Positions 1 to 64,000 of a DNA stretch of 64,000 nt are shown one piece after another. This stretch comes from Escherichia coli. Its GTDB lineage: Bacteria > Pseudomonadota > Gammaproteobacteria > Enterobacterales > Enterobacteriaceae. The notes under the pieces are model-generated. The model was not told the DNA's origin, did no database searches, and worked only from the letters and a program-made list of their open reading frames with translations. The position numbers and the translations under genes are program-made. Within the stretch, counting starts at the first letter, position 1, and each line of letters opens with the position of its first letter. Where the stretch lies: NCBI RefSeq assembly GCF_017348835.2, contig NZ_CP072315.1. The stretch is one strand, 5' to 3'.

Positions 1-60
1 TGGACTCACCGCGCATCGAGCCGGATGTGTCGATAACAAGGTAAACAGGCAGGCGGCGCA

Positions 61-702
61 TCACATGTAATTCCTCAGGTGCGAGACAAACGAATCTGAT
101 TCTGAAGGCTCACCAATTGCCCTGAGTTTCCAGCCTGTAGCCTCGCGTATCAGCTCGGCAAAAACCATGGAGCGCTGGCTGGCGAAGGCGGGTCCGCCAG
201 AAAGATCGAATCGTGCCATTTCAATATTACGGGCATCTACTGCCCGGATGAAGGCATTCTGAACTTTACCAAAGTGCTGCTGGAGCTTTTCACCATTGTA
301 GATCTGAACGATGAACACAATTTTCTCGTACTGAGCGTCAAGGGAATTCAGGCGCACAATAATTTGCTCATCGTCACCATCACCGGCTCCGGTTCGGTTA
401 TCGCCCGTCAGCCAGATATTTCCTGACTTATGGCGAAGGCTGTTGAAAAAGATGATATCGCCATTCACAAGCGTTGGTTTACCATTTTCCACATTGCCGA
501 GATCGGTCACCTTTCCGGCTGAATTACACAGGAAAGCGATCACATCAAGGTCGTATTCTTCTTCTTTTTTACCAAAGATCCCGCCGAGGAAACCTTTCTT
601 TTCCTCATTAATATCCCAACCCAGGCCGATAGTAACGGACGAGAGATCGTATTCATTTTTTTTCAGGCTTACGCCCTGGCCTTTGCTCAGACTGACAGAC
701 AT
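61..702 (-). CDS. terX: TerD-family stress protein (TerX-like)
   Basis: 213-aa ORF with TerD-domain hallmarks (MSVSLSKG N-terminus, GDNRTGxGDGDDE motif) shared with the TerZ/TerD/TerE paralogs in this window; sits beside vWA TerY and TerW. Confidence 0.75.
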   Translation of the reverse strand: MSVSLSKGQGVSLKKNEYDLSSVTIGLGWDINEEKKGFLGGIFGKKEEEYDLDVIAFLCNSAGKVTDLGNVENGKPTLVNGDIIFFNSLRHKSGNIWLTGDNRTGAGDGDDEQIIVRLNSLDAQYEKIVFIVQIYNGEKLQQHFGKVQNAFIRAVDARNIEMARFDLSGGPAFASQRSMVFAELIREATGWKLRAIGEPSESDSFVSHLRNYM

Positions 703-724
703 GACATCCCCTTAATTAATAAAA

Positions 725-1444
725 TTATAAGACCACGTTTACTTCTGGCGGCGGCGGTGGCAGGTCTTCAAGACCGATCACTTCTTTTTTGCTGGACTCC
801 ACTTTCTGACTGCCTACCGAAATGCTCGCACTGACCCATTTAAAGAAAGCTTTAATCGTCGAACTGTCAGCTGTATCGAGCTGAACCACGATTTCAGTGA
901 TTTCTTTGAGGACGCTGGTATCGGCATCATGCCCGGCTGCACATGCCACAACAACGCCGGTTCTGGCCGCTTTAAAGTCATTCAGGCCTTTACGCCAGTC
1001 ATCATTCGGACTTCCATCCGTCATCAGGAATACAAGGGGACGCCAGTCACCTTTAGTGTCAGCCGTCGTTTTCTGTACTTCTTTGGCAATGGAGCTGGCC
1101 GTCAGGGTAAGCGCTTCGCCAAGAGAGGTGGTGCCGCTGGCTGTTAGTGCTGGCATCTGGAAACTCAGGAGGTCTGTCAGGGGGACTGCCTGTCGGGCTG
1201 AAGAATCAAAGGTGATCACTGACACGTAAGCCGTTTCGAGTGCATACGGATCCTGTTTCAGCGTGGTAAGCAGCGTCTGAACGCCATTCTTAACCGCTTC
1301 GATAGGCTCTCCGTGCATAGAGCCGGACGTGTCGAGTAGCAGATATACGGGTAAGCGTCTCAAATGTAATTCCTTCTTAAGAGATCGGAAGAGGAGAGTA
1401 GTTTCAGGAAGAGGCCAGAGTTTGTAGATTTGATAAAACGGCAC
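725..1444 (-). CDS. terY: von Willebrand factor A domain protein (TerY-like)
   Basis: 239-aa ORF with a MIDAS-like motif (LLLDTSGSM ... MTDG); the true start may be a downstream alternative codon. Confidence 0.75.
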   Translation of the reverse strand: MPFYQIYKLWPLPETTLLFRSLKKELHLRRLPVYLLLDTSGSMHGEPIEAVKNGVQTLLTTLKQDPYALETAYVSVITFDSSARQAVPLTDLLSFQMPALTASGTTSLGEALTLTASSIAKEVQKTTADTKGDWRPLVFLMTDGSPNDDWRKGLNDFKAARTGVVVACAAGHDADTSVLKEITEIVVQLDTADSSTIKAFFKWVSASISVGSQKVESSKKEVIGLEDLPPPPPEVNVVL

Positions 1445-1789
1445 GACATCTGTCGGGTGGAGATTAAATACTCAGAAGCGGCATTAAAGAAATAAGTTAA
1501 CCACCATTGAATTACCGACATGTGAATGGCCTCTTATCAGAGAAAAAAATTCAGACCGTACTGGAATATAAATTTCTGAAAAAAACTCCGGCAAAAATAA
1601 ACTTTCTTATGTATGAAAATCATCATACATCACAGATCTGCATGAATGGAGTGTAAATCGCCCAAAGATTGATGTGTAGCACAAGAGGATGTCAAGACAC
1701 CAGGTTTTGTAGGCAGAAAGGCGCTGCTGACATTGCGGGAGGAGAATAGATCAAAACTCCGTCACGCAGATACAGAGGTGAAATATGAC

Positions 1790-1814
1790 AAAACCGGGGT
1801 TTTCACCCCGGTCT
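1790..1814 (-). terminator. Putative intrinsic terminator downstream of terW
   Basis: Hairpin ACCGGGG/CCCCGGT followed by a short T-tract on the minus strand, immediately 3' of the terW stop. Confidence 0.4.
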
Positions 1815-1825
1815 GAGATTTAGCG

Positions 1826-2293
1826 TCAGGACTTTTTAGCGCTGTATTCTTTTATCAGTTCATCAACGGAGTGCAGAGCCAGCTTCTCTACCGCTTCACT
1901 TCGGGTCGAGCCACTCAGCGCAGCCAGACGGTCAATTTTTCTTAAAATCCGCATGCGTAGCGATAATGACACGGCTGTTTTTTTATCCTTATCGAGTACG
2001 ACCTTCCCTGTGGACTCACCGGTTTTCAGTTCAGCATTCTGTGCGAGCGCTTCATTCATCCGGCGAAGGGTCTTTTTATCCAGCTGGCCCGGATTAACGA
2101 GATGGTAGGAATGACCTGCCTTGCTGTATTTGATCTCCGCAGAATATGACTCGCGTAGCTCTTTGAGTGCCCGGGTTAATGTCGGCTCTGAGCATTCCAG
2201 ACTGGTTATAATGTCGGCAGCGGAAACGGGCTTGCCGGTGCCCAGTAAGTTGGCAAGCTTAAAAATCCGGGCCTGTCTGGTATTTAATTGCAT
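1826..2293 (-). CDS. terW: TerW-like regulatory protein
   Basis: 155-aa ORF; size and position between terY and the Ter-linked module match terW of ter islands. Confidence 0.65.
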   Translation of the reverse strand: MQLNTRQARIFKLANLLGTGKPVSAADIITSLECSEPTLTRALKELRESYSAEIKYSKAGHSYHLVNPGQLDKKTLRRMNEALAQNAELKTGESTGKVVLDKDKKTAVSLSLRMRILRKIDRLAALSGSTRSEAVEKLALHSVDELIKEYSAKKS

Positions 2294-2310
2294 CGTAAGA
2301 TTTAGCCTGC

Positions 2311-3519
2311 TTAAAGGGTTAGTGGTTCAATAGGCTGAAAAATGAAGGTACTGCTCATCTTTCGAATAACCGGGTGATCGCCTAACGCTTCAACCGGATC
2401 AATGTGTTCTAAGCCTGCAAAATTTACTGACGACATCTGGCTGCGACTGCATTTGCAGGACAGGATATACTCATCCTCCAGATAGCCGGTCCGCTTACTG
2501 ACCCGTTGCGTAAAGCCTGACACAATCACGTTGTCGAACGGTAGCGTATGTAAAACGATACCGACCAGGCGGAACAAGCAGCCATGGACGTGGCGGGCAT
2601 AGTTTTCGCGTACGGCTTTTTGCGTCATGGCTTTTTCCGTCAGCTCCGTGCCCCGGGCATTAACGCCGTAAATCTTATCAGGGAAATCTTCAATCTCAGC
2701 TAAATCAACATCCAGCAGGACTGCTGATAGCTCCGGCTTTACTTCAAATGCAACAAGCGTTTCACGCGGCCATTCAGTTTCTGCCAGCACACCCGCCAGG
2801 TATGATTCGAAAAACGCGGCGTCTGTCCGGAACTGCTGCCGGGCATCTGCCTGAGCCGTGGCGAGCCGTTTTTCATGTTCTTCAGCCTCAAACTTCCAGT
2901 TTGCATACTGTTCGGCCCAGGCCGTCCGTTGTTGCTGGTACCGGTGCTGTCGAAGGGTATTCTCACGCTCCACATCAATCAGCTCCTGCTGCCACCGGCG
3001 AAGATTTTCGGCGTGGCGCTCAGCTTTAGCTGATTCCGATTCAAACCATTTACCCAGAAAACTAATGCCTTCGCTCTCGGCAGGCTTTTCCGGCAATGCA
3101 AGATAGTCTGGCTTTTCTGGACGCACCGGTGCCGGAACCTGAAAAGGCGACGTTCTGTTATGCAGGTATACTGCTTCCAGCTCTGCCCAGCTGATGCCTG
3201 TTTTAGGATCCGGCGTCAGCTCGTGAATATTACGGATTGCGGTCACCGCTGACATGAGATCAGCGGCTTCCTCCTCAAGCGCCTGTCTGAGCCCCGGGTC
3301 GGTAGCCGTCCGGTTCCCACCTCCGGAACGCGCGGCCCGATCAAGCCGGGTACGGTAACTCAGCCCGGTACCGGGCAAGCCCAGATTGGCATAGGTCCCC
3401 CGGCTTCCAAAAGAAACGGAAGCACCTCTCGGCCCGACACTCAGGCTCGGTGCACCGTTACTCAGGTTGAGGCGAACACCAGGAATAATGTTGATCGACT
3501 TTCTGAATCTGAACCCCAT
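2311..3519 (-). CDS. Ter-associated protein with DUF4236-like N-terminus, function unknown
   Basis: 402-aa ORF co-directional and tightly packed with the module; glycine-rich N-terminal segment (GPRGASVSFGSRGTYANLGLPGTGLSYR). Confidence 0.55.
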   Translation of the reverse strand: MGFRFRKSINIIPGVRLNLSNGAPSLSVGPRGASVSFGSRGTYANLGLPGTGLSYRTRLDRAARSGGGNRTATDPGLRQALEEEAADLMSAVTAIRNIHELTPDPKTGISWAELEAVYLHNRTSPFQVPAPVRPEKPDYLALPEKPAESEGISFLGKWFESESAKAERHAENLRRWQQELIDVERENTLRQHRYQQQRTAWAEQYANWKFEAEEHEKRLATAQADARQQFRTDAAFFESYLAGVLAETEWPRETLVAFEVKPELSAVLLDVDLAEIEDFPDKIYGVNARGTELTEKAMTQKAVRENYARHVHGCLFRLVGIVLHTLPFDNVIVSGFTQRVSKRTGYLEDEYILSCKCSRSQMSSVNFAGLEHIDPVEALGDHPVIRKMSSTFIFQPIEPLTL

Positions 3520-3529
3520 TATGATTTCC

Positions 3530-4489
3530 TTAATGATGCTGGGTCACGGTAAGTAATCTGATTCCATCAGCGCTTTGCTCGTTCTGTAACCCATAAAAAC
3601 GAGCTCTGTCCAGAATGCCAGCCGCCCAGCGGCGATGTGTGGCGGGTTCACACATTGCTCCCTGCGACTTAAACACGGCCTGGGTAGAGTTCAGGATCCG
3701 CAGAGCGTCAGAATGCTCACCCTGAGTGACCATCAGCGCGTTTTGAATGACCTCTATCTGACCCGGGTGAATGGCCGTTTTCCCAACAAGCCCATGTGCC
3801 ATATCAAGAGCCAGCTCTCTGGCCATTACGGCATGATCGTCAATATGCTCACATACGGGCGCGGTCAGGGCAAAATCACGCGGGCCGAAGACCGAAACGA
3901 GCATTTTGATGACGTAGCCCATCGGGCTGTCATACAGCGTCAGGTCCCGGGGACGGCGAAGCGACACAACGTTCATAAGATCGTTGCCGCCGATTCGAAG
4001 CGCAATAATGCGGTCGTGGCAGGGATGTTCCACCAGACGGGTGGCCAGCTCCCGCATCTGAACCACGTCAAAGACGTCTTCTGTTTCCAGCGTTGGCATC
4101 ATGCACAGGTGAGTCCCGCCCATGATATCCCACCATTCAGCTAACGAACTGAGGGTAAATTTCGGCAACACAAACCCGTCGACAGCGGAAAGATCATAAT
4201 GCGCTTTTAACCATCTGCCCATTTCGGCATGCCGGGGGCGAATGAACACCAGAGGCCAGTCATTTTTACCCAGGCTATGCATGCTGTTACTGAGCTCGTG
4301 CAGCAGGTGCTCCAGATTTTTGAGGGCGACGGGGATGTCTGCTTCACTGACAGCATCCTCCAGGCAAATCACCAGAGAGCGCAAACCCGGGATTTTCCCG
4401 TGCAGGACGGCATCAGCAATATCTTCCCGTGTTGCAGGCATGTATAGCGTGGCTCCCAGATTCCAGGGAGAAAGACGATTTTTCATCAA
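3530..4489 (-). CDS. HpcH/HpaI aldolase / citrate-lyase beta-like (TIM-barrel) enzyme
   Basis: 319-aa ORF; start overlaps the upstream gene's stop (ATGA at 4486-4489), indicating translational coupling; fold assignment is from sequence similarity by eye. Confidence 0.6.
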   Translation of the reverse strand: MMKNRLSPWNLGATLYMPATREDIADAVLHGKIPGLRSLVICLEDAVSEADIPVALKNLEHLLHELSNSMHSLGKNDWPLVFIRPRHAEMGRWLKAHYDLSAVDGFVLPKFTLSSLAEWWDIMGGTHLCMMPTLETEDVFDVVQMRELATRLVEHPCHDRIIALRIGGNDLMNVVSLRRPRDLTLYDSPMGYVIKMLVSVFGPRDFALTAPVCEHIDDHAVMARELALDMAHGLVGKTAIHPGQIEVIQNALMVTQGEHSDALRILNSTQAVFKSQGAMCEPATHRRWAAGILDRARFYGLQNEQSADGIRLLTVTQHH

Positions 4490-5565
4490 AGTACCTTCTT
4501 GATAATGGTTACAGCCCGATACTGGCCGAGGGTTCCCCCCATTTCTGTAACAACTATTCCCTTTTCACGAGCAAGCCCTACAAGCAAGGCAACGTCCGAG
4601 TCGTCAATAGAACGCACAAATACATGGTCCGGTACCCGACGTAATACAGCCCGGGTTGCTTCAGCAATACCGGGTTTTATACGATTGACGCTGTCCACTT
4701 TAAATTCATCGGCCAGGAACGCGATAACGTCGCGACTTGTCTGCCATAAGACCCGGGCTGACTCCGTATTCCAGCTCAGGGGAGCGAGGGATGACGGGGT
4801 TAACTTCTTACGGAAATGAGCGACGGTATCGACAAGCATCCGGCTGCATTCGAATTCACTGAGATGCTCGCAAACCATGCACCCGTGTAATCCTTCAGAG
4901 GACCACACTGACCGGGAGATCAGGCCTGACACCGGCGCACCCATGATGCCAAAAGGAATGAGCCAGTCATCATCACTGGCTGCAAGCCAGGAGCAGCCAC
5001 AGGGATCGGCCAGGACAACCAGTCGCGGCTGCTCAGGATAGCCCGGGCGATCTTTCAGTGCGCGTACAAGCTCTCCGGTAATTGCGCCTTTACCTGTCCA
5101 TCCGTCAACAAAGACAATACCGCTGGTACCATGCCGCTCTTCAATGACGTCGAGGGCTGCACCGTCAATTCCACGATCCCGGATAATGCTGATACCGTAA
5201 TGCCATGAGGTTTTCCCCATGTCACGCAGGGCCTGGTGCAGCATAACGCCGAGCGGCACGCCAGCCCTGACAAGACTGGCCAGTACAATGGGCTCATCAC
5301 CAAAGCGTTTGGCCAGAGCAATAGCGAGCTGTGTGACTTCTTTTGCAAGTCTCTCTGCGCCCCGATCCAGCGCCCGGTGAAACAAATCAAGATGCCATTG
5401 TGTTGGCGCTGGCTCCTGACTGAGCATGTCCGAATAATGTTTCTTCCCTGACTGAATCAGCTCTTCTTTTTGCTCAACCGGCGTCATCTCAATGACAACC
5501 GGCTTTAGCAGAAATTCCACGTCACCGGGCTGGTATGAGCCGGTAAATGTGTCATGTGGCTGCAT
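4486..5565 (-). CDS. Phosphoribosyltransferase-like protein (divergent)
   Basis: ATG at 5565 preceded by a GGAGAA ribosome-binding site and placed 1 nt after the HAD stop; degenerate PRTase-like motif IVFVDGWTGKGAITG. Confidence 0.55.
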   Translation of the reverse strand: MQPHDTFTGSYQPGDVEFLLKPVVIEMTPVEQKEELIQSGKKHYSDMLSQEPAPTQWHLDLFHRALDRGAERLAKEVTQLAIALAKRFGDEPIVLASLVRAGVPLGVMLHQALRDMGKTSWHYGISIIRDRGIDGAALDVIEERHGTSGIVFVDGWTGKGAITGELVRALKDRPGYPEQPRLVVLADPCGCSWLAASDDDWLIPFGIMGAPVSGLISRSVWSSEGLHGCMVCEHLSEFECSRMLVDTVAHFRKKLTPSSLAPLSWNTESARVLWQTSRDVIAFLADEFKVDSVNRIKPGIAEATRAVLRRVPDHVFVRSIDDSDVALLVGLAREKGIVVTEMGGTLGQYRAVTIIKKVL

Positions 5566-5566
5566 T

Positions 5567-6340
5567 TTAATTTTCTCCAAAAATTCGCTGTGAAATGGCA
5601 TCTGCAAACTGACTCTGACGCGGGATGCCAAACCAGCTGCACAGTTTCATAAAACGATGATCGCTCAGGCTGTCGCCCAGGCCAATTACGGGGAAGACTC
5701 CGCGTTCAGCCCGAAGTTTTTCAAGCAGCCATCTGACTGCCAGCCCTTTCTCAACCGGGGTGGGAAGCCAGGCCACGTTATTACTGTTGCGGTGGATGTA
5801 GAAGCCCTCGGTCGGAAACACCGTTTCTATCTCATCTGCAATGGCATTAAGCTCGTCAAGGCGGGTGCTGTCGCGGTGCTTCATCACCATATAAACCGCC
5901 GTTTCACCGTATTCGAAGTTCAGCCTTGCCCAGGCATTGATCCCTTTTGCGTCCATCATTTCAGTGATCAGACGCTGCATCGATGTCAGCTTTTCCTGGT
6001 AGGGAGCCAGCTGGCCAAGCATATGGGCCTTCCACTCCTCGTCGGGTTTGCCTTCAGGCGTGAGAATGACGGCCCCGTGCGTGGTGATTGCCCAGGAGTG
6101 GAAAGGGATCCGGACGCGGCTGATTTCTTCAGTTCCCCGGGCGGTAACAGGTATGAGTTCAGCCTGCTCCAGGAGCCAGTCCACCAACATGGACTGTTCT
6201 TCCGTCATAAAGCTTCGTGGATTCAGGGTGCGATCAACGGCACCGGTACGGAATGGCTCCAGGGCCAGCTCGTCCACCATTTTACGACGGGTCTGAAAGA
6301 GCGTGTCGTCAAGGTCGCTCAGAACAACGGGTTTATTCAT
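5567..6340 (-). CDS. HAD-superfamily hydrolase
   Basis: Starts MNKPVVLSDLDDTLF (HAD motif I DxDxT); ATG at 6340 overlaps the PRTase gene's stop by 8 nt; the longer track ORF 5567..6676 is an upstream extension. Confidence 0.7.
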   Translation of the reverse strand: MNKPVVLSDLDDTLFQTRRKMVDELALEPFRTGAVDRTLNPRSFMTEEQSMLVDWLLEQAELIPVTARGTEEISRVRIPFHSWAITTHGAVILTPEGKPDEEWKAHMLGQLAPYQEKLTSMQRLITEMMDAKGINAWARLNFEYGETAVYMVMKHRDSTRLDELNAIADEIETVFPTEGFYIHRNSNNVAWLPTPVEKGLAVRWLLEKLRAERGVFPVIGLGDSLSDHRFMKLCSWFGIPRQSQFADAISQRIFGEN

Positions 6341-7481
6341 AGGTAACAATCTCCACGACGGGCGCAACCTCAGCCAGGGCTTTAAGAAGCTGCGTGTCAA
6401 TACTTTCTGCGGGTGTCTCAGTACACACAAGAATACGGTCAAACTGCTGGTGGGCGACGTTATAGACAAAATTGGGGATGCCCAGCCCGTAGTTATCCGT
6501 AAAGGAAATGGCGGACTCAATGGCATAACCAACGGCGATAGGGGAGCGGGTGGTCGAACCATAAAGTGCCTGTGCTCCGGCAGCTTCGAGCCGTTCAGCA
6601 AGCAGGAACGGCTCCCAGACGAATTCCCCGGTCCCGAGAACCAGAATACGTTCCCCCTTGCGGACGGAGACCTCATGGCCGAGATCGGCCGCAGGTGCGA
6701 GCATCCCCAGTCGACCCCAGGACTGTTTTCCCAGGATGTCCCATTCTCCGCGTGAAGTTACGTTGACTTTCGGCATGTCCGGGACAGGTGCATCAGGTAA
6801 TGGGGTCCATCCCCACTGACCGCTTACAAGCGAAACCGAAGTGACGGGCAAGGATGTGCGCTCCGACAGGGCGTTGCTACTCCAGTCGGTAAGCGTAACG
6901 GCGATAACCTGTTCAATATGTTGAAGCTTGCCGGTATTACGCAGGGCAGAAAGCAGGTTAATAAAGGTATTACCGGTGGTTGCCTCGTCATCAATCAAAA
7001 CCAGCGTTCGTGCGTTGGTAACACGACGTCTTTTCTCTTCATCATCTGGCAGATAGATCAGATGATCGGTGGCGTGGCTGTGTTCTTCCTTGAACTCGCA
7101 AAGTAACGTGCCATCAACCGGGTGACGGGTAGAGGTCAGATAGACAGATTCACGATGCTGGTGGCGCACTTCATCAAACACACCGGCCCCTAGCCCAACG
7201 GCGGTTTCAGCCATACCGATAAAAAGTACGGGCCCTGTCAGCGTTGCGGGGAACTGGCTGGCAAGCTGTCTGTAGGCCTGCCGCATGACTGAGGGTGGCA
7301 CGGGAATGTGCCTGCCGAGTACTTTGCTGACAAACAGAAAGGCGCGTTTCGGGTTACGTCTTTCAGCGATATCAAACAGGTCATCGAGCGAAACATCACC
7401 CTGGTCGCGGGTTACCTGTATCGTACCGCATGAGAGGGTACGGCGATAAATCATATCTTCGAGGGTATCAGACATAAACAC
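6333..7481 (-). CDS. Phosphoribosyltransferase-domain protein
   Basis: 382-aa ORF with PRTase signature VLIDDEATTGNT; GTG start at 7481 or ATG at 7475. Confidence 0.7.
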   Translation of the reverse strand: MFMSDTLEDMIYRRTLSCGTIQVTRDQGDVSLDDLFDIAERRNPKRAFLFVSKVLGRHIPVPPSVMRQAYRQLASQFPATLTGPVLFIGMAETAVGLGAGVFDEVRHQHRESVYLTSTRHPVDGTLLCEFKEEHSHATDHLIYLPDDEEKRRRVTNARTLVLIDDEATTGNTFINLLSALRNTGKLQHIEQVIAVTLTDWSSNALSERTSLPVTSVSLVSGQWGWTPLPDAPVPDMPKVNVTSRGEWDILGKQSWGRLGMLAPAADLGHEVSVRKGERILVLGTGEFVWEPFLLAERLEAAGAQALYGSTTRSPIAVGYAIESAISFTDNYGLGIPNFVYNVAHQQFDRILVCTETPAESIDTQLLKALAEVAPVVEIVTYE

Positions 7482-7484
7482 GCC

Positions 7485-8543
7485 TTAATTCAGATGGTTA
7501 GAGAGTGATTCCGGGTAAACGATGACATCTGTGATGGATCTCACTGCAACCGGAGAAAAGGTATTTCTGGCGCTCTGGATCACCGCATCTTCAGACATCA
7601 GACCGAGCTTAAAGGCAGCAAACAACCCGGGAAGGTTCACCCCGCTGTGAAGGGTATAACCCACCCCGCCTGACGGACGCATGTTGGTTTCAAGCAGCAC
7701 CGGGTTGCCATTCACATCGTTTCGCGTCTGAACATTCACCAGCCCGTCGGCCTTCATAACCCGGGCGCAGTCACAAGCCAGTTCCCAGGCGCTTCCTTCG
7801 TTTACCAGATACTGGATAGCCCCTTCCTTACGGCGTCCCACGGCTGCGAGTATTTCGCCCTTATCCGCGAGGATATCGACGGAAAATTCCGGGCCTGGCA
7901 GGTACGGCATCAAAACAAGGGGTTTAAACGACTCAGAAGCCGATGCTGCTGCAATATACTGTTGCGGACTGACCAGACGATGTTCGGGATGATTAAAGAC
8001 GGCCATGGGCGAAGCACTGTCATCAAAGCGCCAGAATCCCATGCCATAGATACCCGTCACCGGCTTCACGCATACCGGGCTGTCCGAGAACGGCGGGGCC
8101 GCGAGGTGCGTCTTTAATTCTGCCAGCGTATTCACCCGCCAGGACGGTACGACCGGGAGCCCGTTTTGCTCCATAAACTGAGCAAAAGTAACTTTTTCGT
8201 CAGCCAGAGTTAACCAGTCGACGCCTGTTGCACCGGTAGTAAGGGTGGCTCCGGTCGATTCAATGGCTGAACGGTGTTCTTCAAACCACTGGCTGTTACG
8301 GCCAGTATGAATATGGTGGATGCCGTAGGTCTGAATGGTTTCCTGAATAAACTGAAGACGTTTTTGAGGATCTTCAGGTTCAGTCAAAGAATAATCGGCA
8401 ACGGAAAGAATTTCATGTCTTTCGTTACGGTGGGAGGCAAATACGGTAATAGCAAAATTATTTTTTTGTGCAAATGATTTTACCCCCTGAATAATATCTC
8501 GCTGGGAGGACAAACCTTCCATAAACCAAATTTTCTTGTTCAT
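7485..8543 (-). CDS. ATP-grasp family enzyme
   Basis: 352-aa ORF, first gene of the minus-strand module; ATP-grasp-like fold judged from sequence. Confidence 0.65.
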   Translation of the reverse strand: MNKKIWFMEGLSSQRDIIQGVKSFAQKNNFAITVFASHRNERHEILSVADYSLTEPEDPQKRLQFIQETIQTYGIHHIHTGRNSQWFEEHRSAIESTGATLTTGATGVDWLTLADEKVTFAQFMEQNGLPVVPSWRVNTLAELKTHLAAPPFSDSPVCVKPVTGIYGMGFWRFDDSASPMAVFNHPEHRLVSPQQYIAAASASESFKPLVLMPYLPGPEFSVDILADKGEILAAVGRRKEGAIQYLVNEGSAWELACDCARVMKADGLVNVQTRNDVNGNPVLLETNMRPSGGVGYTLHSGVNLPGLFAAFKLGLMSEDAVIQSARNTFSPVAVRSITDVIVYPESLSNHLN

Positions 8544-8865
8544 TTTTTTTAATTATCCGGAACGCCATGCAAATTTATGATTGAGAAGTGAGTCTATGAG
8601 TGTCTACGCTACATGTCAATCATAATATGATTAATAACTTCAGTGGTTATGGAGTGCGTCAGTGTTTTTTTAGTGCCTTATAACGTATTGATATTTAAAT
8701 TAAAAATAGAAAAATGAACACCATGAAAAGGATTTATTTTTGTGTTTTTGAAGAAAACTACCAAAATTTCCCTTGTCAGAGAACTTCATCATGATATGAT
8801 TTTCTTCGTCAGTTACTAAATATACCTTTGATTGTCTCGGTCATTACCATTTTAAGGAATAAAAC
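8544..8865. promoter_or_regulatory. AT-rich divergent intergenic region between the Ter-linked module and terZ
   Basis: 322-bp AT-rich non-coding stretch separating divergently oriented operons; GGAA ribosome-binding site upstream of terZ. Confidence 0.5.
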
Positions 8866-9447
8866 ATGGTTTCATTAAGTAAGAACCAGACGGTATCACT
8901 CAGCAAAGAATCTTCAGCATTAAGCCAGCTTCAATTCGGTCTCGGTTGGGATCCGGTTAAGAAAAAAGGTCTTCTTGGAGGATTGTTTGGAGGCAACGAC
9001 TCAATCGATCTCGATGCTGGCTGCGTATTAATGGACAGCACCGGTAAAACAATTGACACCATCTGGTTCCGCAAACTGGAATCCACCTGCGGCGCTGTTG
9101 TGCACAGTGGCGATAACCTGACCGGTGAGGGTGACGGTGACGATGAGGTGATTAAGGTCAACCTCTCCCGACTGCCTGCAAACGTTGAATACCTGGCGTT
9201 TACGGTAAACAGCTTCCGTGGTCAGTCGTTCAATGACGTCGAAAACGCGTTCTGCCGCGTTGTCGATCAAACCGGCAAAGAGCTGGCTCGCTACAAGCTG
9301 ACTGAGCAGGGCTCACATACCGGGATCGTTATTTCTTCGCTGCGCCGTAATAACGGCAACTGGGACTTTACCGCCCTTGGCCATGCCTGTCGCGGCCGCA
9401 CAATTGACGATATGCACTCCGATATCGTTTCAGCGGTTATTCGCTAA
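8866..9447 (+). CDS. terZ: Tellurium resistance protein TerZ (TerD family)
   Basis: 193-aa ORF with TerD domain; first gene of a terZABCDE-order cluster. Confidence 0.85.
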   Translation: MVSLSKNQTVSLSKESSALSQLQFGLGWDPVKKKGLLGGLFGGNDSIDLDAGCVLMDSTGKTIDTIWFRKLESTCGAVVHSGDNLTGEGDGDDEVIKVNLSRLPANVEYLAFTVNSFRGQSFNDVENAFCRVVDQTGKELARYKLTEQGSHTGIVISSLRRNNGNWDFTALGHACRGRTIDDMHSDIVSAVIR

Positions 9448-10604
9448 TGAACCTGACGCCGGGGGGCAATGCCCCCGTTCCAGCCCAGGAGTTGCGGGTC
9501 CGGATCACCTCGGGCGGCCAGGTGGATGCTTCGGCGTTTCGCCTGTATGCCGACGGGAAGGTGCAGGGTGATGCGGACATGGTGTTTTATGGTCAGCCAC
9601 GTAACGATGATGGTACCGTCAGCCTGGTCAGTGAAGGCCAGTACTCAACCTTTACTGTCGCGCTCAACCGGCTGAAACCTGATGTCCAGAAAATTGCGTT
9701 CACCGTGACCTGTGACGGTGGGCAGACGGTGTCCGGTCTTCGTAATCTTTCCATCGACGTGGAGCAAGGGGCTACCGGCCTGGTTAGCGGCAGTGTCGAA
9801 CTGAGCGGCCGTCAGGAAGCAGCCTTAATTCTGGGTGAATTTTACCGTCGTAATAATGACTGGAAATTCCGCTTCGTTGCGCAGGGGTTCAACGGTGGAC
9901 TTAAACCGCTGGCAGAGCATTTCGGCGTAAATATTGCCGACGAACCGGCTCCCGCAGCCCCGACTCCTCCGGTTGTAACCCCTCCGCCAGTTGAGACAAA
10001 AATCAGCCTGAGCAAGGTATCGCTGACAAAAGAGAAGCCTGCAATCAGCCTGACCAAACGGGATAACTTCGGTGAAATCCGGATCAACCTGAACTGGCAC
10101 CGGGGCAGCGGCAAATCAGGCTTTGCAGGCATGTTCGGCTCCAAAGGAATCGACCTGGATCTGGGGGCCTTTGTTGAGCTTCAGGACGGGTATAAATCGG
10201 TCATTCAGGCGCTCGGTAATGCATTCGGTAATTATCGCGATGAACCGTATGTTCAGCTCAAGGGCGATGACCGGACGGGTGATGTATCAGACGGCGAGTG
10301 GCTGCATATCAATGGACGTGAATGGAAGCATATCCGCGAAGTGCTGATTTACGCCTTTATTTATGAAGGTGTTCCCAGCTGGGACAAGACTGATGGTGTG
10401 GTCACCATTCATGTGCCGGATCAACCGCCCATTGAGACCCGCCTGACCGAAGGTGAAAACCGTCGCACATTGTGCGCCATTGCCAGACTCGTAAACGAAA
10501 ACGGCGCAATTAAAGTCGAGCGAATTAACCAGTACTTCAAAGGCCAGGACGAAATGGACCGGGCATTTGGCTGGGGATTTCGCTGGAGCGCCGGTTCTAA
10601 ATAA
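9447..10604 (+). CDS. terA: Tellurium resistance protein TerA
   Basis: 385-aa ORF; TAATG stop/start overlap with terZ. Confidence 0.85.
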   Translation: MNLTPGGNAPVPAQELRVRITSGGQVDASAFRLYADGKVQGDADMVFYGQPRNDDGTVSLVSEGQYSTFTVALNRLKPDVQKIAFTVTCDGGQTVSGLRNLSIDVEQGATGLVSGSVELSGRQEAALILGEFYRRNNDWKFRFVAQGFNGGLKPLAEHFGVNIADEPAPAAPTPPVVTPPPVETKISLSKVSLTKEKPAISLTKRDNFGEIRINLNWHRGSGKSGFAGMFGSKGIDLDLGAFVELQDGYKSVIQALGNAFGNYRDEPYVQLKGDDRTGDVSDGEWLHINGREWKHIREVLIYAFIYEGVPSWDKTDGVVTIHVPDQPPIETRLTEGENRRTLCAIARLVNENGAIKVERINQYFKGQDEMDRAFGWGFRWSAGSK

Positions 10605-10626
10605 CACAGCAACAAAGGAAACAGGT

Positions 10627-11082
10627 ATGAGCTTTTTCGACAAGGTAAAAGGTGCCATTAACTCTGGCCGGGACGAACTGACCCGCCAGGTTGGTCGTTT
10701 CAAAAACAAAAAATTTATGCACGGCACCGTTGCTGTATGTGCCCGTATTGCCGTATCGAGTGACGGCGTGAGTTCGGAAGAAAAGCAGAAAATGATGGGC
10801 TTTCTTCGCTCTTCAGAAGAGCTGAAGGTCTTCGATACCAATGAGGTGATCGAGTTCTTCAATAAACTGGTTTCAAGCTTCGATTTCGATGTTGAAATCG
10901 GCAAGGGCGAAACCATGAAATACATCCTGGCGCTGAAAGATCAGCCTGAGGCCGCTCAGCTGGCCTTACGTGTTGGTATTGCCGTTGCGAAAAGTGACGG
11001 TAACTTCGATCAGGACGAGAAACTGGCCTCCCGCGAGATCGCTATCGCGTTGGGCTTCGACCCGGCTGAATTTGGCCTCTGA
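10627..11082 (+). CDS. terB: Tellurium resistance protein TerB
   Basis: ATG at 10627 with AAGGAAACAGG ribosome-binding site gives 151 aa (MSFFDKVKG...); the track ORF from 10567 is an upstream extension. Confidence 0.85.
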   Translation: MSFFDKVKGAINSGRDELTRQVGRFKNKKFMHGTVAVCARIAVSSDGVSSEEKQKMMGFLRSSEELKVFDTNEVIEFFNKLVSSFDFDVEIGKGETMKYILALKDQPEAAQLALRVGIAVAKSDGNFDQDEKLASREIAIALGFDPAEFGL

Positions 11083-11104
11083 TCCACATCCCTAAGGGTA
11101 AAAT

Positions 11105-12145
11105 ATGGTTTCCACACACATCGGCTTCCCGACTGAAACGGTCATTGTTTTCATTGCGCTTTCAGTCGGTGCCATCTTTATTGACCTGTTTATGCACCGT
11201 GATGACAAGCCCATTTCCCTGAAGAGTGCGGCGCTCTGGTCCGTATTCTGGGTTGTGGTTGCGATGGCATTTGCCGGTTTCCTCTACATCCACCACGGTG
11301 CTGAGGTTGCCAGCCTGTTTGTAACGGGTTATGCGCTGGAGAAAGTGCTGTCGGTCGACAACCTGTTTGTCATGATGGCCATCTTCTCCTGGTTCGCCGT
11401 TCCTGATCGTTACCGCCACCGTGTTCTCTACTGGGGGATCATTGGTGCCATCGTCTTCAGGGGCATCTTTGTCGCCATCGGTACGAGCCTGCTGAGTCTG
11501 GGGCCGTATGTTGAAGTTGTCTTCGCTATCATCGTCGCCTGGACGGCGGTCATGATGCTTAAAAGCGGTGATGACGATGATGAAATTGAGGATTATTCCC
11601 AGCATCTGGCTTACCGCATGGTTAAACGCTTCTTCCCTATCTGGCCGAAGCTCAGAGGTCATGCTTTCCTGCTTAACCAGAAGGAAGTGGATGCCGAACT
11701 GGCGAAACCAGAAAACAGCGATGTCACCATTGGCCGTGGTAAAAAGGCGGCGCTGTATGCGACCCCTCTGTTCCTGTGTGTGGCCGTGGTTGAACTCTCG
11801 GATGTTATGTTTGCGTTTGACTCGGTACCGGCAATCATTGCCGTCAGTCGTGAACCGCTTATCGTCTATAGTGCCATGATGTTTGCTATCCTGGGCCTGC
11901 GTACTCTGTACTTTGTCCTTGAAGCACTGAAACAGTACCTGGTTCATCTGGAGAAGGCCGTTATCGTGCTGCTGTTCTTCATCGCGGCAAAACTGGGCCT
12001 GAATGCGACCGATCACATTTGGCATCATGGTTACAGCATCGCGGCGACAACCAGCCTGTATGTTGTACTGGGTGTTTTGGCGCTGGGCATTCTCGCAAGC
12101 GTCATATTCCCGGGCAAACCTGAATCTGAGGAAAAGGGGAGCTGA
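11105..12145 (+). CDS. terC: Integral membrane protein TerC
   Basis: 346-aa ORF with multiple hydrophobic helices. Confidence 0.85.
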   Translation: MVSTHIGFPTETVIVFIALSVGAIFIDLFMHRDDKPISLKSAALWSVFWVVVAMAFAGFLYIHHGAEVASLFVTGYALEKVLSVDNLFVMMAIFSWFAVPDRYRHRVLYWGIIGAIVFRGIFVAIGTSLLSLGPYVEVVFAIIVAWTAVMMLKSGDDDDEIEDYSQHLAYRMVKRFFPIWPKLRGHAFLLNQKEVDAELAKPENSDVTIGRGKKAALYATPLFLCVAVVELSDVMFAFDSVPAIIAVSREPLIVYSAMMFAILGLRTLYFVLEALKQYLVHLEKAVIVLLFFIAAKLGLNATDHIWHHGYSIAATTSLYVVLGVLALGILASVIFPGKPESEEKGS

Positions 12146-12193
12146 TCCCCTGAAGTGTTAACCTGAACAATTACTAATCGAAGAGGTTATTTT

Positions 12194-12772
12194 ATGAGTG
12201 TTTCTCTTTCCAAAGGCGGGAACGTCTCCCTGAGTAAAGCAGCTCCGTCAATGAAAAACGTCCTGGTGGGCCTTGGCTGGGATGCGCGTTCAACAGACGG
12301 TCAGGACTTTGACCTGGATGCTTCAGCATTCCTGCTGGCCGCAAATGGCAAAGTGCGCGGCGATTCAGATTTCATCTTCTATAACAACCTGACGTCATCT
12401 GACGGTTCCGTAACCCATACCGGTGATAACCGTACCGGTGAAGGTGATGGTGATGATGAATCGCTGAAAATTAAACTGGACGCCGTCCCGTCTGATGTTG
12501 ACAAGATCATCTTCGTTGTCACTATCCATGATGCTCAGGCTCGTCGCCAGAGCTTTGGTCAGGTATCCGGTGCGTTTATTCGCCTGGTCAATGACGATAA
12601 CCAGACTGAAGTCGCTCGCTACGATCTGACCGAAGATGCGTCCACTGAGACTGCCATGCTGTTCGGCGAGCTGTATCGCCACAATGGTGAGTGGAAATTC
12701 CGCGCAGTGGGCCAGGGTTATGCTGGTGGTCTGGCATCTGTATGTGCTCAGTACGGCATTAACGCGTCCTGA
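12194..12772 (+). CDS. terD: Tellurium resistance protein TerD
   Basis: 192-aa [16 protein letters not shown] motif. Confidence 0.9.
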
Positions 12773-12839
12773 TCGAAAAGTAACTTTTCACCCGGGGCTG
12801 TTAATGCAGCCCTCATTCAACTGTTTGCAGGAGCTAAAA

Positions 12840-13415
12840 ATGGCAGTTTCTCTCGTAAAAGGCGGCAACGTATCTCTGACCAAAGAAGCACCAACCATGA
12901 ATATCGCTATGGTTGGCCTCGGCTGGGATGCCCGTGTAACTGACGGTCAGGCTTTTGACCTGGACGCTTCCGTGTTCGCAGTAGGCGAAGACGGTAAAGT
13001 GCTGTCAGATGCGCATTTCATTTTCTTCAATAACAAAACCAGCCCTGATGGCGCGGTAGAGCACCAGGGCGACAACCGTACCGGTGAAGGCGACGGTGAC
13101 GATGAGCAGGTCAAAATCGATCTGACCAAAGTCTCAGCAGATATCAAAAAACTGGTGTTTGCCGTTACCATCTATGATGCAGAAGCGCGTAAACAAAACT
13201 TCGGCATGGTGAGCAACAGCTTCATGCGCGTTTACAACAACGACAACGGCACGGAAATTGCCCGTTTCGATCTGTCTGAAGATGCCTCAACCGAAACCGC
13301 TATGGTCTTCGGTGAACTGTATCGTCATGGCGCTGAGTGGAAGTTTAAAGCTGTCGGTCAGGGCTTTGCCGGTGGCCTGGCGGCTCTTGCCTCCCAGCAC
13401 GGCGTTAACATCTAA
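12840..13415 (+). CDS. terE: Tellurium resistance protein TerE
   Basis: ATG at 12840 after a GGAG ribosome-binding site gives 191 aa (MAVSLVKGG...), a close paralog of TerD. Confidence 0.85.
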
Positions 13416-13432
13416 AACAACGCTGAATCATA

Positions 13433-13457
13433 CCCCGGCAATGCCGGGGTTTTTTTT
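13433..13457 (+). terminator. Rho-independent terminator after terE
   Basis: Hairpin CCCCGGC-AAT-GCCGGGG followed by eight T residues. Confidence 0.75.
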
Positions 13458-13843
13458 GGTTGCGATCCGCTTTCAGGAGGGAGTAGTAGAAAGGGGACTG
13501 GAAATTTCAGAAAGCAGGTCATGTTAATTCAGACCTGAGCCTTTTAAAGGCAGGAAACGGATTTATCTCTGGTTGCTGGTTAAAGCCGGTATTCCGTGCC
13601 TTTTATCAACAGAATGCCCCTCTGATATATGTTACTTTTGCGGTTTATGAAGGAACGGGATCTGGAACATAAGATACCCGGTCAATCAAAATTCCAGTTC
13701 AACAGGTATAGAAACTTCAGCGTGATGAAATATGGTGTCACACCATATATACGCCTCACCAGAAATCCAGCGTCCTGAACTAAGCCTGGGGAACATATAT
13801 AAGCGCTGCGCTTTAAAAATAATCAAAAATCAGGAGAGTTAAT

Positions 13844-15085
13844 GTGAATCTACAATCCGGACAAAACATACCGCTTCAGCAATCTGCGATCAGGCTGAAT
13901 CTTCAGTACCCTGCCAAATCCGGCTTTAAAGGCGAACCCGATACCTGCCTCTTCCTGCTTAATGCTCAGGGAAAGGTAACCGGCGATTCTGACTTTATCT
14001 TTTATAATAATCTGTCTTCTCCTGAAGGGGCAGTAAAGCTCGTTACCGGTTCTCAGCAGTCCAGCATTGAGATAGCACTGGATCGTGTTCCGGCGAACGT
14101 CAGTAAGATTGCGATCACCGTTGTCATTGATGGTGAAGATACTATCAGTGGGCTCAGTTTATTGAGCATTCAGGCTCCTGGTATCGCTGATTTTCAGGCT
14201 GAGACTCAGGGCCGCAGTGAGAAAGCAATCATCCTGGGTGAAGTATATCGGCACAATGGCGCCTGGAAGCTTCGTGCGCTCGGGCAGGGTTTCAACGGTG
14301 GTCTTGAGCCTCTGGCCATTAGCTTTGGCGTTGATGTCGCACAGCCAGCTCCGCAGCCAGCAAAGCCTGCTCGTATCAGTCTGGAAAAGAAACTTGAAAC
14401 CAGATCTCCGCGCCTCGTAAGCCTCGCTAAAAAAGCCTCGGTCAGTCTCACTAAAAATAAACTGGACACCCTTGAGGCAGCGGTTGCATTTGTACTTGAC
14501 GCATCCGGCTCAATGAGTGGCCAGTTCAGTAAGGGCAACGTTCAGTCTGTGCTGGACCGCATCGCCGTTCTTGCCGCCCAGTTCGACGACGACGGTGAAA
14601 TGGATGTCTGGGGATTTGGAGAGAAGCACAAGAAGTATCCAAACGTCACACTGGACAACCTGGACACATATATTCAGTCCATTCGCGGGTCTGGAAAGCG
14701 TTCAGCCTGGGAGAACCTGCCGGGACTTGGTGGGACAAACAATGAGCCCCCTGTGATGGAAGAAATTGTCGACTACTTTAAGGACTCGAAAATCCCGGTA
14801 TATGTTGTATTTATTACCGATGGCGGGATCAGCAAGACCCGGGCGATTAAAGATGCAATCCGGCGTTCTGCCAACTACCCCATCTTCTGGAAGTTTGTCG
14901 GCCTGGGTGGTTCAAGCTACGGTATCCTCAAAAATCTGGATGACTTTACTGACCGCCGGGTTGATAACACCCACTTCTTTGCCATGGATGATTTCGGTTC
15001 GATCAGCGATGAAAAGTTATATGATAATTTACTGGAAGAATTCAGACCGTGGATCGATGAAACAAAAAGGTTAGGCATCCTGTAA
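13844..15085 (+). CDS. terF: TerF-like protein (TerD domain fused to vWA domain)
   Basis: 413-aa ORF with GTG start after a CAGGAGAG ribosome-binding site; TerD-like N-half and vWA-like C-half (VLDASGSM). Confidence 0.75.
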
Positions 15086-15647
15086 TACGCACAGTTTTCG
15101 CATGGTTAAAGGAGCTCTACAGCAGCTTAATACTGTAGAGCCTTTGTTCACTGGAAATCGTACAGGGAGGAGCATATGGACCGCATCAAGTACCTGAAAT
15201 GGATAGCTGAAGAATCACCAACTGATGATGAAATCGACAACTACGATAGTATCATTAGTCGGGGCGCAGAAAGGGCCGAGAAGGTTCAGTTGTCTTTAAG
15301 ACGTTAATATACGGGAGTTTAAATGTTCGCAGAAATCAAAGATAATTATTCGTTAGGTGGATAAAGAAAGGTTGCCATTACCAGCTTTCGACGAGTCGAA
15401 AATAAAAACCTTATTTATAGTGACAGGGAGTATGAGCTGACGCTTGCCAATGGAACAATAATTAAAAATGTACTTAGAAAAGAAGAGTGGGAACTGTTAG
15501 AAAGCAATTCAATTAAGGTTATATTATAACGAAAATATATTTACAGTTTTGGATAGGTTTCAAACGAGTCCGGACATTTGTACCTGAAGTATCTGACATT
15601 ACAGTTAAGTGACGATTATGCCAGCACGTCTGTTGCTGGCAGCTTAG

Positions 15648-15929
15648 CTATCGGTCTAAAAGCTGATCCATTAATAATTCTTCGTAAAGCCCAGAGGTAT
15701 CGGGCTTTATTACAATATCCGTTATTTCGAAGCGTTCAAGTACAAATTGCAGATATTCCGGAGTAACGTAGTAGGGATCAGGTTCAGCCAGATTAGTATA
15801 GAGTGGGTCTTCTGCTGCATTAATGTCATAATCAATGCACATATGAAACCACTGCAAAGGTGGATCCCAGCCTAACATCACCTGAACAATTCCCTGATTG
15901 CTTTTCACCTCATACCAGTGCTGGCTCAT
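15648..15929 (-). CDS. Hypothetical protein
   Basis: 93-aa ORF, no recognisable motif. Confidence 0.4.
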   Translation of the reverse strand: MSQHWYEVKSNQGIVQVMLGWDPPLQWFHMCIDYDINAAEDPLYTNLAEPDPYYVTPEYLQFVLERFEITDIVIKPDTSGLYEELLMDQLLDR

Positions 15930-15978
15930 ACTTAGTCCTTAAGAAAATTTGTCATCGGAAAATAACACGAAGCCTGCA

Positions 15979-16170
15979 TCATCGAGGCGCATAACCTTCT
16001 TCCCTTAACGCCTGTTGTAATTTATCAACTGCGCTTTTCATTACCCAGGCTTCTTCGTCACTCACAGCACAACCACGTAGATCGCTCCAGCTCAGACGTT
16101 TAACAAATTGAGCAAGGGCCATAGTTTCGTTCTCATCAAGCCGCAAACTCAGTGTCTCAATACCTTCCAC
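15979..16170 (-). CDS. Hypothetical small protein
   Basis: 63-aa ORF. Confidence 0.35.
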   Translation of the reverse strand: MEGIETLSLRLDENETMALAQFVKRLSWSDLRGCAVSDEEAWVMKSAVDKLQQALREEGYAPR

Positions 16171-16261
16171 AATCTAACCTCCCTTATAATGAAAAATGGC
16201 GCTTTACTTCTGACCAGATGCCGAAGCCTTGAATGCAGCCGGAACTGTCGTTGTTTCTACT

Positions 16262-16633
16262 TTACAGAAATGGAATTAAAAAGTGGTGATGCTGGGCACG
16301 TTTCTTTTCCAGCCGGGGTTTAAGCCAGAGCTGAAACTCATTCAACTTCTCAGCAGCCAAAACCGCTTCAACGGGGAAAACTTTATATTTACCCTGTTGC
16401 TGAGGTTCACCCAGCCATCGCCTGATGGCTCCGTCAGTCCATAAACGAGTCTCTTTTAGCCTAGTTACAGTGACCCATTTTCTGGACCATTCATCAAATT
16501 GTCGCTGGCGATCCCGATAACGTTGTTCTTCCTGCTGCCGAAGCCACTCGCGATCAACAGCAAATTTTCGGTATCCAACAAAGAGCCCTTGTACTTTGGC
16601 CATGTCATATTCCGGTTGCTTAGAGTTACTCAT
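16262..16633 (-). CDS. Hypothetical protein (Arg/Gln-rich)
   Basis: 123-aa ORF. Confidence 0.4.
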   Translation of the reverse strand: MSNSKQPEYDMAKVQGLFVGYRKFAVDREWLRQQEEQRYRDRQRQFDEWSRKWVTVTRLKETRLWTDGAIRRWLGEPQQQGKYKVFPVEAVLAAEKLNEFQLWLKPRLEKKRAQHHHFLIPFL

Positions 16634-16936
16634 TCAACCAAAACCTAAACGTCGATACAAACTCTGTTTCATAACCAGGGTTTTATCCTTACCGCGACAG
16701 TAAGTAACAGGGGCTGCATAAACCGGTCATTTAGTCCGTTATGCAAAAATTATTGAGGATCCGGGCTGTTAAACTGTTCTTCCTCTTTCGCTTCCGGTGA
16801 AAAGGGGAGGTGTCACCCTGCGAGCCCGTGTAGTGAAAGGGATTCGTCGTAATACAGGCCAAAGGCTAACATGACCGCAAAGGACGCCCGGGCGACCGGA
16901 TACCTGCCGGGTTGTGCGATGTAAAATCCGGAAGCA

Positions 16937-17368
16937 GTGATAACACAAACAGGCCCCTACAGCGTAAGGATTGTGATGGACGATAAAGAGCAGTTTACGA
17001 ATCTTGTGGCAAAGCATGCCTCCGGACTCACCGAAGAGCAGCTGGCCGGGTACGATGCCTGTTCCCTGGATGGTGAATGCGTCACGCCTTCATACGAGGT
17101 TTTCCGGGGGTATCGTACCCGCCACACACTGGATGAATTTCTGGAGATGGCCATATCGCTGAATGCCATCCACCCGGATGAATATTTAACGGATATGCTG
17201 CTGAAGCCTCATGAGGTGATCGGCGCTCTGGCCGATGAAGGCGACCAGCTGAACAACGCCACCCCGGTTTATTTCTTTCCGGATACCGGCGTCTATGCAG
17301 CGGCCGTTAGTGAAACCCGGGTGCTCGATGCCTGGCTTTGCTGGCCATGCTACCCGGCGAACTGGTAA
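16937..17368 (+). CDS. Hypothetical protein
   Basis: 143-aa ORF. Confidence 0.4.
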   Translation: MITQTGPYSVRIVMDDKEQFTNLVAKHASGLTEEQLAGYDACSLDGECVTPSYEVFRGYRTRHTLDEFLEMAISLNAIHPDEYLTDMLLKPHEVIGALADEGDQLNNATPVYFFPDTGVYAAAVSETRVLDAWLCWPCYPANW

Positions 17369-17439
17369 CGCGGCCGTTGGAATTGCACCGGCCGGATACG
17401 AATTTAACCGATCCCGTGGCGGGAAGGCTATCAGAGTTG

Positions 17440-17685
17440 CATGTCCTCATCCCTCAAGCCCCCTGCCAGGCCCCAACGTGCTGTCAGGCTTCGCCTGATT
17501 CCCGATCTGCGCCGATACTTCAGCCGATAACTTTTTGTTTTCTTTTTATTTTCTTCCCATTTCCTCAAAAATCGCGGGCGGCGTGGACAGGGCACCATTG
17601 CCGCATGTGGGGTCTTAATAAGGGCAGGGTGGTCAGTTTTGCTCGATGCCATGGGTAGGCCCTCCCCTTCATGGGATGAGGACAT
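17440..17685. repeat. Pair of perfect 15-bp inverted repeats flanking a non-coding segment
   Basis: GCATGTCCTCATCCC at 17440-17454 and its reverse complement GGGATGAGGACATGC at 17671-17685. Confidence 0.6.
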
Positions 17686-17840
17686 GCAAGTAAGCTAACT
17701 ATCTGAAATGACGAAGGTTCATTTGGTGAATGTCGCTTCATATTAATGTTGTGTCACTTATGATCGTATGTAGCTGGTTGCAAAGAGGAGCGATGAGACA
17801 ATAAAGTTGTATCGCTAACAAGATTTATGCTGCCACATAG

Positions 17841-17940
17841 TAACAGCCTAAAAGTTGTACGCCCTATTTAACAGCTTTTAGGCTGTTAATTTGATATTAC
17901 AGCTTTTAGGGTGTATGTTTAGGAAACAGCCTGCAAGGTG
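17841..17940 (+). promoter_or_regulatory. Four iterated operator-like motifs upstream of hipB
   Basis: ACAGC(C/T)TNNAAG-like motif at about 17842, 17871, 17899 and 17926, partly palindromic. Confidence 0.45.
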
Positions 17941-17968
17941 TATCAGAGGAAACTACTGAGGCCAGCTT

Positions 17969-18265
17969 ATGATCAATAATGATTACCCGTTAAACACGCT
18001 CAACCAGCTGCGTCCCTTGCTCATTGGTTTTCGCAAGGCGAATGGCCTGACGCAAAAAGACCTGTCCGAAAGGTTAGGCGTCACTCAACAGACATACTCA
18101 CGTCTGGAAGCCAACCCTGCCAGTGCGAGCATTGAACGGCTATTCAAGGTGTTTTCCATCCTGGGCGTAAAAATCAGCTTCTCCTCGGCAACCACCTCTT
18201 CAGAGAGGAAGCAGACGGAAGAAATGCTTAAATCAAACTCACCTGCACGACAGGAGGATTGGTAA
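17969..18265 (+). CDS. hipB: HipB-like HTH (XRE-family) antitoxin
   Basis: 98-aa ORF with HTH segment (LTQKDLSERLGVTQQTYSRLE) directly upstream of the hipA-like gene. Confidence 0.75.
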   Translation: MINNDYPLNTLNQLRPLLIGFRKANGLTQKDLSERLGVTQQTYSRLEANPASASIERLFKVFSILGVKISFSSATTSSERKQTEEMLKSNSPARQEDW

Positions 18266-18269
18266 CGAT

Positions 18270-19595
18270 ATGAGCCGGAAACAGCAACGTCTGGTAATTT
18301 GGATGAACGGCATCAAAGTCGGGTACTGGGAAAAAAGCAAAGGGGTAGACAGCTTAGAATACCTTCCTGAATGGGTTGCTGACGAACAGGGAAGGCCGCT
18401 GTCATTGTCCCTTCCTTTTACTCCCGGGAACCAGGTCTGGCGTGGAAATGTGGTACGTGACTATTTTGATAATTTACTGCCGGACAGCGAAGGCATACGC
18501 AGACGTCTGGCAATGCGTTACAAGGCCGATAGCCTGGAGCCTTTTGATCTGCTGACGGAGCTGGGAAAAGACTGCGTGGGCGCGATACAGCTGCTTCATG
18601 ACGGAGATGAACCCACTGATTTATATTCCGTGAAGTATCACCCGCTTACTGAATCAGAAATTGCGGCAACTTTGCGTAATACCACGGAGACATTGCTACC
18701 GGGCAGGCCAGAAGATAACGACGACTTACGTTTATCTATTGCCGGTGCTCAGGAGAAAACAGCCCTACTGTGGCATGAAGATCGGTGGTGTATGCCGGAG
18801 GGTAATACACCAACGACGCATATATTCAAGCTACCGCTCGGACTTGTGGGGAACATGAAAGCCGACATGAGCTCGTCGGTTGAAAATGAATGGCTCTGCT
18901 CGGTACTTCTCGGCCAGTACGGGCTCCCCGTGGCAAGAACGCAGATTGCTCACTTTGAAGATCAGAAAGCGCTGGTGGTAGAACGTTTTGACCGAAAATG
19001 GTCAGGAGACGGACAATGGATCATTCGTTTACCCCAGGAGGATATGTGTCAGGCCCTGGGCGTTTCGCCATTACGAAAATATCAGGCGGACGGCGGGCCA
19101 GGTATATCGGAAATTATGGAGGTTCTGAGTAATTCAGACCGTGCTGAGCGTGACAAAGCGCAGTTTTTTATGACGCAGATAATTTTCTGGATGATGGCCG
19201 CAACAGATGGCCACGCTAAAAATTTCAGTATTTCTATTGGGCCACAGGGACGTTATCACCTTACACCAAACTATGATGTGTTGTCGGCATGGCCGGTGAT
19301 CGGTCATGGGAACAATCAGATATCCTGGCAGAAGTGCAAACTGGCGATGGCCGTACGTGGCAGTAGCAACTATTACCAGATATATCGAATACAACGACGC
19401 CACTGGATCAGGCATGGTGAGATAACCGGCCTGAGTAAACAGCAGACAGAGGCGATGATAGAGGAAATCATCGCCAGAACCCCGGGTGTCATTGAACGTG
19501 TTAGCGGGCTTCTTCCGGACCAGTTCCCCCAGCAGCTTGCGGAAAGTATTTTTGATGGAATGAGGCAGCAATGCAGGCGCCTGGCTGAGAAATGA
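18270..19595 (+). CDS. hipA: HipA-like Ser/Thr kinase toxin
   Basis: 441-aa ORF, 4 nt after the hipB stop; N-terminal HipA-like coupling region and kinase-like core. Confidence 0.75.
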   Translation: MSRKQQRLVIWMNGIKVGYWEKSKGVDSLEYLPEWVADEQGRPLSLSLPFTPGNQVWRGNVVRDYFDNLLPDSEGIRRRLAMRYKADSLEPFDLLTELGKDCVGAIQLLHDGDEPTDLYSVKYHPLTESEIAATLRNTTETLLPGRPEDNDDLRLSIAGAQEKTALLWHEDRWCMPEGNTPTTHIFKLPLGLVGNMKADMSSSVENEWLCSVLLGQYGLPVARTQIAHFEDQKALVVERFDRKWSGDGQWIIRLPQEDMCQALGVSPLRKYQADGGPGISEIMEVLSNSDRAERDKAQFFMTQIIFWMMAATDGHAKNFSISIGPQGRYHLTPNYDVLSAWPVIGHGNNQISWQKCKLAMAVRGSSNYYQIYRIQRRHWIRHGEITGLSKQQTEAMIEEIIARTPGVIERVSGLLPDQFPQQLAESIFDGMRQQCRRLAEK

Positions 19596-19655
19596 CAGCC
19601 GCAATTTATAGTGTGCATGTTTTCAGAATAGCTGATGTAAGCGTGAGGATTCAGT

Positions 19656-19862
19656 ATGACTGAAGAACAAAAAAGAATAGAGCGGGCTATTGAGTTGGCT
19701 TGTCGTTACGGCGGAACCGATGAAATGCATCATCTGCAATGGGTCGTGGATCAGATGGTAAGAGAACTTGCTGGAGAACGTTATGCACAGATTGTAGCTG
19801 ATGCCACCAGCGGAGAAGATGGGCCTGATACTTACAAATGGAGTGTTGGGATCGCGCCTTAA
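19656..19862 (+). CDS. Hypothetical small protein
   Basis: 68-aa ORF. Confidence 0.35.
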   Translation: MTEEQKRIERAIELACRYGGTDEMHHLQWVVDQMVRELAGERYAQIVADATSGEDGPDTYKWSVGIAP

Positions 19863-19963
19863 CAGCTGTCGGTCTGGGGGTGAAAACGTATTCTTCATTC
19901 AGCGAATTCCCAGGCTTCACATTAAGACTAAAGCGGCGGCCGCAGTAACGTAAGAGAAAATAA

Positions 19964-20374
19964 ATGGCTATTTTAGCAATCATTGCAGTTATCGCCCTGG
20001 GTGGGTACGCCTACGGATTTATTAAAACCCGTGAGCTGAGCGCTTTGCGTAAAGAAATGAAACTATACGTGGATCGCATGGAAGCGGCGGAGCTGGACTT
20101 ACACGCAATCAGAAGTGTAGCGGAGCACCGGTTGCACGGTGCAGGTAAACAGTTTGCCGACCTTTACAGCCGTATCGACGGTGCAACTGTGACGCTGACA
20201 CCCGAAGATCAGCTGTTACTGGCAACGATGCCATTTAATATTCAGGATGTAGAAGACATCGTAAACGAGCGCGGTCCAAAGACAATTAGCGGCCGTCCAT
20301 TCTGGGAAGTTGAGCCAGGCCCGCATGATTATGAATATGGCCCGCAATATCCGTATTTCCCAGACCAGCGCTAG
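19964..20374 (+). CDS. Hypothetical membrane-anchored protein
   Basis: 136-aa ORF with N-terminal hydrophobic helix; ends 12 nt before the HNH gene. Confidence 0.45.
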   Translation: MAILAIIAVIALGGYAYGFIKTRELSALRKEMKLYVDRMEAAELDLHAIRSVAEHRLHGAGKQFADLYSRIDGATVTLTPEDQLLLATMPFNIQDVEDIVNERGPKTISGRPFWEVEPGPHDYEYGPQYPYFPDQR

Positions 20375-20386
20375 GAAGAGATCAAG

Positions 20387-21202
20387 ATGAGAGAGCCAAG
20401 ACCACGCCATACCTTGCAGGTCATTCGTGTACCTTCTCTGGAGGTTCAGGACCTGGGGCTGACCAGCTTTGATAGCTGGCTTGACGAGCACGGGTATGAC
20501 AAAACGAATGCCAGAAATAACCGTACCATCTGGGCGAGAGAAGGCGGATGGCATCTGAAACGTTGCAGAAATCTTGAAACTGGCACGGACGATTTCTGGT
20601 TTATCGCTTTCGATGGTAAAGGCGGGAAGATTTACCCGCTGAAAACCCAAAGAGACTACCGGGCTGCATATCGTAAGCTGGAAGCAGAAGGTTATGCGCC
20701 TGCGGTCATCGAGCAAATGACCACAGGCGCAGCATATAACCTGGCCTATCCACGTTCCATCCTAAAACAAGCTGAGACGGCCACCAGCGAGCCAATTCGG
20801 AAACCTGACGTAGATATCCAGGGTGAGCACTGCGAGCGCGTAGTGACGCAACGTAGTGGCGTGGCACAGGGTAAATTCAAAGCTCTGCTCATCGAGAATT
20901 TCGCAGGCCGTTGTGCGGTAACCGGTTGGGTTAATGGAGGTGTCCTGGATGCGGCACACATTGAACATGGAACCCGGTACAATCCGTCTAATGGCATCCT
21001 GATGACTCCAACAATGCATGCGCTGTTTGATGCCGATCTTATGGGCATAGATCCGGCCACCCTGACCGTTCATTTTAAGCCAGGCATTGAGGTGGGCGAG
21101 CTGTTTGAAGGCCGTAAAATCACACCGCTGGTGTACGATCTGGACTTAGAGCGGCTGGCCGTACGCTGGGCAGAATACCAGGGCCTTGCTCAGGACCAAT
21201 GA
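20387..21202 (+). CDS. HNH-family endonuclease
   Basis: 271-aa ORF with HNH-like C-terminal motif (CAVTGW ... LDAAHI ... NGILMTPTMHALFD). Confidence 0.65.
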   Translation: MREPRPRHTLQVIRVPSLEVQDLGLTSFDSWLDEHGYDKTNARNNRTIWAREGGWHLKRCRNLETGTDDFWFIAFDGKGGKIYPLKTQRDYRAAYRKLEAEGYAPAVIEQMTTGAAYNLAYPRSILKQAETATSEPIRKPDVDIQGEHCERVVTQRSGVAQGKFKALLIENFAGRCAVTGWVNGGVLDAAHIEHGTRYNPSNGILMTPTMHALFDADLMGIDPATLTVHFKPGIEVGELFEGRKITPLVYDLDLERLAVRWAEYQGLAQDQ

Positions 21203-21485
21203 AGGGTGACAGCCAGGTTGTGCCTAAACCTGGCAGTAAAACCTGCATGCCACAAACCTTTAAATTCTGACTCAAGAGCCTGGCACAAGATAAAAGCGAA
21301 ATGAAAAGGTTAAAACCGGTGCACCAGACCTCTTAGGTTTAATACCTGAGCCAGTATACTGGCAGTCTCAGGTAAGTGGGTATCATACACTTCAGAAATA
21401 TCCACACCGAGATAACCGCAACAGTTAAAGGGTGATGCTGCCAACTTACTGATTTAGTGTATGATGGTGTTTTTGAGGTGCTCCA

Positions 21486-21761
21486 GTGGCTTCTGTTTCT
21501 ATCAGCTGTCCCTCCTGTTCAGCTACTGACGGGGTGGTGCGTAACGGCAAAAGCACCGCCGGACATCAGCGCTATCTCTGCTCTCACTGCCGTAAAACAT
21601 GGCAACTGCAGTTCACTTACACCGCTTCTCAACCCGGTACGCACCAGAAAATCATTGATATGGCCATGAATGGCGTTGGATGCCGGGCAACCGCCCGCAT
21701 TATGGGCGTTGGCCTCAACACGATTTTCCGCCATTTAAAAAACTCAGGCCGCAGTCGGTAA
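21486..21761 (+). CDS. insA: IS1 InsA
   Basis: 91-aa [40 protein letters not shown]... Confidence 0.9.
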
Positions 21762-22183
21762 CCTCGCGCATACAGCCGGGCAGTGACGTCATCGTCTGCG
21801 CGGAAATGGACGAACAGTGGGGATACGTCGGGGCTAAATCGCGCCAGCGCTGGCTGTTTTACGCGTATGACAGGCTCCGGAAGACGGTTGTTGCGCACGT
21901 ATTCGGTGAACGCACTATGGCGACGCTGGGGCGTCTTATGAGCCTGCTGTCACCCTTTGACGTGGTGATATGGATGACGGATGGCTGGCCGCTGTATGAA
22001 TCCCGCCTGAAGGGAAAGCTGCACGTAATCAGCAAGCGATATACGCAGCGAATTGAGCGGCATAACCTGAATCTGAGGCAGCACCTGGCACGGCTGGGAC
22101 GGAAGTCGCTGTCGTTCTCAAAATCGGTGGAGCTGCATGACAAAGTCATCGGGCATTATCTGAACATAAAACACTATCAATAA
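21680..22183 (+). CDS. insB: IS1 InsB (expressed as an InsAB' frameshift fusion)
   Basis: 167-aa ORF overlapping insA in the -1 frame. Confidence 0.85.
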
Positions 22184-22226
22184 GTTGGAGTCATTACCGG
22201 AGAATTGTATCATTAACAGTCTAGTT

Positions 22227-22892
22227 CTAACGACTACCACTTTTAAGTATGTATTGAGCCAGTTTTATATTCAGGCACACCATATTGCACTCTAGCTCTT
22301 TCATCATTCTTGAAGAACTCTTAATTAAGTATTCTTCAAGTGGGCCAGCATATGCCCCTGATGTCACGATCGTTAGTTGCGTAAGAGGATGAGTCAAACT
22401 CTCAATGCCCTTCAGGATGTCATTCTGGACAGCAGCAATATAAACAGGCGAAGCCGCAATCAAATATTCATCATTCGGGCTGGACTGCATTAACTGGCTT
22501 ATAGTTGCGCAACGGTTATGCTTACCTAGTGATTTTGTGATGGCTTTCCACCAGAGATCATGCCTGAATGGTACTTGATGAAATGTCGCCTCGTAAGAGG
22601 GCACCCGATCTCGACTATTTAAAAACCCCATCCCGGCAGAGATTATCCACAACTCCAGATTTCTGGTTGAGTTTAAAATTTCCTTTGCCGTAGACCAGTG
22701 ATTACCTGAATACAAGGACAATGCCGGTACCGCCTGATTACTTCTGGCGTCGTCTACAATGTTACTCCAGGCATATGCTGCGTCGTCCGGGGTTTGTTTT
22801 GGATCTATGTCCAATGTCGGCCAGACGTGGCCCTGATGATTCTTGCCCTTTGTACAGGAAGTGATTAAGTGTACTGAGCGTTCAGAGAACAT
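22227..22892 (-). CDS. Hypothetical protein
   Basis: 221-aa ORF, second gene of a two-gene minus-strand unit. Confidence 0.45.
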   Translation of the reverse strand: MFSERSVHLITSCTKGKNHQGHVWPTLDIDPKQTPDDAAYAWSNIVDDARSNQAVPALSLYSGNHWSTAKEILNSTRNLELWIISAGMGFLNSRDRVPSYEATFHQVPFRHDLWWKAITKSLGKHNRCATISQLMQSSPNDEYLIAASPVYIAAVQNDILKGIESLTHPLTQLTIVTSGAYAGPLEEYLIKSSSRMMKELECNMVCLNIKLAQYILKSGSR

Positions 22893-22949
22893 TATCTTCC
22901 TTACATACCCATAGAACAGCTTTCTAAGAACGGTGGGCTCGCCTGAAAA

Positions 22950-23330
22950 TTACAAATCAGCCCCTTTCACGGCATCATTTTGATTCTTCGCGTCTGCCCC
23001 CAGTAAGATGACCGGTTTTCTGCATGACAGTGTTATTCCTAACAAACGCAACACAAAACCACGCCAGCCAGAGCAAATTTTTTCATTTGCTGCGTAAAGC
23101 CTATTGTTTTCTCTTTTAAGCTTCGCCCACTCGTTACAGAGGGTAACATCATCAAGCGCTGTTATATGCTTCGCCTCACCTTCGACGATAACGGTATGGA
23201 TACCGTATGCTGTAAATCTCATACTATTTTCCAGAACCCAGTTGCGGTATTCGTCGAGTCCACCTTCGGAACCGGTAGCTCTGCGCCACATTTCAATTTG
23301 CTTGTGTGATGGGTCAAGTGTACTTGTCAT
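22950..23330 (-). CDS. Hypothetical protein
   Basis: 126-aa ORF, first gene of the unit, downstream of a palindrome-rich leader. Confidence 0.45.
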   Translation of the reverse strand: MTSTLDPSHKQIEMWRRATGSEGGLDEYRNWVLENSMRFTAYGIHTVIVEGEAKHITALDDVTLCNEWAKLKRENNRLYAANEKICSGWRGFVLRLLGITLSCRKPVILLGADAKNQNDAVKGADL

Positions 23331-23972
23331 TGAAGCCTCGTCTCAGCGATAACGCTTGAAATAGCCCGCTTTGGTCATCATGAAATTAGCCATCTGACTG
23401 GCGATTTGATTGTATCTTACTCATAGTGCCCTACCTATAGGTTAAAAAGGGGCATTTTCGCTTTATAGCGTGTTCAGCAGCATCAATCCTCCCAAGAAAG
23501 GCTGGCTTATTAAGCCGGTCCATCATTTTCTGTATATCTCTCATCAATTTTTATATCCGCCCTGGAGTGCACCGTTCAAGCACACCGATTAGGCAGATAG
23601 TCACTAGTTAACTCTTTACTAGTGACTAAATTCCATTGATATACGTGACAACGTCACGTCATGAAAGCTTATAAATGCCTATTTTTCATACAATGGGATT
23701 TAATTAGGAGTAAATCCCATAGGCTTACATAAGGATGACAATTAAAAGCGTTAAATATCAACCAGATAGAATGATTACCCCCAATTAATGGGCTCATCAC
23801 ATTATTTCACTGGCTGGGGTTATTGCTGGCATATCTGAAAGTGCTAATATGTTAGTCATTAGTAATTAGTAAAGCCTTTACTAAACGCGTTTCTACGTAA
23901 ATTCTATAGGTTTTATAGTGTCCTACCTTTGCTCAAATCAAAATGTTCTGACATACCAAAATGGAGTGTAAA

Positions 23973-24791
23973 ATGACTCAAAACCAGGGTTCTGAGCCAG
24001 TACCGGCGAGCCGGACAGGGCAGCTCATCAGCGCCCGGGATATGGCCATGCAGAAATTCGAAGAAGGGATGCGGTTAATCTCGGAAGCGTCGGAACTGTG
24101 CGGTCTCTCTCTCTTCACCAGCAGAATTATGCAGCCCAACGCATTTGGTCTTCCGTCGTCACTGGATCGCACCATCGAGGAGGGGCGTAAGGAAATTGAC
24201 CGTAAAACGTGGAAAAGGCTCTTTGAAGAAACAGGTATGGACCGGTACTGGAACCATAAGCAAAAAGAAGCCTTTAACGAATCCCTTCGTACGGATCCGC
24301 CCGTCGCTTCCCTGGAGATTGTTAAGGGAACATTACAGCATGCACTGGCTAACAGACGAGACACCCTTGCAGAAGGTTTCGTTGATGTTCTCAACAAGCT
24401 TGACCGAAGTTTCAAAAGCAATGCCAGGCAATATACAATGCCAAAAAAGCTTGTTCTTCGGGGGATTTTTCCTGGTGTGAACGTGCTGAGGTACAACGGT
24501 TTCTCGCAGGACAATCACTTTTGTTTACGCGACTTTGAGAATATTGTATGCATCTGTTCTGATACTCCAACACCTGCAACCGGCGGTGGGCTGAGTATGG
24601 TCGACAGGCTGACGGCCATGAGAAATACAGAATTCACAGGCGAGGTCAGTGATGAGAATGGCTGGCGGTGTCGCCTGTTTGAGAATGGAAACGTTCATAT
24701 TTGCATCGACAGTATCTCGCTTCTGAATGCTCTGAACGATCTTATCAGCATATATTTTGCAAACCAGCTTCCGGCCGCAGGAAAAAAATGA
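23973..24791 (+). CDS. Hypothetical protein
   Basis: ATG at 23973 has a GGAGTG ribosome-binding site (track ORF starts at 23961); stop overlaps the next gene's start (ATGA at 24788-24791). Confidence 0.5.
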   Translation: MTQNQGSEPVPASRTGQLISARDMAMQKFEEGMRLISEASELCGLSLFTSRIMQPNAFGLPSSLDRTIEEGRKEIDRKTWKRLFEETGMDRYWNHKQKEAFNESLRTDPPVASLEIVKGTLQHALANRRDTLAEGFVDVLNKLDRSFKSNARQYTMPKKLVLRGIFPGVNVLRYNGFSQDNHFCLRDFENIVCICSDTPTPATGGGLSMVDRLTAMRNTEFTGEVSDENGWRCRLFENGNVHICIDSISLLNALNDLISIYFANQLPAAGKK

Positions 24792-25993
24792 TGATTGAAA
24801 ATGATAAAGAAAAAAGCCTGAACGATGCTACCCCGCCAGAGGTGCAGAATGACATCCGCAGCGAATCCACTGAAAAATCAAAGGAAATGGGTCGTTCAAG
24901 GTACTCATCTATCGCGATGATCGATTACTTCAATGCAATCGAACGTCTGTGCAAAGAGAAAGAAATTAACCCGGAAAATATCGATCTGAGCTTCAAAGTT
25001 CACTGGCTCAGAAACGCTGTTGGCGGCTCGTTTGCAAGGTCACAGGAGATGTTCGCGGAGTACCAGAAGTATGTTAAAGAGGTTCCTGAAGAGGCCCGTT
25101 ACCTGGATATACCCGATGAGGTAAAGGTTGCACTCGGCGATATTATCTCGTACATCACCTGGCACTACCGTAGAAGCTATACCGCAATACAGAATGATAG
25201 TGTTAAAAAAGCTGAAGCACGTAGCATGCAGCTGGAGGAGGAGGTAACGCAGCTGTTACAGCGGCTTGAGCAAAGCGCTACCGATATGGATGAGCTGAAA
25301 CTTGAGAATCAGGCACTACAGGGTCGATTAGAGATCCGGGACAGTACCGTCAAGGAGTTAGAAACAAGGCTGAATGTTGCCGAAGCAGAACTCGAAACCT
25401 GCCATCACCAGTTAGATAGCACACGGCATGAATTGAGCCTCGCACAGCAGTCAAATGACTCACTCTCCCAGCAACTGGCTGAACGTAAAACAGAGATCGC
25501 TGGTCACCTTGAATATCAAAAAAAGCTGAACGAAGAGATCAACACGCAGCGTTCTGATAACGCCGGTCTTTCCAGACAATGCGACCAGTTAAGTCAGACT
25601 GTGTCAGATACAAAGGCAGAGAGGGACAGGTTTGAACAGGAATTGATTGCTGCACAGAACCTTTGTACTGAGCTGAAAAGTGCACTGTCCGGGAAAGAGG
25701 GTGACCTGGTGGCGGTGAATGCCGAGCTTACTGAACTCCATAAACTAAACGAGTCGCTGAGCGCCGACCTGAATAAAGTAACTTTGGTCAGCCAGGGCTA
25801 TGAAGCGGAAGTGGCTGAACAAAGCAATGAACTCAAAACGCTCCAGGCCAAAGTAATGAAGCTGGAAGCTACCCTGGAGGCGGAGAAAACAATCTCAGAA
25901 TCCCTAAAAGGCACCATTGATACATTAACTGGTGCAATGGCAGGGGGAGGTACTGGAAAGTCAAAACAGCCGCGTAGCAGAAAAACATCATGA
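24788..25993 (+). CDS. Coiled-coil protein (KfrA-like architecture suspected)
   Basis: About 401 aa from ATG 24788; about 150-aa N-terminal domain then a long heptad-rich Glu/Leu/Gln/Lys helical region. Confidence 0.5.
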   Translation: MMIENDKEKSLNDATPPEVQNDIRSESTEKSKEMGRSRYSSIAMIDYFNAIERLCKEKEINPENIDLSFKVHWLRNAVGGSFARSQEMFAEYQKYVKEVPEEARYLDIPDEVKVALGDIISYITWHYRRSYTAIQNDSVKKAEARSMQLEEEVTQLLQRLEQSATDMDELKLENQALQGRLEIRDSTVKELETRLNVAEAELETCHHQLDSTRHELSLAQQSNDSLSQQLAERKTEIAGHLEYQKKLNEEINTQRSDNAGLSRQCDQLSQTVSDTKAERDRFEQELIAAQNLCTELKSALSGKEGDLVAVNAELTELHKLNESLSADLNKVTLVSQGYEAEVAEQSNELKTLQAKVMKLEATLEAEKTISESLKGTIDTLTGAMAGGGTGKSKQPRSRKTS

Positions 25994-26056
25994 TAAATGA
26001 AGCCAGGTTGATACACTTCTCTGCATCCCCTGGCACATAAGAACTTCTGCGGACAT

Positions 26057-26260
26057 TCAGCCCGTCCGCAGGAGTTTTCGTCCTTCAGTCAACAAATGCA
26101 CTACCTTTTTTGAGTCTCCACTTTCCAGAGCAGAAAACACGTTACCGATTCTACCAACAGCTTGTATCTGAGTGATAACCCCAGTCTTGTAATCATCTAG
26201 GATCCCTGACAGGAAAGCGTTCAGTTTTGTCTGTTCGCTTAGCGAAAGCATGTAGGACAT
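26057..26260 (-). CDS. Hypothetical small protein
   Basis: 67-aa ORF immediately downstream of the 439-aa gene. Confidence 0.35.
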   Translation of the reverse strand: MSYMLSLSEQTKLNAFLSGILDDYKTGVITQIQAVGRIGNVFSALESGDSKKVVHLLTEGRKLLRTG

Positions 26261-26272
26261 TTTTTCTCCATT

Positions 26273-27592
26273 TTAAGCAGGTGTGTCAGTTGAAAGAGGT
26301 TTGCGTGATTCTGGAAAATGAGGCAGCACCATAGTTTCAGATGCTGTGGTCGCATCCCAGTGCCACCATCCATAAGGCCCATATTCACGGTTGTAATAAT
26401 CTTTTTTGAGTTGCTTTCGGGCCAGATAAGCAGGAGTGGCCATACCAAATACTTCCATCGGGAACGGCTTATCGCTTTTTGTGTCGAGCAGGTAGAAGTC
26501 AGGGAACACCTCACTAATACTCGCATCATAACGCATGGGCTTAACGTACTGCCGGTGCTCTGCATCCAGCTTTTCTGCAACAACCGCCTCATAGGAGGAG
26601 TCCAGAGGTATCCAGTTCTCGCTAACGTGCATCAGCACAATTTGATGAGCTCTTACAGAAGGGCCTCTGCCGGTTACCACAGCTGGTGACGTCAACGCAA
26701 AGACAACTATTTTCGCCCCGGATTTCCATGCTGCGTACTCCGATGAAAATCGTTTCTTTACGCTATCCCAATGGACTTCTGAATTGAAAAAAATCAGCGG
26801 TAGCCCCCCAAAATTCCGCAGGGGTAAAAATTTAAGTGGCTTCTCATGCTTTTCAGCATCGTAGCGAGGTAAAACTGACAGGAGCATGAGACGTTTATCA
26901 CTCATCGCCTGTGATGAAAGACGCTGAATTTGCGACTGAGCGACAGGTTGTTTCGGGTCAGGTACACCAATGAATAAATGGTCACCTATGCAGGCTCTGC
27001 CGGTACGAATTTGTTTAGCGGTTTCAAGCAGACGATACCGTACCAGTGAATCGTTACGTTTCCCTGCCATTTTCGGGTACCAGACATTCAGACCAGACTC
27101 TGTCCACAAAAGACTAAGCAAGCCCAGGAGGGTCATTGAGGCCTGACCTCCTTCTGGTCGCTGAACATGGGGCAGGGGAGGCACTTCTGATTTTTCAGGA
27201 GGATCTTTCTCTGTCATACCGATACCGAGCCTTACAGCCATATCACCTTCGGTTGTAATCCGGACCACACCACTCGCATATCCTTTCAGGCCGGTATGCC
27301 GGGCATCAAGGGAGAAGAATACACAGGAAGGATCATGCTCAATGCCCGTGTTAGCGGCTTTGACGAGAATAAAGGCATCACCGTTCGGTAAAGCACGAAC
27401 ATAAAGTCGCTTTTCTCCTTTTCCACGACATCCGCAGGTGATGACTGATTTTTGACCTGAGGTGTGGTGTGCCTTTTTAAGAGCCGACTGCCACCCTTTA
27501 GCAAACTCATCCTGCGTTTGAAAGTCAGGTGAATACCTTTTGACGTTTGGATCGTCGTCGTAAGCAATCATCACTGCGAATTTTTGGCTCAT
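26273..27592 (-). CDS. Hypothetical 439-aa protein with Cys/His-rich N-terminal region
   Basis: Long ORF co-oriented with and downstream of the C5-methyltransferase gene; CGCRGKG and HDPSC motifs; no recognised catalytic signature. Confidence 0.55.
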   Translation of the reverse strand: MSQKFAVMIAYDDDPNVKRYSPDFQTQDEFAKGWQSALKKAHHTSGQKSVITCGCRGKGEKRLYVRALPNGDAFILVKAANTGIEHDPSCVFFSLDARHTGLKGYASGVVRITTEGDMAVRLGIGMTEKDPPEKSEVPPLPHVQRPEGGQASMTLLGLLSLLWTESGLNVWYPKMAGKRNDSLVRYRLLETAKQIRTGRACIGDHLFIGVPDPKQPVAQSQIQRLSSQAMSDKRLMLLSVLPRYDAEKHEKPLKFLPLRNFGGLPLIFFNSEVHWDSVKKRFSSEYAAWKSGAKIVVFALTSPAVVTGRGPSVRAHQIVLMHVSENWIPLDSSYEAVVAEKLDAEHRQYVKPMRYDASISEVFPDFYLLDTKSDKPFPMEVFGMATPAYLARKQLKKDYYNREYGPYGWWHWDATTASETMVLPHFPESRKPLSTDTPA

Positions 27593-27616
27593 AGTAGTCT
27601 CCTAAACAGGAAGTTT

Positions 27617-27784
27617 AATATCCCAACCAGAGCAACACTTCCTGAGCGTCATACTGTTCCTTTACGCCCATGTCGCTAAAGAATTCTTCGAAATCTGTTT
27701 CGGGAACGCAATGCCTGGACAGTTCTTGTAATGCTCGTTCTTTAGATACCGTCTCACCTTCAGCTGATTCGAAATACGTCATGG
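27617..27784 (-). CDS. Hypothetical 55-aa acidic protein
   Basis: ATG at 27784; MTYFESAEGETVSKERALQELSRHCVPETDFEEFFSDMGVKEQYDAQEVLLWLGY; lies between the methyltransferase and the 439-aa gene; not in the ORF track (below 60 aa). Confidence 0.3.
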
Positions 27785-27842
27785 TTGACCTCTGACATTA
27801 TTACAACAATCTTAAGCATTTAAATTGATGAAGGAGCTCAGG

Positions 27843-29270
27843 TCAGCTGACTTCGTCGTAAAACTGCCGCAAGCGCTGGGAGGCTGCAAATTCAATTCGT
27901 GACTTCAGCAGTTTGGCGACGGCCGCAAAGACATCAACGACCACGGAGTTCCCAAACTGTCTGTAAGCCTGTGTATTGGACACAGGGATACGGAAAACAC
28001 TTTCCCCGGGTTTATCGAAGCCCATTAGCCTGCTGCATTCACGTGGCGTTAGCATGCGTGGCCGACGGTCCATGTTGTATGTGTTATGGAAATCAGTTTC
28101 TCCCAGTTCATGAGACCAGCCCCGATCAATAAGAATTTCAGATCCGTCTTTCATATAGCGGCTTGAGAGGGTTCTGGTGACACTATTAACATTGGAAGGA
28201 TCTACTAGTCCAAAACCAAAACCATTGCCTTTTGCCGCATGTTTCTTTGCATAGTTGTATAAGTACTCCCAGAGTTTAGGGGAGAGGATGTATTTACTAT
28301 CTACGCTCGGATCCAGTAAATCTGAGAGAGAAGGGCGCTTGTCCGGATAAAAGTCTTTAATGTCTCTCAGAGTAAAACCGTCTTTCAGACGTAGGTCGCG
28401 GCGAAAACCAATAAGGACGATACGTTCACGGTGCTGGGGTCGGAAATGACGGCCATCGATGACTTTAGGATCATCCGCGCCCGTGCTTTCGCTGTTTGCG
28501 ACGTCGTAGCCAAGCTCATCGAGCGTTTTCATGATGATGTTAAAGGTATTACCCTTATCGTGACTCTTCAGATTTTTTACGTTTTCCAGAACAAAAATTG
28601 CAGGTTGTTTTGCCCGGATGATCCTGGCCACATCAAAGAAGAGCGTACCCTGAGTGTCGCACTCGAAACCGTGTTTGCGACCCATAGAGTTCTTTTTACT
28701 GACACCGGCGATGCTGAATGGCTGGCATGGAAATCCCGCAAGAAGAACATCATGATCCGGGATAGAGGCATCGATAAATTTGTATGCCTCGTCATCAGTA
28801 ACCTCGGGCCGGTTGCTAAGAGTGATGTCACGGATGTCTGAATTGAAGCGGTGCTCGTTCTCATCGCAATACCAGTTCGCCCGGTAAGTACGGCTGGAAT
28901 AAGTATTCCATTCGCTCGTGAAAAGACATTTACCACCGATGGCATCAAATCCGCTTCGCAGTCCACCTATCCCTGCAAACAGATCGATAAAGCTAAAGTG
29001 CCTGTCCTCATAATCAGCAGGTCGTGAAGGTATTAAAGTCTGTAGATAGCGTCCATCTGCGATACTCAGCTCACAATGCTCAGGTATGCATGTAACCTGA
29101 CGTTTAAGGGATGCACGGGACCAATTACTGCCATTTTCATCATTTAATACCTGAGCCAGATATTTCAGGTCATAAATGGTCGAAGCTGTTAACAAAGTTT
29201 TGTGGATCAGAGATGGTGTTTTATCCACATCATTCAGGTCTGTCTCAAGATCATGAGTGTAACGTTTCAT
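27843..29270 (-). CDS. DNA (cytosine-5)-methyltransferase, Dcm-like
   Basis: C5-MTase motifs I ([10 protein letters not shown]), IV (GFPCQPFS), VI (ENV) and X (QFGNSV); likely ATG at 29270 (about 475 aa), alternative GTG at 29312. Confidence 0.85.
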
Positions 29271-29481
29271 CCAAACTCTCTCAGGAATAATATCTTTGAG
29301 ATAGATTAACACGCTTAATTTGGATTATTTTTTGGTTCAGGTTCTAAATTTATTGTGATTATTCTGCCTTTAAGTTGCAAAAAGATTGGTTTTAAGCCCG
29401 CCCATGAAATAATGACTTGTTAAAATACTGCCTGTAAATAGGCTTGTGGATACATGTCTGTACTCAACAAATCAAGGTGAA

Positions 29482-30000
29482 ATGATGTTTTTTTTAACAA
29501 AGTTACTTTTGCCCATCATGATTGTTGTATTCCCAGTGGCGTCCTGGGGGAACTCAACAACTTTTGAGGCAAAGGTGGTTAAGATTGTTGACGGTGACAC
29601 CATAACTGCGTTGGATGCTCAAAACACAACCATCAAAATACGGATGTATGGTATAGACGCTCCTGAATCTAAACAGGCTTTTGGCCAAAAAGCAAAACAG
29701 GCCTTAACCACAGCTATAGCAACTAAAATCGTTACCGTGATAGACCATGGTACGGATATCTATGGCCGTATGTTAGGTACCATCTGGTTAGATGGATATG
29801 ATATCAATGCCTCTATGGTGGACAGTGGATATGCGTGGGTTTATCGGTTCGAAGATAACGCCATTGTCCCTGGCTATATCAAATATGAATCCGCAGCACA
29901 AAAGGAGGCAAAAGGGTTATGGGCAGACACCAACCCTGTCCCACCATGGCAGTGGAGACAGGCAAACGAAAAGCCCAGAAAGGTGAAAGAGAAGAAATAA
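29482..30000 (+). CDS. Secreted thermonuclease (staphylococcal nuclease-like) protein
   Basis: ATG at 29482 after an AAGGTGA ribosome-binding site; N-terminal signal-like helix; SNase-like motifs (GDTIT, IRMYGIDAPE, DxYGR, GLW). Confidence 0.7.
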   Translation: MMFFLTKLLLPIMIVVFPVASWGNSTTFEAKVVKIVDGDTITALDAQNTTIKIRMYGIDAPESKQAFGQKAKQALTTAIATKIVTVIDHGTDIYGRMLGTIWLDGYDINASMVDSGYAWVYRFEDNAIVPGYIKYESAAQKEAKGLWADTNPVPPWQWRQANEKPRKVKEKK

Positions 30001-30002
30001 CC

Positions 30003-30899
30003 ATGATGAAAGAGCCTCATCCGTTACTTCAGTTGGTACTAAACGATTCCGGTCGTCTAACCATGCCTGTTTATTATAGAGATCAACAGTATTGCCCGAC
30101 TTGCCTTACAAAGGTGTTGAAGAGTGAGGATGGAAGTTTGGCGCACCTCGGGGAAATAAATCAAAATACATGTAGACCTTCTATTTCAGTAGTTGTGACA
30201 AAAGCAATTATTGAAATGTTATGTGACGGGGAAAAAATATATGTAAATCCAATACGACACCGAGGCCGGGTGCTGGCACCCTCAGTAATTTTTTCTCCCG
30301 ACACTCACACTTTCAAACCGTTTATAAATACAGACTATCAGCCTGTGGGAGCAAACTGGAAAAGTGAAAAGGGATATAAACTCGGTCTGTTTTATCTCAA
30401 AGATCGAGCCAACTCTATCAATAAAGAGGAATTTGATTTCATTGCCGTTATAGACCCTGAGGCAATGCAGAAAGAATTTATTTCGGCCTGGTCTGAGGTT
30501 GATGAAAAAAATCCATTGGAAACGCTGAAGCAGATCTTACGATCTAAAAACAACTCTTCTTTATGGGTAAAATGGCCTGGCAAAATTGAGCATGCGCAAA
30601 AAGGAAATTACAACGAAAATTACTGGTTCGATTATCAATCTGATAATCAGGAAGTGAACTGTACGGTCTCTGTTGTAGGTATCGAAGGTAACAGTTCCGG
30701 TGAGACAATTTATAGATTGCAAACTTTGCTAAAGCGTAAGCTCAATGAATATCAACTGGTTCGGTCTTTAGGGACTATTATGCTTCTTGATAATACCGGG
30801 AATATGATTCCATCAAACCATCCTTATTTTGAAGTCATCTCAAAAGCATGTATAAATGGAGTGCGTGACTTTGTTCGTCAAAACCCGTGGGTAGTCTGA
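30003..30899 (+). CDS. Hypothetical protein
   Basis: ATG 3 nt after the nuclease stop gives 298 aa; the track ORF from 29919 is an upstream extension overlapping the nuclease. Confidence 0.5.
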   Translation: MMKEPHPLLQLVLNDSGRLTMPVYYRDQQYCPTCLTKVLKSEDGSLAHLGEINQNTCRPSISVVVTKAIIEMLCDGEKIYVNPIRHRGRVLAPSVIFSPDTHTFKPFINTDYQPVGANWKSEKGYKLGLFYLKDRANSINKEEFDFIAVIDPEAMQKEFISAWSEVDEKNPLETLKQILRSKNNSSLWVKWPGKIEHAQKGNYNENYWFDYQSDNQEVNCTVSVVGIEGNSSGETIYRLQTLLKRKLNEYQLVRSLGTIMLLDNTGNMIPSNHPYFEVISKACINGVRDFVRQNPWVV

Positions 30900-30946
30900 C
30901 GGTCAACTATAAAGCATAATATAATTAGTAATAACAAGGAACAGAC

Positions 30947-31354
30947 ATGAATGAAAACTCAGTAATCTTAATAAGTTTATTTTGGTTTTTTTTGGGATCG
31001 AGTGTTGTAGCTGGTTTTATGGATGCATCATTATATTGCTGGATTTTTGCAGCCATAAGCGCATTGTTTCTTCTTTCGGTGATACAAACACCAAAGGAGT
31101 TAACGGTATCTATTAGTCATATGACAAGCAAAACGCTGATCTCAAAGACAGATGATGGATACACATTTAGCATTTCACCTTACGGAGACGGGTACCGCTT
31201 ATCAGTCTCGCCTGAAAATCGTCACAATGGTACCCAAAGCTTTGACGGCTGGTTCCCACGTTTTTTTTCCGAACCACAGTATGCCAAATCATCTTTAACT
31301 AAATTTCTCGGTGAGTCCTTAGTATGGGAAGAAGATTCAAGTAATGCTCTATGA
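30947..31354 (+). CDS. Hypothetical small membrane protein
   Basis: 135-aa ORF with two N-terminal hydrophobic helices; AT-rich context. Confidence 0.45.
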   Translation: MNENSVILISLFWFFLGSSVVAGFMDASLYCWIFAAISALFLLSVIQTPKELTVSISHMTSKTLISKTDDGYTFSISPYGDGYRLSVSPENRHNGTQSFDGWFPRFFSEPQYAKSSLTKFLGESLVWEEDSSNAL

Positions 31355-31399
31355 GATTACTTATTATAAATTTTTCTATTAATCTCCATGGAGTGATAT

Positions 31400-31654
31400 A
31401 TGAATTTGGCCTATTTTTTATTTTTGTCTATAACTGTTATGCTTACGAGCTTTATTATTAAATCACTTGTCGTATTGGTAAAGTTCAAATTACTTCGTGA
31501 TGAACGTCTCGAATATACCAGCAATAAAAATATTGATGAGATGTACGATTTAATGAATGCGAAGGAAGAAATCCTCATAAGGCATCATAAGCAGATGTTG
31601 GCATTGCATCTTTCACTATTAATATTCGTTCTATTTATTGCTTACATTTACTAA
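31400..31654 (+). CDS. Hypothetical small membrane protein
   Basis: 84-aa ORF with hydrophobic N- and C-terminal helices. Confidence 0.4.
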   Translation: MNLAYFLFLSITVMLTSFIIKSLVVLVKFKLLRDERLEYTSNKNIDEMYDLMNAKEEILIRHHKQMLALHLSLLIFVLFIAYIY

Positions 31655-31691
31655 AAATAATTTTATTCAACATTTCAACAAAGGGTTTTCA

Positions 31692-31979
31692 ATGGAAAGC
31701 TTCGAAACTGAACAAATGATTCAATATGCTTTCTACATAAATATCGTAATAACGACTGGTTTGGCATGGTTTTGCTTGCGGTCAGGATTGCATTACAATT
31801 TTTTCAGAAAAGCAGAGAGTGCCAGAACAAAAGGGCTGAGTAGTACCTCTACTGAACACGGTCCAGCAATAGTGAGACTAAAGAAGCTACAAGCATTAGT
31901 AGATTTTATTAGTAACTGTGCTTTTCTAATCCTTTCAATTGGCACAGCTTATATTTTGTATGTTTGGAGCCACAGTTAA
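31692..31979 (+). CDS. Hypothetical small membrane protein
   Basis: ATG at 31692 gives 95 aa (MESFETEQ...); the track start at 31638 overlaps the previous gene. Confidence 0.4.
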   Translation: MESFETEQMIQYAFYINIVITTGLAWFCLRSGLHYNFFRKAESARTKGLSSTSTEHGPAIVRLKKLQALVDFISNCAFLILSIGTAYILYVWSHS

Positions 31980-32015
31980 CTCATACGAGGTAACTTCGGC
32001 AGGTAACAACTTCTA

Positions 32016-32246
32016 ATGCAGGACTTTAATAACTCTAAGGGATTCTACATGAAAAAAGACGATCTAATTACGCGTTGTAAATTACTTAAAGGCGAACGCG
32101 ATGAGTCTATCTTTACCATATTAATTGGGATAGTAGTAAAGCTGGGGCTGGTAGGCCTGGCATTCTATCTGTTGCTTGGTTCCACGATTGATTGGTCAAG
32201 CTGGAAAACTTATGCCGCCATGTTGATCTTGGGAGCATTTCTCTAA
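32016..32246 (+). CDS. Hypothetical small membrane protein
   Basis: 76-aa ORF (alternative start at 32049) with a hydrophobic helix. Confidence 0.4.
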   Translation: MQDFNNSKGFYMKKDDLITRCKLLKGERDESIFTILIGIVVKLGLVGLAFYLLLGSTIDWSSWKTYAAMLILGAFL

Positions 32247-32582
32247 AATCTTGAACCTTTTTTCACTCATTACAAGCCATGACCTAGTGCGTAGATCATA
32301 CGATCTTTAAACCTTATGTCATTGATTTATAAGTACATATAACAAAGATTATGTTAAATACTGTATGTATGTACAGCATCAACAGTTGCCCCCCTCATAT
32401 TGAGGTAATTGCTACATTCATACCACTATTCTTCTTATAGTATCGACATCCTGAATTATTGCACCCTACTGCTTTGTCTTTAGCTGTTCCGAATTAAAAT
32501 TCATTGCTCAATTTGGATCACATGACGATCAGCGTATTCCTTTGCTTTATCAAAGTTAAGTTTTTAAAACATAAGATATGTA

Positions 32583-33044
32583 ATGACAAATTCTCAATCT
32601 GATTTTCCTTTGAACGATCAAAATTTTCAGGCAGATTTGCTGAAAATCAAAAAGGTTTTCGCCGACCTTATAACGCAGGCATCAGATGGTAAGATACCCA
32701 TAAGGTCTTCTCATGTACACGGCTTACACCATTTCGAGGAGCTCTACATCCGGGCAAGAGCAGGCATGTGTTCGGTCCTGGGATATCCGGTCATGGTTGT
32801 TTCAACTATCTCAGTTAAAGAGCCCGGCACAGGCATTTTTAGAGCGCTTCTTGCAGAATTGAAATGTATTGCAGATGAACAAAATTACATTTTGAAAATT
32901 GAAAATGTACTGCCTCCCCTATTCCGCAAATACCTTATTCAAGAAGGTTTTGTTTTCCCAGGTGAACCTTGGATGTGTGGTTCCGGCTATTGGTTTAAGA
33001 ACCCACAAGTACTTCATGAAAATATTGAGTTATTATCTGTTTAA
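32583..33044 (+). CDS. Hypothetical protein, possibly GNAT-like
   Basis: 153-aa ORF; core resembling acetyl-CoA-binding motif A (KEPGTGIFRALLAEL) — weak inference. Confidence 0.4.
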   Translation: MTNSQSDFPLNDQNFQADLLKIKKVFADLITQASDGKIPIRSSHVHGLHHFEELYIRARAGMCSVLGYPVMVVSTISVKEPGTGIFRALLAELKCIADEQNYILKIENVLPPLFRKYLIQEGFVFPGEPWMCGSGYWFKNPQVLHENIELLSV

Positions 33045-33073
33045 GTCGATCTAACAATTTCACTGGAGCTAAC

Positions 33074-33481
33074 ATGTCCCCGGAATTGGTATCAGACATT
33101 GCAAGAGTGGCGCATGAAAAGCTACTTTCAATTTTAACGGAGTGCGGCATAGAGAAGACGGCAGGCACTTGCCTTTTTGCAAGCTATCTTGTGTGTTATT
33201 TAGCAAAAACTAAAGGTCTAGATGCTGTTGTCCGTGGGGGTAACGGTGCAGATGATGGCGGTATATTTATAGAGTGTGGTGGCTTTGGCCATTATTGGTG
33301 TGAGTTGAATTTCGAAGAAGTGCAATATTATATTGACATCACTTCCGAACAGTTTGGGTTTCATCCATACATAGTGAAACTCGCCAACGATATAACAGGA
33401 TGGCCTCGATATATTCCTGGTGATCAGGAAACGGTCGATAGTCATTTAGAACAATTATTACGCGACGGCTATACAGAATAG
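33074..33481 (+). CDS. Hypothetical protein with Cys-His-Asp triad-like spacing (possible papain/transglutaminase-like fold)
   Basis: 135-aa ORF with ordered conserved-looking C (GTCLF), H (GHYWC) and D (YYIDIT); 29 nt after the previous gene. Confidence 0.4.
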   Translation: MSPELVSDIARVAHEKLLSILTECGIEKTAGTCLFASYLVCYLAKTKGLDAVVRGGNGADDGGIFIECGGFGHYWCELNFEEVQYYIDITSEQFGFHPYIVKLANDITGWPRYIPGDQETVDSHLEQLLRDGYTE

Positions 33482-33531
33482 GCTGCGTATACCCTATCGC
33501 AGCCTTTCAGGCTCTTAACCCTTGTGACCTG

Positions 33532-34059
33532 TTAACGGAACCACTCAGGATGACGCTGCCGATCAACTTTGATAACCTGCGAATTAAATTCAACGACATC
33601 CGCTGGAGTAAGCATTAATTCATCAGGATTTACAATAAATGGTCTTAAAACCACTTCGCCACCGTCTTCTTTTGCACCGTAGATATTAATAAGAAAGTGC
33701 AGTCGTTGATTTCCTTCAGCATTGCGTTGCCATTCTCTAAAAGTCAAAGTTTGTTTAATATAGTTTGTTAAAAGAAATGCGAATTCAGATTCTTCCGTTT
33801 GTGAGATACCGATTTTGTTAGACATTTTTTTTAGTATCTTTCCGAGCATGGACACACAGGCATCTAGACTTAACGATGTTGAAATTTTGGTCGTATTAAA
33901 ATCCTCCTGCGAAAGTGAAATCATCCATGTATTATCTTTATGATAGTCGGTAATATAAATAAAATGAGATGTAAAAGGCGTTGAGTGATTGAACTCTCCT
34001 AAGTTCCATCCATACTGACTCACTGTATTTGAGCTAAGTTCTTTGTCGGTAATGTTCAT
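33532..34059 (-). CDS. Hypothetical protein
   Basis: 175-aa ORF. Confidence 0.4.
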   Translation of the reverse strand: MNITDKELSSNTVSQYGWNLGEFNHSTPFTSHFIYITDYHKDNTWMISLSQEDFNTTKISTSLSLDACVSMLGKILKKMSNKIGISQTEESEFAFLLTNYIKQTLTFREWQRNAEGNQRLHFLINIYGAKEDGGEVVLRPFIVNPDELMLTPADVVEFNSQVIKVDRQRHPEWFR

Positions 34060-34225
34060 AATTCATACCTTTCGATAAAGTCTGTAATGATAATTAGCTA
34101 TCTCAAAGGACCAGAACAACTCTTGAAATAACCACACTCGAAGAATTTATCATATTGAACACCCCTACCTAATAACCTTGCCGACTTAATAAATCACAAT
34201 AGCCCTCCCCTGACATTTTAAAATG

Positions 34226-34612
34226 CTACTTGAATTTTTGATAGCTTATGGTTGTTTTATGTTCTTTGTGATACGCATATGTCATCTTCTCTTTCCAGTA
34301 CCAATCTTGTAGATCCTGCAAGTCTAGCCCATTTTTCTCACGTATGCTTTCGTGTAATTCGCTAAGCGCGAGTTTATCATTAGGTTTATAAATGGCTAAT
34401 TTTTCTTCAAATAAATCCAGCCAACGTTTCCCCATCTTACGACGCAAAACAAACACCATCGTGATAAATGTAATGAAATGCACAGCAATTAGTTCCAACT
34501 TATGCGATTGCTGACCAGATAAAATTACTATTGTAACAACAGGGATGGCCGTATATAAAGCAATCAAAGCGACCATAAGTTGGTATGGTTTTTCCCGTAT
34601 TACCATGTTCAT
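34226..34612 (-). CDS. Hypothetical membrane protein
   Basis: 128-aa ORF with two hydrophobic helices; ends 41 bp from the Tn1721 inverted repeat. Confidence 0.45.
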   Translation of the reverse strand: MNMVIREKPYQLMVALIALYTAIPVVTIVILSGQQSHKLELIAVHFITFITMVFVLRRKMGKRWLDLFEEKLAIYKPNDKLALSELHESIREKNGLDLQDLQDWYWKEKMTYAYHKEHKTTISYQKFK

Positions 34613-34652
34613 GGGTAAACCAGAGGACGCTACTGCTTGCCAAAATCTTAAA

Positions 34653-34690
34653 GGGGAGCCCGCAGAATTCGGAAAAAATCGTACGCTAAG
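34653..34690 (+). repeat. Tn1721-type 38-bp terminal inverted repeat (IRR-like)
   Basis: GGGGAGCCCGCAGAATTCGGAAAAAATCGTACGCTAAG. Confidence 0.85.
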
Positions 34691-35360
34691 GTTTTCCGGG
34701 CATCCGTAAGGGCCGAAACTTCCCGTCTTCCAGTCTGCGGCTCTGCCGCCAGACGTAATCGCCGGTTAGGTTGATGTGCTCCCAGCCCAGCGGCGACAGG
34801 AATTGCAGCAGCTCGCCGTCCACCGGCTTGCCGGCCTCGACCAACCCCTGGGTGGCGCGTTCCAGGTACACCGTGTTCCACAGCACGATAGCCGCCGTCA
34901 CCAGGTTGAGGCCGCTGGCCCGGTAGCGCTGCTGCTCGAAGCTCCGATCCCTGATTTCCCCAAGGCGGTTGAAGAACACCGCCCTGGCCAGCGAGTTGCG
35001 CGCCTCACCTTTGTTCAGGCCGGCATGCACGCGGCGGCGCAGTTCAACACTTTGCAGCCAGTCCAGGATGAACAGCGTGCGCTCGATCCGGCCCAGCTCG
35101 CGCAGGGCCACGGCCAGTCCGTTCTGGCGCGGGTAGCTGCCGAGCTTGCGCAGCATCAGCGAGGCGGTGACGGTGCCCTGCTTGATCGAGCTGGCCAGGC
35201 GCAGGATGTCGTCCCAGTGGGCACGCACGTGCTTGATGTTCAGGGTGCCGCCGATCAGCGGGCGCAACGTCGGGTAGGCTTGCACGCCCTGCGGCACGTA
35301 CAGCTTGGTTTCGCCGAGGTCGCGGATGCGCGGCGCGAAGCGGAAGCCTAGCAGGTGCAT
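34686..35360 (-). pseudogene. tnpA: 3' fragment of a Tn21-subgroup (Tn1721-type) transposase gene
   Basis: 224-aa ORF ending inside the 38-bp inverted repeat with Tn3-family transposase C-terminal character; fragment continues to the Tn3 repeat junction near 35400. Confidence 0.7.
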
Positions 35361-35402
35361 CAGGGCAAAGACGTGATCGGTGAAGCCGGCCGTGTCGGTG
35401 TA

Positions 35403-35440
35403 GGGGTCTGACGCTCAGTGGAACGAAAACTCACGTTAAG
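35403..35440 (+). repeat. Tn3 38-bp terminal inverted repeat
   Basis: GGGGTCTGACGCTCAGTGGAACGAAAACTCACGTTAAG. Confidence 0.9.
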
Positions 35441-36738
35441 CAACGTTTTCTGCCTCTGACGCCTCTTTTAATGGTCTCAGATGTCCTTTGGTCACCAGTT
35501 CTGCCAGCGTGAAGGAATAATGGCCGAGCATATTGATATGTCCGTGGCAAAGCGGGGAGAGGCGTGCGATATCTTCATCATTCAGTGTTTCACCCTGCGC
35601 CCGGAGATGATCCAGGGCTGCCTGCATATAAATAGTGTTCCATAACACGACGGCGTTAGTGACCAGCCCCAGTGTGCCCAGTTGATCTTCCTGACCGTCG
35701 GTATATCGTTTTCTTATCTCACCTTTTTGACCGTGACAGATGGCTCTGGCAACGGCATGGCGACTTTCTCCCCGATTAAGCTGGGTCAGAATGCGCCGGC
35801 GGTAATCTTCATCATCAATATAATTAAGCAGATACAGCGTTTTGTTGATGCGCCCCACTTCAATGATTGCCTGAGTCAGTCCGGAAGGACGTTCACTTTT
35901 CAGCAATGAACGGACCAGCACTGAAACCTGTACTTTGCCCAGCTTCAGGGAGCCAGCGGTCCGGATCATTTCGTCCCACTGAAGGACTATTTTTCGGGGA
36001 TCTGATTGCCCTCTGGCAATATCATTCAGCACGCCATAGTCGGCATCATGGTCCATTCGCCAGAAAACCGAAGCACCGGCATCAGCCAGGCGTGGAGAAA
36101 ACTGGTATCCCAGCAGCCAGAAAAGGCCAAAGACAAGTTCGCTGGCACCTGCTGTATCGGTCATAATTTCGGTTGGATTCAGCCCGGTCTCCTGTTCCAG
36201 AAGACCTTCCAGCACAAAGATAGAGTCCCTCAGCGTCCCCGGTATAACGATGCCATGAAAGCCGGAATACTGATCGGACACAAAGTTGTACCAGGTGATC
36301 CCTCTGTTATTACCAAAGTATTTGCGGTTCGGTCCGGCATTGATTGTTCTGACTGGCGTAACAAAGCGCATTCCATCTGCAGATGCCACTTCTCCTCCAC
36401 CCCATATCTGTGCCAGTGGCAGCGTTGCCTGAAAATCAACCAGTCTGGCATTAGCGCTGGTGATAGTTTCAGCCCGCAGATAGTTCGCTTTTGTCCAGTT
36501 CAGCCGGTGTCGGGTCAGTGCAGGAACATTTGATCTGATCAGTGGTTCCAGACCGATATTGCAGGCTTCAGCCATCAGCACGGCGCTGATGCTGACGGGC
36601 AGATCATCAACTCTGGCACTGGCTTCACTAGCATGGAAAAACTCATCAGCAAATCCGGTATGGGCGTTAATTTCGAGCAGCAACTCCGTTAAATCCACCG
36701 GAGGGAGTAGATCACTGATCATTTTGCTCAGTCGTTTC
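35436..36738 (-). pseudogene. tnpA: Tn3 transposase gene, 3' portion, truncated by IS26
   Basis: About 430 C-terminal residues of Tn3-type TnpA (…RLSKMISDLLPPVDLTELLLEINAHTGF… to …HLRPLKEASEAENVA); the track ORF's start codon lies inside IS26. Confidence 0.85.
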
Positions 36739-37557
36739 GGCACTGTTGCAAATAGTCGGTGGTGATAAACTTATCATCCCCTTTTGCTGATGGAGCTGCA
36801 CATGAACCCATTCAAAGGCCGGCATTTTCAGCGTGACATCATTCTGTGGGCCGTACGCTGGTACTGCAAATACGGCATCAGTTACCGTGAGCTGCAGGAG
36901 ATGCTGGCTGAACGCGGAGTGAATGTCGATCACTCCACGATTTACCGCTGGGTTCAGCGTTATGCGCCTGAAATGGAAAAACGGCTGCGCTGGTACTGGC
37001 GTAACCCTTCCGATCTTTGCCCGTGGCACATGGATGAAACCTACGTGAAGGTCAATGGCCGCTGGGCGTATCTGTACCGGGCCGTCGACAGCCGGGGCCG
37101 CACTGTCGATTTTTATCTCTCCTCCCGTCGTAACAGCAAAGCTGCATACCGGTTTCTGGGTAAAATCCTCAACAACGTGAAGAAGTGGCAGATCCCACGA
37201 TCCTCAACACGGATAAAGCGCCCGCCTATGGTCGCGCGCTTGCTCTGCTCAAACGCGAAGGCCGGTGCCCGTCTGACGTTGAACACCGACAGATTAAGTA
37301 CCGGAACAACGTGATTGAATGCGATCATGGCAAACTGAAACGGATAATCAACGCCACGCTGGGATTTAAATCCATGAAGACGGCTTACGCCACCATCAAA
37401 GGTATTGAGGTGATGCGTGCACTACGCAAAGGCCAGGCCTCAGCATTTTATTATGGTGATCCCCTGGGCGAAATGCGCCTGGTAAGCAGAGTTTTTGAAA
37501 TGTAAGGCCTTTGAATAAGACAAAAGGCTGCCTCATCGCTAACTTTGCAACAGTGCC
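36739..37557 (+). mobile_element. IS26 copy 1 (819 bp, transposase frameshifted)
   Basis: 14-bp ends GGCACTGTTGCAAA / TTTGCAACAGTGCC; 1 bp shorter than the other copies from a change near 37198 (CCCACGATCCTCAACACGG versus CCCACGATTCATCAACACGG in other copies); no 8-bp target duplication. Confidence 0.9.
36802..37505 (+). pseudogene. tnp26: IS26 transposase gene, frameshifted
   Basis: Reading frame splits into track ORFs 36784..37314 and 37185..37505; protein diverges after KKWQIPR. Confidence 0.85.
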
Positions 37558-37680
37558 GCCCCAGCAGCATCTCCAGCTGTGAACGCTGTTCGGCTGACGG
37601 TATCAGTGCCAGTTTGTTCCACAGGCGCAACGTCGCCTTTTCCCTTACCTCTGAAATCAACCGGGTCAGCGTAGTGGCTC
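37558..37680 (-). pseudogene. tnpA: Internal fragment of Tn3 transposase gene
   Basis: Encodes …ISEVREKATLRLWNKLALIPSAEQRSQLEMLLG, an internal TnpA segment not contiguous with the 3' fragment on the other side of IS26; right boundary approximate. Confidence 0.6.
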
Positions 37681-37707
37681 CGGGGAGAATAATAGTCTAT
37701 CCCGGCA

Positions 37708-38085
37708 TTGCCAGTCGGGGATATTAAAAAGAGTATAGGTTTTTATTGCGATAAACTAGGTTTCACTTTGGTTCACCATGAAGATGGATTCGCAGTTCTA
37801 ATGTGTAATGAGGTTCGGATTCATCTATGGGAGGCAAGTGATGAAGGCTGGCGCTCTCGTAGTAATGATTCACCGGTTTGTACAGGTGCGGAGTCGTTTA
37901 TTGCTGGTACTGCTAGTTGCCGCATTGAAGTAGAGGGAATTGATGAATTATATCAACATATTAAGCCTTTGGGCATTTTGCACCCCAATACATCATTAAA
38001 AGATCAGTGGTGGGATGAACGAGACTTTGCAGTAATTGATCCCGACAACAATTTGATTAGCTTTTTTCAACAAATAAAAAGCTAA
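37708..38085 (+). CDS. bleO: Bleomycin-binding protein, Gram-positive (pUB110-type) BleO-like
   Basis: 125 aa from TTG at 37708; sequence PVGDIKKSIGFYCDKLGFTLVHHEDGFAVLMCNEVRIHLWEASDEGW… matches the pUB110 bleomycin-resistance protein as I recall it; an in-frame stop upstream suggests the native N-terminus is missing. Confidence 0.7.
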   Translation: MPVGDIKKSIGFYCDKLGFTLVHHEDGFAVLMCNEVRIHLWEASDEGWRSRSNDSPVCTGAESFIAGTASCRIEVEGIDELYQHIKPLGILHPNTSLKDQWWDERDFAVIDPDNNLISFFQQIKS

Positions 38086-38404
38086 AATCTATTATTAATC
38101 TGTTCAGCAATCGGGCGCGATTGCTGAATAAAAGATACGAGAGACCTCTCTTGTATCTTTTTTATTTTGAGTGGTTTTGTCCGTTACACTAGAAAACCGA
38201 AAGACAATAAAAATTTTATTCTTGCTGAGTCTGGCTTTCGGTAAGCTAGACAAAACGGACAAAATAAAAATCTAAATATGCTTGAACAACTTGTAACTTA
38301 AATTCATAACTGTATTTTGCCATAAAAAATGACCTCCCATAAGTTAGATTTTTGGTCTAACTTATGGGGGTCAGTTCATTCTACACTTGGGCTGCATGTT
38401 TTGA

Positions 38405-38797
38405 TTAATTATCTAATATCTCCGGATCTCCTGTAAAGGAATATAAAACTGCCTGCATGTTTTTCAAATAAAATACGGTGAATTTCCCATCATCAGCGCT
38501 ATACCAATCTCTCAAATGCGGATTTGCTTCAAGCATTGCTTCCCTTGCTTCCACGGTATCATCAATTACGGCTTCGCCGGTGAGCCGAATCCATTTTCCT
38601 TTTGCCATACCTGAGACTTCCACCTTTGAATTTGCCAATAACTGCTGATAAACTTTTTTCTGATTGGTTGTACCAAGATAGACCTTGCCATTCCTCTCCA
38701 TGGCTGCATTAAACGGTCTGACCCTTGGCTGGTCTCCTTCAACGGTTGCAAAATAAAAAGTTTTTGCTTCATTTAAAAAATCAACAACTTGACTCAT
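38405..38797 (-). CDS. Pyridoxamine 5'-phosphate oxidase-like (flavin-binding split-barrel) protein
   Basis: 130-aa ORF in an AT-rich, Gram-positive-like segment; fold assignment tentative. Confidence 0.5.
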   Translation of the reverse strand: MSQVVDFLNEAKTFYFATVEGDQPRVRPFNAAMERNGKVYLGTTNQKKVYQQLLANSKVEVSGMAKGKWIRLTGEAVIDDTVEAREAMLEANPHLRDWYSADDGKFTVFYLKNMQAVLYSFTGDPEILDN

Positions 38798-39079
38798 CCT
38801 TTTTTACCTCCATAAATAAATTTTTCTTTACTTTTCTTTGACCTAAATTCCACGTGCATTTTTTATTAGCTTAAAAGAACACTATTTCACGAAGAATTTA
38901 AACTGATACTCCCACATTGTAACATTATTTACCACCACCTTTCAATCTTTTTCAATAAATTATTGATTGCAACTTTTGAGTAAAGATACTTATTAAACCC
39001 TGCAAGTTATCCACAGAGCAACACTCGATTTTCAAGATGATATCTTTATTACACCAGACATTTTTCATACACTTCCTTG

Positions 39080-39899
39080 GGCACTGTTGCAAAGTTAGCG
39101 ATGAGGCAGCCTTTTGTCTTATTCAAAGGCCTTACATTTCAAAAACTCTGCTTACCAGGCGCATTTCGCCCAGGGGATCACCATAATAAAATGCTGAGGC
39201 CTGGCCTTTGCGTAGTGCACGCATCACCTCAATACCTTTGATGGTGGCGTAAGCCGTCTTCATGGATTTAAATCCCAGCGTGGCGTTGATTATCCGTTTC
39301 AGTTTGCCATGATCGCATTCAATCACGTTGTTCCGGTACTTAATCTGTCGGTGTTCAACGTCAGACGGGCACCGGCCTTCGCGTTTGAGCAGAGCAAGCG
39401 CGCGACCATAGGCGGGCGCTTTATCCGTGTTGATGAATCGTGGGATCTGCCACTTCTTCACGTTGTTGAGGATTTTACCCAGAAACCGGTATGCAGCTTT
39501 GCTGTTACGACGGGAGGAGAGATAAAAATCGACAGTGCGGCCCCGGCTGTCGACGGCCCGGTACAGATACGCCCAGCGGCCATTGACCTTCACGTAGGTT
39601 TCATCCATGTGCCACGGGCAAAGATCGGAAGGGTTACGCCAGTACCAGCGCAGCCGTTTTTCCATTTCAGGCGCATAACGCTGAACCCAGCGGTAAATCG
39701 TGGAGTGATCGACATTCACTCCGCGTTCAGCCAGCATCTCCTGCAGCTCACGGTAACTGATGCCGTATTTGCAGTACCAGCGTACGGCCCACAGAATGAT
39801 GTCACGCTGAAAATGCCGGCCTTTGAATGGGTTCATGTGCAGCTCCATCAGCAAAAGGGGATGATAAGTTTATCACCACCGACTATTTGCAACAGTGCC
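39080..39899 (-). mobile_element. IS26 copy 2 (820 bp)
   Basis: Both 14-bp ends present; abuts a 5'-truncated IS26 in the opposite orientation at 39900. Confidence 0.9.
39132..39836 (-). CDS. tnp26: IS26 transposase Tnp26 (Asn at position 184)
   Basis: 234 aa from [12 protein letters not shown]; contains KRIINATLG. Confidence 0.9.
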   Translation of the reverse strand: MNPFKGRHFQRDIILWAVRWYCKYGISYRELQEMLAERGVNVDHSTIYRWVQRYAPEMEKRLRWYWRNPSDLCPWHMDETYVKVNGRWAYLYRAVDSRGRTVDFYLSSRRNSKAAYRFLGKILNNVKKWQIPRFINTDKAPAYGRALALLKREGRCPSDVEHRQIKYRNNVIECDHGKLKRIINATLGFKSMKTAYATIKGIEVMRALRKGQASAFYYGDPLGEMRLVSRVFEM

Positions 39900-40207
39900 C
39901 AAACGCGAAGGCCGGTGCCCGTCTGACGTTGAACACCGACAGATTAAGTACCGGAACAACGTGATTGAATGCGATCATGGCAAACTGAAACGGATAATCG
40001 GCGCCACGCTGGGATTTAAATCCATGAAGACGGCTTACGCCACCATCAAAGGTATTGAGGTGATGCGTGCACTACGCAAAGGCCAGGCCTCAGCATTTTA
40101 TTATGGTGATCCCCTGGGCGAAATGCGCCTGGTAAGCAGAGTTTTTGAAATGTAAGGCCTTTGAATAAGACAAAAGGCTGCCTCATCGCTAACTTTGCAA
40201 CAGTGCC
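39900..40207 (+). mobile_element. Partial IS26 (3' terminal 308 bp)
   Basis: Encodes the C-terminal about 80 aa of Tnp26 with Gly at position 184 (KRIIGATLG); ends with TTTGCAACAGTGCC. Confidence 0.85.
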
Positions 40208-40416
40208 GGCTGAAGGCCGAGCAAGCCTGACAGGCCCGAAAAGCCCGGCACGGGCGTCGGCGGCGATGACGGCGGCGGCATTATCCAGGGTTGATGATGG
40301 AAGTGGAGGATATCGACAACCTCTCGCGCAACCAAGACATCGCGGTCGGACTGCAAGTGATCTTGAAGCCACGGGCCCGTCCCACCCCGACATGGACCTC
40401 GATGCCCGAACGGACG

Positions 40417-40917
40417 TTAGATTTCGAGTTCTAGGCGTTCTGCGATGAAGGTTGGATCCCAGCCGGGATTGAAAGTGTCGACGTGGGTGAATCCGAGCCG
40501 CTCGTATAGGCCACGCAGGTTCGGGTGGCAGTCGAGCCGCAGCTTGGCGCACCCCTGCGTTCGCGCGGCATGGCGGCAAGCCTCGATCAGCGCGGAGCTG
40601 ACACCCCGGCCCGCATGTGTCCGTCGCACCGCGAGCTTGTGCAGATATGCGGCCTCCCCCTTGAGGGCGTCGGGCCAGAACTCGGGATCCTCGGCCGACA
40701 AGGTGCAACAGCCGACGATGCCGTCGCTGCAACTCGCGACTAGGAGCTCGGATCTCAGGACGAAGGTCTCCGCGAATGTCCGGTCGATCCGCGCGACGTC
40801 CCAGGCGGGCGTTCCCTTGGCGGACATCCACGCCGCAGCGTCGTGCATCAGCCGCACAACCTCGTCGATATCACCCGAGCAGGCGACCCGAACGTTCGGA
40901 GGCTCCTCGCTGTCCAT
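40417..40917 (-). CDS. orf5: GNAT acetyltransferase (orf5 of the 3'-conserved segment)
   Basis: 166-aa ORF MDSEEPPNVRVACSGDIDEVVRLMHDAAAWM…. Confidence 0.85.
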   Translation of the reverse strand: MDSEEPPNVRVACSGDIDEVVRLMHDAAAWMSAKGTPAWDVARIDRTFAETFVLRSELLVASCSDGIVGCCTLSAEDPEFWPDALKGEAAYLHKLAVRRTHAGRGVSSALIEACRHAARTQGCAKLRLDCHPNLRGLYERLGFTHVDTFNPGWDPTFIAERLELEI

Positions 40918-41044
40918 TCGCTCCCCTGGCGCGGTATGAACCGCCGCCTCATAGTGCAGTTTGATCCTGACGAGCCCAGCATGTCTGCGCCCACCTTCGC
41001 GGAACCTGACCAGGGTCCGCTAGCGGGCGGCCGGAAGGTGAATG

Positions 41045-41884
41045 CTAGGCATGATCTAACCCTCGGTCTCTGGCGTCGCGACTGCGAAATTTCGCGAGGG
41101 TTTCCGAGAAGGTGATTGCGCTTCGCAGATCTCCAGGCGCGTGGGTGCGGACGTAGTCAGCGCCATTGCCGATCGCGTGAAGTTCCGCCGCAAGGCTCGC
41201 TGGACCCAGATCCTTTACAGGAAGGCCAACGGTGGCGCCCAAGAAGGATTTCCGCGACACCGAGACCAATAGCGGAAGCCCCAACGCCGACTTCAGCTTT
41301 TGAAGGTTCGACAGCACGTGCAGCGATGTTTCCGGTGCGGGGCTCAAGAAAAATCCCATCCCCGGATCGAGGATGAGCCGGTCGGCAGCGACCCCGCTCC
41401 GTCGCAAGGCGGAAACCCGCGCCTCGAAGAACCGCACAATCTCGTCGAGCGCGTCTTCGGGTCGAAGGTGACCGGTGCGGGTGGCGATGCCATCCCGCTG
41501 CGCTGAGTGCATAACCACCAGCCTGCAGTCCGCCTCAGCAATATCGGGATAGAGCGCAGGGTCAGGAAATCCTTGGATATCGTTCAGGTAGCCCACGCCG
41601 CGCTTGAGCGCATAGCGCTGGGTTTCCGGTTGGAAGCTGTCGATTGAAACACGGTGCATCTGATCGGACAGGGCGTCTAAGAGCGGCGCAATACGTCTGA
41701 TCTCATCGGCCGGCGATACAGGCCTCGCGTCCGGATGGCTGGCGGCCGGTCCGACATCCACGACGTCTGATCCGACTCGCAGCATTTCGATCGCCGCGGT
41801 GACAGCGCCGGCGGGGTCTAGCCGCCGGCTCTCATCGAAGAAGGAGTCCTCGGTGAGATTCAGAATGCCGAACACCGTCACCAT
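41045..41884 (-). CDS. sul1: Sulfonamide-resistant dihydropteroate synthase Sul1
   Basis: 279 aa from [23 protein letters not shown]. Confidence 0.95.
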
Positions 41885-42225
41885 GGCGTCGGCCTCCGCA
41901 GCGACTTCCACGATGGGGATCGGGCGAGCAAAAAGGCAGCAATTATGAGCCCCATACCTACAAAGCCCCACGCATCAAGCTTTTGCCCATGAAGCAACCA
42001 GGCAATGGCTGTAATTATGACGACGCCGAGTCCCGACCAGACTGCATAAGCAACACCGACAGGGATGGATTTCAGAACCAGAGAAAGAAAATAAAATGCG
42101 ATGCCATAACCGATTATGACAACGGCGGAAGGGGCAAGCTTAGTAAAGCCCTCGCTAGATTTTAATGCGGATGTTGCGATTACTTCGCCAACTATTGCGA
42201 TAACAAGAAAAAGCCAGCCTTTCAT
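41878..42225 (-). CDS. qacEdelta1: Truncated SMR efflux protein QacEdelta1
   Basis: 115 aa [27 protein letters not shown]…. Confidence 0.95.
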
Positions 42226-42335
42226 GATATATCTCCCAATTTGTGTAGGGCTTATTATGCACGCTTAAAAATAATAAAAGCAGACTTGACCTGATAGTTT
42301 GGCTGTGAGCAATTATGTGCTTAGTGCATCTAACG
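42223..42335 (-). repeat. About 110-bp direct repeat, copy A (start of 3'-conserved segment upstream of qacEdelta1)
   Basis: CCCAATTTGTGTAGGGCTTATTATGCACGCTTAAAAATAATAAAAGCAGACTTGACCTGATAGTTTGGCTGTGAGCAATTATGTGCTTAGTGCATCTAACG. Confidence 0.9.
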
Positions 42336-42341
42336 CCTGAA

Positions 42342-43187
42342 TTAAGCTGCGCCGCGAAGCGGCGTCGGCTTGAATGAACTGTTAGACATCATTGGCGTGG
42401 AGCCGAGCAGACTGGCGGCTTCGTGCTTCACAAAGTAAATGAACGCAGTCAACTGATCAGCGCGTGAGGCCAAGCAATCCATCCCTTGTCCAAGGTAAGC
42501 CTGCTGGGCTTCAAGCAGCACGGGCTGATGTTGGACGGGCAGGCGTTCCATTACCCAGTTGGCAGCTACATCCTTCGGCGCGATCTTGCCGGTTGCTGCG
42601 CTGTACCAAATGCGAGACAAAGTAAGCACTACATTCCGCTCGTCGCCTGCCCAATCCGGTTGTGAGTTCCATAGTTTCAAGGTGTCGGCCAGTGCTTTGA
42701 ATAGATCGCTTTCCGGGACTGAGTTGAAGAAATCTTCCGCGGCCGAACCTGCCAAGGCAAGGCTGTGTTGCCTTGCTTTAGTTAGCAGAATAGCCAGATC
42801 AACATCGGTTGTCGCGGGCTCGAAGATGCCCGCAAGAATGTCCTTGCGCTGCCACTCCCCGAATTGCAGTTCCCGTCTGGCTGGATAACGCCAAGGAACA
42901 ACATCGCCGTACACGACGATGGTAACTTCCAAGGCACGGAGAGCTTCACTTTGGCCGGGAGAAGCGGAAACTTCCAGGAAATCTACGAACAGAGCCTGCC
43001 GCACAGTCTCATCGAGCTGTGCAGTCACAGTAACCAGCAAATCAATATCACTGCATGGCTTCAGGCCACCGTCGAGTGCAGAGCCGTACAAATGCACGGC
43101 CAGCAACGTCGATCCCAGATGATGCTCGATGACGTTGAGTGCCTGTGATAGCTGTACCGAAATCTCGGCGGGCACTGCGTTGCTCAT
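42342..43187 (-). CDS. aadA16: Aminoglycoside (3'')(9) adenylyltransferase, aadA16-type
   Basis: 281 aa from MSNAVPAEISVQ; C-terminus …MSNSSFKPTPLRGAA reads into the attC region; allele assignment is from the array context and my recollection of the gene length. Confidence 0.8.
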   Translation of the reverse strand: MSNAVPAEISVQLSQALNVIEHHLGSTLLAVHLYGSALDGGLKPCSDIDLLVTVTAQLDETVRQALFVDFLEVSASPGQSEALRALEVTIVVYGDVVPWRYPARRELQFGEWQRKDILAGIFEPATTDVDLAILLTKARQHSLALAGSAAEDFFNSVPESDLFKALADTLKLWNSQPDWAGDERNVVLTLSRIWYSAATGKIAPKDVAANWVMERLPVQHQPVLLEAQQAYLGQGMDCLASRADQLTAFIYFVKHEAASLLGSTPMMSNSSFKPTPLRGAA

Positions 43188-43299
43188 GATGTCTAACTCC
43201 CAATTTGTGTAGGGCTTATTATGCACGCTTAAAAATAATAAAAGCAGACTTGACCTGATAGTTTGGCTGTGAGCAATTATGTGCTTAGTGCATCTAACG
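43186..43299 (-). repeat. About 110-bp direct repeat, copy B (5' region of the aadA16 cassette)
   Basis: Near-identical to copy A; supplies the MSNA start of aadA16. Confidence 0.9.
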
Positions 43300-43367
43300 C
43301 CGCTAAGCAGCGGCACATTTTGCGTTTTGAGCGCAGCGAAGCAAAATGTGTCCGATGGCTTGGATGG

Positions 43368-43841
43368 TTAACCCCTTTGCCAGATTTGATAGCGATAATT
43401 TATATTTGAATGAAATTCCTGCTCGAACACCACATTGAACTCTTTGGGGATTTCCGGAAAGAAAACATTGCCCTCTGGCTCGGAATCTATTGTCGAGATA
43501 TGTAGCGTGTCGGCATGGGCGATCAGACTCTTGTAGATCTCTCCACCACCAGAAACAACAACATGGTTCGTAAGAGTCTTTAGCTCCCTCATTGCTGCTT
43601 CTATAGATGGAAACACAACCACATCATCGTTAGTAGCTACCGATCCTGAGCGGCTGACAACTGCATACTTTCTATTTGGGAGAGCCCCCATTGCCTCAAA
43701 TGTTTTACGGCCGACTAAGAGCCATTGATTGTAAGTTATTGCTTTAAAAAGCAGCTGCTCACCTTTAGCGTTCCACGGGATATCCGAGCCGCAGCCAATA
43801 ACCCCATTTCTTGCTTTTGCAGCCATTAGTGATATTTTCAC
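43368..43841 (-). CDS. dfrA27: Trimethoprim-resistant dihydrofolate reductase, dfrA27-type
   Basis: 157 aa from a GTG start (V)[22 protein letters not shown]…; 474 bp. Confidence 0.8.
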
Positions 43842-43973
43842 GATACTCCTTTGGGTTAACGCCGCCATAAACGGCGACAGGGTGGCGCGCCTATTGCGCA
43901 TAAAATGGCGAAGCCATGCGCAACAGGCGCGGAATCTCTGGCGTCCGGTTTGATGGCTTTGTTATGCAAAGGA

Positions 43974-44426
43974 CTAGTCTTCAATGACGTGTAAACCACG
44001 GCGCTTTAAGTCCTCCAACGAATCCAACATTCCCCTTATTAATTCAACAGGATGCCCCTCCCAGTCTTCAACAACGCCAACAATTCTCAAGGGTTCGCAG
44101 GTTCTATAGGACTGTGTTGGATTACCGGGAAATCTTTTGTTCGTAAGATTCGGATCGTCTTCGAACGGTCCTGTTGGCTCAACTATGTATATGTAGCCGC
44201 GACCCTCGAGGCCAGACAGTGACATAGCAAGTTCAGCTCCCCAAACTGCTGGCTCCATCAAGGCTGAAAAGTAGATGTGCTTAAGAATACGACCGTCCTC
44301 GAAATGAGAGATGAACCCTGTGGTTAGCAAGTCACCAATCGCCAAATTGGCTTTGGTTCCATGATAGAACGGTCCTTGCACCTGCTTGTAATTATCATGA
44401 GAGATGGGAATCCAATCTTTTACCAT
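43974..44426 (-). CDS. arr-3: Rifampin ADP-ribosyltransferase Arr-3
   Basis: 150 aa MVKDWIPISHDNYKQVQGPFYHGTKANL…. Confidence 0.9.
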   Translation of the reverse strand: MVKDWIPISHDNYKQVQGPFYHGTKANLAIGDLLTTGFISHFEDGRILKHIYFSALMEPAVWGAELAMSLSGLEGRGYIYIVEPTGPFEDDPNLTNKRFPGNPTQSYRTCEPLRIVGVVEDWEGHPVELIRGMLDSLEDLKRRGLHVIED

Positions 44427-44522
44427 TTTAAGACCCTTAATTGTTGGGATTTGGCTGCATAACGTTTGACATGAGGGGCGGCCAAGGGCGCCAGCCCTTG
44501 GACGTCCCCCTCGATGGAAGGG

Positions 44523-45122
44523 TTAGGCATCACTGCGTGTTCGCTCGAATGCCTGGCGTGTTTGAACCATGTACACGGCTGGACCATATGGGGTGGTTAC
44601 GGTACCTTGCCTCTCAAACCCCGCTTTCTCGTAGCATCGGATCGCTCGCAAGTTGCTCGGCGACGGGTCCGTTTGGATCTTGGTGACCTCGGGATCATTG
44701 AACAGCAACTCAACCAGAGCTCGAACCAGCTTGGTTCCCAAGCCTTTGCCCAGTTGTGATGCATTCGCCAGTAACTGGTCTATTCCGCGTACTCCTGGAT
44801 CGGTTTCTTCTTCCCACCGTCCGTCCCCGCTTCCAAGAGCAACGTACGACTGGGCATACCCAATCGGCTCTCCATTCAGCATTGCAATGTATGGAGTGAC
44901 GGACTCTTGCGCTAAAACGCTTGGCAAGTACTGTTCCTGTACGTCAGCAAGTGTCGGGCGTGCTTCTTCTCCGCCCCACCACTCGACGATATGAGATCGA
45001 TTTAGCCACTCATAGAGCATCGCAAGGTCATGCTCAGTCATGAGGCGCAGTGTGACGGAATCGTTGCTGTTGGTCACGATGCTGTACTTTGTGATGCCTA
45101 ACTTTGTTTTTGCGTTGCTCAT
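44523..45122 (-). CDS. aac(6')-Ib-cr: Aminoglycoside/fluoroquinolone acetyltransferase AAC(6')-Ib-cr
   Basis: 199 aa from MSNAKTKLG; carries both -cr signature substitutions (Trp102Arg in GDGRWEEE and Asp179Tyr in TTPYGPAVY, numbering per the usual convention). Confidence 0.9.
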
Positions 45123-45233
45123 GATGTCTAACTCCCAATTTGTGTAGGGCTTATTATGCACGCTTAAAAATAATAAAAGCAGACTTGACCTGATAGTTTG
45201 GCTGTGAGCAATTATGTGCTTAGTGCATCTAAC
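45119..45233 (-). repeat. About 110-bp direct repeat, copy C (5' region of the aac(6')-Ib-cr cassette, next to attI1)
   Basis: Near-identical to copies A and B. Confidence 0.9.
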
Positions 45234-45295
45234 TTTGTTTTAGGGCGACTGCCCTGCTGCGTAACATCGTTGCTGCTCCATAACATCAAACATCG
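45230..45295 (-). other. attI1 recombination site
   Basis: 5'-conserved-segment end sequence …GATGTTATGGAGCAGCAACGATGTTACGCAGCAGGGCAGTCGCCCTAAAACAAAGTT read on the minus strand. Confidence 0.8.
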
Positions 45296-45368
45296 ACCCA
45301 CGGCGTAACGCGCTTGCTGCTTGGATGCCCGAGGCATAGACTGTACAAAAAAACAGTCATAACAAGCC

Positions 45369-46382
45369 ATGAAAACCGCCACTGCGCCGTTACCACCGCT
45401 GCGTTCGGTCAAGGTTCTGGACCAGTTGCGTGAGCGCATACGCTACTTGCATTACAGCTTACGAACCGAACAGGCTTATGTCCACTGGGTTCGTGCCTTC
45501 ATCCGTTTCCACGGTGTGCGTCACCCGGCAACCTTGGGCAGCAGCGAAGTCGAGGCATTTCTGTCCTGGCTGGCGAACGAGCGCAAGGTTTCGGTCTCCA
45601 CGCATCGTCAGGCATTGGCGGCCTTGCTGTTCTTCTACGGCAAGGTGCTGTGCACGGATCTGCCCTGGCTTCAGGAGATCGGAAGACCTCGGCCGTCGCG
45701 GCGCTTGCCGGTGGTGCTGACCCCGGATGAAGTGGTTCGCATCCTCGGTTTTCTGGAAGGCGAGCATCGTTTGTTCGCCCAGCTTCTGTATGGAACGGGC
45801 ATGCGGATCAGTGAGGGTTTGCAACTGCGGGTCAAGGATCTGGATTTCGATCACGGCACGATCATCGTGCGGGAGGGCAAGGGCTCCAAGGATCGGGCCT
45901 TGATGTTACCCGAGAGCTTGGCACCCAGCCTGCGCGAGCAGCTGTCGCGTGCACGGGCATGGTGGCTGAAGGACCAGGCCGAGGGCCGCAGCGGCGTTGC
46001 GCTTCCCGACGCCCTTGAGCGGAAGTATCCGCGCGCCGGGCATTCCTGGCCGTGGTTCTGGGTTTTTGCGCAGCACACGCATTCGACCGATCCACGGAGC
46101 GGTGTCGTGCGTCGCCATCACATGTATGACCAGACCTTTCAGCGCGCCTTCAAACGTGCCGTAGAACAAGCAGGCATCACGAAGCCCGCCACACCGCACA
46201 CCCTCCGCCACTCGTTTGCGACGGCCTTGCTCCGCAGCGGTTACGACATTCGAACCGTGCAGGATCTGCTCGGCCATTCCGACGTCTCTACGACGATGAT
46301 TTACACGCATGTGCTGAAAGTTGGCGGTGCCGGAGTGCGCTCACCGCTTGATGCGCTGCCGCCCCTCACTAGTGAGAGGTAG
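45369..46382 (+). CDS. intI1: Class 1 integron integrase IntI1
   Basis: 337 aa [40 protein letters not shown]…. Confidence 0.95.
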
Positions 46383-46559
46383 GGCAGCGCAAGTCAATCC
46401 TGGCGGATTCACTACCCCTGCGCGAAGGCCATCGGTGCCGCATCGAACGGCCGGTTGCGGAAAGTCCTCCCTGCGTCCGCTGATGGCCGGCAGCAGCCCG
46501 TCGTTGCCTGATGGATCCAACCCCTCCGCTGCTATAGTGCAGTCGGCTTCTGACGTTCA

Positions 46560-46584
46560 GTGCAGCCGTCTTCTGAAAACGACA
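46560..46584 (+). repeat. Class 1 integron 25-bp inverted repeat IRi
   Basis: GTGCAGCCGTCTTCTGAAAACGACA (reverse complement of TGTCGTTTTCAGAAGACGGCTGCAC). Confidence 0.9.
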
Positions 46585-46800
46585 AACAGCCAGAAAGGCT
46601 GTTACAGGCGATTTGATCTGCAACCTATTGGTTAAATTAATGTATCAAAAACGATGGTTTTTGTGACAGTCTTGAAAAGTCCTGACTTCTCCCGAAAAAT
46701 GACTCCCCTCATGTAACAAAACTCGTTACTGTATCAACATAACAATAACCCCATAACTAATTAGCGAGAAAAGAATGAAAATCGGCTATGCACGTAAATC

Positions 46801-47620
46801 GGCACTGTTGCAAATAGTCGGTGGTGATAAACTTATCATCCCCTTTTGCTGATGGAGCTGCACATGAACCCATTCAAAGGCCGGCATTTTCAGCGTGACA
46901 TCATTCTGTGGGCCGTACGCTGGTACTGCAAATACGGCATCAGTTACCGTGAGCTGCAGGAGATGCTGGCTGAACGCGGAGTGAATGTCGATCACTCCAC
47001 GATTTACCGCTGGGTTCAGCGTTATGCGCCTGAAATGGAAAAACGGCTGCGCTGGTACTGGCGTAACCCTTCCGATCTTTGCCCGTGGCACATGGATGAA
47101 ACCTACGTGAAGGTCAATGGCCGCTGGGCGTATCTGTACCGGGCCGTCGACAGCCGGGGCCGCACTGTCGATTTTTATCTCTCCTCCCGTCGTAACAGCA
47201 AAGCTGCATACCGGTTTCTGGGTAAAATCCTCAACAACGTGAAGAAGTGGCAGATCCCACGATTCATCAACACGGATAAAGCGCCCGCCTATGGTCGCGC
47301 GCTTGCTCTGCTCAAACGCGAAGGCCGGTGCCCGTCTGACGTTGAACACCGACAGATTAAGTACCGGAACAACGTGATTGAATGCGATCATGGCAAACTG
47401 AAACGGATAATCAACGCCACGCTGGGATTTAAATCCATGAAGACGGCTTACGCCACCATCAAAGGTATTGAGGTGATGCGTGCACTACGCAAAGGCCAGG
47501 CCTCAGCATTTTATTATGGTGATCCCCTGGGCGAAATGCGCCTGGTAAGCAGAGTTTTTGAAATGTAAGGCCTTTGAATAAGACAAAAGGCTGCCTCATC
47601 GCTAACTTTGCAACAGTGCC
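46801..47620 (+). mobile_element. IS26 copy 3 (820 bp)
   Basis: Both 14-bp ends; no target duplication. Confidence 0.95.
46864..47568 (+). CDS. tnp26: IS26 transposase Tnp26 (Asn at position 184)
   Basis: 234 aa; KRIINATLG. Confidence 0.9.
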   Translation: MNPFKGRHFQRDIILWAVRWYCKYGISYRELQEMLAERGVNVDHSTIYRWVQRYAPEMEKRLRWYWRNPSDLCPWHMDETYVKVNGRWAYLYRAVDSRGRTVDFYLSSRRNSKAAYRFLGKILNNVKKWQIPRFINTDKAPAYGRALALLKREGRCPSDVEHRQIKYRNNVIECDHGKLKRIINATLGFKSMKTAYATIKGIEVMRALRKGQASAFYYGDPLGEMRLVSRVFEM

Positions 47621-48213
47621 TTTGCACACATATGGAATCTGTAAATCATTTTGGACAAACCCGAAAAGAAATCCGTGAGTATGTAGATCTTAATAAGATT
47701 ACTGACCAGGTTAGTATCCCTGAAGATGGTGAAGTCGTTAATCTTTAATTATACATCCCCACAACTTTAATCAGGCAGTTACTCATTATGGTTTTACTGG
47801 TGACTGCCGGCCCTCTTAGCATTCGAAATTTTTTATGTCACCCGATTTAGTTCCGCGCACTTTTTGAGATTTCCGGGGTTTCAGCCATCAGCCGGAAATT
47901 ACAGAGGGCAATGGCTGAAGAAGGTTTTTCCCCGCGATAGCGCAAGTTTCCACAAAAGGGCATCGAATTTTTTGAATGCCCTTTTCTTACCCCATCCCCT
48001 CATAACTTTATGTTTTTATTAACTTCGCGTTTTCGACGCCAGCGTTGGCCAGCTGCTGCCGGCGACGTGGCCACACAACCGATTATTCAAGTTCGCTGAA
48101 TGAGTTTTTACGGGCTGTATGCAACACAAATGCTACGATAATGCCCCCGGACAATACCGGCTCCCAATAATCCGGGGTGGGTTTGTTCTGCCGGTTTAGT
48201 CCGGGGAGCAAGG

Positions 48214-48501
48214 TCACTTTGAGGGGAGATCTTCAGCAAGTAATTTTCCATGCGCGATAAGCCACCTGCGGCGTTTTGCCATCCACTGCTGAAATTCAGA
48301 GGTGCTCTCAACCTTCAGCACATCCTTCCGCTTCCAGGCCATTATGGGGCCAGCTTTTTGTGGTTGGTCGAGAAAGTCAGATATGGCTTTATCAGTCCAG
48401 TACCGCGCTTTCAATCCACTTTTACTTATCCAGTTATCGTGCCATTCAGCGCTTGCTTTAGCGCGTGAATCGGCGGCGTTGTAATAAAGCCTTACCGTCA
48501 T
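48214..48501 (-). CDS. Hypothetical protein
   Basis: 95-aa ORF downstream of the helicase fragment. Confidence 0.35.
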   Translation of the reverse strand: MTVRLYYNAADSRAKASAEWHDNWISKSGLKARYWTDKAISDFLDQPQKAGPIMAWKRKDVLKVESTSEFQQWMAKRRRWLIAHGKLLAEDLPSK

Positions 48502-48510
48502 TACTCGCTC

Positions 48511-48965
48511 CTATAATCTCAAGGCTCTGTCATCGTTATTTTTTTCATGGCCTTTATCTTTAGGCCGGGCATTACCTTTATCCTGCGTCGGCTCGGCTTT
48601 GTCTCGGCCTTTTTCGCGGGTATCATGCTGCTGCTCTTTGGCATAGCGTTTGAGTTGTTCCAGCTCAAGCGCGGCGGTTTTGAACCCTTCCCGGCTGGCC
48701 GCTTTATCCAGCTTCTTCTCATCGTCGGTGTAAATGACGGCTTCGTGTTTAGCGCGGGTGACAGCCACGTAATAAACATCTTTGGCCGTTGTGAGTGATC
48801 GGGTATCCATATTGATAAAAACCTTGTCGCAGGTCAGCCCCTGAGCACTATGAACGGTCGAAGCGTAAGCCAGCCCTAAGTACATAGGTTTGTTGGCATC
48901 AATTTTTACCAGCCGCCCTTTCTCGTTCTCCAGCAGTACCTCACCACTCTGGACGCTTTTTACCT
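48511..48965 (-). pseudogene. 3' fragment of a RecD/TraI-type helicase (relaxase-like) gene, interrupted by Tn1721
   Basis: C-terminal helicase motifs (YASTVHSAQGLTCDKVFI, YVAVTRAKHEAVIYTDD); the reading frame continues up to the inverted repeat at 48972 with no start. Confidence 0.6.
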
Positions 48966-48971
48966 TAAAAC

Positions 48972-49009
48972 GGGGGAACCGCAGAATTCGGAAAAAATCG
49001 TACGCTAAG
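48972..49009 (+). repeat. Tn1721-type 38-bp terminal inverted repeat (IRL-like)
   Basis: GGGGGAACCGCAGAATTCGGAAAAAATCGTACGCTAAG. Confidence 0.85.
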
Positions 49010-49160
49010 CTAACGGTGTTCTCGTGACAGCTCTTTGACTAGGCTTTCTAAGGCCATTCTGATAGCCCTGACTTCCTGAAAAGCCATGGCTAAAATTTGT
49101 GCGGCTAAAAGGGATAACCGATGGTAAAGTAAGTTATCCCTGTCGAGATACTGAAAAGCG

Positions 49161-50738
49161 TTATCCTCGTTTTTCCCAAAACTGTTTTGCCAGTTCGCTC
49201 AGAGCGCTAGTTAACTGAGCGACAGATTTCGCACTTTGCAAATTATTCTGCCCGGTCTGTACATTGGTATCAGCAGCATCGCGTATATTGATAATACTGC
49301 GGTTTATGTCTTCACTTACTGCTCCCTGCTGCTCGACCGCAGTCGCTATTTGCGCGTTCATGTCGGTAATTTCGTTAACGCGTTGGCCAATTCCATCAAG
49401 AGCTGTAGCTGCTTCCTCTGCGTGAGCTACACTCGTGTGCGCTTGCCGACTACTTTGCTCCATGACTGTAACAGCGGATTGCGCTCGCTCTTGTAGAGCG
49501 CTGATCATGCTTTGAATATCCGTTGTCGATTGCTGTGTGCGAGCAGCAAGACTGCGAACCTCATCGGCGACAACAGCAAAACCACGCCCCTGCTCACCAG
49601 CACGCGCGGCCTCAATTGCTGCGTTGAGTGCCAACAAATTCGTTTGCTCGGCGATCCCTCGTATAACGTCAAGAACTTTTGATATCTCGTTACTTTGACC
49701 TTCAAGCTCATGAATAACCTGAGTGGCTTGCCTAATTTCACCTTCAAGGGCAGTGATTGACTGGCTTGTGTGGGCTACCAGACGCTGGCCAGATGCCGTC
49801 TCAGTGTCTGCTCTTCCGGCCGCATCTGCAGCATGCTGTGCATTGCTCGCAACCTCTTGAATGCTTGCCACCATTTGGTTTACTGCCGTTGCTATTTGAT
49901 CTGTCTCTGCCTGCTGCTCAACTGTAAGTACATTGCTTGACTCAATATCCTTTAGTAGGCCTCGGGTGTGTTCGCTAAGCCGATTTGATGCATCACCTAT
50001 GCGACCTACTATGGCGCCTGTTTCAGCTTGCATCATTCGTAAAGCAAACTCTATTTGGCCAAACTCATCGGTGCGCCCAGTGTAGAGGGATTGACTTAAT
50101 GGGTTATTGGAAATATTCCTGGCTCTTTCAACCAGTCTTCCAAGAGGAGAGAGAATAGCCAAAACACTAACAGAGCTTAAGCTTCCTGACATTAAAGTGG
50201 CTAACAATAAGCTGCTTATTGATGTATCAGTAAGCATGCCGGCAGCCATTGCGCTTGATATAATACTACCCCATATGAGCAAGAGTATTTTCACGGAAAA
50301 GCTAGCAGCCAATTTCGGCCTCGCGGCCTTCCCGCTTCTCAATTGAGCATATAATTTTTCCGCAGCCAAAACCTGCTCAGGTTCAGGCTTGGTCCTTACA
50401 GACTGGTATTCAACAATCGAACCATTCTTAGCTATTGGCGTTACATAAGCACTTACCCAATAGTGGTCGCCATTTTTACAGCGATTTTTTACTAGCCCCA
50501 TCCATGAGCGGCCAGATTTTAATGTACTCCACATATGCTCAAATGCAGCAGGCGGCATATCTGGGTGTCTTACGATGTTGTGAGGCTGGCCTAATAGTTC
50601 TTCCTCAGTGAAACCACTGATTTTAATGAAGTCAGGATTAACGTACGTGATATGGCTTTGAGGGGAGGTAGTCGAAAGAATATTGGCATCTTTTGGGAGT
50701 TCTAAGTTTCGACCCGTCACTGGTAAATTCTGGCGCAT
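49161..50738 (-). CDS. Methyl-accepting chemotaxis-like protein (Tn1721 orfI-type) with N-terminal PAS-like region
   Basis: 525 aa from [20 protein letters not shown] signalling-domain character; the 730-aa track ORF is a fusion with antisense IS26 sequence. Confidence 0.8.
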
Positions 50739-50762
50739 AAGAACCTCAAGGGTTGGCTGTTT

Positions 50763-51582
50763 GGCACTGTTGCAAATAGTCGGTGGTGATAAACTTATCA
50801 TCCCCTTTTGCTGATGGAGCTGCACATGAACCCATTCAAAGGCCGGCATTTTCAGCGTGACATCATTCTGTGGGCCGTACGCTGGTACTGCAAATACGGC
50901 ATCAGTTACCGTGAGCTGCAGGAGATGCTGGCTGAACGCGGAGTGAATGTCGATCACTCCACGATTTACCGCTGGGTTCAGCGTTATGCGCCTGAAATGG
51001 AAAAACGGCTGCGCTGGTACTGGCGTAACCCTTCCGATCTTTGCCCGTGGCACATGGATGAAACCTACGTGAAGGTCAATGGCCGCTGGGCGTATCTGTA
51101 CCGGGCCGTCGACAGCCGGGGCCGCACTGTCGATTTTTATCTCTCCTCCCGTCGTAACAGCAAAGCTGCATACCGGTTTCTGGGTAAAATCCTCAACAAC
51201 GTGAAGAAGTGGCAGATCCCGCGATTCATCAACACGGATAAAGCGCCCGCCTATGGTCGCGCGCTTGCTCTGCTCAAACGCGAAGGCCGGTGCCCGTCTG
51301 ACGTTGAACACCGACAGATTAAGTACCGGAACAACGTGATTGAATGCGATCATGGCAAACTGAAACGGATAATCGGCGCCACGCTGGGATTTAAATCCAT
51401 GAAGACGGCTTACGCCACCATCAAAGGTATTGAGGTGATGCGTGCACTACGCAAAGGCCAGGCCTCAGCATTTTATTATGGTGATCCCCTGGGCGAAATG
51501 CGCCTGGTAAGCAGAGTTTTTGAAATGTAAGGCCTTTGAATAAGACAAAAGGCTGCCTCATCGCTAACTTTGCAACAGTGCC
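50763..51582 (+). mobile_element. IS26 copy 4 (820 bp)
   Basis: Both 14-bp ends; lies 24 bp upstream of the mcp start codon. Confidence 0.95.
50826..51530 (+). CDS. tnp26: IS26 transposase Tnp26 (Gly at position 184)
   Basis: 234 aa; KRIIGATLG. Confidence 0.9.
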
Positions 51583-51778
51583 GCGCGACGAGCAGCAGCA
51601 CCAGGAGCAGAAGCACGTCGAGAAAAAGCAACAGCAGATCGAGCAGCGCCCACGGCGGGCCGCTCGCATCGGATAAGTCGAAAAATCCGGCTAAAGTGGC
51701 CGAGCTGCACATCAGGCCGCGCGGTTTTCCTCCCTGATCGCCGGCGCGGTTTCTTCCTCCCTGAACCGCATGCAGACT

Positions 51779-51812
51779 TGCCGCCTCGGACACCCCGAGG
51801 CGGTTTTTTTTC
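51779..51812 (+). terminator. Rho-independent terminator
   Basis: Hairpin CCGCCTCGG-ACACC-CCGAGGCGG followed by eight T residues. Confidence 0.7.
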
Positions 51813-51823
51813 GCCTCGCTCGA

Positions 51824-52037
51824 GCATCGCCGCATCCGACGATGCCGAGACGACCAGGCCGCGCACGTCGAGCTGCAGCATCGCCATTGCCGACGATGGC
51901 ACCAGGTCGCCGGCGGTGGCCACCGACCTCGAGCTCGCATCGCCACATCCGACGATGCGCGCCGGCGTCGACCATCGCCAGGTCTGACGATGGCGGCCGC
52001 CCTGCCCTGGATCTCGCATCGCCATTTCTGGCGATGA
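51824..52037 (+). repeat. Five iterated about 22-bp partly palindromic sites (GCATCG-N10-CGATGC type)
   Basis: Copies at 51824, 51877, 51937, 51972 and 52016, upstream of the serine recombinase gene. Confidence 0.7.
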
Positions 52038-52161
52038 GATCCACGGAGCGGCCATTTAGACCCGCCAATAACGACCCGGCCAAGATAAATCGCATGACGG
52101 CCTTTTTGGCCGGGGGTAGCATGACCGGACACTTTGCGTATGCCCAAAGGAGCCCGCAAGT

Positions 52162-52899
52162 ATGCGCAGGACGAAGCCAGTAGCCGCGCCGATGGTGGCG
52201 CGGGTCTATCTGCGCGTCAGCACCGACGCGCAGGACTTGGAACGCCAAGAGGCGATCACTACGGCCGCGAAGGCCGCCGGCTACTACGTCGCCGGCATCT
52301 ACCGTGAGAAGGCATCCGGCGCACGCGCCGACCGGCCTGAGCTGCTGCGCATGATCGGCGACCTACAGCCCGGCGAGGTGGTCATTGCCGAGAAGATCGA
52401 CCGCATCAGCCGCCTACCTTTGCCCGAGGCCGAGCGCCTGGTGGCCTCGATACAGGCCAAAGGCGCAAGCCTGGCCGTCCCTGGCGTGGTCGATCTATCC
52501 GACCTGGCGGCCGAGGCCCAGGGCGTCGCCAAGATCGTGCTGGAAGCCGTGCAGATCATGCTTTTTCGCCTGGCCTTGCAGATGGCCCGCGACGACTACG
52601 AGGACAGGCGCGAACGCCAGCGCCAAGGCATTGAGTTGGCCCGCCAGGCCGGGCGGTACAAGGGCCGCCGTGCTGATCCGAAGCGCCGCGCCCAAGTTGT
52701 CGCGCTGCGCAAGTCCGGCTACAGCATCAACAAGACCGCCGAGCTGGCCGGGTACAGTGCGGCCCAGGTGAAACGGATATGGGCCGAGGTCAGCCAGGCC
52801 GAAGCGAAGCAGCACGGCGCGTTCGTGGAGGACGCATTGACGGAAGCCGATGCCCTGGCCGCTGTCGGCCAGGATGAGCGCCAGGAGGAAAGGGCATGA
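52162..52899 (+). CDS. Serine recombinase (resolvase/invertase family)
   Basis: 245-aa ORF with N-terminal catalytic-domain character (YLRVSTDAQDLERQ) and a C-terminal HTH; alternative start near 52192. Confidence 0.7.
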   Translation: MRRTKPVAAPMVARVYLRVSTDAQDLERQEAITTAAKAAGYYVAGIYREKASGARADRPELLRMIGDLQPGEVVIAEKIDRISRLPLPEAERLVASIQAKGASLAVPGVVDLSDLAAEAQGVAKIVLEAVQIMLFRLALQMARDDYEDRRERQRQGIELARQAGRYKGRRADPKRRAQVVALRKSGYSINKTAELAGYSAAQVKRIWAEVSQAEAKQHGAFVEDALTEADALAAVGQDERQEERA

Positions 52900-53120
52900 A
52901 GAAGCCGAACCAAGACGACGAGCCGTTTTTCATCACCGAGGAGATTGCGGCCGAAATGATCGCCGGCGGCTATGAGTTCGAGCTGCCGCCCATTCCTTGC
53001 ACCATCCGCCTACGCGACGTGCTGGAGCGCATGACCGATGCTGAGCTAGCATTGCAGCCGGGCGAGATCGCCGACCAGGAGCGTGAACGCTGCCGGCGCA
53101 AGCCGTGTTCAACCTCATGA
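52896..53120 (+). CDS. Hypothetical small protein
   Basis: 74-aa ORF overlapping the recombinase stop (ATGA). Confidence 0.3.
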   Translation: MKKPNQDDEPFFITEEIAAEMIAGGYEFELPPIPCTIRLRDVLERMTDAELALQPGEIADQERERCRRKPCSTS

Positions 53121-53213
53121 TCTGGTCATGGTATTTTTCATGGCACTGAGCCTGATAGTTCTTGCAAATTGTTGTCACTAAAGGGTTTTGTGTGCTTGTT
53201 TACAATCGAGTGG

Positions 53214-54850
53214 GAGTGACGGGCACTGGCTGGCAATGTCTAGCAACGGCAGGCATTTCGGCTGAGGGTAAAAGAACTTTCCGCTAAGCGATAGACTGTA
53301 TGTAAACACAGTATTGCAAGGACGCGGAACATGCCTCATGTGGCGGCCAGGACGGCCAGCCGGGATCGGGATACTGGTCGTTACCAGAGCCACCGACCCG
53401 AGCAAACCCTTCTCTATCAGATCGTTGACGAGTATTACCCGGCATTCGCTGCGCTTATGGCAGAGCAGGGAAAGGAATTGCCGGGCTATGTGCAACGGGA
53501 ATTTGAAGAATTTCTCCAATGCGGGCGGCTGGAGCATGGCTTTCTACGGGTTCGCTGCGAGTCTTGCCACGCCGAGCACCTGGTCGCTTTCAGCTGTAAG
53601 CGTCGCGGTTTCTGCCCGAGCTGTGGGGCGCGGCGGATGGCCGAAAGTGCCGCCTTGCTGGTTGATGAAGTACTGCCTGAACAACCCATGCGTCAGTGGG
53701 TGTTGAGCTTCCCGTTTCAGCTGCGTTTCCTGTTTGCCAGCCGGCCCGAGATCATGGGGTGGGTGCTGGGCATCGTTTACCGCGTCATTGCCACGCACCT
53801 GGTCAAGAAAGCGGGCCATACCCACCAAGTGGCCAAGACGGGCGCGGTCACCCTGATCCAGCGTTTTGGATCGGCGCTCAATCTGAATGTTCACTTCCAC
53901 ATGCTGTTTCTCGACGGTGTGTATGTCGAGCAATCCCACGGCTCAGCGCGTTTCCGCTGGGTCAAGGCGCCGACCAGCCCAGAGCTCACCCAGCTGACGC
54001 ACACCATCGCCCACCGGGTGGGTCGCTATCTGGAACGGCAAGGCCTGCTGGAACGGGATGTCGAAAACAGCTATCTGGCCTCGGATGCGGTGGATGACGA
54101 CCCGATGACACCCCTGCTGGGGCACTCGATCACTTACCGTATCGCTGTCGGTTCACAGGCGGGGCGAAAGGTGTTCACTTTGCAAACTCTGCCGACCAGT
54201 GGTGATCCGTTCGGTGACGGGATTGGCAAGGTAGCCGGGTCCAGCCTGCACGCCGGCGTGGCGGCCAGGGCCGATGAACGCAAGAAGCTCGAACGGCTGT
54301 GCCGGTACATCAGCCGCCCGGCGGTATCCGAGAAGCGGCTGTCGTTAACACGAGGCGGCAACGTGCGCTACCAGCTCAAGACGCCGTACCGGGACGGCAC
54401 CACGCACGTCATTTTCGAACCATTGGATTTCATTGCAAGGCTGGCCGCCCTGGTACCGAAGCCCAGAGTCAACCTAACCCGCTTCCACGGGGTGTTCGCA
54501 CCCAACAGTCGGCACCGGGCGTTGGTCACGCCGGCAAAACGGGGCAGGGGCAACAAGGTCAGGGTGGCTGATGAACCGGCAACACCAGCACAACGGCGAG
54601 CGTCGATGACATGGGCGCAACGGCTCAAGCGTGTTTTCAATATCGACATCGAGACCTGCAGCGGCTGCGGCGGCGCCATGAAAGTCATCGCCTGCATTGA
54701 AGACCCTATAGTGATCAAGCAGATCCTTGATCACCTGAAGCACAAAGCCGAAACCAGCGGGACCAGGGCGTTACCCGAAAGCCGGGCGCCACCGGCTGAG
54801 CTGCTCCTGGGTCTGTTTGACTGACGAGCCTGAAGGCCAACGATACCAAT
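53214..54850 (+). mobile_element. ISCR2 (IS91-like rolling-circle element); 3' boundary approximate
   Basis: Contains the ISCR2-type transposase gene; its first 305 bp are duplicated at 57498-57802. Confidence 0.75.
53331..54824 (+). CDS. ISCR2 transposase (IS91 family)
   Basis: 497-aa ORF MPHVAARTASRDRDTGRYQSHRPEQTLLYQ…. Confidence 0.85.
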   Translation: MPHVAARTASRDRDTGRYQSHRPEQTLLYQIVDEYYPAFAALMAEQGKELPGYVQREFEEFLQCGRLEHGFLRVRCESCHAEHLVAFSCKRRGFCPSCGARRMAESAALLVDEVLPEQPMRQWVLSFPFQLRFLFASRPEIMGWVLGIVYRVIATHLVKKAGHTHQVAKTGAVTLIQRFGSALNLNVHFHMLFLDGVYVEQSHGSARFRWVKAPTSPELTQLTHTIAHRVGRYLERQGLLERDVENSYLASDAVDDDPMTPLLGHSITYRIAVGSQAGRKVFTLQTLPTSGDPFGDGIGKVAGSSLHAGVAARADERKKLERLCRYISRPAVSEKRLSLTRGGNVRYQLKTPYRDGTTHVIFEPLDFIARLAALVPKPRVNLTRFHGVFAPNSRHRALVTPAKRGRGNKVRVADEPATPAQRRASMTWAQRLKRVFNIDIETCSGCGGAMKVIACIEDPIVIKQILDHLKHKAETSGTRALPESRAPPAELLLGLFD

Positions 54851-54854
54851 CAAA

Positions 54855-55739
54855 ATGCTGCGTTCACAGCGCCGCGGCAGGGATCCGCCGTGCTGGTTGT
54901 CGGAAAAGGAGCCGCTAGTGGGAAAGAGGAGGGTAAATTTTCAGCGTTGCTGGCTCCCCGTCAGCCGGATTGGGTTGCATCGCAGGGGTGTCGAAAGAGT
55001 CAACTGCGGTCCAAAGCTGTTGGACTTGGGTGAAAAGGGCGTTTATTCTTCCTATACGTGCCGCGTTCCAGGCGGCGACTATGAGGGCTATGTCGATGCC
55101 CATGTGCGCCGGCTGGAGGCGCTACGCCGGGCCGGTATCGTCGAGCGGATCGACGCCGACCAATGGCGCATCCCCAATGATCTGGTCAGCCGTGCCGCCG
55201 CCCATGACGCCGGCCGAGACAGTCAGGCCAGCGTTCGCGTCCTTTCCCCGGTCGATCTGAACAAACAGATCGGATCGGACGGCGCGACCTGGCTGGACCG
55301 GCGGCTGATCCACGGCGAGACGGCCGACCTTGCGCCAACCGGCTTCGGGCAACAAGTCCGCGAAGCCATGGACCAGCGCCGCGAGCACCATATCGAACAG
55401 GGCGACGCCACCCGCAGCCGGGACAGCCGCGTCTTCTACCGGCGCAACCTTCTCGCCATCCTGCGGGAGCGCGAGGTAGCCGGCGTCGGATCGGATATGG
55501 CTTTGAGTAAGGGCCTGCCGTTCCGCGCCGCCACGGACGGCGAGAGCGTCAGCGGCAAGTTTACCGGAACCGTGCATCTATCGAGCGGCAAGTTCGCCGT
55601 GGTCGAGAAATCCCATGAGTTCACCCTTGTCCCGTGGCGGCCGATCATCGACCGCCAACTCGGCCGCGAGGTTATGGGCATCGTGCAGGGCGGGTCGGTG
55701 TCGTGGCAGTTAGGGCGGCAGAGGGGGCTGGAACGCTGA
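54855..55739 (+). pseudogene. Truncated VirD2-like relaxase fragment of the floR module
   Basis: 294-aa ORF between ISCR2 and floR; assignment from the familiar ISCR2-virD2-fragment-floR-lysR context. Confidence 0.55.
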
Positions 55740-55955
55740 GTGCGCCCATGCCGCATTGCGAAGCAAAAGATAATCGGATAAAATGTAGCAATTCATATTC
55801 GTAAGCGTGGAGTAATCAGATGGGAAATTCCAAGTCAGCAGACAAGTAAGCCGCAACAACCAGTATTGTTGTTGCGGCGCTCTGTAAGGCTAGTCTCATC
55901 TGATTGCTGACGAGCAGACGTCGCCCGGTATTCCTTAATCGAGGGTTGATTCGTC

Positions 55956-57170
55956 ATGACCACCACACGCCCCGCGTGGGCCTATACGCTGCCGGCAGCA
56001 CTGCTGCTGATGGCTCCTTTCGACATCCTCGCTTCACTGGCGATGGATATTTATCTCCCTGTCGTTCCAGCGATGCCCGGCATCCTGAACACGACGCCCG
56101 CTATGATCCAACTCACGTTGAGCCTCTATATGGTGATGCTCGGCGTGGGCCAGGTGATTTTTGGTCCGCTCTCAGACAGAATCGGGCGACGGCCAATTCT
56201 ACTTGCGGGCGCAACGGCTTTCGTCATTGCGTCTCTGGGAGCAGCTTGGTCTTCAACTGCACCGGCCTTTGTCGCTTTCCGTCTACTTCAAGCAGTGGGC
56301 GCGTCGGCCATGCTGGTGGCGACGTTCGCGACGGTTCGCGACGTTTATGCCAACCGTCCTGAGGGTGTCGTCATCTACGGCCTTTTCAGTTCGATGCTGG
56401 CGTTCGTGCCTGCGCTCGGCCCTATCGCCGGAACATTGATCGGCGAGTTCTTGGGATGGCAGGCGATATTCATTACTTTGGCTATACTGGCGATGCTCGC
56501 ACTCCTAAATGCGGGTTTCAGGTGGCACGAAACCCGCCCTCTGGATCAAGTCAAGACGCGCCGATCTGTCTTGCCGATCTTCGCGAGTCCGGCTTTTTGG
56601 GTTTACACTGTCGGCTTTAGCGCCGGTATGGGCACCTACTTCGTCTTCTTCTCGACGGCTCCCCGTGTGCTCATAGGCCAAGCGGAATATTCCGAGATCG
56701 GATTCAGCTTTGCCTTCGCCACTGTCGCGCTTGTAATGATCGTGACAACCCGTTTCGCGAAGTCCTTTGTCGCCAGATGGGGCATCGCAGGATGCGTGGC
56801 GCGTGGGATGGCGTTGCTTGTTTGCGGAGCGGTCCTGTTGGGGATCGGCGAACTTTACGGCTCGCCGTCATTCCTCACCTTCATCCTACCGATGTGGGTT
56901 GTCGCGGTCGGTATTGTCTTCACGGTGTCCGTTACCGCGAACGGCGCTTTGGCAGAGTTCGACGACATCGCGGGATCAGCGGTCGCGTTCTACTTCTGCG
57001 TTCAAAGCCTGATAGTCAGCATTGTCGGGACATTGGCGGTGGCACTTTTAAACGGTGACACAGCGTGGCCCGTGATCTGTTACGCCACGGCGATGGCGGT
57101 ACTGGTTTCGTTGGGGCTGGTGCTCCTTCGGCTCCGTGGGGCTGCCACCGAGAAGTCGCCAGTCGTCTAA
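55956..57170 (+). CDS. floR: Florfenicol/chloramphenicol MFS exporter FloR
   Basis: 404 aa MTTTRPAWAYTLPAALLLMAPFDILASLAMDIYLPVV…. Confidence 0.95.
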   Translation: MTTTRPAWAYTLPAALLLMAPFDILASLAMDIYLPVVPAMPGILNTTPAMIQLTLSLYMVMLGVGQVIFGPLSDRIGRRPILLAGATAFVIASLGAAWSSTAPAFVAFRLLQAVGASAMLVATFATVRDVYANRPEGVVIYGLFSSMLAFVPALGPIAGTLIGEFLGWQAIFITLAILAMLALLNAGFRWHETRPLDQVKTRRSVLPIFASPAFWVYTVGFSAGMGTYFVFFSTAPRVLIGQAEYSEIGFSFAFATVALVMIVTTRFAKSFVARWGIAGCVARGMALLVCGAVLLGIGELYGSPSFLTFILPMWVVAVGIVFTVSVTANGALAEFDDIAGSAVAFYFCVQSLIVSIVGTLAVALLNGDTAWPVICYATAMAVLVSLGLVLLRLRGAATEKSPVV

Positions 57171-57197
57171 CCGACGACTGGTAGCAGGCCCGCTCCG

Positions 57198-57503
57198 ATG
57201 CGGCGCACTAACCATCGAAACCTCGTGAATGTCGGTATCCTGTCTGGCAGGATACCGCTCATTTCCCTTGTTCAGTTCATCGCCGTCGCCGAGCATCTGA
57301 ATTTTCGGCATGCGGCCAAGGCACTTGGTATCAGCCAGTCGAGCGTCAGCGCGCGTGTGAAAGCGCTGGAGGATAACCTTGGTGTCCTGCTATTTGAGCG
57401 CCATGCGCGGGGCGTTCGGCTAACAGACGCAGGCAGGCACTTCATGGAGCGTGTCACGGCGGGTGTCGATCAACTCGATCACGCAGTGAAGACCGCGGAG
57501 TGA
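57198..57503 (+). pseudogene. lysR: Truncated LysR-family regulator
   Basis: 101 aa with LysR HTH only; cut off by the ISCR2 5' fragment. Confidence 0.75.
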
Positions 57504-57802
57504 CGGGCACTGGCTGGCAATGTCTAGCAACGGCAGGCATTTCGGCTGAGGGTAAAAGAACTTTCCGCTAAGCGATAGACTGTATGTAAACACAGTATTG
57601 CAAGGACGCGGAACATGCCTCATGTGGCGGCCAGGACGGCCAGCCGGGATCGGGATACTGGTCGTTACCAGAGCCACCGACCCGAGCAAACCCTTCTCTA
57701 TCAGATCGTTGACGAGTATTACCCGGCATTCGCTGCGCTTATGGCAGAGCAGGGAAAGGAATTGCCGGGCTATGTGCAACGGGAATTTGAAGAATTTCTC
57801 CA
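57498..57802 (+). mobile_element. ISCR2 5' fragment (305-bp direct repeat of 53214-53518)
   Basis: Identical by eye to the start of the complete ISCR2, including the first 63 codons of its transposase. Confidence 0.85.
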
Positions 57803-58969
57803 AAGCCCGCGACGCAGCGCCGGCAGGCAGAGCAAGTAGAGGGCAGCGCCTGCAATCCATGCCCACCCGTTCCACGTTGTTATAGAAGCCGCATAGATCG
57901 CCGTGAAGAGGAGGGGTCCGACGATCGAGGTCAGGCTGGTGAGCGCCGCCAGTGAGCCTTGCAGCTGCCCCTGACGTTCCTCATCCACCTGCCTGGACAA
58001 CATTGCTTGCAGCGCCGGCATTCCGATGCCACCCGAAGCAAGCAGGACCATGATCGGGAACGCCATCCATCCCCGTGTCGCGAAGGCAAGCAGGATGTAG
58101 CCTGTGCCGTCGGCAATCATTCCGAGCATGAGTGCCCGCCTTTCGCCGAGCCGGGCGGCTACAGGGCCGGTGATCATTGCCTGGGCGAGTGAATGCAGAA
58201 TGCCAAATGCGGCAAGCGAAATGCCGATCGTGGTCGCGTCCCAGTGAAAGCGATCCTCGCCGAAAATGACCCAAAGCGCGGCCGGCACCTGTCCGACAAG
58301 TTGCATGATGAAGAAGACCGCCATCAGGGCGGCGACGACGGTCATGCCCCGGGCCCACCGGAACGAAGCGAGCGGGTTGAGAGCCTCCCGGCGTAACGGC
58401 CGGCGTTCGCCTTTGTGCGACTCCGGCAAAAGGAAACAGCCCGTCAGGAAATTGAGGCCGTTCAAGGCTGCCGCGGCGAAGAACGGAGCGTGGGGGGAGA
58501 AACCGCCCATCAGCCCACCGAGCACAGGTCCCGCGACCATCCCGAACCCGAAACAGGCGCTCATGAAGCCGAAGTGCCGCGCGCGCTCATCGCCATCAGT
58601 GATATCGGCAATATAAGCGCCGGCTACCGCCCCAGTCGCCCCGGTGATGCCGGCCACGATCCGCCCGATATAGAGAACCCAAAGGAAAGGCGTCGTCGCC
58701 ATGATGGCGTAGTCGACAGCAGCGCCGGCCAGCGAGACGAGCAAGACCGGCCGCCGCCCGAAACGATCCGACAGCGCGCCCAGCACAGGTGCGCAGGCAA
58801 ATTGCATCAACGCATACAGCGCCAGCAGAATGCCATAGTGGGCGGTGACGTCGTTCGAGTGAACCAGATCGCGCAGGAGGCCCGGCAGCACCGGCATAAT
58901 CAGGCCGATGCCGACAGCGTCGAGCGCGACAGTGCTCAGAATTACGATCAGGGGTCTGTTGGGTTTCAC
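57770..58969 (-). CDS. tetA(A): Tetracycline efflux protein TetA(A), 3' end replaced by ISCR2-derived sequence
   Basis: 399 aa from a GTG start (V)KPNRPLIVILSTVALDAVG…; the last 33 nt lie inside the ISCR2 fragment, giving a …RRGLWRNSSNSRCT C-terminus. Confidence 0.9.
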   Translation of the reverse strand: MKPNRPLIVILSTVALDAVGIGLIMPVLPGLLRDLVHSNDVTAHYGILLALYALMQFACAPVLGALSDRFGRRPVLLVSLAGAAVDYAIMATTPFLWVLYIGRIVAGITGATGAVAGAYIADITDGDERARHFGFMSACFGFGMVAGPVLGGLMGGFSPHAPFFAAAALNGLNFLTGCFLLPESHKGERRPLRREALNPLASFRWARGMTVVAALMAVFFIMQLVGQVPAALWVIFGEDRFHWDATTIGISLAAFGILHSLAQAMITGPVAARLGERRALMLGMIADGTGYILLAFATRGWMAFPIMVLLASGGIGMPALQAMLSRQVDEERQGQLQGSLAALTSLTSIVGPLLFTAIYAASITTWNGWAWIAGAALYLLCLPALRRGLWRNSSNSRCT

Positions 58970-59017
58970 GTCTGGCCTCCGGACCAGCCTCCGCTGGTCC
59001 GATTGAACGCGCGGATT

Positions 59018-59066
59018 CTTTATCACTGATAAGTTGGTGGACATATTATGTTTATCAGTGATAAAG
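59018..59066. promoter_or_regulatory. tet operator region (two palindromic operators) between tetA and tetR
   Basis: TTTATCACTGATAA and TTTATCAGTGATAAA palindromes in the divergent intergenic region. Confidence 0.8.
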
Positions 59067-59074
59067 TGTCAAGC

Positions 59075-59725
59075 ATGACAAAGTTGCAGCCGAATACAGT
59101 GATCCGTGCCGCCCTGGACCTGTTGAACGAGGTCGGCGTAGACGGTCTGACGACACGCAAACTGGCGGAACGGTTGGGGGTTCAGCAGCCGGCGCTTTAC
59201 TGGCACTTCAGGAACAAGCGGGCGCTGCTCGACGCACTGGCCGAAGCCATGCTGGCGGAGAATCATACGCATTCGGTGCCGAGAGCCGACGACGACTGGC
59301 GCTCATTTCTGATCGGGAATGCCCGCAGCTTCAGGCAGGCGCTGCTCGCCTACCGCGATGGCGCGCGCATCCATGCCGGCACGCGACCGGGCGCACCGCA
59401 GATGGAAACGGCCGACGCGCAGCTTCGCTTCCTCTGCGAGGCGGGTTTTTCGGCCGGGGACGCCGTCAATGCGCTGATGACAATCAGCTACTTCACTGTT
59501 GGGGCCGTGCTTGAGGAGCAGGCCGGCGACAGCGATGCCGGCGAGCGCGGCGGCACCGTTGAACAGGCTCCGCTCTCGCCGCTGTTGCGGGCCGCGATAG
59601 ACGCCTTCGACGAAGCCGATCCGGACGCAGCGTTCGAGCAGGGACTCGCGGTGATTGTCGATGGATTGGCGAAAAGGAGGCTCGTTGTCAGGAACGTTGA
59701 AGGACCGAGAAAGGGTGACGATTGA
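59075..59725 (+). CDS. tetR(A): Tetracycline repressor TetR(A)
   Basis: 216 aa from MTKLQPNTVIRAALDLLNEVGVDGLTTRKLAERLGVQQPALYWHF. Confidence 0.95.
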   Translation: MTKLQPNTVIRAALDLLNEVGVDGLTTRKLAERLGVQQPALYWHFRNKRALLDALAEAMLAENHTHSVPRADDDWRSFLIGNARSFRQALLAYRDGARIHAGTRPGAPQMETADAQLRFLCEAGFSAGDAVNALMTISYFTVGAVLEEQAGDSDAGERGGTVEQAPLSPLLRAAIDAFDEADPDAAFEQGLAVIVDGLAKRRLVVRNVEGPRKGDD

Positions 59726-60198
59726 TCAGGACCGCTGCCGGAGCGCAACCCACTCACTACAGCAGAGCCATGTAGACAACATCCCCTCCCCCTTTCCACC
59801 GCGTCAGACGCCCGTAGCAGCCCGCTACGGGCTTTTTCATGCCCTGCCCTAGCGTCCAAGCCTCACGGCCGCGCTCGGCCTCTCTGGCGGCCTTCTGGCG
59901 CTCCTGCTGCGGCGTCCGCTCGTGGGCCGTGGCGCGGGTCCGCGCGCCGGCCTCGTGCGCCTGGCGCTCGCGGGCGAGGTCCAGGGCGGCCGTCTTCACG
60001 TTCTGCCTTGCGCAGATGAGATAGATCTAGCGTGGACTCAAGGCTCTCGCGAATGGCTCGCGTTGGAAACTTTCATTGACACTTGAGGGGCACCGCAGGG
60101 AAATTCTCGTCCTTGCGAGAACCGGCTATGTCGTGCTGCGCATCGAGCCTGCGCCCTTGGCTTGTCTCGCCCCTCTCCGCGTCGCTACGGGGCTTCCA

Positions 60199-60236
60199 GG
60201 GGTCGTTTGCGGGAAGGGGCGGAATCCTACGCTAAG
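60199..60236 (+). repeat. Tn3-family 38-bp inverted repeat, Tn5393-like, downstream of strB
   Basis: GGGGTCGTTTGCGGGAAGGGGCGGAATCCTACGCTAAG, 68 bp from the strB stop. Confidence 0.7.
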
Positions 60237-60304
60237 GCTTTGGCCAGCGATATTCTCCGGTGAGATTGATGTGTTCCCAGGGGATAGGAGAAGTCGCTTG
60301 ATAT

Positions 60305-61141
60305 CTAGTATGACGTCTGTCGCACCTGCTTGATCGCGGCCGCGATAGCTAGATCGCGTTGCTCCTCTTCTCCATCCGCGTTCCAAGCTGCGGAAAGGCA
60401 CCCATAAGCGTACGCCTGGTCGAGCAGGCGACGCGGATCGACGTCCAGCGCACGAGAGAATGCGTCCGCCATCTGTGCAATGCGTCTAGGATCGAGACAA
60501 AGGTCGTCTCTGTCAGCCGGATCGTAGAACATATTGGCGGCGCCAAAGCCCACTTCACCGACCAGACCGACGGGATCTATCACCAGCCAGCCGCGACTGG
60601 AGAACATGATGTTTTCATGATGCAGATCGCCATGTAGCCCACGCAGTTCCGAGGCATTGCTCATCATTTGATCGGCTATAATCGCCGCGTGGACGTAGTC
60701 AGTTTGACAACCTGCGTTTTGATCATCGCGCGCCCGCTGAAACAAAGCTGCAAAGCGATCCCGGATCGGGAGAAGGGCAGAAGGCAGGGGTTCCTCAGAT
60801 GCGGCATACAGCTTCGCCATTAGTTCCGCTGCAATTTCGGTCGCCTGGTAGTCGCCGTGCTCGGCAACGATGTGAGAGAGCATTCGCTCCCCGGCATATT
60901 CGAGCAACATCAGATTGTTCTCACGACCGAGCAACCGGACTGCTCCCCTCCCATTGCGCCATACCAGATAGTCGGCCCCGCGCAGTTCATCAGCAATGTC
61001 TTCTATAGGTTTCAATCCCTTGACGATTGCAGGAGTCCCGTCTGGCAATGAAACTTTCCAAACGAGGCTGGAAAAGGTGTCCGCAATGAGAACAGGTTGC
61101 GAAACGTGCCAATGAGCAGGAAAAACAGGCGGCATGAACAT
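60305..61141 (-). CDS. strB: Aminoglycoside 6-phosphotransferase APH(6)-Id (StrB)
   Basis: 278 aa from MFMPPVFPAHWHVSQPVLIADTFSSLVWKV. Confidence 0.95.
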   Translation of the reverse strand: MFMPPVFPAHWHVSQPVLIADTFSSLVWKVSLPDGTPAIVKGLKPIEDIADELRGADYLVWRNGRGAVRLLGRENNLMLLEYAGERMLSHIVAEHGDYQATEIAAELMAKLYAASEEPLPSALLPIRDRFAALFQRARDDQNAGCQTDYVHAAIIADQMMSNASELRGLHGDLHHENIMFSSRGWLVIDPVGLVGEVGFGAANMFYDPADRDDLCLDPRRIAQMADAFSRALDVDPRRLLDQAYAYGCLSAAWNADGEEEQRDLAIAAAIKQVRQTSY

Positions 61142-61944
61142 CAACCCCAAGTCAGAGGGTCCAATCGCAGATAGAAGGCAAGGCGTTCGCGGTCGGGGGC
61201 TTCGATCCCCAATACATTGAATAGGACAGCGAAGGCGCGCTCTGCTTCATCTGGCGCTGCCCAGTTCTCTTCGGCGTTAGCAATCATGAGTGCCAAATCG
61301 GCATAGCGATCTGCTGTTCCGAGCCGCCCAAGGTCGATCAGACCCGTGCATTGAAGAGTTTTAGGGTCCACCATGAAGTTCGGCATGCAGGGATCACCAT
61401 GGCAAACAACCATATCGGTGCGCTCTTGGTCGAGCCGCACCGGTAGCTCTCGTTCGACACGAGCCAAAAGATCGAGCTGCGGCGTACTCTTGTCCTCGTC
61501 CGGTAAGAAGTCGGGATTGACGGCATTGCGGGACACCACATCAACGGCGCGTCCGAACATTCGCGACAGCCTGCGCTCAAACGGACATTGATCAACCGAT
61601 AGGCTGTGAACAGCGCCAAGTTGCTGCCCCATTGACGGCCACGCTTTGAGCAAATCCGCTCCAGACAGATCAGCCGCCGGTACTCCCGGAATTGCCGTTA
61701 TCACCAAGCATGCACCCTCCTGTTCCTCCTGCCAGTTGATGACCTCGGGGCAAGCCACACCTCGACCTTTGAGCCAAATGAGGCGGTCACGCTCTCCAGC
61801 GAGCTCACCGCGGCGGGAAGCAGGTGCGATTTTCGCGAAGGCATGCCCGTCACCACGTCGAAAAACAAAATCACCAGATTCTCCGCCTCTGACAGGCAAC
61901 CAGTCAGAATGCGATTCACCAAAAAAAATATTAGTTCGATTCAA
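61141..61944 (-). CDS. strA: Aminoglycoside 3''-phosphotransferase APH(3'')-Ib (StrA)
   Basis: 267 aa MNRTNIFFGESHSDWLPVRGGESGDFVFRRGDGHAFAKIAPASRRGELAGERDRL. Confidence 0.95.
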   Translation of the reverse strand: MNRTNIFFGESHSDWLPVRGGESGDFVFRRGDGHAFAKIAPASRRGELAGERDRLIWLKGRGVACPEVINWQEEQEGACLVITAIPGVPAADLSGADLLKAWPSMGQQLGAVHSLSVDQCPFERRLSRMFGRAVDVVSRNAVNPDFLPDEDKSTPQLDLLARVERELPVRLDQERTDMVVCHGDPCMPNFMVDPKTLQCTGLIDLGRLGTADRYADLALMIANAEENWAAPDEAERAFAVLFNVLGIEAPDRERLAFYLRLDPLTWG

Positions 61945-62004
61945 TGGAGGTTCCTTCAGTTTTCTGATGAAGCGCGAATATAGAGAAATATCCCGAATGT
62001 GCAG

Positions 62005-62820
62005 TTAACGAATTCTTGCGGTTTCTTTTAGCGCCGCCAATACCGCCAGCCCGTCGCGCAAGGGGCGCGGCTCGTGTGTGCGGATGAAGTCAGCTCCACC
62101 TGCGGCGGCGGCAAGCTCTGCAGCGAGTGTCGCGGCCCCGACATCCCCCGGACCACGGCCTGTGAGCGCGCGCAGAAAGGATTTGCGCGAAACAGACAGA
62201 AGCACCGGCAAATCGAAGCGCAGCCGCAATTCATCGAACCGCGCCAGCACCGAGAGCGAGGTTTCGGGAGCAGCCCCCAGAAAAAACCCCATGCCGGGAT
62301 CAAGGACAAGGCGGTTGCGTTTGATACCGGCACCCGTCAGCGCCGCGATGCGCGCGTCAAAGAACGCCGCAATGTGATCCATGATGTCGCCAGCGGGTGC
62401 CTCGCGCCGATCTGCCTGCCCGTCTTGCACCGAATGCATAACGACGAGTTTGGCAGATGATTTCGCCAATTGCGGATAGAACGCAGCGTCTGGAAAACCG
62501 CGAATATCATTGAGATAGGCCACACCACGCGACAAGGCATAGGCTTGCGTCGCGGGTTGATAACTGTCGAGCGAGACGGGAATGCCATCTGCCTTGAGCG
62601 CGTCCAGCACCGGCGCGATACGCTCGATTTCTGTGTCGGACGAAACAGGCGCGGCGTCGGGGTTGCTGGATGCCGGACCGAGGTCGATCACATCTGCCCC
62701 CTCGGCCATCAACTTACGCGCCTGCGCAATGGCTGCGTCTGGCGCCAGATACCGGCCTCCATCGGAGAAACTGTCCGAGGTTATGTTGACGATGCCGAAA
62801 ATGATGAGCGATTTATTCAT
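62005..62820 (-). CDS. sul2: Sulfonamide-resistant dihydropteroate synthase Sul2
   Basis: 271 aa MNKSLIIFGIVNITSDSFSDGGRYLAPDAAIAQARKLMAEGADVIDLGPASSNPDA. Confidence 0.95.
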   Translation of the reverse strand: MNKSLIIFGIVNITSDSFSDGGRYLAPDAAIAQARKLMAEGADVIDLGPASSNPDAAPVSSDTEIERIAPVLDALKADGIPVSLDSYQPATQAYALSRGVAYLNDIRGFPDAAFYPQLAKSSAKLVVMHSVQDGQADRREAPAGDIMDHIAAFFDARIAALTGAGIKRNRLVLDPGMGFFLGAAPETSLSVLARFDELRLRFDLPVLLSVSRKSFLRALTGRGPGDVGAATLAAELAAAAGGADFIRTHEPRPLRDGLAVLAALKETARIR

Positions 62821-63127
62821 GGGGGCTTCTATAATAATAATAATCGAGCATGAGTCTCATACGGATGCTCGGGTCGAAAGGGAATCCCCAGGCGAGTAAC
62901 CTGTTTGCGGTGATCCATTAGCTGCAGGAGCAGAATAGCATACATCTGGAAGCAAAGCCAGGAAAGCGGCCTATGGAGCTGTGCGGCAGCGCTCAGTAGG
63001 CAATTTTTCAAAATATTGTTAAGCCTTTTCTGAGCATGGTATTTTTCATGGTATTACCAATTAGCAGGAAAATAAGCCATTGAATATAAAAGATAAAAAT
63101 GTCTTGTTTACAATAGAGTGGGGGGGG

Positions 63128-63979
63128 TCAGCCTGCCGCCTTGGGCCGGGTGATGTCGTACTTGCCCGCCGCGAACTCGGTTACCGTCCAGCCCAGCGCG
63201 ACCAGCTCCGGCAACGCCTCGCGCACCCGCTGGCGGCGCTTGCGCATGGTCGAACCACTGGCCTCTGACGGCCAGACATAGCCGCACAAGGTATCTATGG
63301 AAGCCTTGCCGGTTTTGCCGGGGTCGATCCAGCCACACAGCCGCTGGTGCAGCAGGCGGGCGGTTTCGCTGTCCAGCGCCCGCACCTCGTCCATGCTGAT
63401 GCGCACATGCTGGCCGCCACCCATGACGGCCTGCGCGATCAAGGGGTTCAGGGCCACGTACAGGCGCCCGTCCGCCTCGTCGCTGGCGTACTCCGACAGC
63501 AGCCGAAACCCCTGCCGCTTGCGGCCATTCTGGGCGATGATGGATACCTTCCAAAGGCGCTCGATGCAGTCCTGTATGTGCTTGAGCGCCCCACCACTAT
63601 CGACCTCTGCCCCGATTTCCTTTGCCAGCGCCCGATAGCTACCTTTGACCACCATGGCATCAGCGGTGACGGCCTCCCACTTGGGTTCCAGGAACAGCCG
63701 GAGCTGCCGTCCGCCTTCGGTCTTGGGTTCCGGGCCAAGCACTAGGCCATTAGGCCCAGCCATGGCCACCAGCCCTTGCAGGATGCGCAGATCATCAGCG
63801 CCCAGCGGCTCCGGGCCGCTGAACTCGATCCGCTTGCCGTCGCCGTAGTCATACGTCACGTCCAGCTTGCTGCGCTTGCGCTCGCCCCGCTTGAGGGCAC
63901 GGAACAGGCCGGGGGCCAGACAGTGCGCCGGGTCGTGCCGGACGTGGCTGAGGCTGTGCTTGTTCTTAGGCTTCACCAC
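63128..63979 (-). CDS. repC: RSF1010-type (IncQ) replication protein RepC
   Basis: 283 aa MVKPKNKHSLSHVRHDPAHCLAPGLFRALKRGERKRSKLDVTYDYGDGKRIEF…. Confidence 0.9.
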   Translation of the reverse strand: MVKPKNKHSLSHVRHDPAHCLAPGLFRALKRGERKRSKLDVTYDYGDGKRIEFSGPEPLGADDLRILQGLVAMAGPNGLVLGPEPKTEGGRQLRLFLEPKWEAVTADAMVVKGSYRALAKEIGAEVDSGGALKHIQDCIERLWKVSIIAQNGRKRQGFRLLSEYASDEADGRLYVALNPLIAQAVMGGGQHVRISMDEVRALDSETARLLHQRLCGWIDPGKTGKASIDTLCGYVWPSEASGSTMRKRRQRVREALPELVALGWTVTEFAAGKYDITRPKAAG

Positions 63980-64000
63980 GGGGCACCCCCTTGCTCTTGC
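63976..64000 (-). pseudogene. repA: 3' end of RSF1010-type repA (runs off the window edge)
   Basis: Reading frame overlapping the repC start, as in the RSF1010 repA-repC arrangement; only about 8 codons visible. Confidence 0.5.

Follow-up and report, generated by a model that had tools for sequence, protein, structure and literature searches.

Three copies of one short segment lie in a class 1 integron of Escherichia coli, upstream of the unrelated genes qacEdelta1, aadA16, and aac(6')-Ib-cr. What this segment is, how it came to precede different resistance genes, and whether it contributes to expression or to rearrangement of the array are the questions raised by this locus. The stretch analysed, 64 kb in length, is referred to as the window.

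The repeated segment and its array

A repeat search of the window revealed one family of direct repeats with three members (42212-42334, 43176-43298, and 45111-45233), successive members being 964 and 1935 bp apart. Exact extension defined a 101-bp core (TTAGATGCAC...CAAATTGGGAG) that is 100% identical in all three copies on the minus strand: 45232..45132 (copy 1), 43297..43197 (copy 2), and 42333..42233 (copy 3). Identity between copies 1 and 2 runs 21 bases past the core, 123 bp in total. Copy 3 departs from the other two after GGGAG and continues into ATATATCATG, the start of qacEdelta1. All three cores open at a cassette boundary, G^TTAGAT (the caret marks the junction). Further full or partial copies of the leader were sought elsewhere in the 64-kb window and none were found. 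The original prediction described three near-identical direct repeats of about 110 bp; the three direct repeats are there, and their real length is 101 bp, or 123 bp in the case of copies 1 and 2, with full identity, far over the 90% that it had set as the limit. Its coordinates (42223-45233), quoted strings, and gene names are all correct, and the common leader upstream of the three genes is borne out by the sequence comparison.

The integron carries aac(6')-Ib-cr5, arr-3, dfrA27, and aadA16, with intI1, attI1, and Pc before them and qacEdelta1-sul1 after them, an arrangement of the In1021 type. These six genes, from aac(6')-Ib-cr5 to sul1, were called with family models and database annotation. 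On the minus strand, copy 1 directly follows the attI1 crossover, AAACAAAG^TTAGAT. Next come 21 bp that match the start of aadA16 cassettes lacking a leader (TTAGACATCATGAGCAACGCA; 45111..45131) and a repeat of the terminal 9 bp of attI1 (AAAACAAAG; 45102..45110), recognised by its match to the end of attI1 itself (45233-45245). The aacA4cr cassette proper (TTAGGCATCAC... through its attC) occupies 44463..45101, and the aac(6')-Ib-cr5 ORF (45122..44523) encodes 199 aa from an MSNA start. The arr-3 cassette (43860..44462; ORF 44426..43974) and the dfrA27 cassette (43298..43859; ORF 43841..43368) follow, the attC of the latter ending in GCGGCG^TTAGAT. Copy 2 is the 5' part of a 964-bp composite with the native 863-bp aadA16 cassette (42334..43196; ORF 43187..42342; attC at the 3' end). 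Copy 3 is the resident leader with which the 3'-conserved segment (3'-CS) begins; qacEdelta1 (42225..41878) and sul1 (41884..41045) of this segment follow it (41045..42225), all on the minus strand.

The full-length intI1 gene (45369..46382, plus strand) encodes 337 aa, with R32 and H39 present. The P2 site (45340-45365) has a 14-nt spacer and is presumably inactive. Pc (45456..45484, minus strand) is the weak form, TGGACA-17 nt-TAAGCT, with hexamers as listed in bioRxiv 10.1101/768630. The integron inverted repeat IRi lies at 46560-46584, and the integron is bracketed by an inverted pair of IS26 copies, one at 39080..39899 and the other, on the intI1 side, at 46801..47620.

In cassette order and sequences, the array is like the published In1021 (PMC11117327, PMC5437533). 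Two differences are observed: the window integron has the weak PcW (-10 TAAGCT), whereas PMC5437533 gives PcH1 for its In1021, and it lies between inverted IS26 copies. The 3.3-kb array sequence is 100% identical in all 30 plasmid records listed, which are complete plasmids from many species, and 343 plasmid records cover at least 80% of the array. This identity already refutes an artefact of assembly or collapse, and, judged from the sequence, three perfect 101-bp matches cannot be due to chance. No point in support of either explanation was found, and their probability is practically nil.

Identity of the segment with qacE101

By sequence, the repeat corresponds to the 5'-terminal 101 bp of the qacE cassette, an untranslated leader with which the 3'-CS begins. 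Copies 1 and 2 match the resident 3'-CS leader (copy 3) 100% over exactly 101 bp. A 101-bp segment of the qacE 5'UTR, named the qacE101 pseudo-cassette, has been described in fusion to aac(6')-Ib-cr, aacA29a, aacA29b, and aadA16, where the qacE promoter transcribes the fused genes (PMC8876359, citing Poirel 2001, Quiroga 2007, Partridge 2009, Perez-Moreno 2012, and Raherison 2017). A composite (qacE101-aadA16::IS26) is listed in In843 in PMC5437533, where In1021 appears with different qacE fragments (qacE109 and qacE30). Copies 1 and 2 equal the published qacE101 in length (101 bp), in qacE 5'UTR origin, and in partner cassettes, and the element itself is no different.

The fusion to aadA16 is direct: at GGGAG^TTAGACATCATG, the leader meets the native cassette start, as seen in two leaderless aadA16 loci (L005 and L006). 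In the indirect fusion to aac(6')-Ib-cr, 21 bp of aadA16 and 9 bp of attI1 lie in between. The original prediction stated that the repeats supply identical leaders and MSNA starts to two cassettes. Both resistance genes do begin with MSNA; the MSNA codons lie outside the qacE segment, however, and come from aadA16.

The possibility that the 101-bp segment is a true cassette lacking an ORF was rejected, as it has no attC, the feature whose absence gives the pseudo-cassette its name. No inverse core site was found in the 101-bp leader, and as a single strand the leader folds less stably than shuffled sequences do (z +1.5 and +1.1). The attC of aadA16, used as a control, gave a good single-strand fold (z -3.5 and -4.5). 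Bounds at core-site crossovers together with an attC end are found in the composite 43297..42334, not in the 101-bp segment alone.

Origin of the composites

Composite 1 consists of qacE101 and aadA16 (101 + 863 = 964 bp), and composite 2 of qacE101, 21 bp of aadA16, 9 bp of attI1, and aacA4cr. Lysobacter tolerans and a proteobacterial MAG (L005 and L006) have the 863-bp aadA16 cassette immediately behind other attC sites, without the leader. Because such leaderless cassettes exist, the leader is considered to be an add-on to aadA16. They open with the 21 bp found in the aac composite. A genome scan with this 21-mer (298 Gb; ~0.14 chance matches expected) returned three loci; the third, in a Flavobacteriales MAG (L007), was rejected as an unrelated chance match.

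Both composites occur beyond this array. The qacE101-aadA16 composite is found at four array positions, after attI1, dfrA27, catB3, and aac(6')-IIa. For the aac composite, the preceding site is either attI1 or the attC of another aadA cassette, and the leader-aac junction, cut by IS26, is part of the widespread aac(6')-Ib-cr/blaOXA-1/catB3 module. A leaderless junction of dfrA27 and aadA16 was not among the 10 plasmid matches listed, all of which are in two pieces spanning 601 bp, indicating that the leader is present; 416 other records cover at least 80%. Three leader-only matches were inspected and rejected as new fusions; they are ordinary 3'-CS copies or the truncated 3'-CS of the Tn1331 type.

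A plasmid of Aeromonas caviae, pAeca2, has a form with only one leader, in the order intI1, dfrB4, catB3, leader, aadA16, and ATATATCATG-qacEdelta1. Its insertion point, G^ATAT, fits the consensus for secondary sites of IntI1 (GWTMW/GNT, and GWT cut after G). It is likely on these grounds that IntI1 inserted the aadA16 cassette into a secondary site, G^ATAT, within the 3'-CS leader. The composite cassette, able to move between arrays, would then have been freed by excision from the upstream attC to that of aadA16. A later illegitimate join of aadA16 codon 4 to attI1 would have given aacA4cr its leader and MSNA start; no intermediate of this event was identified. The secondary-site origin is suggested by one plasmid, pAeca2; the founder of the qacE101-aadA16 composite may survive in this plasmid, which could also be a derived form.

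The pAeca2 arrangement resembles known secondary-site insertions by IntI1 (aadB in RSF1010/pRAY; attG sites; bioRxiv 10.1101/2022.09.11.507474), in which a complete cassette sits at a GWT site downstream of a promoter. By analogy, aadA16 in the qacE leader would have been placed behind a promoter that then expresses it. Unlike in those cases, the target here lies within an integron. With an attC upstream of it, the leader and the cassette are therefore excisable jointly as a mobile composite.

The extra copies could instead be local duplications of the 3'-CS leader, produced by unequal crossing-over or gene conversion with neither an integrase nor a role in expression. The 100% identity of the copies is what a recent duplication in situ would leave. 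However, both ends of the segment are crossover positions of the integrase (G^TTAGAT, and GGGAG^TTAGAC at the GWT site), the composites are present in unrelated arrays and hosts, an insertion form with a single leader exists, and transcription from the segment is reported in the literature. Local duplication is thus very unlikely. It is highly probable that the copies are qacE101, that they provide the Pq promoter and take part in the gene start, that they spread from a secondary-site insertion, and that recombination between them is a by-product.

Expression and recombination

The leader may act in both transcription and translation. The literature places the qacE promoter within it (PMC8876359), and a promoter termed Pq was identified in the ~100 nt that precede qacE/qacEdelta1 and was cloned in a lacZ reporter construct (bioRxiv 10.1101/768630). 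A consensus scan of 42100-45450 and a relaxed scan showed no convincing sigma-70 promoter in the leader. Only -10-like hexamers are present, CATAAT at leader positions 17-22 and 75-80 and TATTAT at 58-63, with poor -35 elements. The promoter activity is therefore taken from the literature and is not placed at specific bases. Pq (PqacE) in the leader would add transcription to that from the weak PcW.

For translation, the leader appears to set a GGAG ribosome-binding motif 9 nt ahead of the ATG, a gap near the upper limit of what is usual. AAC(6')-Ib-cr5 owes its ATG (45122-45120) and its MSNA codons to the 21-bp aadA16 piece, and the 9-bp attI1 remnant AAAACAAAG is read as the codons KTK, just ahead of the aacA4 cassette boundary. 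The 199-aa aac(6')-Ib-cr5 product with its MSNAKTK N-terminus thus exists because the leader fusion supplies the MSNA start. The 199-aa start is reportedly the one given by Raherison in 2017.

Promoters within arrays are known from cmlA1 (PcmlA), qacI, and ereA (PMC8876359), and they likewise reduce the dependence on the distance and strength of Pc. In contrast to these, the promoter piece has here been separated from qacE and joined to other cassettes, and several copies can therefore be present in one array.

The copies are also potential substrates for homologous recombination, as they are perfectly identical and in direct orientation. A perfect repeat of 101-123 bp is well over the minimum length for RecA-dependent or slippage-type recombination. 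By geometry, recombination between copies 1 and 2 removes aac(6')-Ib-cr, arr-3, and dfrA27, that between copies 2 and 3 removes aadA16 alone, and that between copies 1 and 3 removes all four cassettes. The loss of arr-3, dfrA27, and aadA16 with aac(6')-Ib-cr retained, one of the outcomes named in the original prediction, is impossible with this arrangement.

Homologous recombination between the copies is plausible. That the repeats matter mainly in this way, deleting or amplifying parts of the array by recombination or replication slippage independent of the integrase, is possible but doubtful. The repeats are perfect, direct, and 964-2899 bp apart, and two records have the structures expected of such events. 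The same integron without aadA16, the product of copies 2 and 3, is present in E. coli pAMSH1. In Klebsiella michiganensis pCRE4_1, the 2899-bp unit is perfectly duplicated in tandem, with five leader copies, as expected from recombination between copies 3 and 1. Each repeat, however, has its start precisely at a crossover point of attI1 or attC. These variants do not discriminate between the two routes, because excision by IntI1 (attI1 x attC, attC x attC) and re-integration of the circle give identical sequences, and for the same reason PCR across repeat pairs cannot tell the routes apart. The junction of dfrA27 with the 3'-CS is also natural in unrelated arrays, so pAMSH1 may be an ancestor, not a deletion product. 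Duplication of the array is observed in only one of 72,556 plasmid records. Neither an aadA16-leader-aadA16 tandem nor a dfrA27-leader-aac junction was found among these records, and the complete array persists unchanged in hundreds of plasmids. It is rather unlikely that recombination between qacE101 copies, and not the integrase, drove the contraction (pAMSH1) and expansion (pCRE4_1) of In1021-type arrays.

The repeats are real but ordinary: they are a known pseudo-cassette in a very common class 1 integron, and none of these points alters current understanding. The origin of the MSNA codons in aadA16, the 9-bp attI1 remnant in the aac composite, and the single-leader form in pAeca2 are modest additions, some of which may already be published. 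In annotation, the segment should be labelled qacE101, not a new repeat. The leader helps explain the expression of the first and last cassettes despite the weak PcW. If recombination between the copies did drive contraction and expansion, the dosage of aac(6')-Ib-cr, arr-3, dfrA27, and aadA16 would change independently of SOS and the integrase, and the resistance levels that they confer would be unstable. In surveillance, size variants of the array and collapse in short-read assemblies may stem from these repeats.

Three copies of the qacE101 leader in an In1021 array

In the window, the repeat finder reported one family with three direct copies (42212-42334, 43176-43298, and 45111-45233), ahead of qacEdelta1 (copy 3), aadA16 (copy 2), and aac(6')-Ib-cr (copy 1), respectively. 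Read on the minus strand, the block from GTTAGATGCAC to CAAATTGGGAG is identical in all three copies in the three-way alignment. By exact extension, the common core is 101 bp with no mismatches, at 45232..45132 in copy 1, 43297..43197 in copy 2, and 42333..42233 in copy 3, all on the minus strand. Identity between copies 1 and 2 runs 21 bases further (TTAGACATCATGAGCAACGCA), and copy 3 continues after the core with ATATATCATGAAAGGC. No additional copy or fragment of the core was found elsewhere in the window. The three-repeat observation is real and exact. The coordinates and sequence strings of the original prediction agreed with the repeat finder and the alignment, and the alignment it had named as a check gave full identity over 101 bp. 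Its word "near-identical" understated repeats that are shared by three sites as identical copies.

Copy 3 is where the 3'-conserved segment (3'-CS) ordinarily starts, with the untranslated 5' portion of the qacE cassette; copies 1 and 2 repeat these 101 bp ahead of other cassettes. The element is the already known qacE101 pseudo-cassette in the common In1021 array, and its published length agrees with the segment, exactly 101 bp. It has been described as a pseudo-cassette offsetting position effects and weak Pc promoters, reported in fusions with aac(6')-Ib-cr, aacA29a, aacA29b, and aadA16 and transcribed from the qacE promoter (PMC8876359). The region up to ~100 nt ahead of qacE/qacEdelta1 was found to hold a Pq promoter, which was cloned into a lacZ reporter (bioRxiv 10.1101/768630). 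In843 is listed with the composite qacE101-aadA16, and In1021 with other qacE fragments, qacE109 and qacE30 (PMC5437533). The original prediction was right about the shared leader and start codons; the element and its reported promoter role went unrecognised. The segment is without any attC. The inverse core site is absent from the 101 bp, and their single-strand fold is weaker than that of shuffled controls (z +1.5 and +1.1); the aadA16 attC control gave z -3.5 and -4.5.

The integrase gene intI1 lies at 45369-46382 on the plus strand (ORF listing, NCBIfam models). The minus-strand ORFs match NCBIfam models for an AAC(6')-Ib family enzyme, rifampin ADP-ribosyltransferase, DfrA1-like reductase, AadA enzyme, QacE, Sul1, and a GNAT protein. 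On this strand, the aacA4cr (45101..44463), arr-3 (44462..43860), dfrA27 (43859..43298), and aadA16 (43196..42334) cassettes are followed by the 3'-CS, starting at 42333. Across its full 3.3 kb, the array is 100% identical in each of the 30 plasmid records among the matches listed, and 343 plasmid records have a coverage of at least 80%. Matching plasmids annotate aac(6')-Ib-cr5, arr-3, dfrA27, and aadA16 in it. The array is In1021 (PMC5437533, PMC11117327). Pc is the weak form TGGACA-17-TAAGCT (45484..45456, sequence reading), and the P2 spacer is only 14 nt.

Two IS26 copies in inverted orientation (39080-39899 and 46801-47620) bracket the integron, and the best-matching records are IncHI2-type plasmids of Salmonella and E. 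coli. The complete copy at 39080-39899 is abutted by a 312-bp partial copy (39896-40207). Two further copies lie at 36739-37557 (819 bp, with a 1-bp deletion; a shortened transposase is annotated there in a matching plasmid) and 50763-51582 (3 substitutions). The window thus carries four copies and one 312-bp partial inside 15 kb.

The MSNA start

The 21 bases past copy 2 are the aadA16 cassette's own beginning. In a species-representative genome scan, the 863-bp aadA16 cassette (5-6 mismatches) was found directly after other attC sites in Lysobacter tolerans UM1 and a proteobacterial MAG, both loci lacking a qacE leader altogether. The unit from copy 2 to copy 3 therefore adds up to 101 + 863 = 964 bp, and the observed spacing is exactly 964 bp. 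Past copy 1 and its 21 bases comes AAAACAAAG, which repeats the end of attI1, and then the usual aacA4 cassette start TTAGGCATCAC at 45101. This junction provides an in-frame ATG and a 199-aa product. The AAC(6')-Ib model alignment begins only at residue 17 of AAC(6')-Ib-cr5, whereas the AadA subfamily model alignment begins at residue 1 of AadA16. This difference indicates that MSNA is AadA16's own and was borrowed by AAC(6')-Ib-cr5. The distance from the GGAG at the leader end to the ATG is 9 nt for aadA16 and aac(6')-Ib-cr5 and 7 nt for qacEdelta1.

RefSeq/PGAP annotates AAC(6')-Ib-cr5, as seen in two comparison loci (L008 and L002), as a 555-nt CDS of 184 aa with an internal GTG start. At 44523-45122 (minus strand) of the window, the upstream in-frame ATG with GGAG gives 199 aa, and RGI annotation uses this 600-nt frame. 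An exact match to the TTAGACATCATGAGCAACGCA 21-mer in a Flavobacteriales MAG (DIYP01000007.1, 961-981) lies at the start of an unrelated gene and is consistent with chance, the expectation for the collection being ~0.14 matches.

Origin and spread of the composite cassettes

The native qacE leader at the insertion junction reads GGGAG|ATATATC. The site G|ATAT agrees with the IntI1 secondary-site consensus GWTMW/GNT and also with the GWT consensus of genome insertion sites, with cleavage after G (bioRxiv 10.1101/2022.09.11.507474). IntI1 would have inserted aadA16 at this secondary site within the 3'-CS leader, and the predicted founder has one 3'-CS leader with aadA16 inside it. A 48-nt query over the predicted junction, the aadA16 attC end joined to ATATATCATGAAAGG, matched one record, Aeromonas caviae pAeca2 (NZ_CP039628.1). 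Its array is intI1|dfrB4|catB3|leader (101 bp, 0 mismatches)|aadA16 cassette (863 bp, 3 mismatches)|ATATATCATG-qacEdelta1, with a single leader copy only. In this region (3061-4048), the aadA16 cassette sits exactly between GGGAG and ATATATC. The arrangement looks like a secondary-site insertion and may represent the founder of the qacE101-aadA16 composite.

If the upstream attC recombined with the aadA16 attC, leader and aadA16 would be excised together as one circle. The composite is observed after attI1 in E. hormaechei pMCR-SCNJ07, after dfrA27 in the window, and after catB3 and after aac(6')-IIa in other plasmids; these several positions are consistent with such a circle. Because attI1|leader|aadA16 reads exactly as copy 1 and the 21 bases behind it, the aac composite is best explained by an illegitimate join that linked aadA16 codon 4 to attI1 in an integron of the form attI1|aacA4cr. 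The intermediate of this join was not found. The junction so formed is very widespread: the leader-junction-aac query matched at least 2113 plasmid records with at least 80% coverage. Many of them begin at leader position 65, the IS26 cut of the aac(6')-Ib-cr5|blaOXA-1|catB3|arr-3 module, and in 18 records the aac composite lies behind a different aadA attC.

Other arrangements of the leader were observed. At the IS26-truncated leader of NZ_CP089136.1 (2990-3050), the IS26 end gives TTGCAA exactly 17 nt upstream of CATAAT (leader 75-80), a good hybrid promoter-like site before aac(6')-Ib-cr5 in the blaOXA-1/catB3 module. In NZ_MK933279.1 (3861-5234), aac(6')-IIa starts 3 nt past aadA16 without an intervening attC, in a fused cassette that likewise carries the qacE101 leader at attI1. 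The annotation in related records is a bifunctional ant(3'')-Ij/aac(6')-Ib gene. In the Tn1331-like pGR-1870 (NC_023905.1, 1800-1925), blaOXA-9 is followed by the 101-bp leader plus ATATATCATGAAA and then by Tn3-type sequence; the 3'-CS is truncated just past the qacE start codon.

Recombination between the repeats

Perfect direct repeats of 101-123 bp, 964-2899 bp apart, should be adequate for RecA-dependent or slippage-type recombination. By geometry, recombination between copies 1 and 2 removes aac(6')-Ib-cr, arr-3, and dfrA27; between copies 2 and 3, aadA16; and between copies 1 and 3, all four cassettes, leaving an empty integron. Loss of arr-3/dfrA27/aadA16, a deletion named in the original prediction, is impossible with aac(6')-Ib-cr kept.

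Deletion and duplication variants were sought in the database with synthetic junction queries. E. coli pAMSH1 carries IS26-intI1-leader-aac(6')-Ib-cr5-arr-3-dfrA27-3'-CS, that is, In1021 without aadA16. K. michiganensis pCRE4_1 (NZ_CP074450.1, 4008-9906) carries a perfect tandem duplication of the 2899-bp four-cassette unit, with five leader copies in one integron; the two units and the array of the window are all identical. It is the sole array-duplication record among the plasmids searched, and could be an assembly artefact. Neither the aadA16 tandem junction nor the dfrA27-then-aac-composite junction was found in plasmid records. The two variants fit repeat recombination without proving it. 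The start of every repeat coincides exactly with the G|TT crossover point of attI1 or an attC, so IntI1 excision or re-integration of a multi-cassette circle would give identical sequences. Since dfrA27|3'-CS is also present in unrelated Pseudomonas arrays, pAMSH1 could instead be an ancestor. Integrase-independent recombination at the qacE101 repeats is plausible but unproven, and IntI1 products would be the same in sequence.

The additions to the known picture are small, and some may already be published: aadA16 as the source of the MSNA codons, the attI1 remnant in the aac composite, the single-leader form in pAeca2, and the array duplication in pCRE4_1.

What the first reader, a model, noticed from the sequence alone, without database searches (positions are those of the whole stretch)
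42342..43187. aadA16-type ORF reads through into its attC
The adenylyltransferase ORF does not stop at the usual position but continues to …STPMMSNSSFKPTPLRGAA, encoded by attC-like sequence (AACAATTCGTTCAAGCCGACGCCGCTTCGCGGCGC-like). The C-terminus is therefore cassette-boundary derived.
Basis: partly seen in the sequence, partly recalled or inferred. Interest (0 to 1): 0.25.

Follow-up and report, generated by a model that had tools for sequence, protein, structure and literature searches.

The report
aadA16 gene ends inside its attC
This is the ordinary, already catalogued streptomycin/spectinomycin resistance gene aadA16, whose last 15 codons and stop lie inside its integron recombination site because of a one-base insertion shared with aadA6 and aadA11.

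Summary
On the minus strand, 43187..42342 is an 846-nt ORF of 281 aa. It is identical in sequence and coordinates to RefSeq AadA16 (WP_001749984.1). It sits in the common class 1 integron array aac(6')-Ib-cr / arr-3 / dfrA27 / aadA16 / qacEdelta1 / sul1.

AadA family profiles and the AadA1 crystal structure end at residue 261-262. The remaining residues (…STPMMSNSSFKPTPLRGAA) are extra. The 60-nt attC lies at 42387..42328. The ORF overlaps 46 of those 60 nt and stops at a TAA in the L' core.

The cause is not stop-codon readthrough. Compared with aadA7, there is one extra base about 10 nt before the attC, which puts the ancestral TGA out of frame (A-TGA-TG read as ATG ATG). The feature is also not specific to aadA16: reference AadA6, AadA11 and an unnamed allele carry the same insertion and tail.

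The tail looks like a passenger. AlphaFold gives it pLDDT below 50. Its substitutions follow compensatory changes in the attC stem. Alleles with different downstream DNA have different tails.

Verdict: real, correctly interpreted, already known, low interest. One consequence is that loss of the attC in this clade can give in-frame fusion proteins.

The parts
42342..43187 (-). aadA16 coding sequence, 846 nt, 281 aa plus TAA
   Evidence: ORF list and translation. Identical coordinates and 100% identity to RefSeq AadA16 WP_001749984.1. NCBIfam NF012157 scores 480.5 bits against a cutoff of 375.
42402..43187 (-). Conserved AadA enzyme core, residues 1-262
   Evidence: Family profiles match residues 7-261/262. 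The AadA1 structure 7uy4 aligns to residues 6-262. In the AlphaFold model the last helix spans 239-262.
42396..42398 (-). Codon 264 (ACG), which contains the one-base insertion relative to aadA7 (exact base ambiguous by about 1 nt)
   Evidence: In the alignment aadA7 reads GGTGCCA-GCCAATGA, aadA16 reads GGCTCCACGCCAATGATG, and aadA6/aadA11 read GTGCCATGCCAGTGATG.
42389..42391 (-). Ancestral TGA stop, now out of frame (A-TGA-TG read as ATG ATG, codons 266-267)
   Evidence: Codon map and alignment with aadA7 and aadA2, whose stops are at this position.
42328..42387 (-). attC of the aadA16 cassette, 60 nt. R'' is at 42387..42381, L'' about 42375..42368, L' about 42347..42341 and R' at 42334..42328. 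The cassette ends at G 42334.
   Evidence: Core sites located. The bottom strand folds as DNA at -14.4 kcal/mol, z = -3.8. Across 7 aadA attC sites 98.1% of cells are paired with 4 compensatory pairs, against 30-40% in slid controls.
42342..42387 (-). ORF/attC overlap of 46 nt: third base of codon 267, codons 268-281 (SNSSFKPTPLRGAA), and the TAA stop inside the L' core GCTTAAT
   Evidence: Codon map. AlphaFold gives pLDDT below 50 and no secondary structure for residues 265-281.
43188..43196 (-). Native start of the aadA cassette (TTAGACATC before the ATG)
   Evidence: The same G|TTAGACATCATGAG… start is seen in aadA6, aadA11, the unnamed allele and aadA7.
43197..43298 (-). R' core of the dfrA27 attC plus the 101-bp qacE 5'-UTR segment ('qacE101' pseudo-cassette), which supplies the GGGAG Shine-Dalgarno sequence and, according to the literature, a promoter for aadA16
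   Evidence: Three-copy direct repeat. Described for aadA16 and aac(6')-Ib-cr in the review PMC8876359, section 2.3. My simple sigma-70 scan found no minus-strand promoter here.

Best explanation
This is the standard aadA16 cassette of a class 1 integron. In the common ancestor of the aadA6/aadA11/aadA16 group, one base was gained about 10 nt upstream of the attC, inside what is now codon 264. That shifted the reading frame past the ancestral TGA, which sits one base before the R'' core in aadA1, aadA2 and aadA7. The shift joined the enzyme's frame to an open frame present in every aadA-type attC examined here (M-S-N-N-S-F-K-P-T-P-L-R-G-A-A-stop). Translation therefore continues through R'', L'' and both arms of the central stem, and ends at the TAA that is part of the L' core. 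The product is a normal ANT(3'')-Ia adenylyltransferase with an 18-19-residue tail that is probably disordered. The tail's sequence is set by what the recombination site needs, not by what the enzyme needs. Shown here: the anatomy, the indel, the shared tail across alleles, the attC structure and the predicted disorder. Inferred: the direction of the indel (insertion rather than deletion) and the tail being neutral for enzyme activity.
For: The sequence is identical to reference AadA16, with the same coding-sequence ends. Profiles and the AadA1 structure stop at residue 261-262. A one-base indel separates these alleles from aadA7, and it is shared by aadA6, aadA11 and an unnamed allele; all are annotated as 846 bp / 281 aa. 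The same frame is open in the attC sites of aadA1, aadA2 and aadA7, where it is not part of the gene, so the open frame is a property of the attC. The attC fold is supported by four compensatory pairs. The aadA11 double compensatory change (GACGCCGC…GCGGCGCGG to GAACCCGC…GCGGGTCGG) changes tail residues T275N and A280S, so the tail follows stem pairing. Clade members with different downstream DNA have unrelated tails or stop early: P0005, P0009, P0010, P0016 and P0022. AlphaFold gives pLDDT 31-34 for the tail against 86 overall. A later paper refers to AadA16 as functionally characterised for streptomycin and spectinomycin, citing Sun et al. 2010 (PMC13038893).
Against: No experiment seen here compares tailed and tail-less enzyme, so neutrality is an inference. 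Few sequences in the AlphaFold alignment carry the tail, and that alone lowers confidence there. The direction of the indel rests on parsimony: most AadA alleles stop before or inside R''. No rooted phylogeny was built. A third class of alleles ending …NDV* with the stop inside R'' shows that indels recur at this junction, so the history may be more complex.
Confidence: 0.8

Rival explanations
1. The extension into the attC is selected for its effect on expression. Ribosomes translating aadA16 unwind the attC hairpin in the mRNA, which relieves the block that attC stem-loops impose on translation of the next cassette. This would be a built-in version of the termination-reinitiation proposed for short ORFs inside attC sites.
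For: The attC region forms a stable RNA hairpin of -22.2 kcal/mol, z = -4.4. The ORF covers both arms of the central stem. The review PMC8876359, section 3.2, reports that attC hairpins impede ribosomes and that short ORFs inside attC sites may relieve this. In aadA1, aadA2 and aadA7 the attC-internal frame starts at an ATG overlapping the stop (TAATG / TGATG).
Against: Nothing here measures expression. In this window the next gene, qacEdelta1, has its own leader, which the literature reports to contain a promoter, and its own Shine-Dalgarno sequence, so coupling is not needed. A neutral frameshift explains the same data.
Confidence: 0.15
2. The tail is a functional part of the enzyme, for example in stability, oligomerisation or localisation, and is kept by selection on the protein.
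For: The tail is retained in several widely spread alleles: aadA6, aadA11 and aadA16.
Against: The tail is predicted to be disordered. It is absent from AadA1, AadA2, AadA7 and the solved structures. Among the four tailed alleles I count five non-synonymous against two synonymous differences, and they sit where the attC tolerates change. Natural variants have replaced or truncated tails.
Confidence: 0.04
3. The extension is a sequencing, assembly or annotation artefact, and the true gene stops at the usual place.
For: Single-base indels near gene ends are a common type of error.
Against: The junction is found at >=99% identity in 434 plasmid records from many genera. The same extra base occurs in three other divergent alleles. 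There is no in-frame stop before 42344..42342.
Confidence: 0.01

Closest known systems
AadA16, ANT(3'')-Ia family (RefSeq WP_001749984.1; first described by Sun et al. 2010 as cited in PMC13038893)
   Same: Identical DNA, identical coding-sequence boundaries, and the same array dfrA27-aadA16 following aac(6')-Ib-cr and arr-3.
   Different: Nothing.
AadA6 (WP_022675713.1) and AadA11 (WP_048608579.1)
   Same: Both are 846 bp / 281 aa with the same extra base before the attC. Both end in an attC-encoded tail, …MPVMSNNSFKPTPLRGAA or …FKPNPLRGSA, and stop at the TAA in L'.
   Different: Relatives of this type are 84-88% identical to AadA16 in protein (P0006, P0017). They lack the qacE101 leader; their cassettes start directly at G|TTAGACATCATGAGT.
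AadA7 (closest allele with a conventional end; L002, P0029)
   Same: About 81% protein identity and 86.6% DNA identity for L002. The attC is nearly identical and the cassette start is the same.
   Different: It lacks the extra base, so it ends …LLGASQ with a TGA one base before R''. It is 265 aa.
ANT(3'')-Ii/AAC(6')-IId bifunctional fusion protein (P0013, P0015; Centron and Roy, as cited in PMC8876359)
   Same: The aadA moiety belongs to the same tailed clade. The frame runs …GAMPVMS through the first bases of R''.
   Different: In the fusion the attC is lost and the frame continues into aac(6')-Ib. In the window the attC is intact and the frame stops in L'.
Cassettes whose stop codon lies in the R'' core (aac(6')-Ib-cr and dfrA27 in this same array; AadA alleles ending …NDV*)
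   Same: The ORF and the attC overlap, which reflects how compact cassettes are.
   Different: Those overlaps are only a few bases. The ACID database allows at most 15 bp of overlap (PMC2674596). Here the overlap is 46 of 60 bp.

Membership tests
AadA / ANT(3'')-Ia aminoglycoside nucleotidyltransferase | Whole-protein score above the curated cutoff of the family model | tested here: met
   NF012157 scores 480.5 bits against a cutoff of 375, covering profile positions 1-255 of 256.
AadA / ANT(3'')-Ia aminoglycoside nucleotidyltransferase | Allele identity to AadA16 | tested here: met
   100% identity to the AMRFinder aadA16 allele and to WP_001749984.1 over the same coordinates.
AadA / ANT(3'')-Ia aminoglycoside nucleotidyltransferase | Two-domain fold: an N-terminal nucleotidyltransferase domain and a C-terminal helical domain | tested here: met
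   Aligns to AadA1 structure 7uy4 with E = 3.9e-125. AlphaFold gives pTM 0.82 with a mixed alpha/beta N-terminal part and a helical C-terminal part. No fold search was run.
AadA / ANT(3'')-Ia aminoglycoside nucleotidyltransferase | Confers streptomycin and spectinomycin resistance | not testable with these tools
   Second-hand literature only: PMC13038893 calls AadA16 function-characterised and cites Sun et al. 2010. The original paper is not held.
Integron attC recombination site | R'' core matching RYYYAAC and R' core matching GTTRRRY at the two ends, complementary to each other | tested here: met
   GTCTAAC at 42387..42381 and GTTAGAT at 42334..42328. The outer helix is 95.9% paired across 7 sites.
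Integron attC recombination site | Imperfect internal palindrome (L''/L' and central stem) supported by covariation | tested here: met
   The inner helix is 99% paired, with 4 pairs changed on both sides. No shuffle out of 500 reached the observed covariation score, and slid controls gave 30-40% pairing.
Integron attC recombination site | Extrahelical bases on the folded bottom strand and an unpaired central spacer | tested here: met
   In the structure used, columns 16 and 23 are bulged (G and T on the bottom strand) and columns 8-12 / 48-53 are unpaired. The DNA fold of the bottom strand is consistent with this. The aadA16 site has one extra C.A mismatch at columns 21/40.
Integron attC recombination site | Recombined by IntI1 | not testable with these tools
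   Context only: the site lies between a cassette ORF and the 3'-conserved segment of an intI1 integron.
Fused gene cassette (attC lost between two genes) | [quoted passage not shown] | tested here: not met
   The aadA16 attC in the window is complete at 60 nt. The fused state is seen elsewhere, in L010 and P0013.
Translational stop-codon readthrough or recoding | An in-frame stop codon that is decoded or bypassed | tested here: not met
   There is no in-frame stop between 43187 and 42345. The old TGA is out of frame because of a one-base indel.

The most novel reading that the evidence does not exclude
Joining aadA in frame to the attC-internal short frame may have real consequences. Ribosomes finishing aadA16 would melt the attC mRNA hairpin and so raise translation of the next cassette. 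Also, because no stop precedes the attC, any deletion within the attC can produce an in-frame bifunctional enzyme in one step. Examples are ANT(3'')-Ii/AAC(6')-IId and the AadA16-AAC(6')-II fusion ORF on contig L010. On this reading the aadA6/11/16 clade would be a recurrent source of fusion resistance proteins.
Probability: 0.2. Interest if true: 0.35.

Novelty: already known. Interest (0 to 1): 0.1.

Why it matters
For biology it matters little. This is the reference form of a very common resistance cassette, and the tail is most likely a passenger. There are two practical points.

First, annotation. The tail-bearing reference proteins, together with the frame that stays open in aadA-type attC sites, appear to make NCBI's PGAP pipeline label intact aadA1- and aadA7-type genes as "frameshifted" pseudogenes that end at the attC TAA. 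Surveillance pipelines that discard pseudogenes could then under-call resistance.

Second, evolution. A cassette gene with no stop before its attC is one deletion away from an in-frame fusion with the next cassette, and natural examples exist.

Tried and rejected
- **Original papers.** Sun et al. 2010 (PMID 19906273) and Partridge et al. 2002 on aadA10 (PMC127381) are not held. Functional statements about AadA16 are therefore second-hand.
- **Failed search.** A paper search for the fusion enzyme failed because of characters in the term. The fusion is cited through the review instead.
- **IntegronFinder paper.** It says nothing about ORF/attC overlap.
- **Promoter scan.** The simple sigma-70 scan found no minus-strand promoter in the qacE101 leader. 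The promoter claim rests only on the literature.
- **Protein cluster look-up.** The sources give only generic AadA names. Allele names came from tblastn against annotated plasmids instead.
- **Readings rejected.** Stop-codon readthrough is rejected because no in-frame stop exists. A fused cassette is rejected because the attC is intact. A sequencing artefact is rejected because of the 434 concordant records.
- **Analyses not run.** I did not run a structure-similarity search or a rooted aadA phylogeny. Neither would change the verdict.

Full report
**Context**

Window 41045..46382 is a class 1 integron with its cassettes on the minus strand. It comprises:
- intI1 at 45369..46382 (plus strand);
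- aac(6')-Ib-cr, with its stop at 44525..44523;
- arr-3 at 43974..44426;
- dfrA27, ending at 43368;
- aadA16 at 42342..43187;
- qacEdelta1 at 41878..42225;
- sul1 at 41045..41884.

The same array carries the same product names in RefSeq plasmids. IS26 copies flank it. The best-matching plasmids include large IncHI2-type multidrug-resistance plasmids. The array is very common: 287 papers in the library mention both aadA16 and dfrA27.

**Checking the observation**

The attC is the 60-nt stretch 42387..42328. Its R'' core is GTCTAAC and its R' core is GTTAGAT.

The codon map shows that the third base of codon 267, codons 268-281 and the TAA stop (42344..42342) all lie inside the attC. The stop sits in the L' core GCTTAAT, 7 nt before R'. 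The ORF therefore overlaps 46 of the 60 attC bases.

The 1142-nt cassette region is 100% identical to many plasmid records. The 193-nt gene/attC junction occurs at >=99% identity in 434 plasmid records from Klebsiella, Escherichia, Salmonella and other genera. RefSeq annotates AadA16 (WP_001749984.1) with exactly these boundaries, and AMRFinder reports 100% identity.

**Where the enzyme ends**

- The NCBIfam AadA model NF012157 matches residues 7-261 (profile positions 1-255 of 256, 480.5 bits against a cutoff of 375).
- The AadA1 crystal-structure chain 7uy4_A aligns to residues 6-262 and ends there.
- An AlphaFold model (pTM 0.82) places the final helix at residues 239-262. Residues 265-281 have pLDDT below 50 and no secondary structure.

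The last 18-19 residues are therefore an appendage to a complete enzyme.

**How the extension arose**

I aligned the gene/attC junction of aadA16 with aadA7 (L002), aadA1 (L003), aadA2 (L004), aadA6 (L006), aadA11 (L007) and an unnamed Klebsiella allele (L008).
- aadA7 reads …GGT GCC AGC CAA TGA|TGTCTAAC.
- aadA16 reads …GGC TCC ACG CCA ATG ATG TCT AAC.

aadA16 has one extra base, in codon 264. The ancestral TGA is still present at 42391..42389 but is now read out of frame. No stop codon is bypassed, so this is a frameshift fixed in the DNA and not translational readthrough.

aadA6, aadA11 and the unnamed allele have the same extra base. All three are annotated as 846 bp / 281 aa. The feature therefore belongs to a clade and not to aadA16 alone.

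Among the homologues retrieved, three kinds of ending occur:
- a stop just before R'' (aadA1, aadA2, aadA7);
- a stop inside the R'' core, in alleles ending …NDV*;
- a stop in L', in the tailed clade.

**The attC is a genuine, intact site**

I counted pairs over seven aadA attC sites using the canonical layout of an R''/R' helix, an unpaired spacer, and an L''/L' plus central stem with two bulged bases. The result was 98.1% of cells paired, four pairs with changes on both sides, and no shuffle out of 500 reaching the observed covariation score. Slid controls gave 30-40% pairing. The bottom strand folds as DNA at -14.4 kcal/mol with z = -3.8. The aadA16 site has one broken pair (C.A at columns 21/40), caused by a G-to-A change that is synonymous in the Ala280 codon.

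**What determines the tail sequence**

- The frame M-S-N-N-S-F-K-P-T-P-L-R-G-A-A-stop is also open in the attC sites of aadA1, aadA2 and aadA7, where it is not part of the gene. The open frame is therefore a property of the site.
- In aadA11, two compensatory pairs in the central stem changed together. This altered the tail at T275N and A280S.
- Clade members with other downstream DNA have unrelated tails or stop early: …MMSNSSLATKKVP, …MSNNSYMDSPHK…, …MMSN*.

Together with the predicted disorder, this supports a passenger tail shaped by the recombination site. Neutrality for enzyme activity is an inference. The only functional statement available is second-hand: AadA16 is called function-characterised for streptomycin and spectinomycin in PMC13038893, which cites Sun et al. 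2010.

**Comparison with what is known**

Cassette genes often overlap their attC by a few bases. In this same array the stops of aac(6')-Ib-cr (GCC TAA C) and dfrA27 (GGT TAA C) lie in their R'' cores. The ACID database allows at most 15 bp of overlap (PMC2674596). An overlap of 46 bp is therefore extreme for cassettes in general, but it is the reference state for aadA6, aadA11 and aadA16. The aadA16 attC has also been drawn with the start and stop codons marked (PMC5454043, Figure 3A).

**A consequence**

Because no stop precedes the attC, loss of the attC can fuse the enzyme in frame to the next gene.
- The known bifunctional ANT(3'')-Ii/AAC(6')-IId protein has the junction …[17 protein letters not shown] (P0013, P0015; review).
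- A metagenome contig (L010) carries dfrA27-qacE101-aadA16 in which the frame runs through GTCTAACAGTTCATTCAA directly into an aac(6')-II-type gene, giving a 457-aa ORF.

**An untested functional reading**

attC hairpins in the mRNA impede ribosomes, and short ORFs inside attC sites have been proposed to relieve this (PMC8876359, section 3.2). The aadA16 attC forms an RNA hairpin of -22.2 kcal/mol, and the aadA16 ribosome must unwind it. Whether this helps the next cassette is unknown. In this window the next gene has its own leader.

**Verdict**

The finding is real and correctly interpreted, but it is the known reference form of a common resistance gene. The mechanism is a fixed one-base frameshift shared with aadA6 and aadA11. 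Novelty is "already known", and interest is low.

Noticed in passing
L002:1512-2356, L003:1514-2352, L005:1512-2350 (RefSeq E. coli plasmids): Intact aadA7-type and aadA1-type ORFs of 265 or 263 aa with a normal stop are annotated by PGAP as 'frameshifted' pseudogenes. Their annotated ends fall exactly on the TAA in the attC L' core. An exact-reference aadA2 (L004) is annotated normally. The likely cause is protein-evidence alignment to the 281-aa tailed references across the conserved attC frame.
   Followed up: partly
window 45233..45111, 43298..43176, 42334..42212 (minus strand): There are three copies of a 123-nt direct repeat. The 101-bp qacE 5'-UTR segment ('qacE101') precedes aac(6')-Ib-cr, aadA16 and qacEdelta1. 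The first two copies are 100% identical through ATGAGCAACGCA. The literature describes this as a promoter-carrying pseudo-cassette (PMC8876359).
   Followed up: yes
window 45131..45098 (minus strand): The start of aac(6')-Ib-cr is a mosaic. After qacE101 come 21 nt identical to the start of the aadA16 cassette (TTAGACATC ATG AGC AAC GCA), then 13 nt matching the end of attI1 (AAAACAAAGTTAG), then the aacA4 cassette. The N-terminal MSNA of AAC(6')-Ib-cr therefore appears to be borrowed from an aadA16-type gene.
   Followed up: partly
L010:419-1792 (ENA metagenome contig ERZ27240067 k141_85110): A 457-aa ORF fuses AadA16 (…GSTPMMSNSSF) in frame to an AAC(6')-II-type acetyltransferase, with the join inside the L'' region of the aadA16 attC. 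The acetyltransferase gene is followed by an aadA-like attC, and its own stop lies in the GCCTAAC core. The protein cluster has 5 member sequences, all from ENA; assembly chimerism was not excluded.
   Followed up: partly
window 44523..44529 and 43368..43374 (minus strand): The stop codons of aac(6')-Ib-cr (GCC TAA C) and dfrA27 (GGT TAA C) lie inside the R''-type cores of their own attC sites. Short ORF/attC overlap is therefore the norm in this array.
   Followed up: yes
window 42367 and 42348 (attC columns 21 and 40): The aadA16 attC has a C.A mismatch where the six other aadA attC sites have C-G. The G-to-A change is synonymous in tail codon Ala280. Any effect on recombination is unknown.
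   Followed up: no
window 42342..43316 (minus strand): The maximal ORF extends upstream through qacE101 to a GTG at 43316, giving 324 aa. Several database proteins (for example P0002 at 353 aa and P0004 at 340 aa) are over-extended N-terminal calls of this kind.
   Followed up: partly
window 37708..40160 and 46786..47568: IS26 transposase ORFs flank the integron at 39132..39854 and 46846..47568, and a partial duplicate of the IS26 transposase C-terminus lies at 39895..40155. An ORF resembling a bleomycin-binding protein lies at 37708..38085, and a 130-aa ORF at 38405..38797 may be the pyridoxamine 5'-phosphate oxidase family protein named in a related plasmid's annotation.
   Followed up: no

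Follow-up and report, generated by a model that had tools for sequence, protein, structure and literature searches.

The locus at positions 44523 to 45122 of the 64,000-nucleotide stretch of Escherichia coli DNA analyzed here (the window) is, with near certainty, the known plasmid-mediated quinolone-resistance gene aac(6')-Ib-cr5 (cassette aacA4cr), intact and carried as the first cassette of an In1021-type class 1 integron, with both substitutions that would extend acetylation to ciprofloxacin and norfloxacin. Earlier work has catalogued the gene with its two mutations, the leader and the array, and no new biology is involved.

The gene and its two -cr substitutions

The minus-strand translation of 44523-45122 gives a 199-residue protein containing both GDGRWEEE and TTPYGPAVY, and the Arg and Tyr that the original prediction had picked out in these two motifs are indeed present. 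Among solved structures, phmmer aligns this protein with the crystallized AAC(6')-Ib (PDB 1V0C/2BUE/2VQY; 197 of 199 residues the same, E = 3e-130). In the residue-by-residue alignment with 1V0C the only mismatches are Trp to Arg at query position 102 and Asp to Tyr at query position 179. Since the crystallized construct shares the N-terminus of the query, the numbering of both positions is the same in the two proteins; the numbering used in the literature for the 199-aa form (Trp102Arg, Asp179Tyr) agrees. The two residues therefore occupy the -cr sites exactly, as had been predicted.

Family membership follows the same line. The protein scores 428 bits against the NCBIfam profile NF033074 (AAC_6p_Ib; cut-off 400 bits), covering profile positions 2-184 of 184 with its residues 17-199. 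The stretch QLGKGLG, read in the translation at residues 122-128, corresponds to the acetyl-CoA-binding motif of GNAT proteins, which is defined as Q/R-x-x-G-x-G/A. On the strength of these sequence comparisons, the feature is assigned to the AAC(6')-Ib family of aminoglycoside 6'-N-acetyltransferases (GNAT), with the gene intact.

At the DNA level, one near-identical non-cr match among complete E. coli genomes, the intI1-aac(6')-Ib3-arr-3 locus of pEC258-3 (NZ_CP097098.1), was used as comparator. The 943 aligned bp begin at the start of intI1, span attI1, leader, gene and attC and reach into arr-3; they contain exactly two differences, namely TGG to CGG (T>C) and GAT to TAT (G>T). The window copy thus reads as a -cr derivative whose cassette is otherwise the same, and we regard this comparison as the cleanest available demonstration.

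The allele itself is already catalogued. Identical DNA is annotated by PGAP and AMRFinderPlus as the fluoroquinolone-acetylating AAC(6')-Ib-cr5 (WP_063840321.1, identity 100%), which bears out the claim that this aac(6')-Ib carries both -cr changes, while the CARD reference for AAC(6')-Ib-cr6 is 98.99% identical. The gene is matched in 646 of 5,426 complete E. coli genomes, and 981 contigs are on record as encoding exactly this 199-aa protein. A chance match is not an issue, because hundreds of database records match the 600-bp gene at 100% identity. We also considered a new allele with extra amino-acid changes and rejected it, as many records agree with the gene at 100% and the protein is already known in exactly this form.

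As a GNAT-family, acetyl-CoA-dependent N-acetyltransferase, the product would acetylate the 6'-amino group of kanamycin, tobramycin and amikacin. The combination of W102R and D179Y would allow it to acetylate also the free piperazinyl nitrogen at C7 of ciprofloxacin and norfloxacin, with a low-level rise in MIC; published work reports that both substitutions are required for this reaction. In the mechanism proposed in the literature, Tyr179 would stack on the quinolone ring and Arg102 would position Tyr179. A fluoroquinolone-acetylating activity of the window allele is thus supported, the activity being taken from the literature.

Table 1. Features of the aac(6')-Ib-cr cassette and its integron (window coordinates).
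Feature	Position	Strand	Basis
aac(6')-Ib-cr coding sequence, 199 aa plus TAA stop	44523-45122	-	Translation, homology, annotation of identical DNA
Codon 102, CGG, Arg (W102R; TGG in the non-cr gene)	44817-44819	-	Codon read and alignments
Codon 179, TAT, Tyr (D179Y; GAT in the non-cr gene)	44586-44588	-	Codon read and alignments
21-nt segment, TTAGACATC+ATGAGCAACGCA, found at 100% identity at the start of the aadA16 cassette	45111-45131	-	123-nt repeat
101-bp leader (qacE101), same sequence as the qacE cassette 5'UTR	45132-45232	-	Repeat comparison
qacE101 copy preceding aadA16	43197-43297		Repeat comparison
attI1, 65 bp, ending ...AAAACAAAG	45233-45297	-	Sequence identical to the 5'-CS of pEC258-3
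P2, inactive form, TTGTTA-N14-TACAGT, no GGG insertion	45340-45365	-	Exact pattern match
Pc, variant PcW, TGGACA-N17-TAAGCT, no TGN-10	45456-45484	-	Exact pattern match inside intI1
intI1, class 1 integron integrase, 337 aa, R32/H39 form	45369-46382	+	NF011946, 799.5 bits
IRi, intact 25-bp inverted repeat on the integrase side of the class 1 integron	46560-46584	-	Exact match
attC of the aacA4cr cassette, 72 bp	44457-44528	-	GCCTAAC...GTTATGC; alignment of three loci
arr-3, second cassette	43974-44426	-	NF033144, 222 bits; annotation
dfrA27, third cassette	43368-43841	-	NF000330, 298.5 bits; annotation as dfrA27, 100%
aadA16, fourth cassette	42342-43187	-	Profile match; annotation as AadA16, 100%
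qacEdelta1, 3'-conserved segment	41878-42225	-	Annotation of identical DNA
sul1, 3'-conserved segment	41045-41884	-	Sul1, 641 bits; annotation
orf5, downstream of sul1	40417-40917		

Anatomy of the integron and its first cassette

The anatomy of the array can be read directly from the DNA. Its order is intI1, attI1, aacA4cr, arr-3, dfrA27, aadA16, qacEdelta1 and sul1 (Table 1). Transcription of intI1 is divergent from that of the resistance gene, which lies downstream of the Pc located within intI1. The attI1 site, whose extent we take to be the established 65 bp, ends in ...AAACAAAG, followed by the TT of the cassette, and abuts it directly, with the crossover between 45233 and 45232. The placement of the gene in first-cassette position next to attI1 and Pc, as originally proposed, is thereby confirmed.

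The aacA4cr cassette measures 770 bp (44463-45232), starting at 45232 and ending at the G at 44463. The inverse core of its attC, GCCTAAC, fits RYYYAAC and overlaps the stop codon of the gene. In the three aligned loci the attC is the same up to the G/TT junction; beyond it, the sequence varies with the next cassette. The last 6 nt of the 72-bp attC hence belong to arr-3, and the core GTTATGC is one position off the G/TTRRRY consensus.

This combination of cassettes is common. The name In1021 is given to aacA4cr-arr-3-dfrA27-aadA16 in two papers (one of them PMC5437533), and the four cassette genes appear together in 188 open-access papers. At least 378 plasmid records cover 80% or more of the 4.6-kb stretch 41800-46400. 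The best 25 of these show 100% identity throughout; their hosts are Klebsiella, Escherichia, Salmonella, Enterobacter, Citrobacter, Shigella, Raoultella and Leclercia.

A mosaic leader

The qacE101 leader is situated between attI1 and the ATG, and its 3' end carries a Shine-Dalgarno-like GGGAG 9 nt before that codon. Leader copies occur at three places in the array (42212-42334, 43176-43298 and 45111-45233), preceding qacEdelta1, aadA16 and aac(6')-Ib-cr, respectively, and the 101-nt segment is invariant among all three. The latter two copies extend into a perfect 123-nt direct repeat (43176-43298 and 45111-45233), which comprises qacE101 and the first four codons. The 21-nt segment behind the leader supplies the ATG and these first four codons (MSNA); as ATGAGCAACGCA is present in both repeats, the aadA16 and aac(6')-Ib-cr proteins both start with MSNA. 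This segment is followed by AAAACAAAG and, across the junction, TTAGGC, the first 9 nt repeating the end of attI1, and we take TTAGGC to be the classical start of the aacA4 cassette. The aadA16-like 21-nt start resembles the 5' ends of other aadA cassettes, and because of this resemblance we infer that it is probably native to aadA16 and was borrowed by aacA4cr.

The mosaic of qacE101, aadA16 start and aacA4 is not new. A review describes the 101-bp qacE 5'UTR segment (qacE101) as fused to aac(6')-Ib-cr, aacA29a/b and aadA16, which are transcribed from its embedded promoter, and cites Quiroga 2007, Partridge 2009 and Raherison 2017.

The two 123-nt repeats bracket the body of aac(6')-Ib-cr together with arr-3 and dfrA27. 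That they drive integrase-independent homologous recombination, by which this three-cassette block is deleted or tandemly amplified, is conceivable but improbable. If true, the dosage of aac(6')-Ib-cr could change reversibly (heteroresistance) without recombination between attC and attI.

Alternative readings of the gene, its start and its expression

The two signature residues could in principle belong to an ordinary aac(6')-Ib acting on aminoglycosides only, with R and Y lying outside the -cr sites or being sequencing noise. A source of confusion does exist, since the 184-aa RefSeq annotation would number the substitutions 87 and 164, and no other support for this reading was found. The AAC(6')-Ib of the PDB, which has the same N-terminus, nevertheless aligns the changes at exactly 102 and 179, the same two bases separate the gene from aac(6')-Ib3, and an identical sequence annotated as -cr recurs in hundreds of independent records, leaving this reading with practically no probability. 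The divergent numbering reflects a second issue, the start codon. RefSeq annotates a protein of 184 aa (555-bp CDS) starting at GTG 45077, CARD and the PDB construct have 199 aa, and the mechanical ORF begins at GTG 45161. If the functional protein were the 184-aa form, the upstream ATG and the leader would be irrelevant to translation. This would agree with the 555-bp CDS annotated by NCBI on identical DNA and with the NCBIfam profile spanning residues 17-199 only, yet the GGGAG motif precedes ATG 45122 and none is found before GTG 45077, and the crystallized AAC(6')-Ib has the same N-terminus as the 199-aa ORF. The 101-bp fragment is reportedly what supplies the start codon for the 199-aa protein, and that codon is said to have been confirmed as the start. 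Because of the GGGAG motif, the match of the N-terminus to the crystallized protein and this reported confirmation, translation most likely starts at ATG 45122 to give the 199-aa form, and we regard the 184-aa form as an unlikely product.

A different question is whether the -cr allele is expressed strongly enough to matter. Exact pattern matching identifies the promoter variant directly: the Pc is PcW, of the common variants the weakest, tabulated in the review at about 40 units compared with 1240 for PcS and hence about 30-fold weaker, and P2 has the 14-bp spacer that the review describes as inactive. Given a weak PcW and an inactive P2, an adjoining Pc alone does not imply strong Pc-driven expression. 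A simple sigma-70 consensus scan of 44400-45700 gave no promoter-like site, in the leader or elsewhere, at a threshold that PcW and P2 also failed to reach. Moreover, when In1021 was cloned into E. coli TOP10, the tabulated MICs of norfloxacin and ciprofloxacin were unchanged (PMC5437533). Taken together, these data could mean that the allele is poorly expressed, with little or no measurable share in the fluoroquinolone resistance of its host. Against this, the same clone raised the MICs of tobramycin, amikacin and netilmicin at least 60-fold, so that the enzyme was made (PMC5437533), the review reports a qacE101 promoter that transcribes aac(6')-Ib-cr, and expression within an array is highest in first-cassette position. 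Poor expression therefore appears rather unlikely. The weak PcW in intI1 can transcribe aac(6')-Ib-cr, while its main transcription would more probably start in the 101-bp qacE 5'UTR segment, which is joined to the cassette front and reported to hold a promoter; this contribution we take from the literature. The expected shift in ciprofloxacin MIC is small, and because the norfloxacin and ciprofloxacin MICs tabulated for cloned In1021 did not change (PMC5437533), the effect on quinolones may by itself be too slight to register.

The IS26-bounded multiresistance region

Judged by sequence matches, the integron lies in an IS26-bounded multiresistance region on a backbone identical to that of IncHI2A-typed plasmids. 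Over bases 1-25000 the window shows 100% identity with large plasmids of E. coli and Salmonella, including two Salmonella plasmids typed IncHI2A, and the matching plasmids carry genes for TerD-family and HipA-type toxin proteins. In addition to the integron, the multiresistance region contains bleO, floR, tet(A)/tetR, aph(6)-Id, aph(3'')-Ib (strAB), sul2 and an IncQ repC fragment. Unlike in related plasmids, neither qnr nor oqxAB was seen in the ORF list of the window and the matched annotations.

The integron is bracketed by an IS26 (46801-47620) and an IS26 fragment (39900-40207). The latter is a 308-bp 3' fragment that abuts a complete inverted IS26 (39080-39899) and cuts the 3'-CS just beyond orf5. 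At the opposite end, the 216 bp beyond IRi (46585-46800) end in the apparent start of a resolvase-like ORF (ATGAAAATCGGCTATGCACGT...) that is cut by IS26. Integrons of the Tn402 type insert in or near res sites, and the resolvase-like sequence fits this preference.

Several further observations concern the surroundings of the integron. The IS26 copy at 36739-37557 measures 819 bp instead of 820; compared with those at 39080-39899 and 46801-47620 it lacks 1 nt and has one base substituted, and its transposase ORF is truncated to 176 aa. The copy at 50763-51582 differs from the other copies at three positions (alignment columns 459, 613 and 614), and more than one IS26 variant is therefore present in the region. 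At 49161-51353, the mechanical list has a 730-aa ORF that arises by artefactual read-through: a gene for a PAS-domain methyl-accepting chemotaxis protein, about 1.6 kb long in annotated relatives, runs into an antisense frame of the adjacent IS26 (50763-51582). The 124-aa ORF at 48511-48885 weakly resembles the C-terminal part of relaxase-helicases of the TraI/TraA type and is probably a leftover isolated between copies of IS26. At 34686-36743, two adjacent Tn3-family transposase fragments beside IS26, corresponding to the C-terminal 205 and 410 residues of a 954-position profile, are remnants of earlier transposon insertions.

The value of the locus is clinical and epidemiological only. aac(6')-Ib-cr is transferable and lowers susceptibility to ciprofloxacin and norfloxacin in addition to conferring resistance to tobramycin, amikacin and kanamycin. 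The same integron links it to resistance against rifampicin, trimethoprim, streptomycin/spectinomycin and sulfonamides, and the plasmid also carries floR, tet(A), strAB, sul2 and bleO.

Comparison with known systems

The closest non-cr relative is the aac(6')-Ib3 locus of pEC258-3, in which attI1, the qacE101 leader, the start codon, attC and the downstream arr-3 cassette are identical to those of the window. Both this gene and the crystallized AAC(6')-Ib (PDB 1V0C/2BUE/2VQY) differ from the window copy in having Trp102 and Asp179 and, according to the literature, their products act on aminoglycosides only. With AAC(6')-Ib-cr (Robicsek et al. 2006; AAC(6')-Ib-cr5 of NCBI, WP_063840321.1), the coding DNA is 100% identical over 600 bp in many records; W102R, D179Y, the C-terminus and attC are shared, there is no sequence difference, and the annotated start alone differs.

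With regard to the whole array, the In1021-type integron has the same cassette order and the same qacE-derived segment before aadA16. The In1021 of PMC5437533 is tabulated with PcH1 (-10 TAAACT), whereas the window copy has PcW (-10 TAAGCT). PcW is also found in the 100%-identical plasmids; either two promoter versions of the In1021 array circulate, or the table in PMC5437533 is imprecise. A linked ISCR1-qnrB6 complex integron as in NZ_CP090546 was considered for the window and rejected: the ISCR1-qnrB6 extension is present in NZ_CP090546, whereas the 3'-CS of the window is cut after orf5 by the IS26 fragment, which ends at 40207.

The IS26-aac(6')-Ib-cr-blaOXA-1-catB3 module (e.g., p4_1_1.1, derived from In37) contains an identical gene and retains the last ~49 nt of the same leader. 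intI1, attI1 and Pc have been lost from that module to IS26, as has the first half of qacE101, and the cassette that follows the gene is blaOXA-1, whereas in the window it is arr-3.

What the first reader, a model, noticed from the sequence alone, without database searches (positions are those of the whole stretch)
46585..46800. Remnant beyond IRi includes the first nine codons of a possible serine recombinase gene cut by IS26
Immediately outside the integron IRi there are 216 bp of AT-rich sequence ending in ATGAAAATCGGCTATGCACGTAAATCG (MKIGYARKS…), which runs straight into the IS26 end. This looks like the start of a resolvase-type gene and would fit an integron that originally targeted a res region.
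Basis: inference. Interest (0 to 1): 0.25.

Follow-up and report, generated by a model that had tools for sequence, protein, structure and literature searches.

The report
IncN plasmid resolvase-gene stub beside integron
The 216 bases are a well-known leftover of an IncN plasmid (its resolution-site region plus the first 26 bases of the resolvase gene resP). It stayed attached to a class 1 integron when IS26 cut the gene, and it is an ordinary scar seen in thousands of resistance plasmids.

Summary
Window 46585-46800 lies between the integron end IRi (46560-46584) and the left end of IS26 (46801). It is 100% identical to the backbone of IncN plasmids, covering the ecoRII-resP intergenic region and the first 26 nt of resP. 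resP encodes a 189-aa small serine recombinase with Resolvase and HTH_7 domains, and its closest solved relative is the Gin invertase.

The integron entered IncN by Tn402-type transposition. AACAG is duplicated at both integron ends in IncN references, IRi faces resP, and the reconstructed empty site is intact in about 420 plasmids.

IS26 later hit resP at nt 19-26. The other half, IS26-CGTAAATC-rest of resP, exists in IncN plasmids, and one plasmid carries both halves. The cut falls inside codon 9, the catalytic serine, so the stub is dead. It forms only a 25-codon hybrid ORF that runs into IS26.

The stub still carries a probable ResP crossover site, a 28-bp palindrome at 46641-46668. This exact junction is in 33 PLSDB plasmids, and sister junctions at nt 26 (inverted IS26), nt 30 and nt 90 are in hundreds more. 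The feature is already known and of low interest. It is useful mainly as a lineage marker showing that the integron module came from an IncN plasmid.

The parts
45369..46382 (+). intI1, the class 1 integron integrase (337 aa), part of the 5'-conserved segment to which the remnant is attached
   Evidence: ORF list; annotated as IntI1 WP_000845048.1 in the identical stretch of p2016062-242
46560..46584 (-). IRi, the 25-bp terminal inverted repeat of the Tn402-type class 1 integron and its outer boundary
   Evidence: Exact match to TGTCGTTTTCAGAAGACGGCTGCAC on the minus strand. No IRt was found in the window at up to 4 mismatches
46585..46589 (.). AACAG, one copy of the 5-bp target-site duplication made when the integron transposed into the IncN backbone
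   Evidence: In IncN pKPC-629 the IRt flank ends in AACAG and the IRi flank starts with AACAG. The reconstructed single-copy site is contiguous at 100% identity in pNL194 and many others
46585..46774 (+). IncN backbone: the resP-proximal 190 bp of the 239-bp ecoRII-resP intergenic region, i.e. the presumed res and resP promoter region
   Evidence: 100% identity to IncN plasmids. In pNL194 this region lies between the type II endonuclease gene and resP
46641..46668 (.). Putative ResP crossover site (res site I): TGTATCAAAAAC-GATG-GTTTTTGTGACA, two 12-bp inverted half-sites (10/12 symmetrical) around a central AT
   Evidence: Inverted repeat I2. Conserved with one substitution in an 84%-identical IncN variant whose adjacent spacer has diverged. 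Aligns in register with both Mu gix sites. Function is inferred, not shown
46712..46745 (.). Further half-site-like repeats (TGTAACAAAAC, GTTACTG, TGTATCAACA), candidate accessory ResP binding sites
   Evidence: Repeats D1 and I3. This block is conserved in the divergent IncN variant, where it forms the perfect palindrome CTGTAAC-N7-GTTACAG. Inferred
46672..46700 (+). Sigma-70-like promoter match TTGAAA-17-AAAAAT upstream of resP
   Evidence: One site was found against 0.7 expected by chance, so this is weak evidence only
46775..46800 (+). Truncated resP: nt 1-26 of the 570-nt IncN resolvase gene (M K I G Y A R K + TC of Ser9)
   Evidence: Identical to the start of the WP_001749988.1 genes. 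Ser9 aligns with Ser9 of Gin
46793..46800 (.). CGTAAATC, the 8-bp IS26 target sequence (resP nt 19-26). The second copy of the duplication is not in the window
   Evidence: IS26-CGTAAATC-resP(27...) junctions occur in 7 IncN-type plasmids. pL2395_NDM holds both halves. The window's own IS26 flanks are CGTAAATC / TTTGCACA, so there is no local TSD
46801..47620 (+). IS26, a complete 820-bp copy with tnp26 on the + strand, which truncates resP
   Evidence: Terminal repeats; identical to the copy at 39080-39899; 240-aa transposase ORF
46775..46852 (+). Hybrid 25-codon ORF ([25 protein letters not shown]) created by the fusion. It ends 11 nt before the tnp26 ATG (46864, inside the listed ORF 46846-47568, read)
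   Evidence: Translation. No domain can be encoded; presumed meaningless
39900..40207 (+). Truncated IS26 (3' ~308 nt) forming the other boundary of the integron module. Together with IS26 at 46801 it brackets 40208-46800 with directly oriented IS26 sequence
   Evidence: blastn of IS26 against the window; IR positions

Best explanation
Window 46585-46800 is a passenger fragment of an IncN plasmid backbone.

Step 1 (shown by comparison): a Tn402-type class 1 integron transposed into the ecoRII-resP intergenic region of an IncN plasmid, 190 bp upstream of the resolvase gene resP. It duplicated AACAG, and IRi faced resP. This is the pattern expected for a 'res site hunter' guided by a resolvase bound at its res site.

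Step 2 (shown by comparison): IS26 transposed into resP at nt 19-26 (target CGTAAATC), inside the codon for the catalytic Ser9. This split the IncN plasmid's resolvase gene into two halves.

Step 3 (inferred): the integron, with 216 bp of IncN DNA still attached, is now bracketed by directly oriented IS26 sequence (39900-40207 and 46801-47620). It was moved by IS26-mediated cointegration, translocatable-unit or recombination events out of IncN into other replicons. Here that is a context best matched by an IncHI2A Salmonella plasmid.

The stub encodes no recombinase. It is a molecular fossil and lineage marker. It still contains the probable ResP crossover site and the resP promoter region, now without their gene.
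For: - **Identity to IncN:** 516 bp (46285-46800) are 100% identical to IncN pKPC-629 up to the IS26 end, and nothing else of resP or repA is in the window. In IncN plasmids the same sequence is followed by the full resP and then the IncN repA.
- **Protein family:** ResP has Resolvase and HTH_7 domains, and its Ser9 aligns with Gin Ser9.
- **Integron insertion:** AACAG flanks both IRt and IRi in pKPC-629. The empty site is 213/213 identical in pNL194 and others, with 420 records covering >=80% of it. The IRi-towards-resolvase orientation and 5-bp repeats are the described res-hunter hallmarks (PMC7765201).
- **IS26 insertion:** the reciprocal junction IS26-CGTAAATC-resP(27...) is found in 7 IncN-type plasmids. 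pL2395_NDM contains both halves, each next to an IS26.
- **Spread of the junction:** the exact junction is in 33 plasmid records of several replicon types and with different cassette arrays.
- **Host context:** the best whole-context match is IncHI2A p2016062-242.
- **Literature:** resP is described as the IncN1 resolvase gene, the region next to it as an accessory-module hotspot, and IS26 as truncating it (PMC5027574; PMC7843705; PMC9769515).
Against: - The window has no 8-bp duplication around its IS26 (CGTAAATC vs TTTGCACA) and no IRt. Both transposition events are therefore reconstructed from other plasmids, not from the window.
- The same nt-26 breakpoint abuts IS26 in both orientations in different plasmids. 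One simple insertion does not explain this.
- The nt-26 and nt-90 junctions both end in AAATC, so a secondary 64-bp deletion cannot be strictly excluded.
- The res site itself has not been mapped here. Site I is an inference from symmetry, conservation and resemblance to gix.
Confidence: 0.93

Rival explanations
1. The nt-26 junction did not arise by IS26 inserting at that spot. It derives from the much commoner nt-90 junction (as in pKDO1) by loss of 64 bp, through either IS26-mediated adjacent deletion or slippage between the two AAATC pentamers at resP nt 22-26 and 86-90.
For: pKDO1-type plasmids carry IRi-res-resP(1-90)-IS26 in the same IS26 orientation, and this class is far more frequent. 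Both junctions read AAATC|GGCACTG. Nested end-points at nt 26, 30 and 90 exist.
Against: The reciprocal product IS26(IRR)-CGTAAATC-resP(27...) exists with the exact 8-bp overlap expected of a direct IS26 hit at nt 19-26. It co-occurs with the nt-26 junction in one IncN plasmid. A deletion derivative would not generate a matching reciprocal half.
Confidence: 0.06
2. The stretch is a remnant of a transposon res-tnpR module (Tn21/Tn3 family) or of a plasmid par/mrs region, rather than IncN backbone.
For: Class 1 integrons are classically found in res regions of Tn21-family transposons and in the IncP par region (PMC7765201). The N-terminal motif MKIGYARxS is generic to serine recombinases.
Against: The records inspected where the sequence continues intact are IncN backbones, with ecoRII/dcm on one side and resP, iterons and IncN repA on the other. 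Identity is 100% over 516 bp. No Tn3-family inverted repeat or tnpA adjoins it.
Confidence: 0.01
3. The remnant is retained because it still does something. Either the orphan res acts as a cis site for ResP supplied by a co-resident IncN plasmid, or as bait for Tn402-type elements. Or the resP promoter, freed from ResP autorepression, reads through the 25-codon hybrid ORF into tnp26 and raises IS26 transposase expression.
For: The whole 190-bp upstream region is intact, including the palindromic putative crossover site and a promoter-like match. The hybrid ORF and tnp26 are co-oriented, and the ORF stops 11 nt before the tnp26 ATG.
Against: Sister junctions have IS26 in the opposite orientation, so co-orientation is not conserved. 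The promoter match is no better than chance. Linkage to a strongly selected integron explains persistence without any function. No expression or recombination data exist.
Confidence: 0.1

Closest known systems
resP (resolvase) and its upstream region in the IncN1 plasmid backbone (R46, pKP96, pNL194, pKPC-629 type); protein WP_001749988.1
   Same: 100% nucleotide identity over the whole remnant and on into the integron (516 bp). Same ATG, same upstream region, and same integron insertion point with AACAG.
   Different: Only nt 1-26 of 570 remain. The rest of resP, the iterons and repA are absent from the window, and the host context resembles an IncHI2A plasmid.
Delta-resP/IS26 junctions of other multiresistance plasmids: pKDO1-type dfrA14 module (cut at nt 90), p18-29tetA (nt 30, IS26 inverted), pEC25-1 (nt 26, IS26 inverted)
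   Same: Same IRi-AACAG-res-resP start followed by IS26. pEC25-1 also carries the same cassette array, aac(6')-Ib-cr/arr-3/dfrA27/aadA16.
   Different: Different breakpoint and/or IS26 orientation. The window's exact junction (nt 26, IS26 direct) is the rarer class, found in 33 PLSDB records.
Tn402/Tn5053-family 'res site hunter' insertions (e.g. class 1 integrons in res of Tn21-family transposons, and Tn402-like elements in the IncP parA-res region)
   Same: 25-bp IRi, a 5-bp direct repeat, insertion just upstream of a serine resolvase gene, and the initial (IRi/IRo) end nearest that gene (PMC7765201).
   Different: The target is the IncN resP region. The insertion lies about 52 bp outside the putative site I rather than demonstrably within res. 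Only the IRi-side half of the event is present in the window.
Gin/Hin DNA invertases and their gix/hix crossover sites
   Same: ResP is the closest sequence relative of Gin among solved structures (E 3.5e-38, aligned from residue 1, Ser9 to Ser9). The 46641-46668 palindrome has 12-bp half-sites resembling gix half-sites (GTATCAAAAACG / GTCACAAAAACC versus TTATCCAAAACC / TTCCTGTAAACC), and it aligns in register with both Mu gix sites.
   Different: ResP is named a plasmid resolvase in the IncN literature read here. The match to gix is 16/26, a level that shuffled 26-mers reach about as often. No enhancer or Fis system is implied.

Membership tests
Small serine recombinase (resolvase/invertase family, Pfam PF00239 + PF02796) | N-terminal catalytic domain of about 140 aa with a serine nucleophile near residue 9-10, plus a C-terminal HTH | tested here: not met
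   The full-length IncN ResP meets this (Resolvase 1.1e-34, HTH_7 6.8e-16; Ser9 aligned to Gin Ser9). The window keeps only 26 nt, and the ORF ends after 25 codons inside IS26. It is a gene fragment, not a member protein.
Small serine recombinase (resolvase/invertase family, Pfam PF00239 + PF02796) | The start of the gene (ATG and N-terminal motif hGYxRxS) is homologous to a real family member and not a chance ATG | tested here: met
   The 26 nt and the 490 nt upstream are identical to plasmids in which the ORF continues to 189 aa.
IncN plasmid backbone (ecoRII-resP-repA region) | Near-identity and collinearity with reference IncN plasmids | tested here: met
   100% identity over 46585-46800. 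1,871 plasmid records match at >=99%. Context in IncN-typed plasmids is dcm-ecoRII | site | resP | repA.
Tn402/Tn5053-type (res site hunter) transposition footprint | 25-bp terminal inverted repeats IRi and IRt | tested here: inconclusive
   IRi is present at 46560-46584. IRt is absent from the window because the 3'-CS is cut by IS26 sequence at 40207. Both repeats are present in IncN references.
Tn402/Tn5053-type (res site hunter) transposition footprint | 5-bp direct repeat of the target, and an uninterrupted target elsewhere | tested here: met
   AACAG is at both ends in pKPC-629 and at 46585-46589 in the window. The empty site is found intact in pNL194 and about 420 records.
Tn402/Tn5053-type (res site hunter) transposition footprint | Insertion at or near a res site, with the initial end towards the resolvase gene | tested here: met
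   IRi is 190 bp upstream of resP and faces it. This orientation rule is stated in PMC7765201. The exact extent of the IncN res was not determined.
IS26 transposition junction | 14-bp terminal inverted repeat of IS26 abutting the interrupted sequence | tested here: met
   GGCACTGTTGCAAA at 46801, in a full 820-bp IS26.
IS26 transposition junction | 8-bp target-site duplication | tested here: met
   It is not present around the window's own IS26 (CGTAAATC / TTTGCACA). The second copy is found attached to the other resP half in IncN plasmids, and both halves occur in pL2395_NDM.
Resolvase res site (crossover site plus accessory sites) | Dimer-binding sites made of inverted 12-bp half-sites upstream of the resolvase gene, with a central crossover dinucleotide | tested here: inconclusive
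   There is a 28-bp palindrome with a central AT at 46641-46668 and extra half-site-like repeats at 46712-46745. These are conserved in a divergent IncN variant. No binding or recombination data exist, and the subsite count is not established.

The most novel reading that the evidence does not exclude
The orphan IncN res/promoter stub may not be inert. ResP supplied in trans by a co-resident IncN plasmid could bind it. That would make this IncHI2-type plasmid a preferred landing pad for further Tn402-type elements, or a partner for ResP-mediated fusion with IncN plasmids. Alternatively, the unrepressed resP promoter could read into tnp26 and make this particular IS26 copy hyperactive.
Probability: 0.08. 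Interest if true: 0.4.

Novelty: already known. Interest (0 to 1): 0.1.

Why it matters
The stub matters mainly as a provenance marker. It shows that the aac(6')-Ib-cr/arr-3/dfrA27/aadA16 integron module in this window was once on an IncN plasmid and left it through IS26 activity. Breakpoint classes in resP (nt 26, 30, 90, and IS26 orientation) can be used to trace lineages of resistance modules across replicons. It adds nothing new mechanistically. Res-hunting by Tn402-type integrons, IS26 truncation of neighbouring genes and IS26-driven shuffling are all established.

Tried and rejected
- **Rest of resP in the window:** I looked for the rest of resP or IncN repA next to another IS26, which would indicate a local inversion. 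There is none; only 46285-46800 matches.
- **Local duplication:** I compared the 8-bp flanks of all four complete IS26 copies. No copy has matching flanks, and none shares CGTAAATC.
- **hix/hixC sequences:** I tried to document these from the paper library to support the crossover-site resemblance. Both sequence searches were useless, so I used the real Mu gix sites instead. The 16/26 match is in register with both sites but is not above the shuffle background, so I keep it as a lead only.
- **Promoter/terminator scan:** this gave one promoter-like and one terminator-like hit, neither above expectation.
- **Tn21-family or par origin:** rejected, because the records inspected with the intact sequence are IncN backbones.
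- **Fortuitous ATG:** rejected.
- **Interconversion of IS26 orientations:** I asked whether the two IS26 orientations at nt 26 could interconvert by homologous recombination between IS26 copies. By reasoning they cannot, because each flank stays joined to the same IS end. This remains unexplained.

Full report
**What is in the sequence.**
- intI1 occupies 45369-46382.
- The 25-bp integron end IRi is at 46560-46584.
- A complete 820-bp IS26 begins with GGCACTGTTGCAAA at 46801 and ends at 47620.
- The 216 bp between IRi and IS26 (46585-46800) are 37.5% G+C, against 61% for the integron side.
- The stretch ends with ATGAAAATCGGCTATGCACGTAAATC, with the ATG at 46775.

Twenty-six nucleotides of the ORF survive, which is 8 codons plus 2 nt. 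The first G of IS26 restores codon 9 as Ser, and the frame then runs 16 more codons into IS26 before a stop ([25 protein letters not shown]).

**Identity.** The 216 bp match at >=99% identity in 1,871 plasmid records. Any match is found in 2,286 plasmid records and in 437 of 5,426 complete E. coli genomes. In small conjugative plasmids typed IncN, the same sequence continues into an annotated 570-nt 'recombinase family protein' gene (WP_001749988.1), followed by the IncN replication gene. Window 46285-46800 is 100% identical over 516 bp to IncN pKPC-629, right up to the IS26 end. No other part of that IncN region is present in the window.

The full-length protein has Pfam Resolvase (1.1e-34) and HTH_7 (6.8e-16) domains. 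Among solved structures it is closest to the Gin DNA invertase (E 3.5e-38), ahead of gamma-delta and Tn3 resolvases. Its Ser9 aligns to Gin Ser9, which from established knowledge is the catalytic nucleophile, and one matching Gin chain has Ala at that position in the alignment. The literature calls this gene resP, the resolvase of the IncN1 backbone. It describes the adjacent region as a hotspot for accessory modules and reports IS26-bounded insertions and truncations in it (PMC5027574; PMC7843705; PMC9769515).

**How the integron came to sit there.** In IncN pKPC-629 the integron's IRt flank ends in AACAG and its IRi flank begins with AACAG. I removed the integron and one AACAG in silico, and the resulting sequence is found uninterrupted. 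It is 213/213 identical in pNL194 and others, and 420 records cover at least 80% of it. In pNL194 this site is the 239-bp spacer between the divergently transcribed ecoRII endonuclease gene and resP.

A 5-bp duplication, 25-bp ends and the initial end pointing towards the target's resolvase gene are the published hallmarks of Tn5053/Tn402 'res site hunters' (PMC7765201). The window retains the IRi-side half of this event, including AACAG at 46585-46589.

**The res region itself (inferred).** The remnant contains a 28-bp near-palindrome at 46641-46668, TGTATCAAAAAC-GATG-GTTTTTGTGACA, with 10 of 12 symmetrical positions and a central AT. More half-site-like repeats lie at 46712-46745. In an IncN variant only 84% identical, these two blocks are conserved while the spacer between them has diverged. 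There the second block forms the perfect palindrome CTGTAAC-N7-GTTACAG.

The inner 26 bp of the palindrome align in register with both gix sites of phage Mu, as the second and third best of about 12,000 positions. The 16/26 score alone is not above a shuffle background. I read 46641-46668 as the probable ResP crossover site and 46712-46745 as accessory sites. This has not been tested. The integron insertion point would then lie about 52 bp outside site I.

**How resP was cut.** The window's IS26 has different 8-bp flanks (CGTAAATC and TTTGCACA), so the event is not a simple local insertion. The reciprocal half does exist elsewhere. Seven IncN-type plasmids carry IS26 directly followed by CGTAAATC and the rest of resP, then the IncN repA. 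That is the 8-bp overlap (resP nt 19-26) expected from an IS26 target duplication. One plasmid, pL2395_NDM (IncN with an IncFII segment), holds both halves, each beside an IS26. IS26 therefore transposed into resP in an IncN plasmid, and the two halves were later separated.

In the window the integron plus stub (40208-46800) is bracketed by a truncated IS26 (39900-40207) and the complete IS26, in the same orientation. This is the arrangement IS26 uses to move adjacent DNA. The best overall match to the surrounding 14 kb is an IncHI2A Salmonella plasmid.

**How common it is.** The exact junction (nt 26, IS26 direct) occurs in 33 PLSDB records, in Escherichia, Salmonella, Klebsiella and others. 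It occurs with at least three cassette arrays. Sister junctions exist:
- nt 26 with IS26 inverted, roughly one hundred records by sampling. One example, pEC25-1, carries the same aac(6')-Ib-cr/arr-3/dfrA27/aadA16 array.
- nt 30 with IS26 inverted.
- nt 90 with IS26 direct, the commonest class, as in pKDO1.

**Rivals.**
- A deletion origin from the nt-90 junction is suggested by the shared AAATC at both junctions. The reciprocal half with the exact 8-bp overlap argues against it.
- A Tn21-family or par origin is excluded by the uniformly IncN context of the intact copies inspected.
- A residual function (orphan res, or resP promoter reading into tnp26) cannot be excluded but has no support. The promoter match is at chance level, and IS26 orientation is not conserved among sister junctions.

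**Verdict.** This is an ordinary, already described kind of scar: a delta-resP/res remnant of IncN next to a class 1 integron, cut by IS26. It is useful as a lineage marker and is not novel.

Noticed in passing
window 46793-46814; L006 (pEC25-1) 6001-6039; L008 and L009 5001-5050: The same resP breakpoint (after nt 26, target CGTAAATC) abuts IS26 in both orientations, and both reciprocal halves (IRR-CGTAAATC-resP and IRL-CGTAAATC-resP) exist in different plasmids. Homologous recombination between IS26 copies cannot swap which IS end touches a flank. This implies either two independent hits on the same 8 bp or an in-place flip of IS26.
   Followed up: partly
window 46796-46800 versus L004 (pKDO1) around 2714: The nt-26 and the much commoner nt-90 resP/IS26 junctions are both preceded by AAATC (GTAAATC|GGCACTG and GCAAATC|GGCACTG). 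This could be coincidence, a weak IS26 target preference, or a 64-bp deletion between the pentamers.
   Followed up: partly
L009 (pESBL_DR09b, IncN/IncR) 4987-5577: In the reciprocal half, the outward-reading end of IS26 supplies an ATG and 13 codons fused in frame to ResP from Arg7 ([21 protein letters not shown]...). Arg7, Lys8 and Ser9 are kept, and it is annotated as a 196-aa recombinase. A possibly still active ResP with a new N-terminus and an IS26-derived start.
   Followed up: partly
window 50763 onward; L009 1-4962: The module to the right of the IS26 at 50763-51582 (small hypothetical gene, recombinase, ISVsa3, DUF3363, floR, as annotated in the matching plasmid) is the same module that abuts the other half of resP via IS26 in pESBL_DR09b. 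This hints that the integron stub and the floR module were once neighbours at resP in a common IncN ancestor.
   Followed up: partly
window 39080-40207: A complete IS26 (39080-39899, minus orientation, identical to the 46801 copy) is inserted into or abuts another IS26, of which only the last ~308 nt remain (39900-40207, 2-3 mismatches). This truncated copy forms the left boundary of the integron module next to the truncated orf5/3'-CS.
   Followed up: partly
window 36739-37557 and 50763-51582: The IS26 copy at 36739-37557 is 819 bp (one mismatch and a 1-bp gap relative to the others), which may frameshift tnp26. The copy at 50763-51582 differs by 3 substitutions. None of the four complete IS26 copies has matching 8-bp flanks.
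   Followed up: no
window 47621-50762: The segment between two directly oriented IS26 copies carries a 124-aa ORF resembling the C-terminal end of a relaxase/helicase (48511-48885, minus strand). It also holds a 95-aa hypothetical ORF and, in the matching plasmid's annotation, a PAS-domain methyl-accepting chemotaxis protein gene. It is an odd passenger set for a resistance region, yet it is conserved in many Klebsiella plasmids.
   Followed up: no
window 46585-46603: The Tn402 target AACAG is part of a perfect 7-bp hairpin, AACAGCC-AGAAA-GGCTGTT, scored as terminator-like on the minus strand. The integron inserted exactly at the foot of this hairpin, which might be relevant to target choice.
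   Followed up: no
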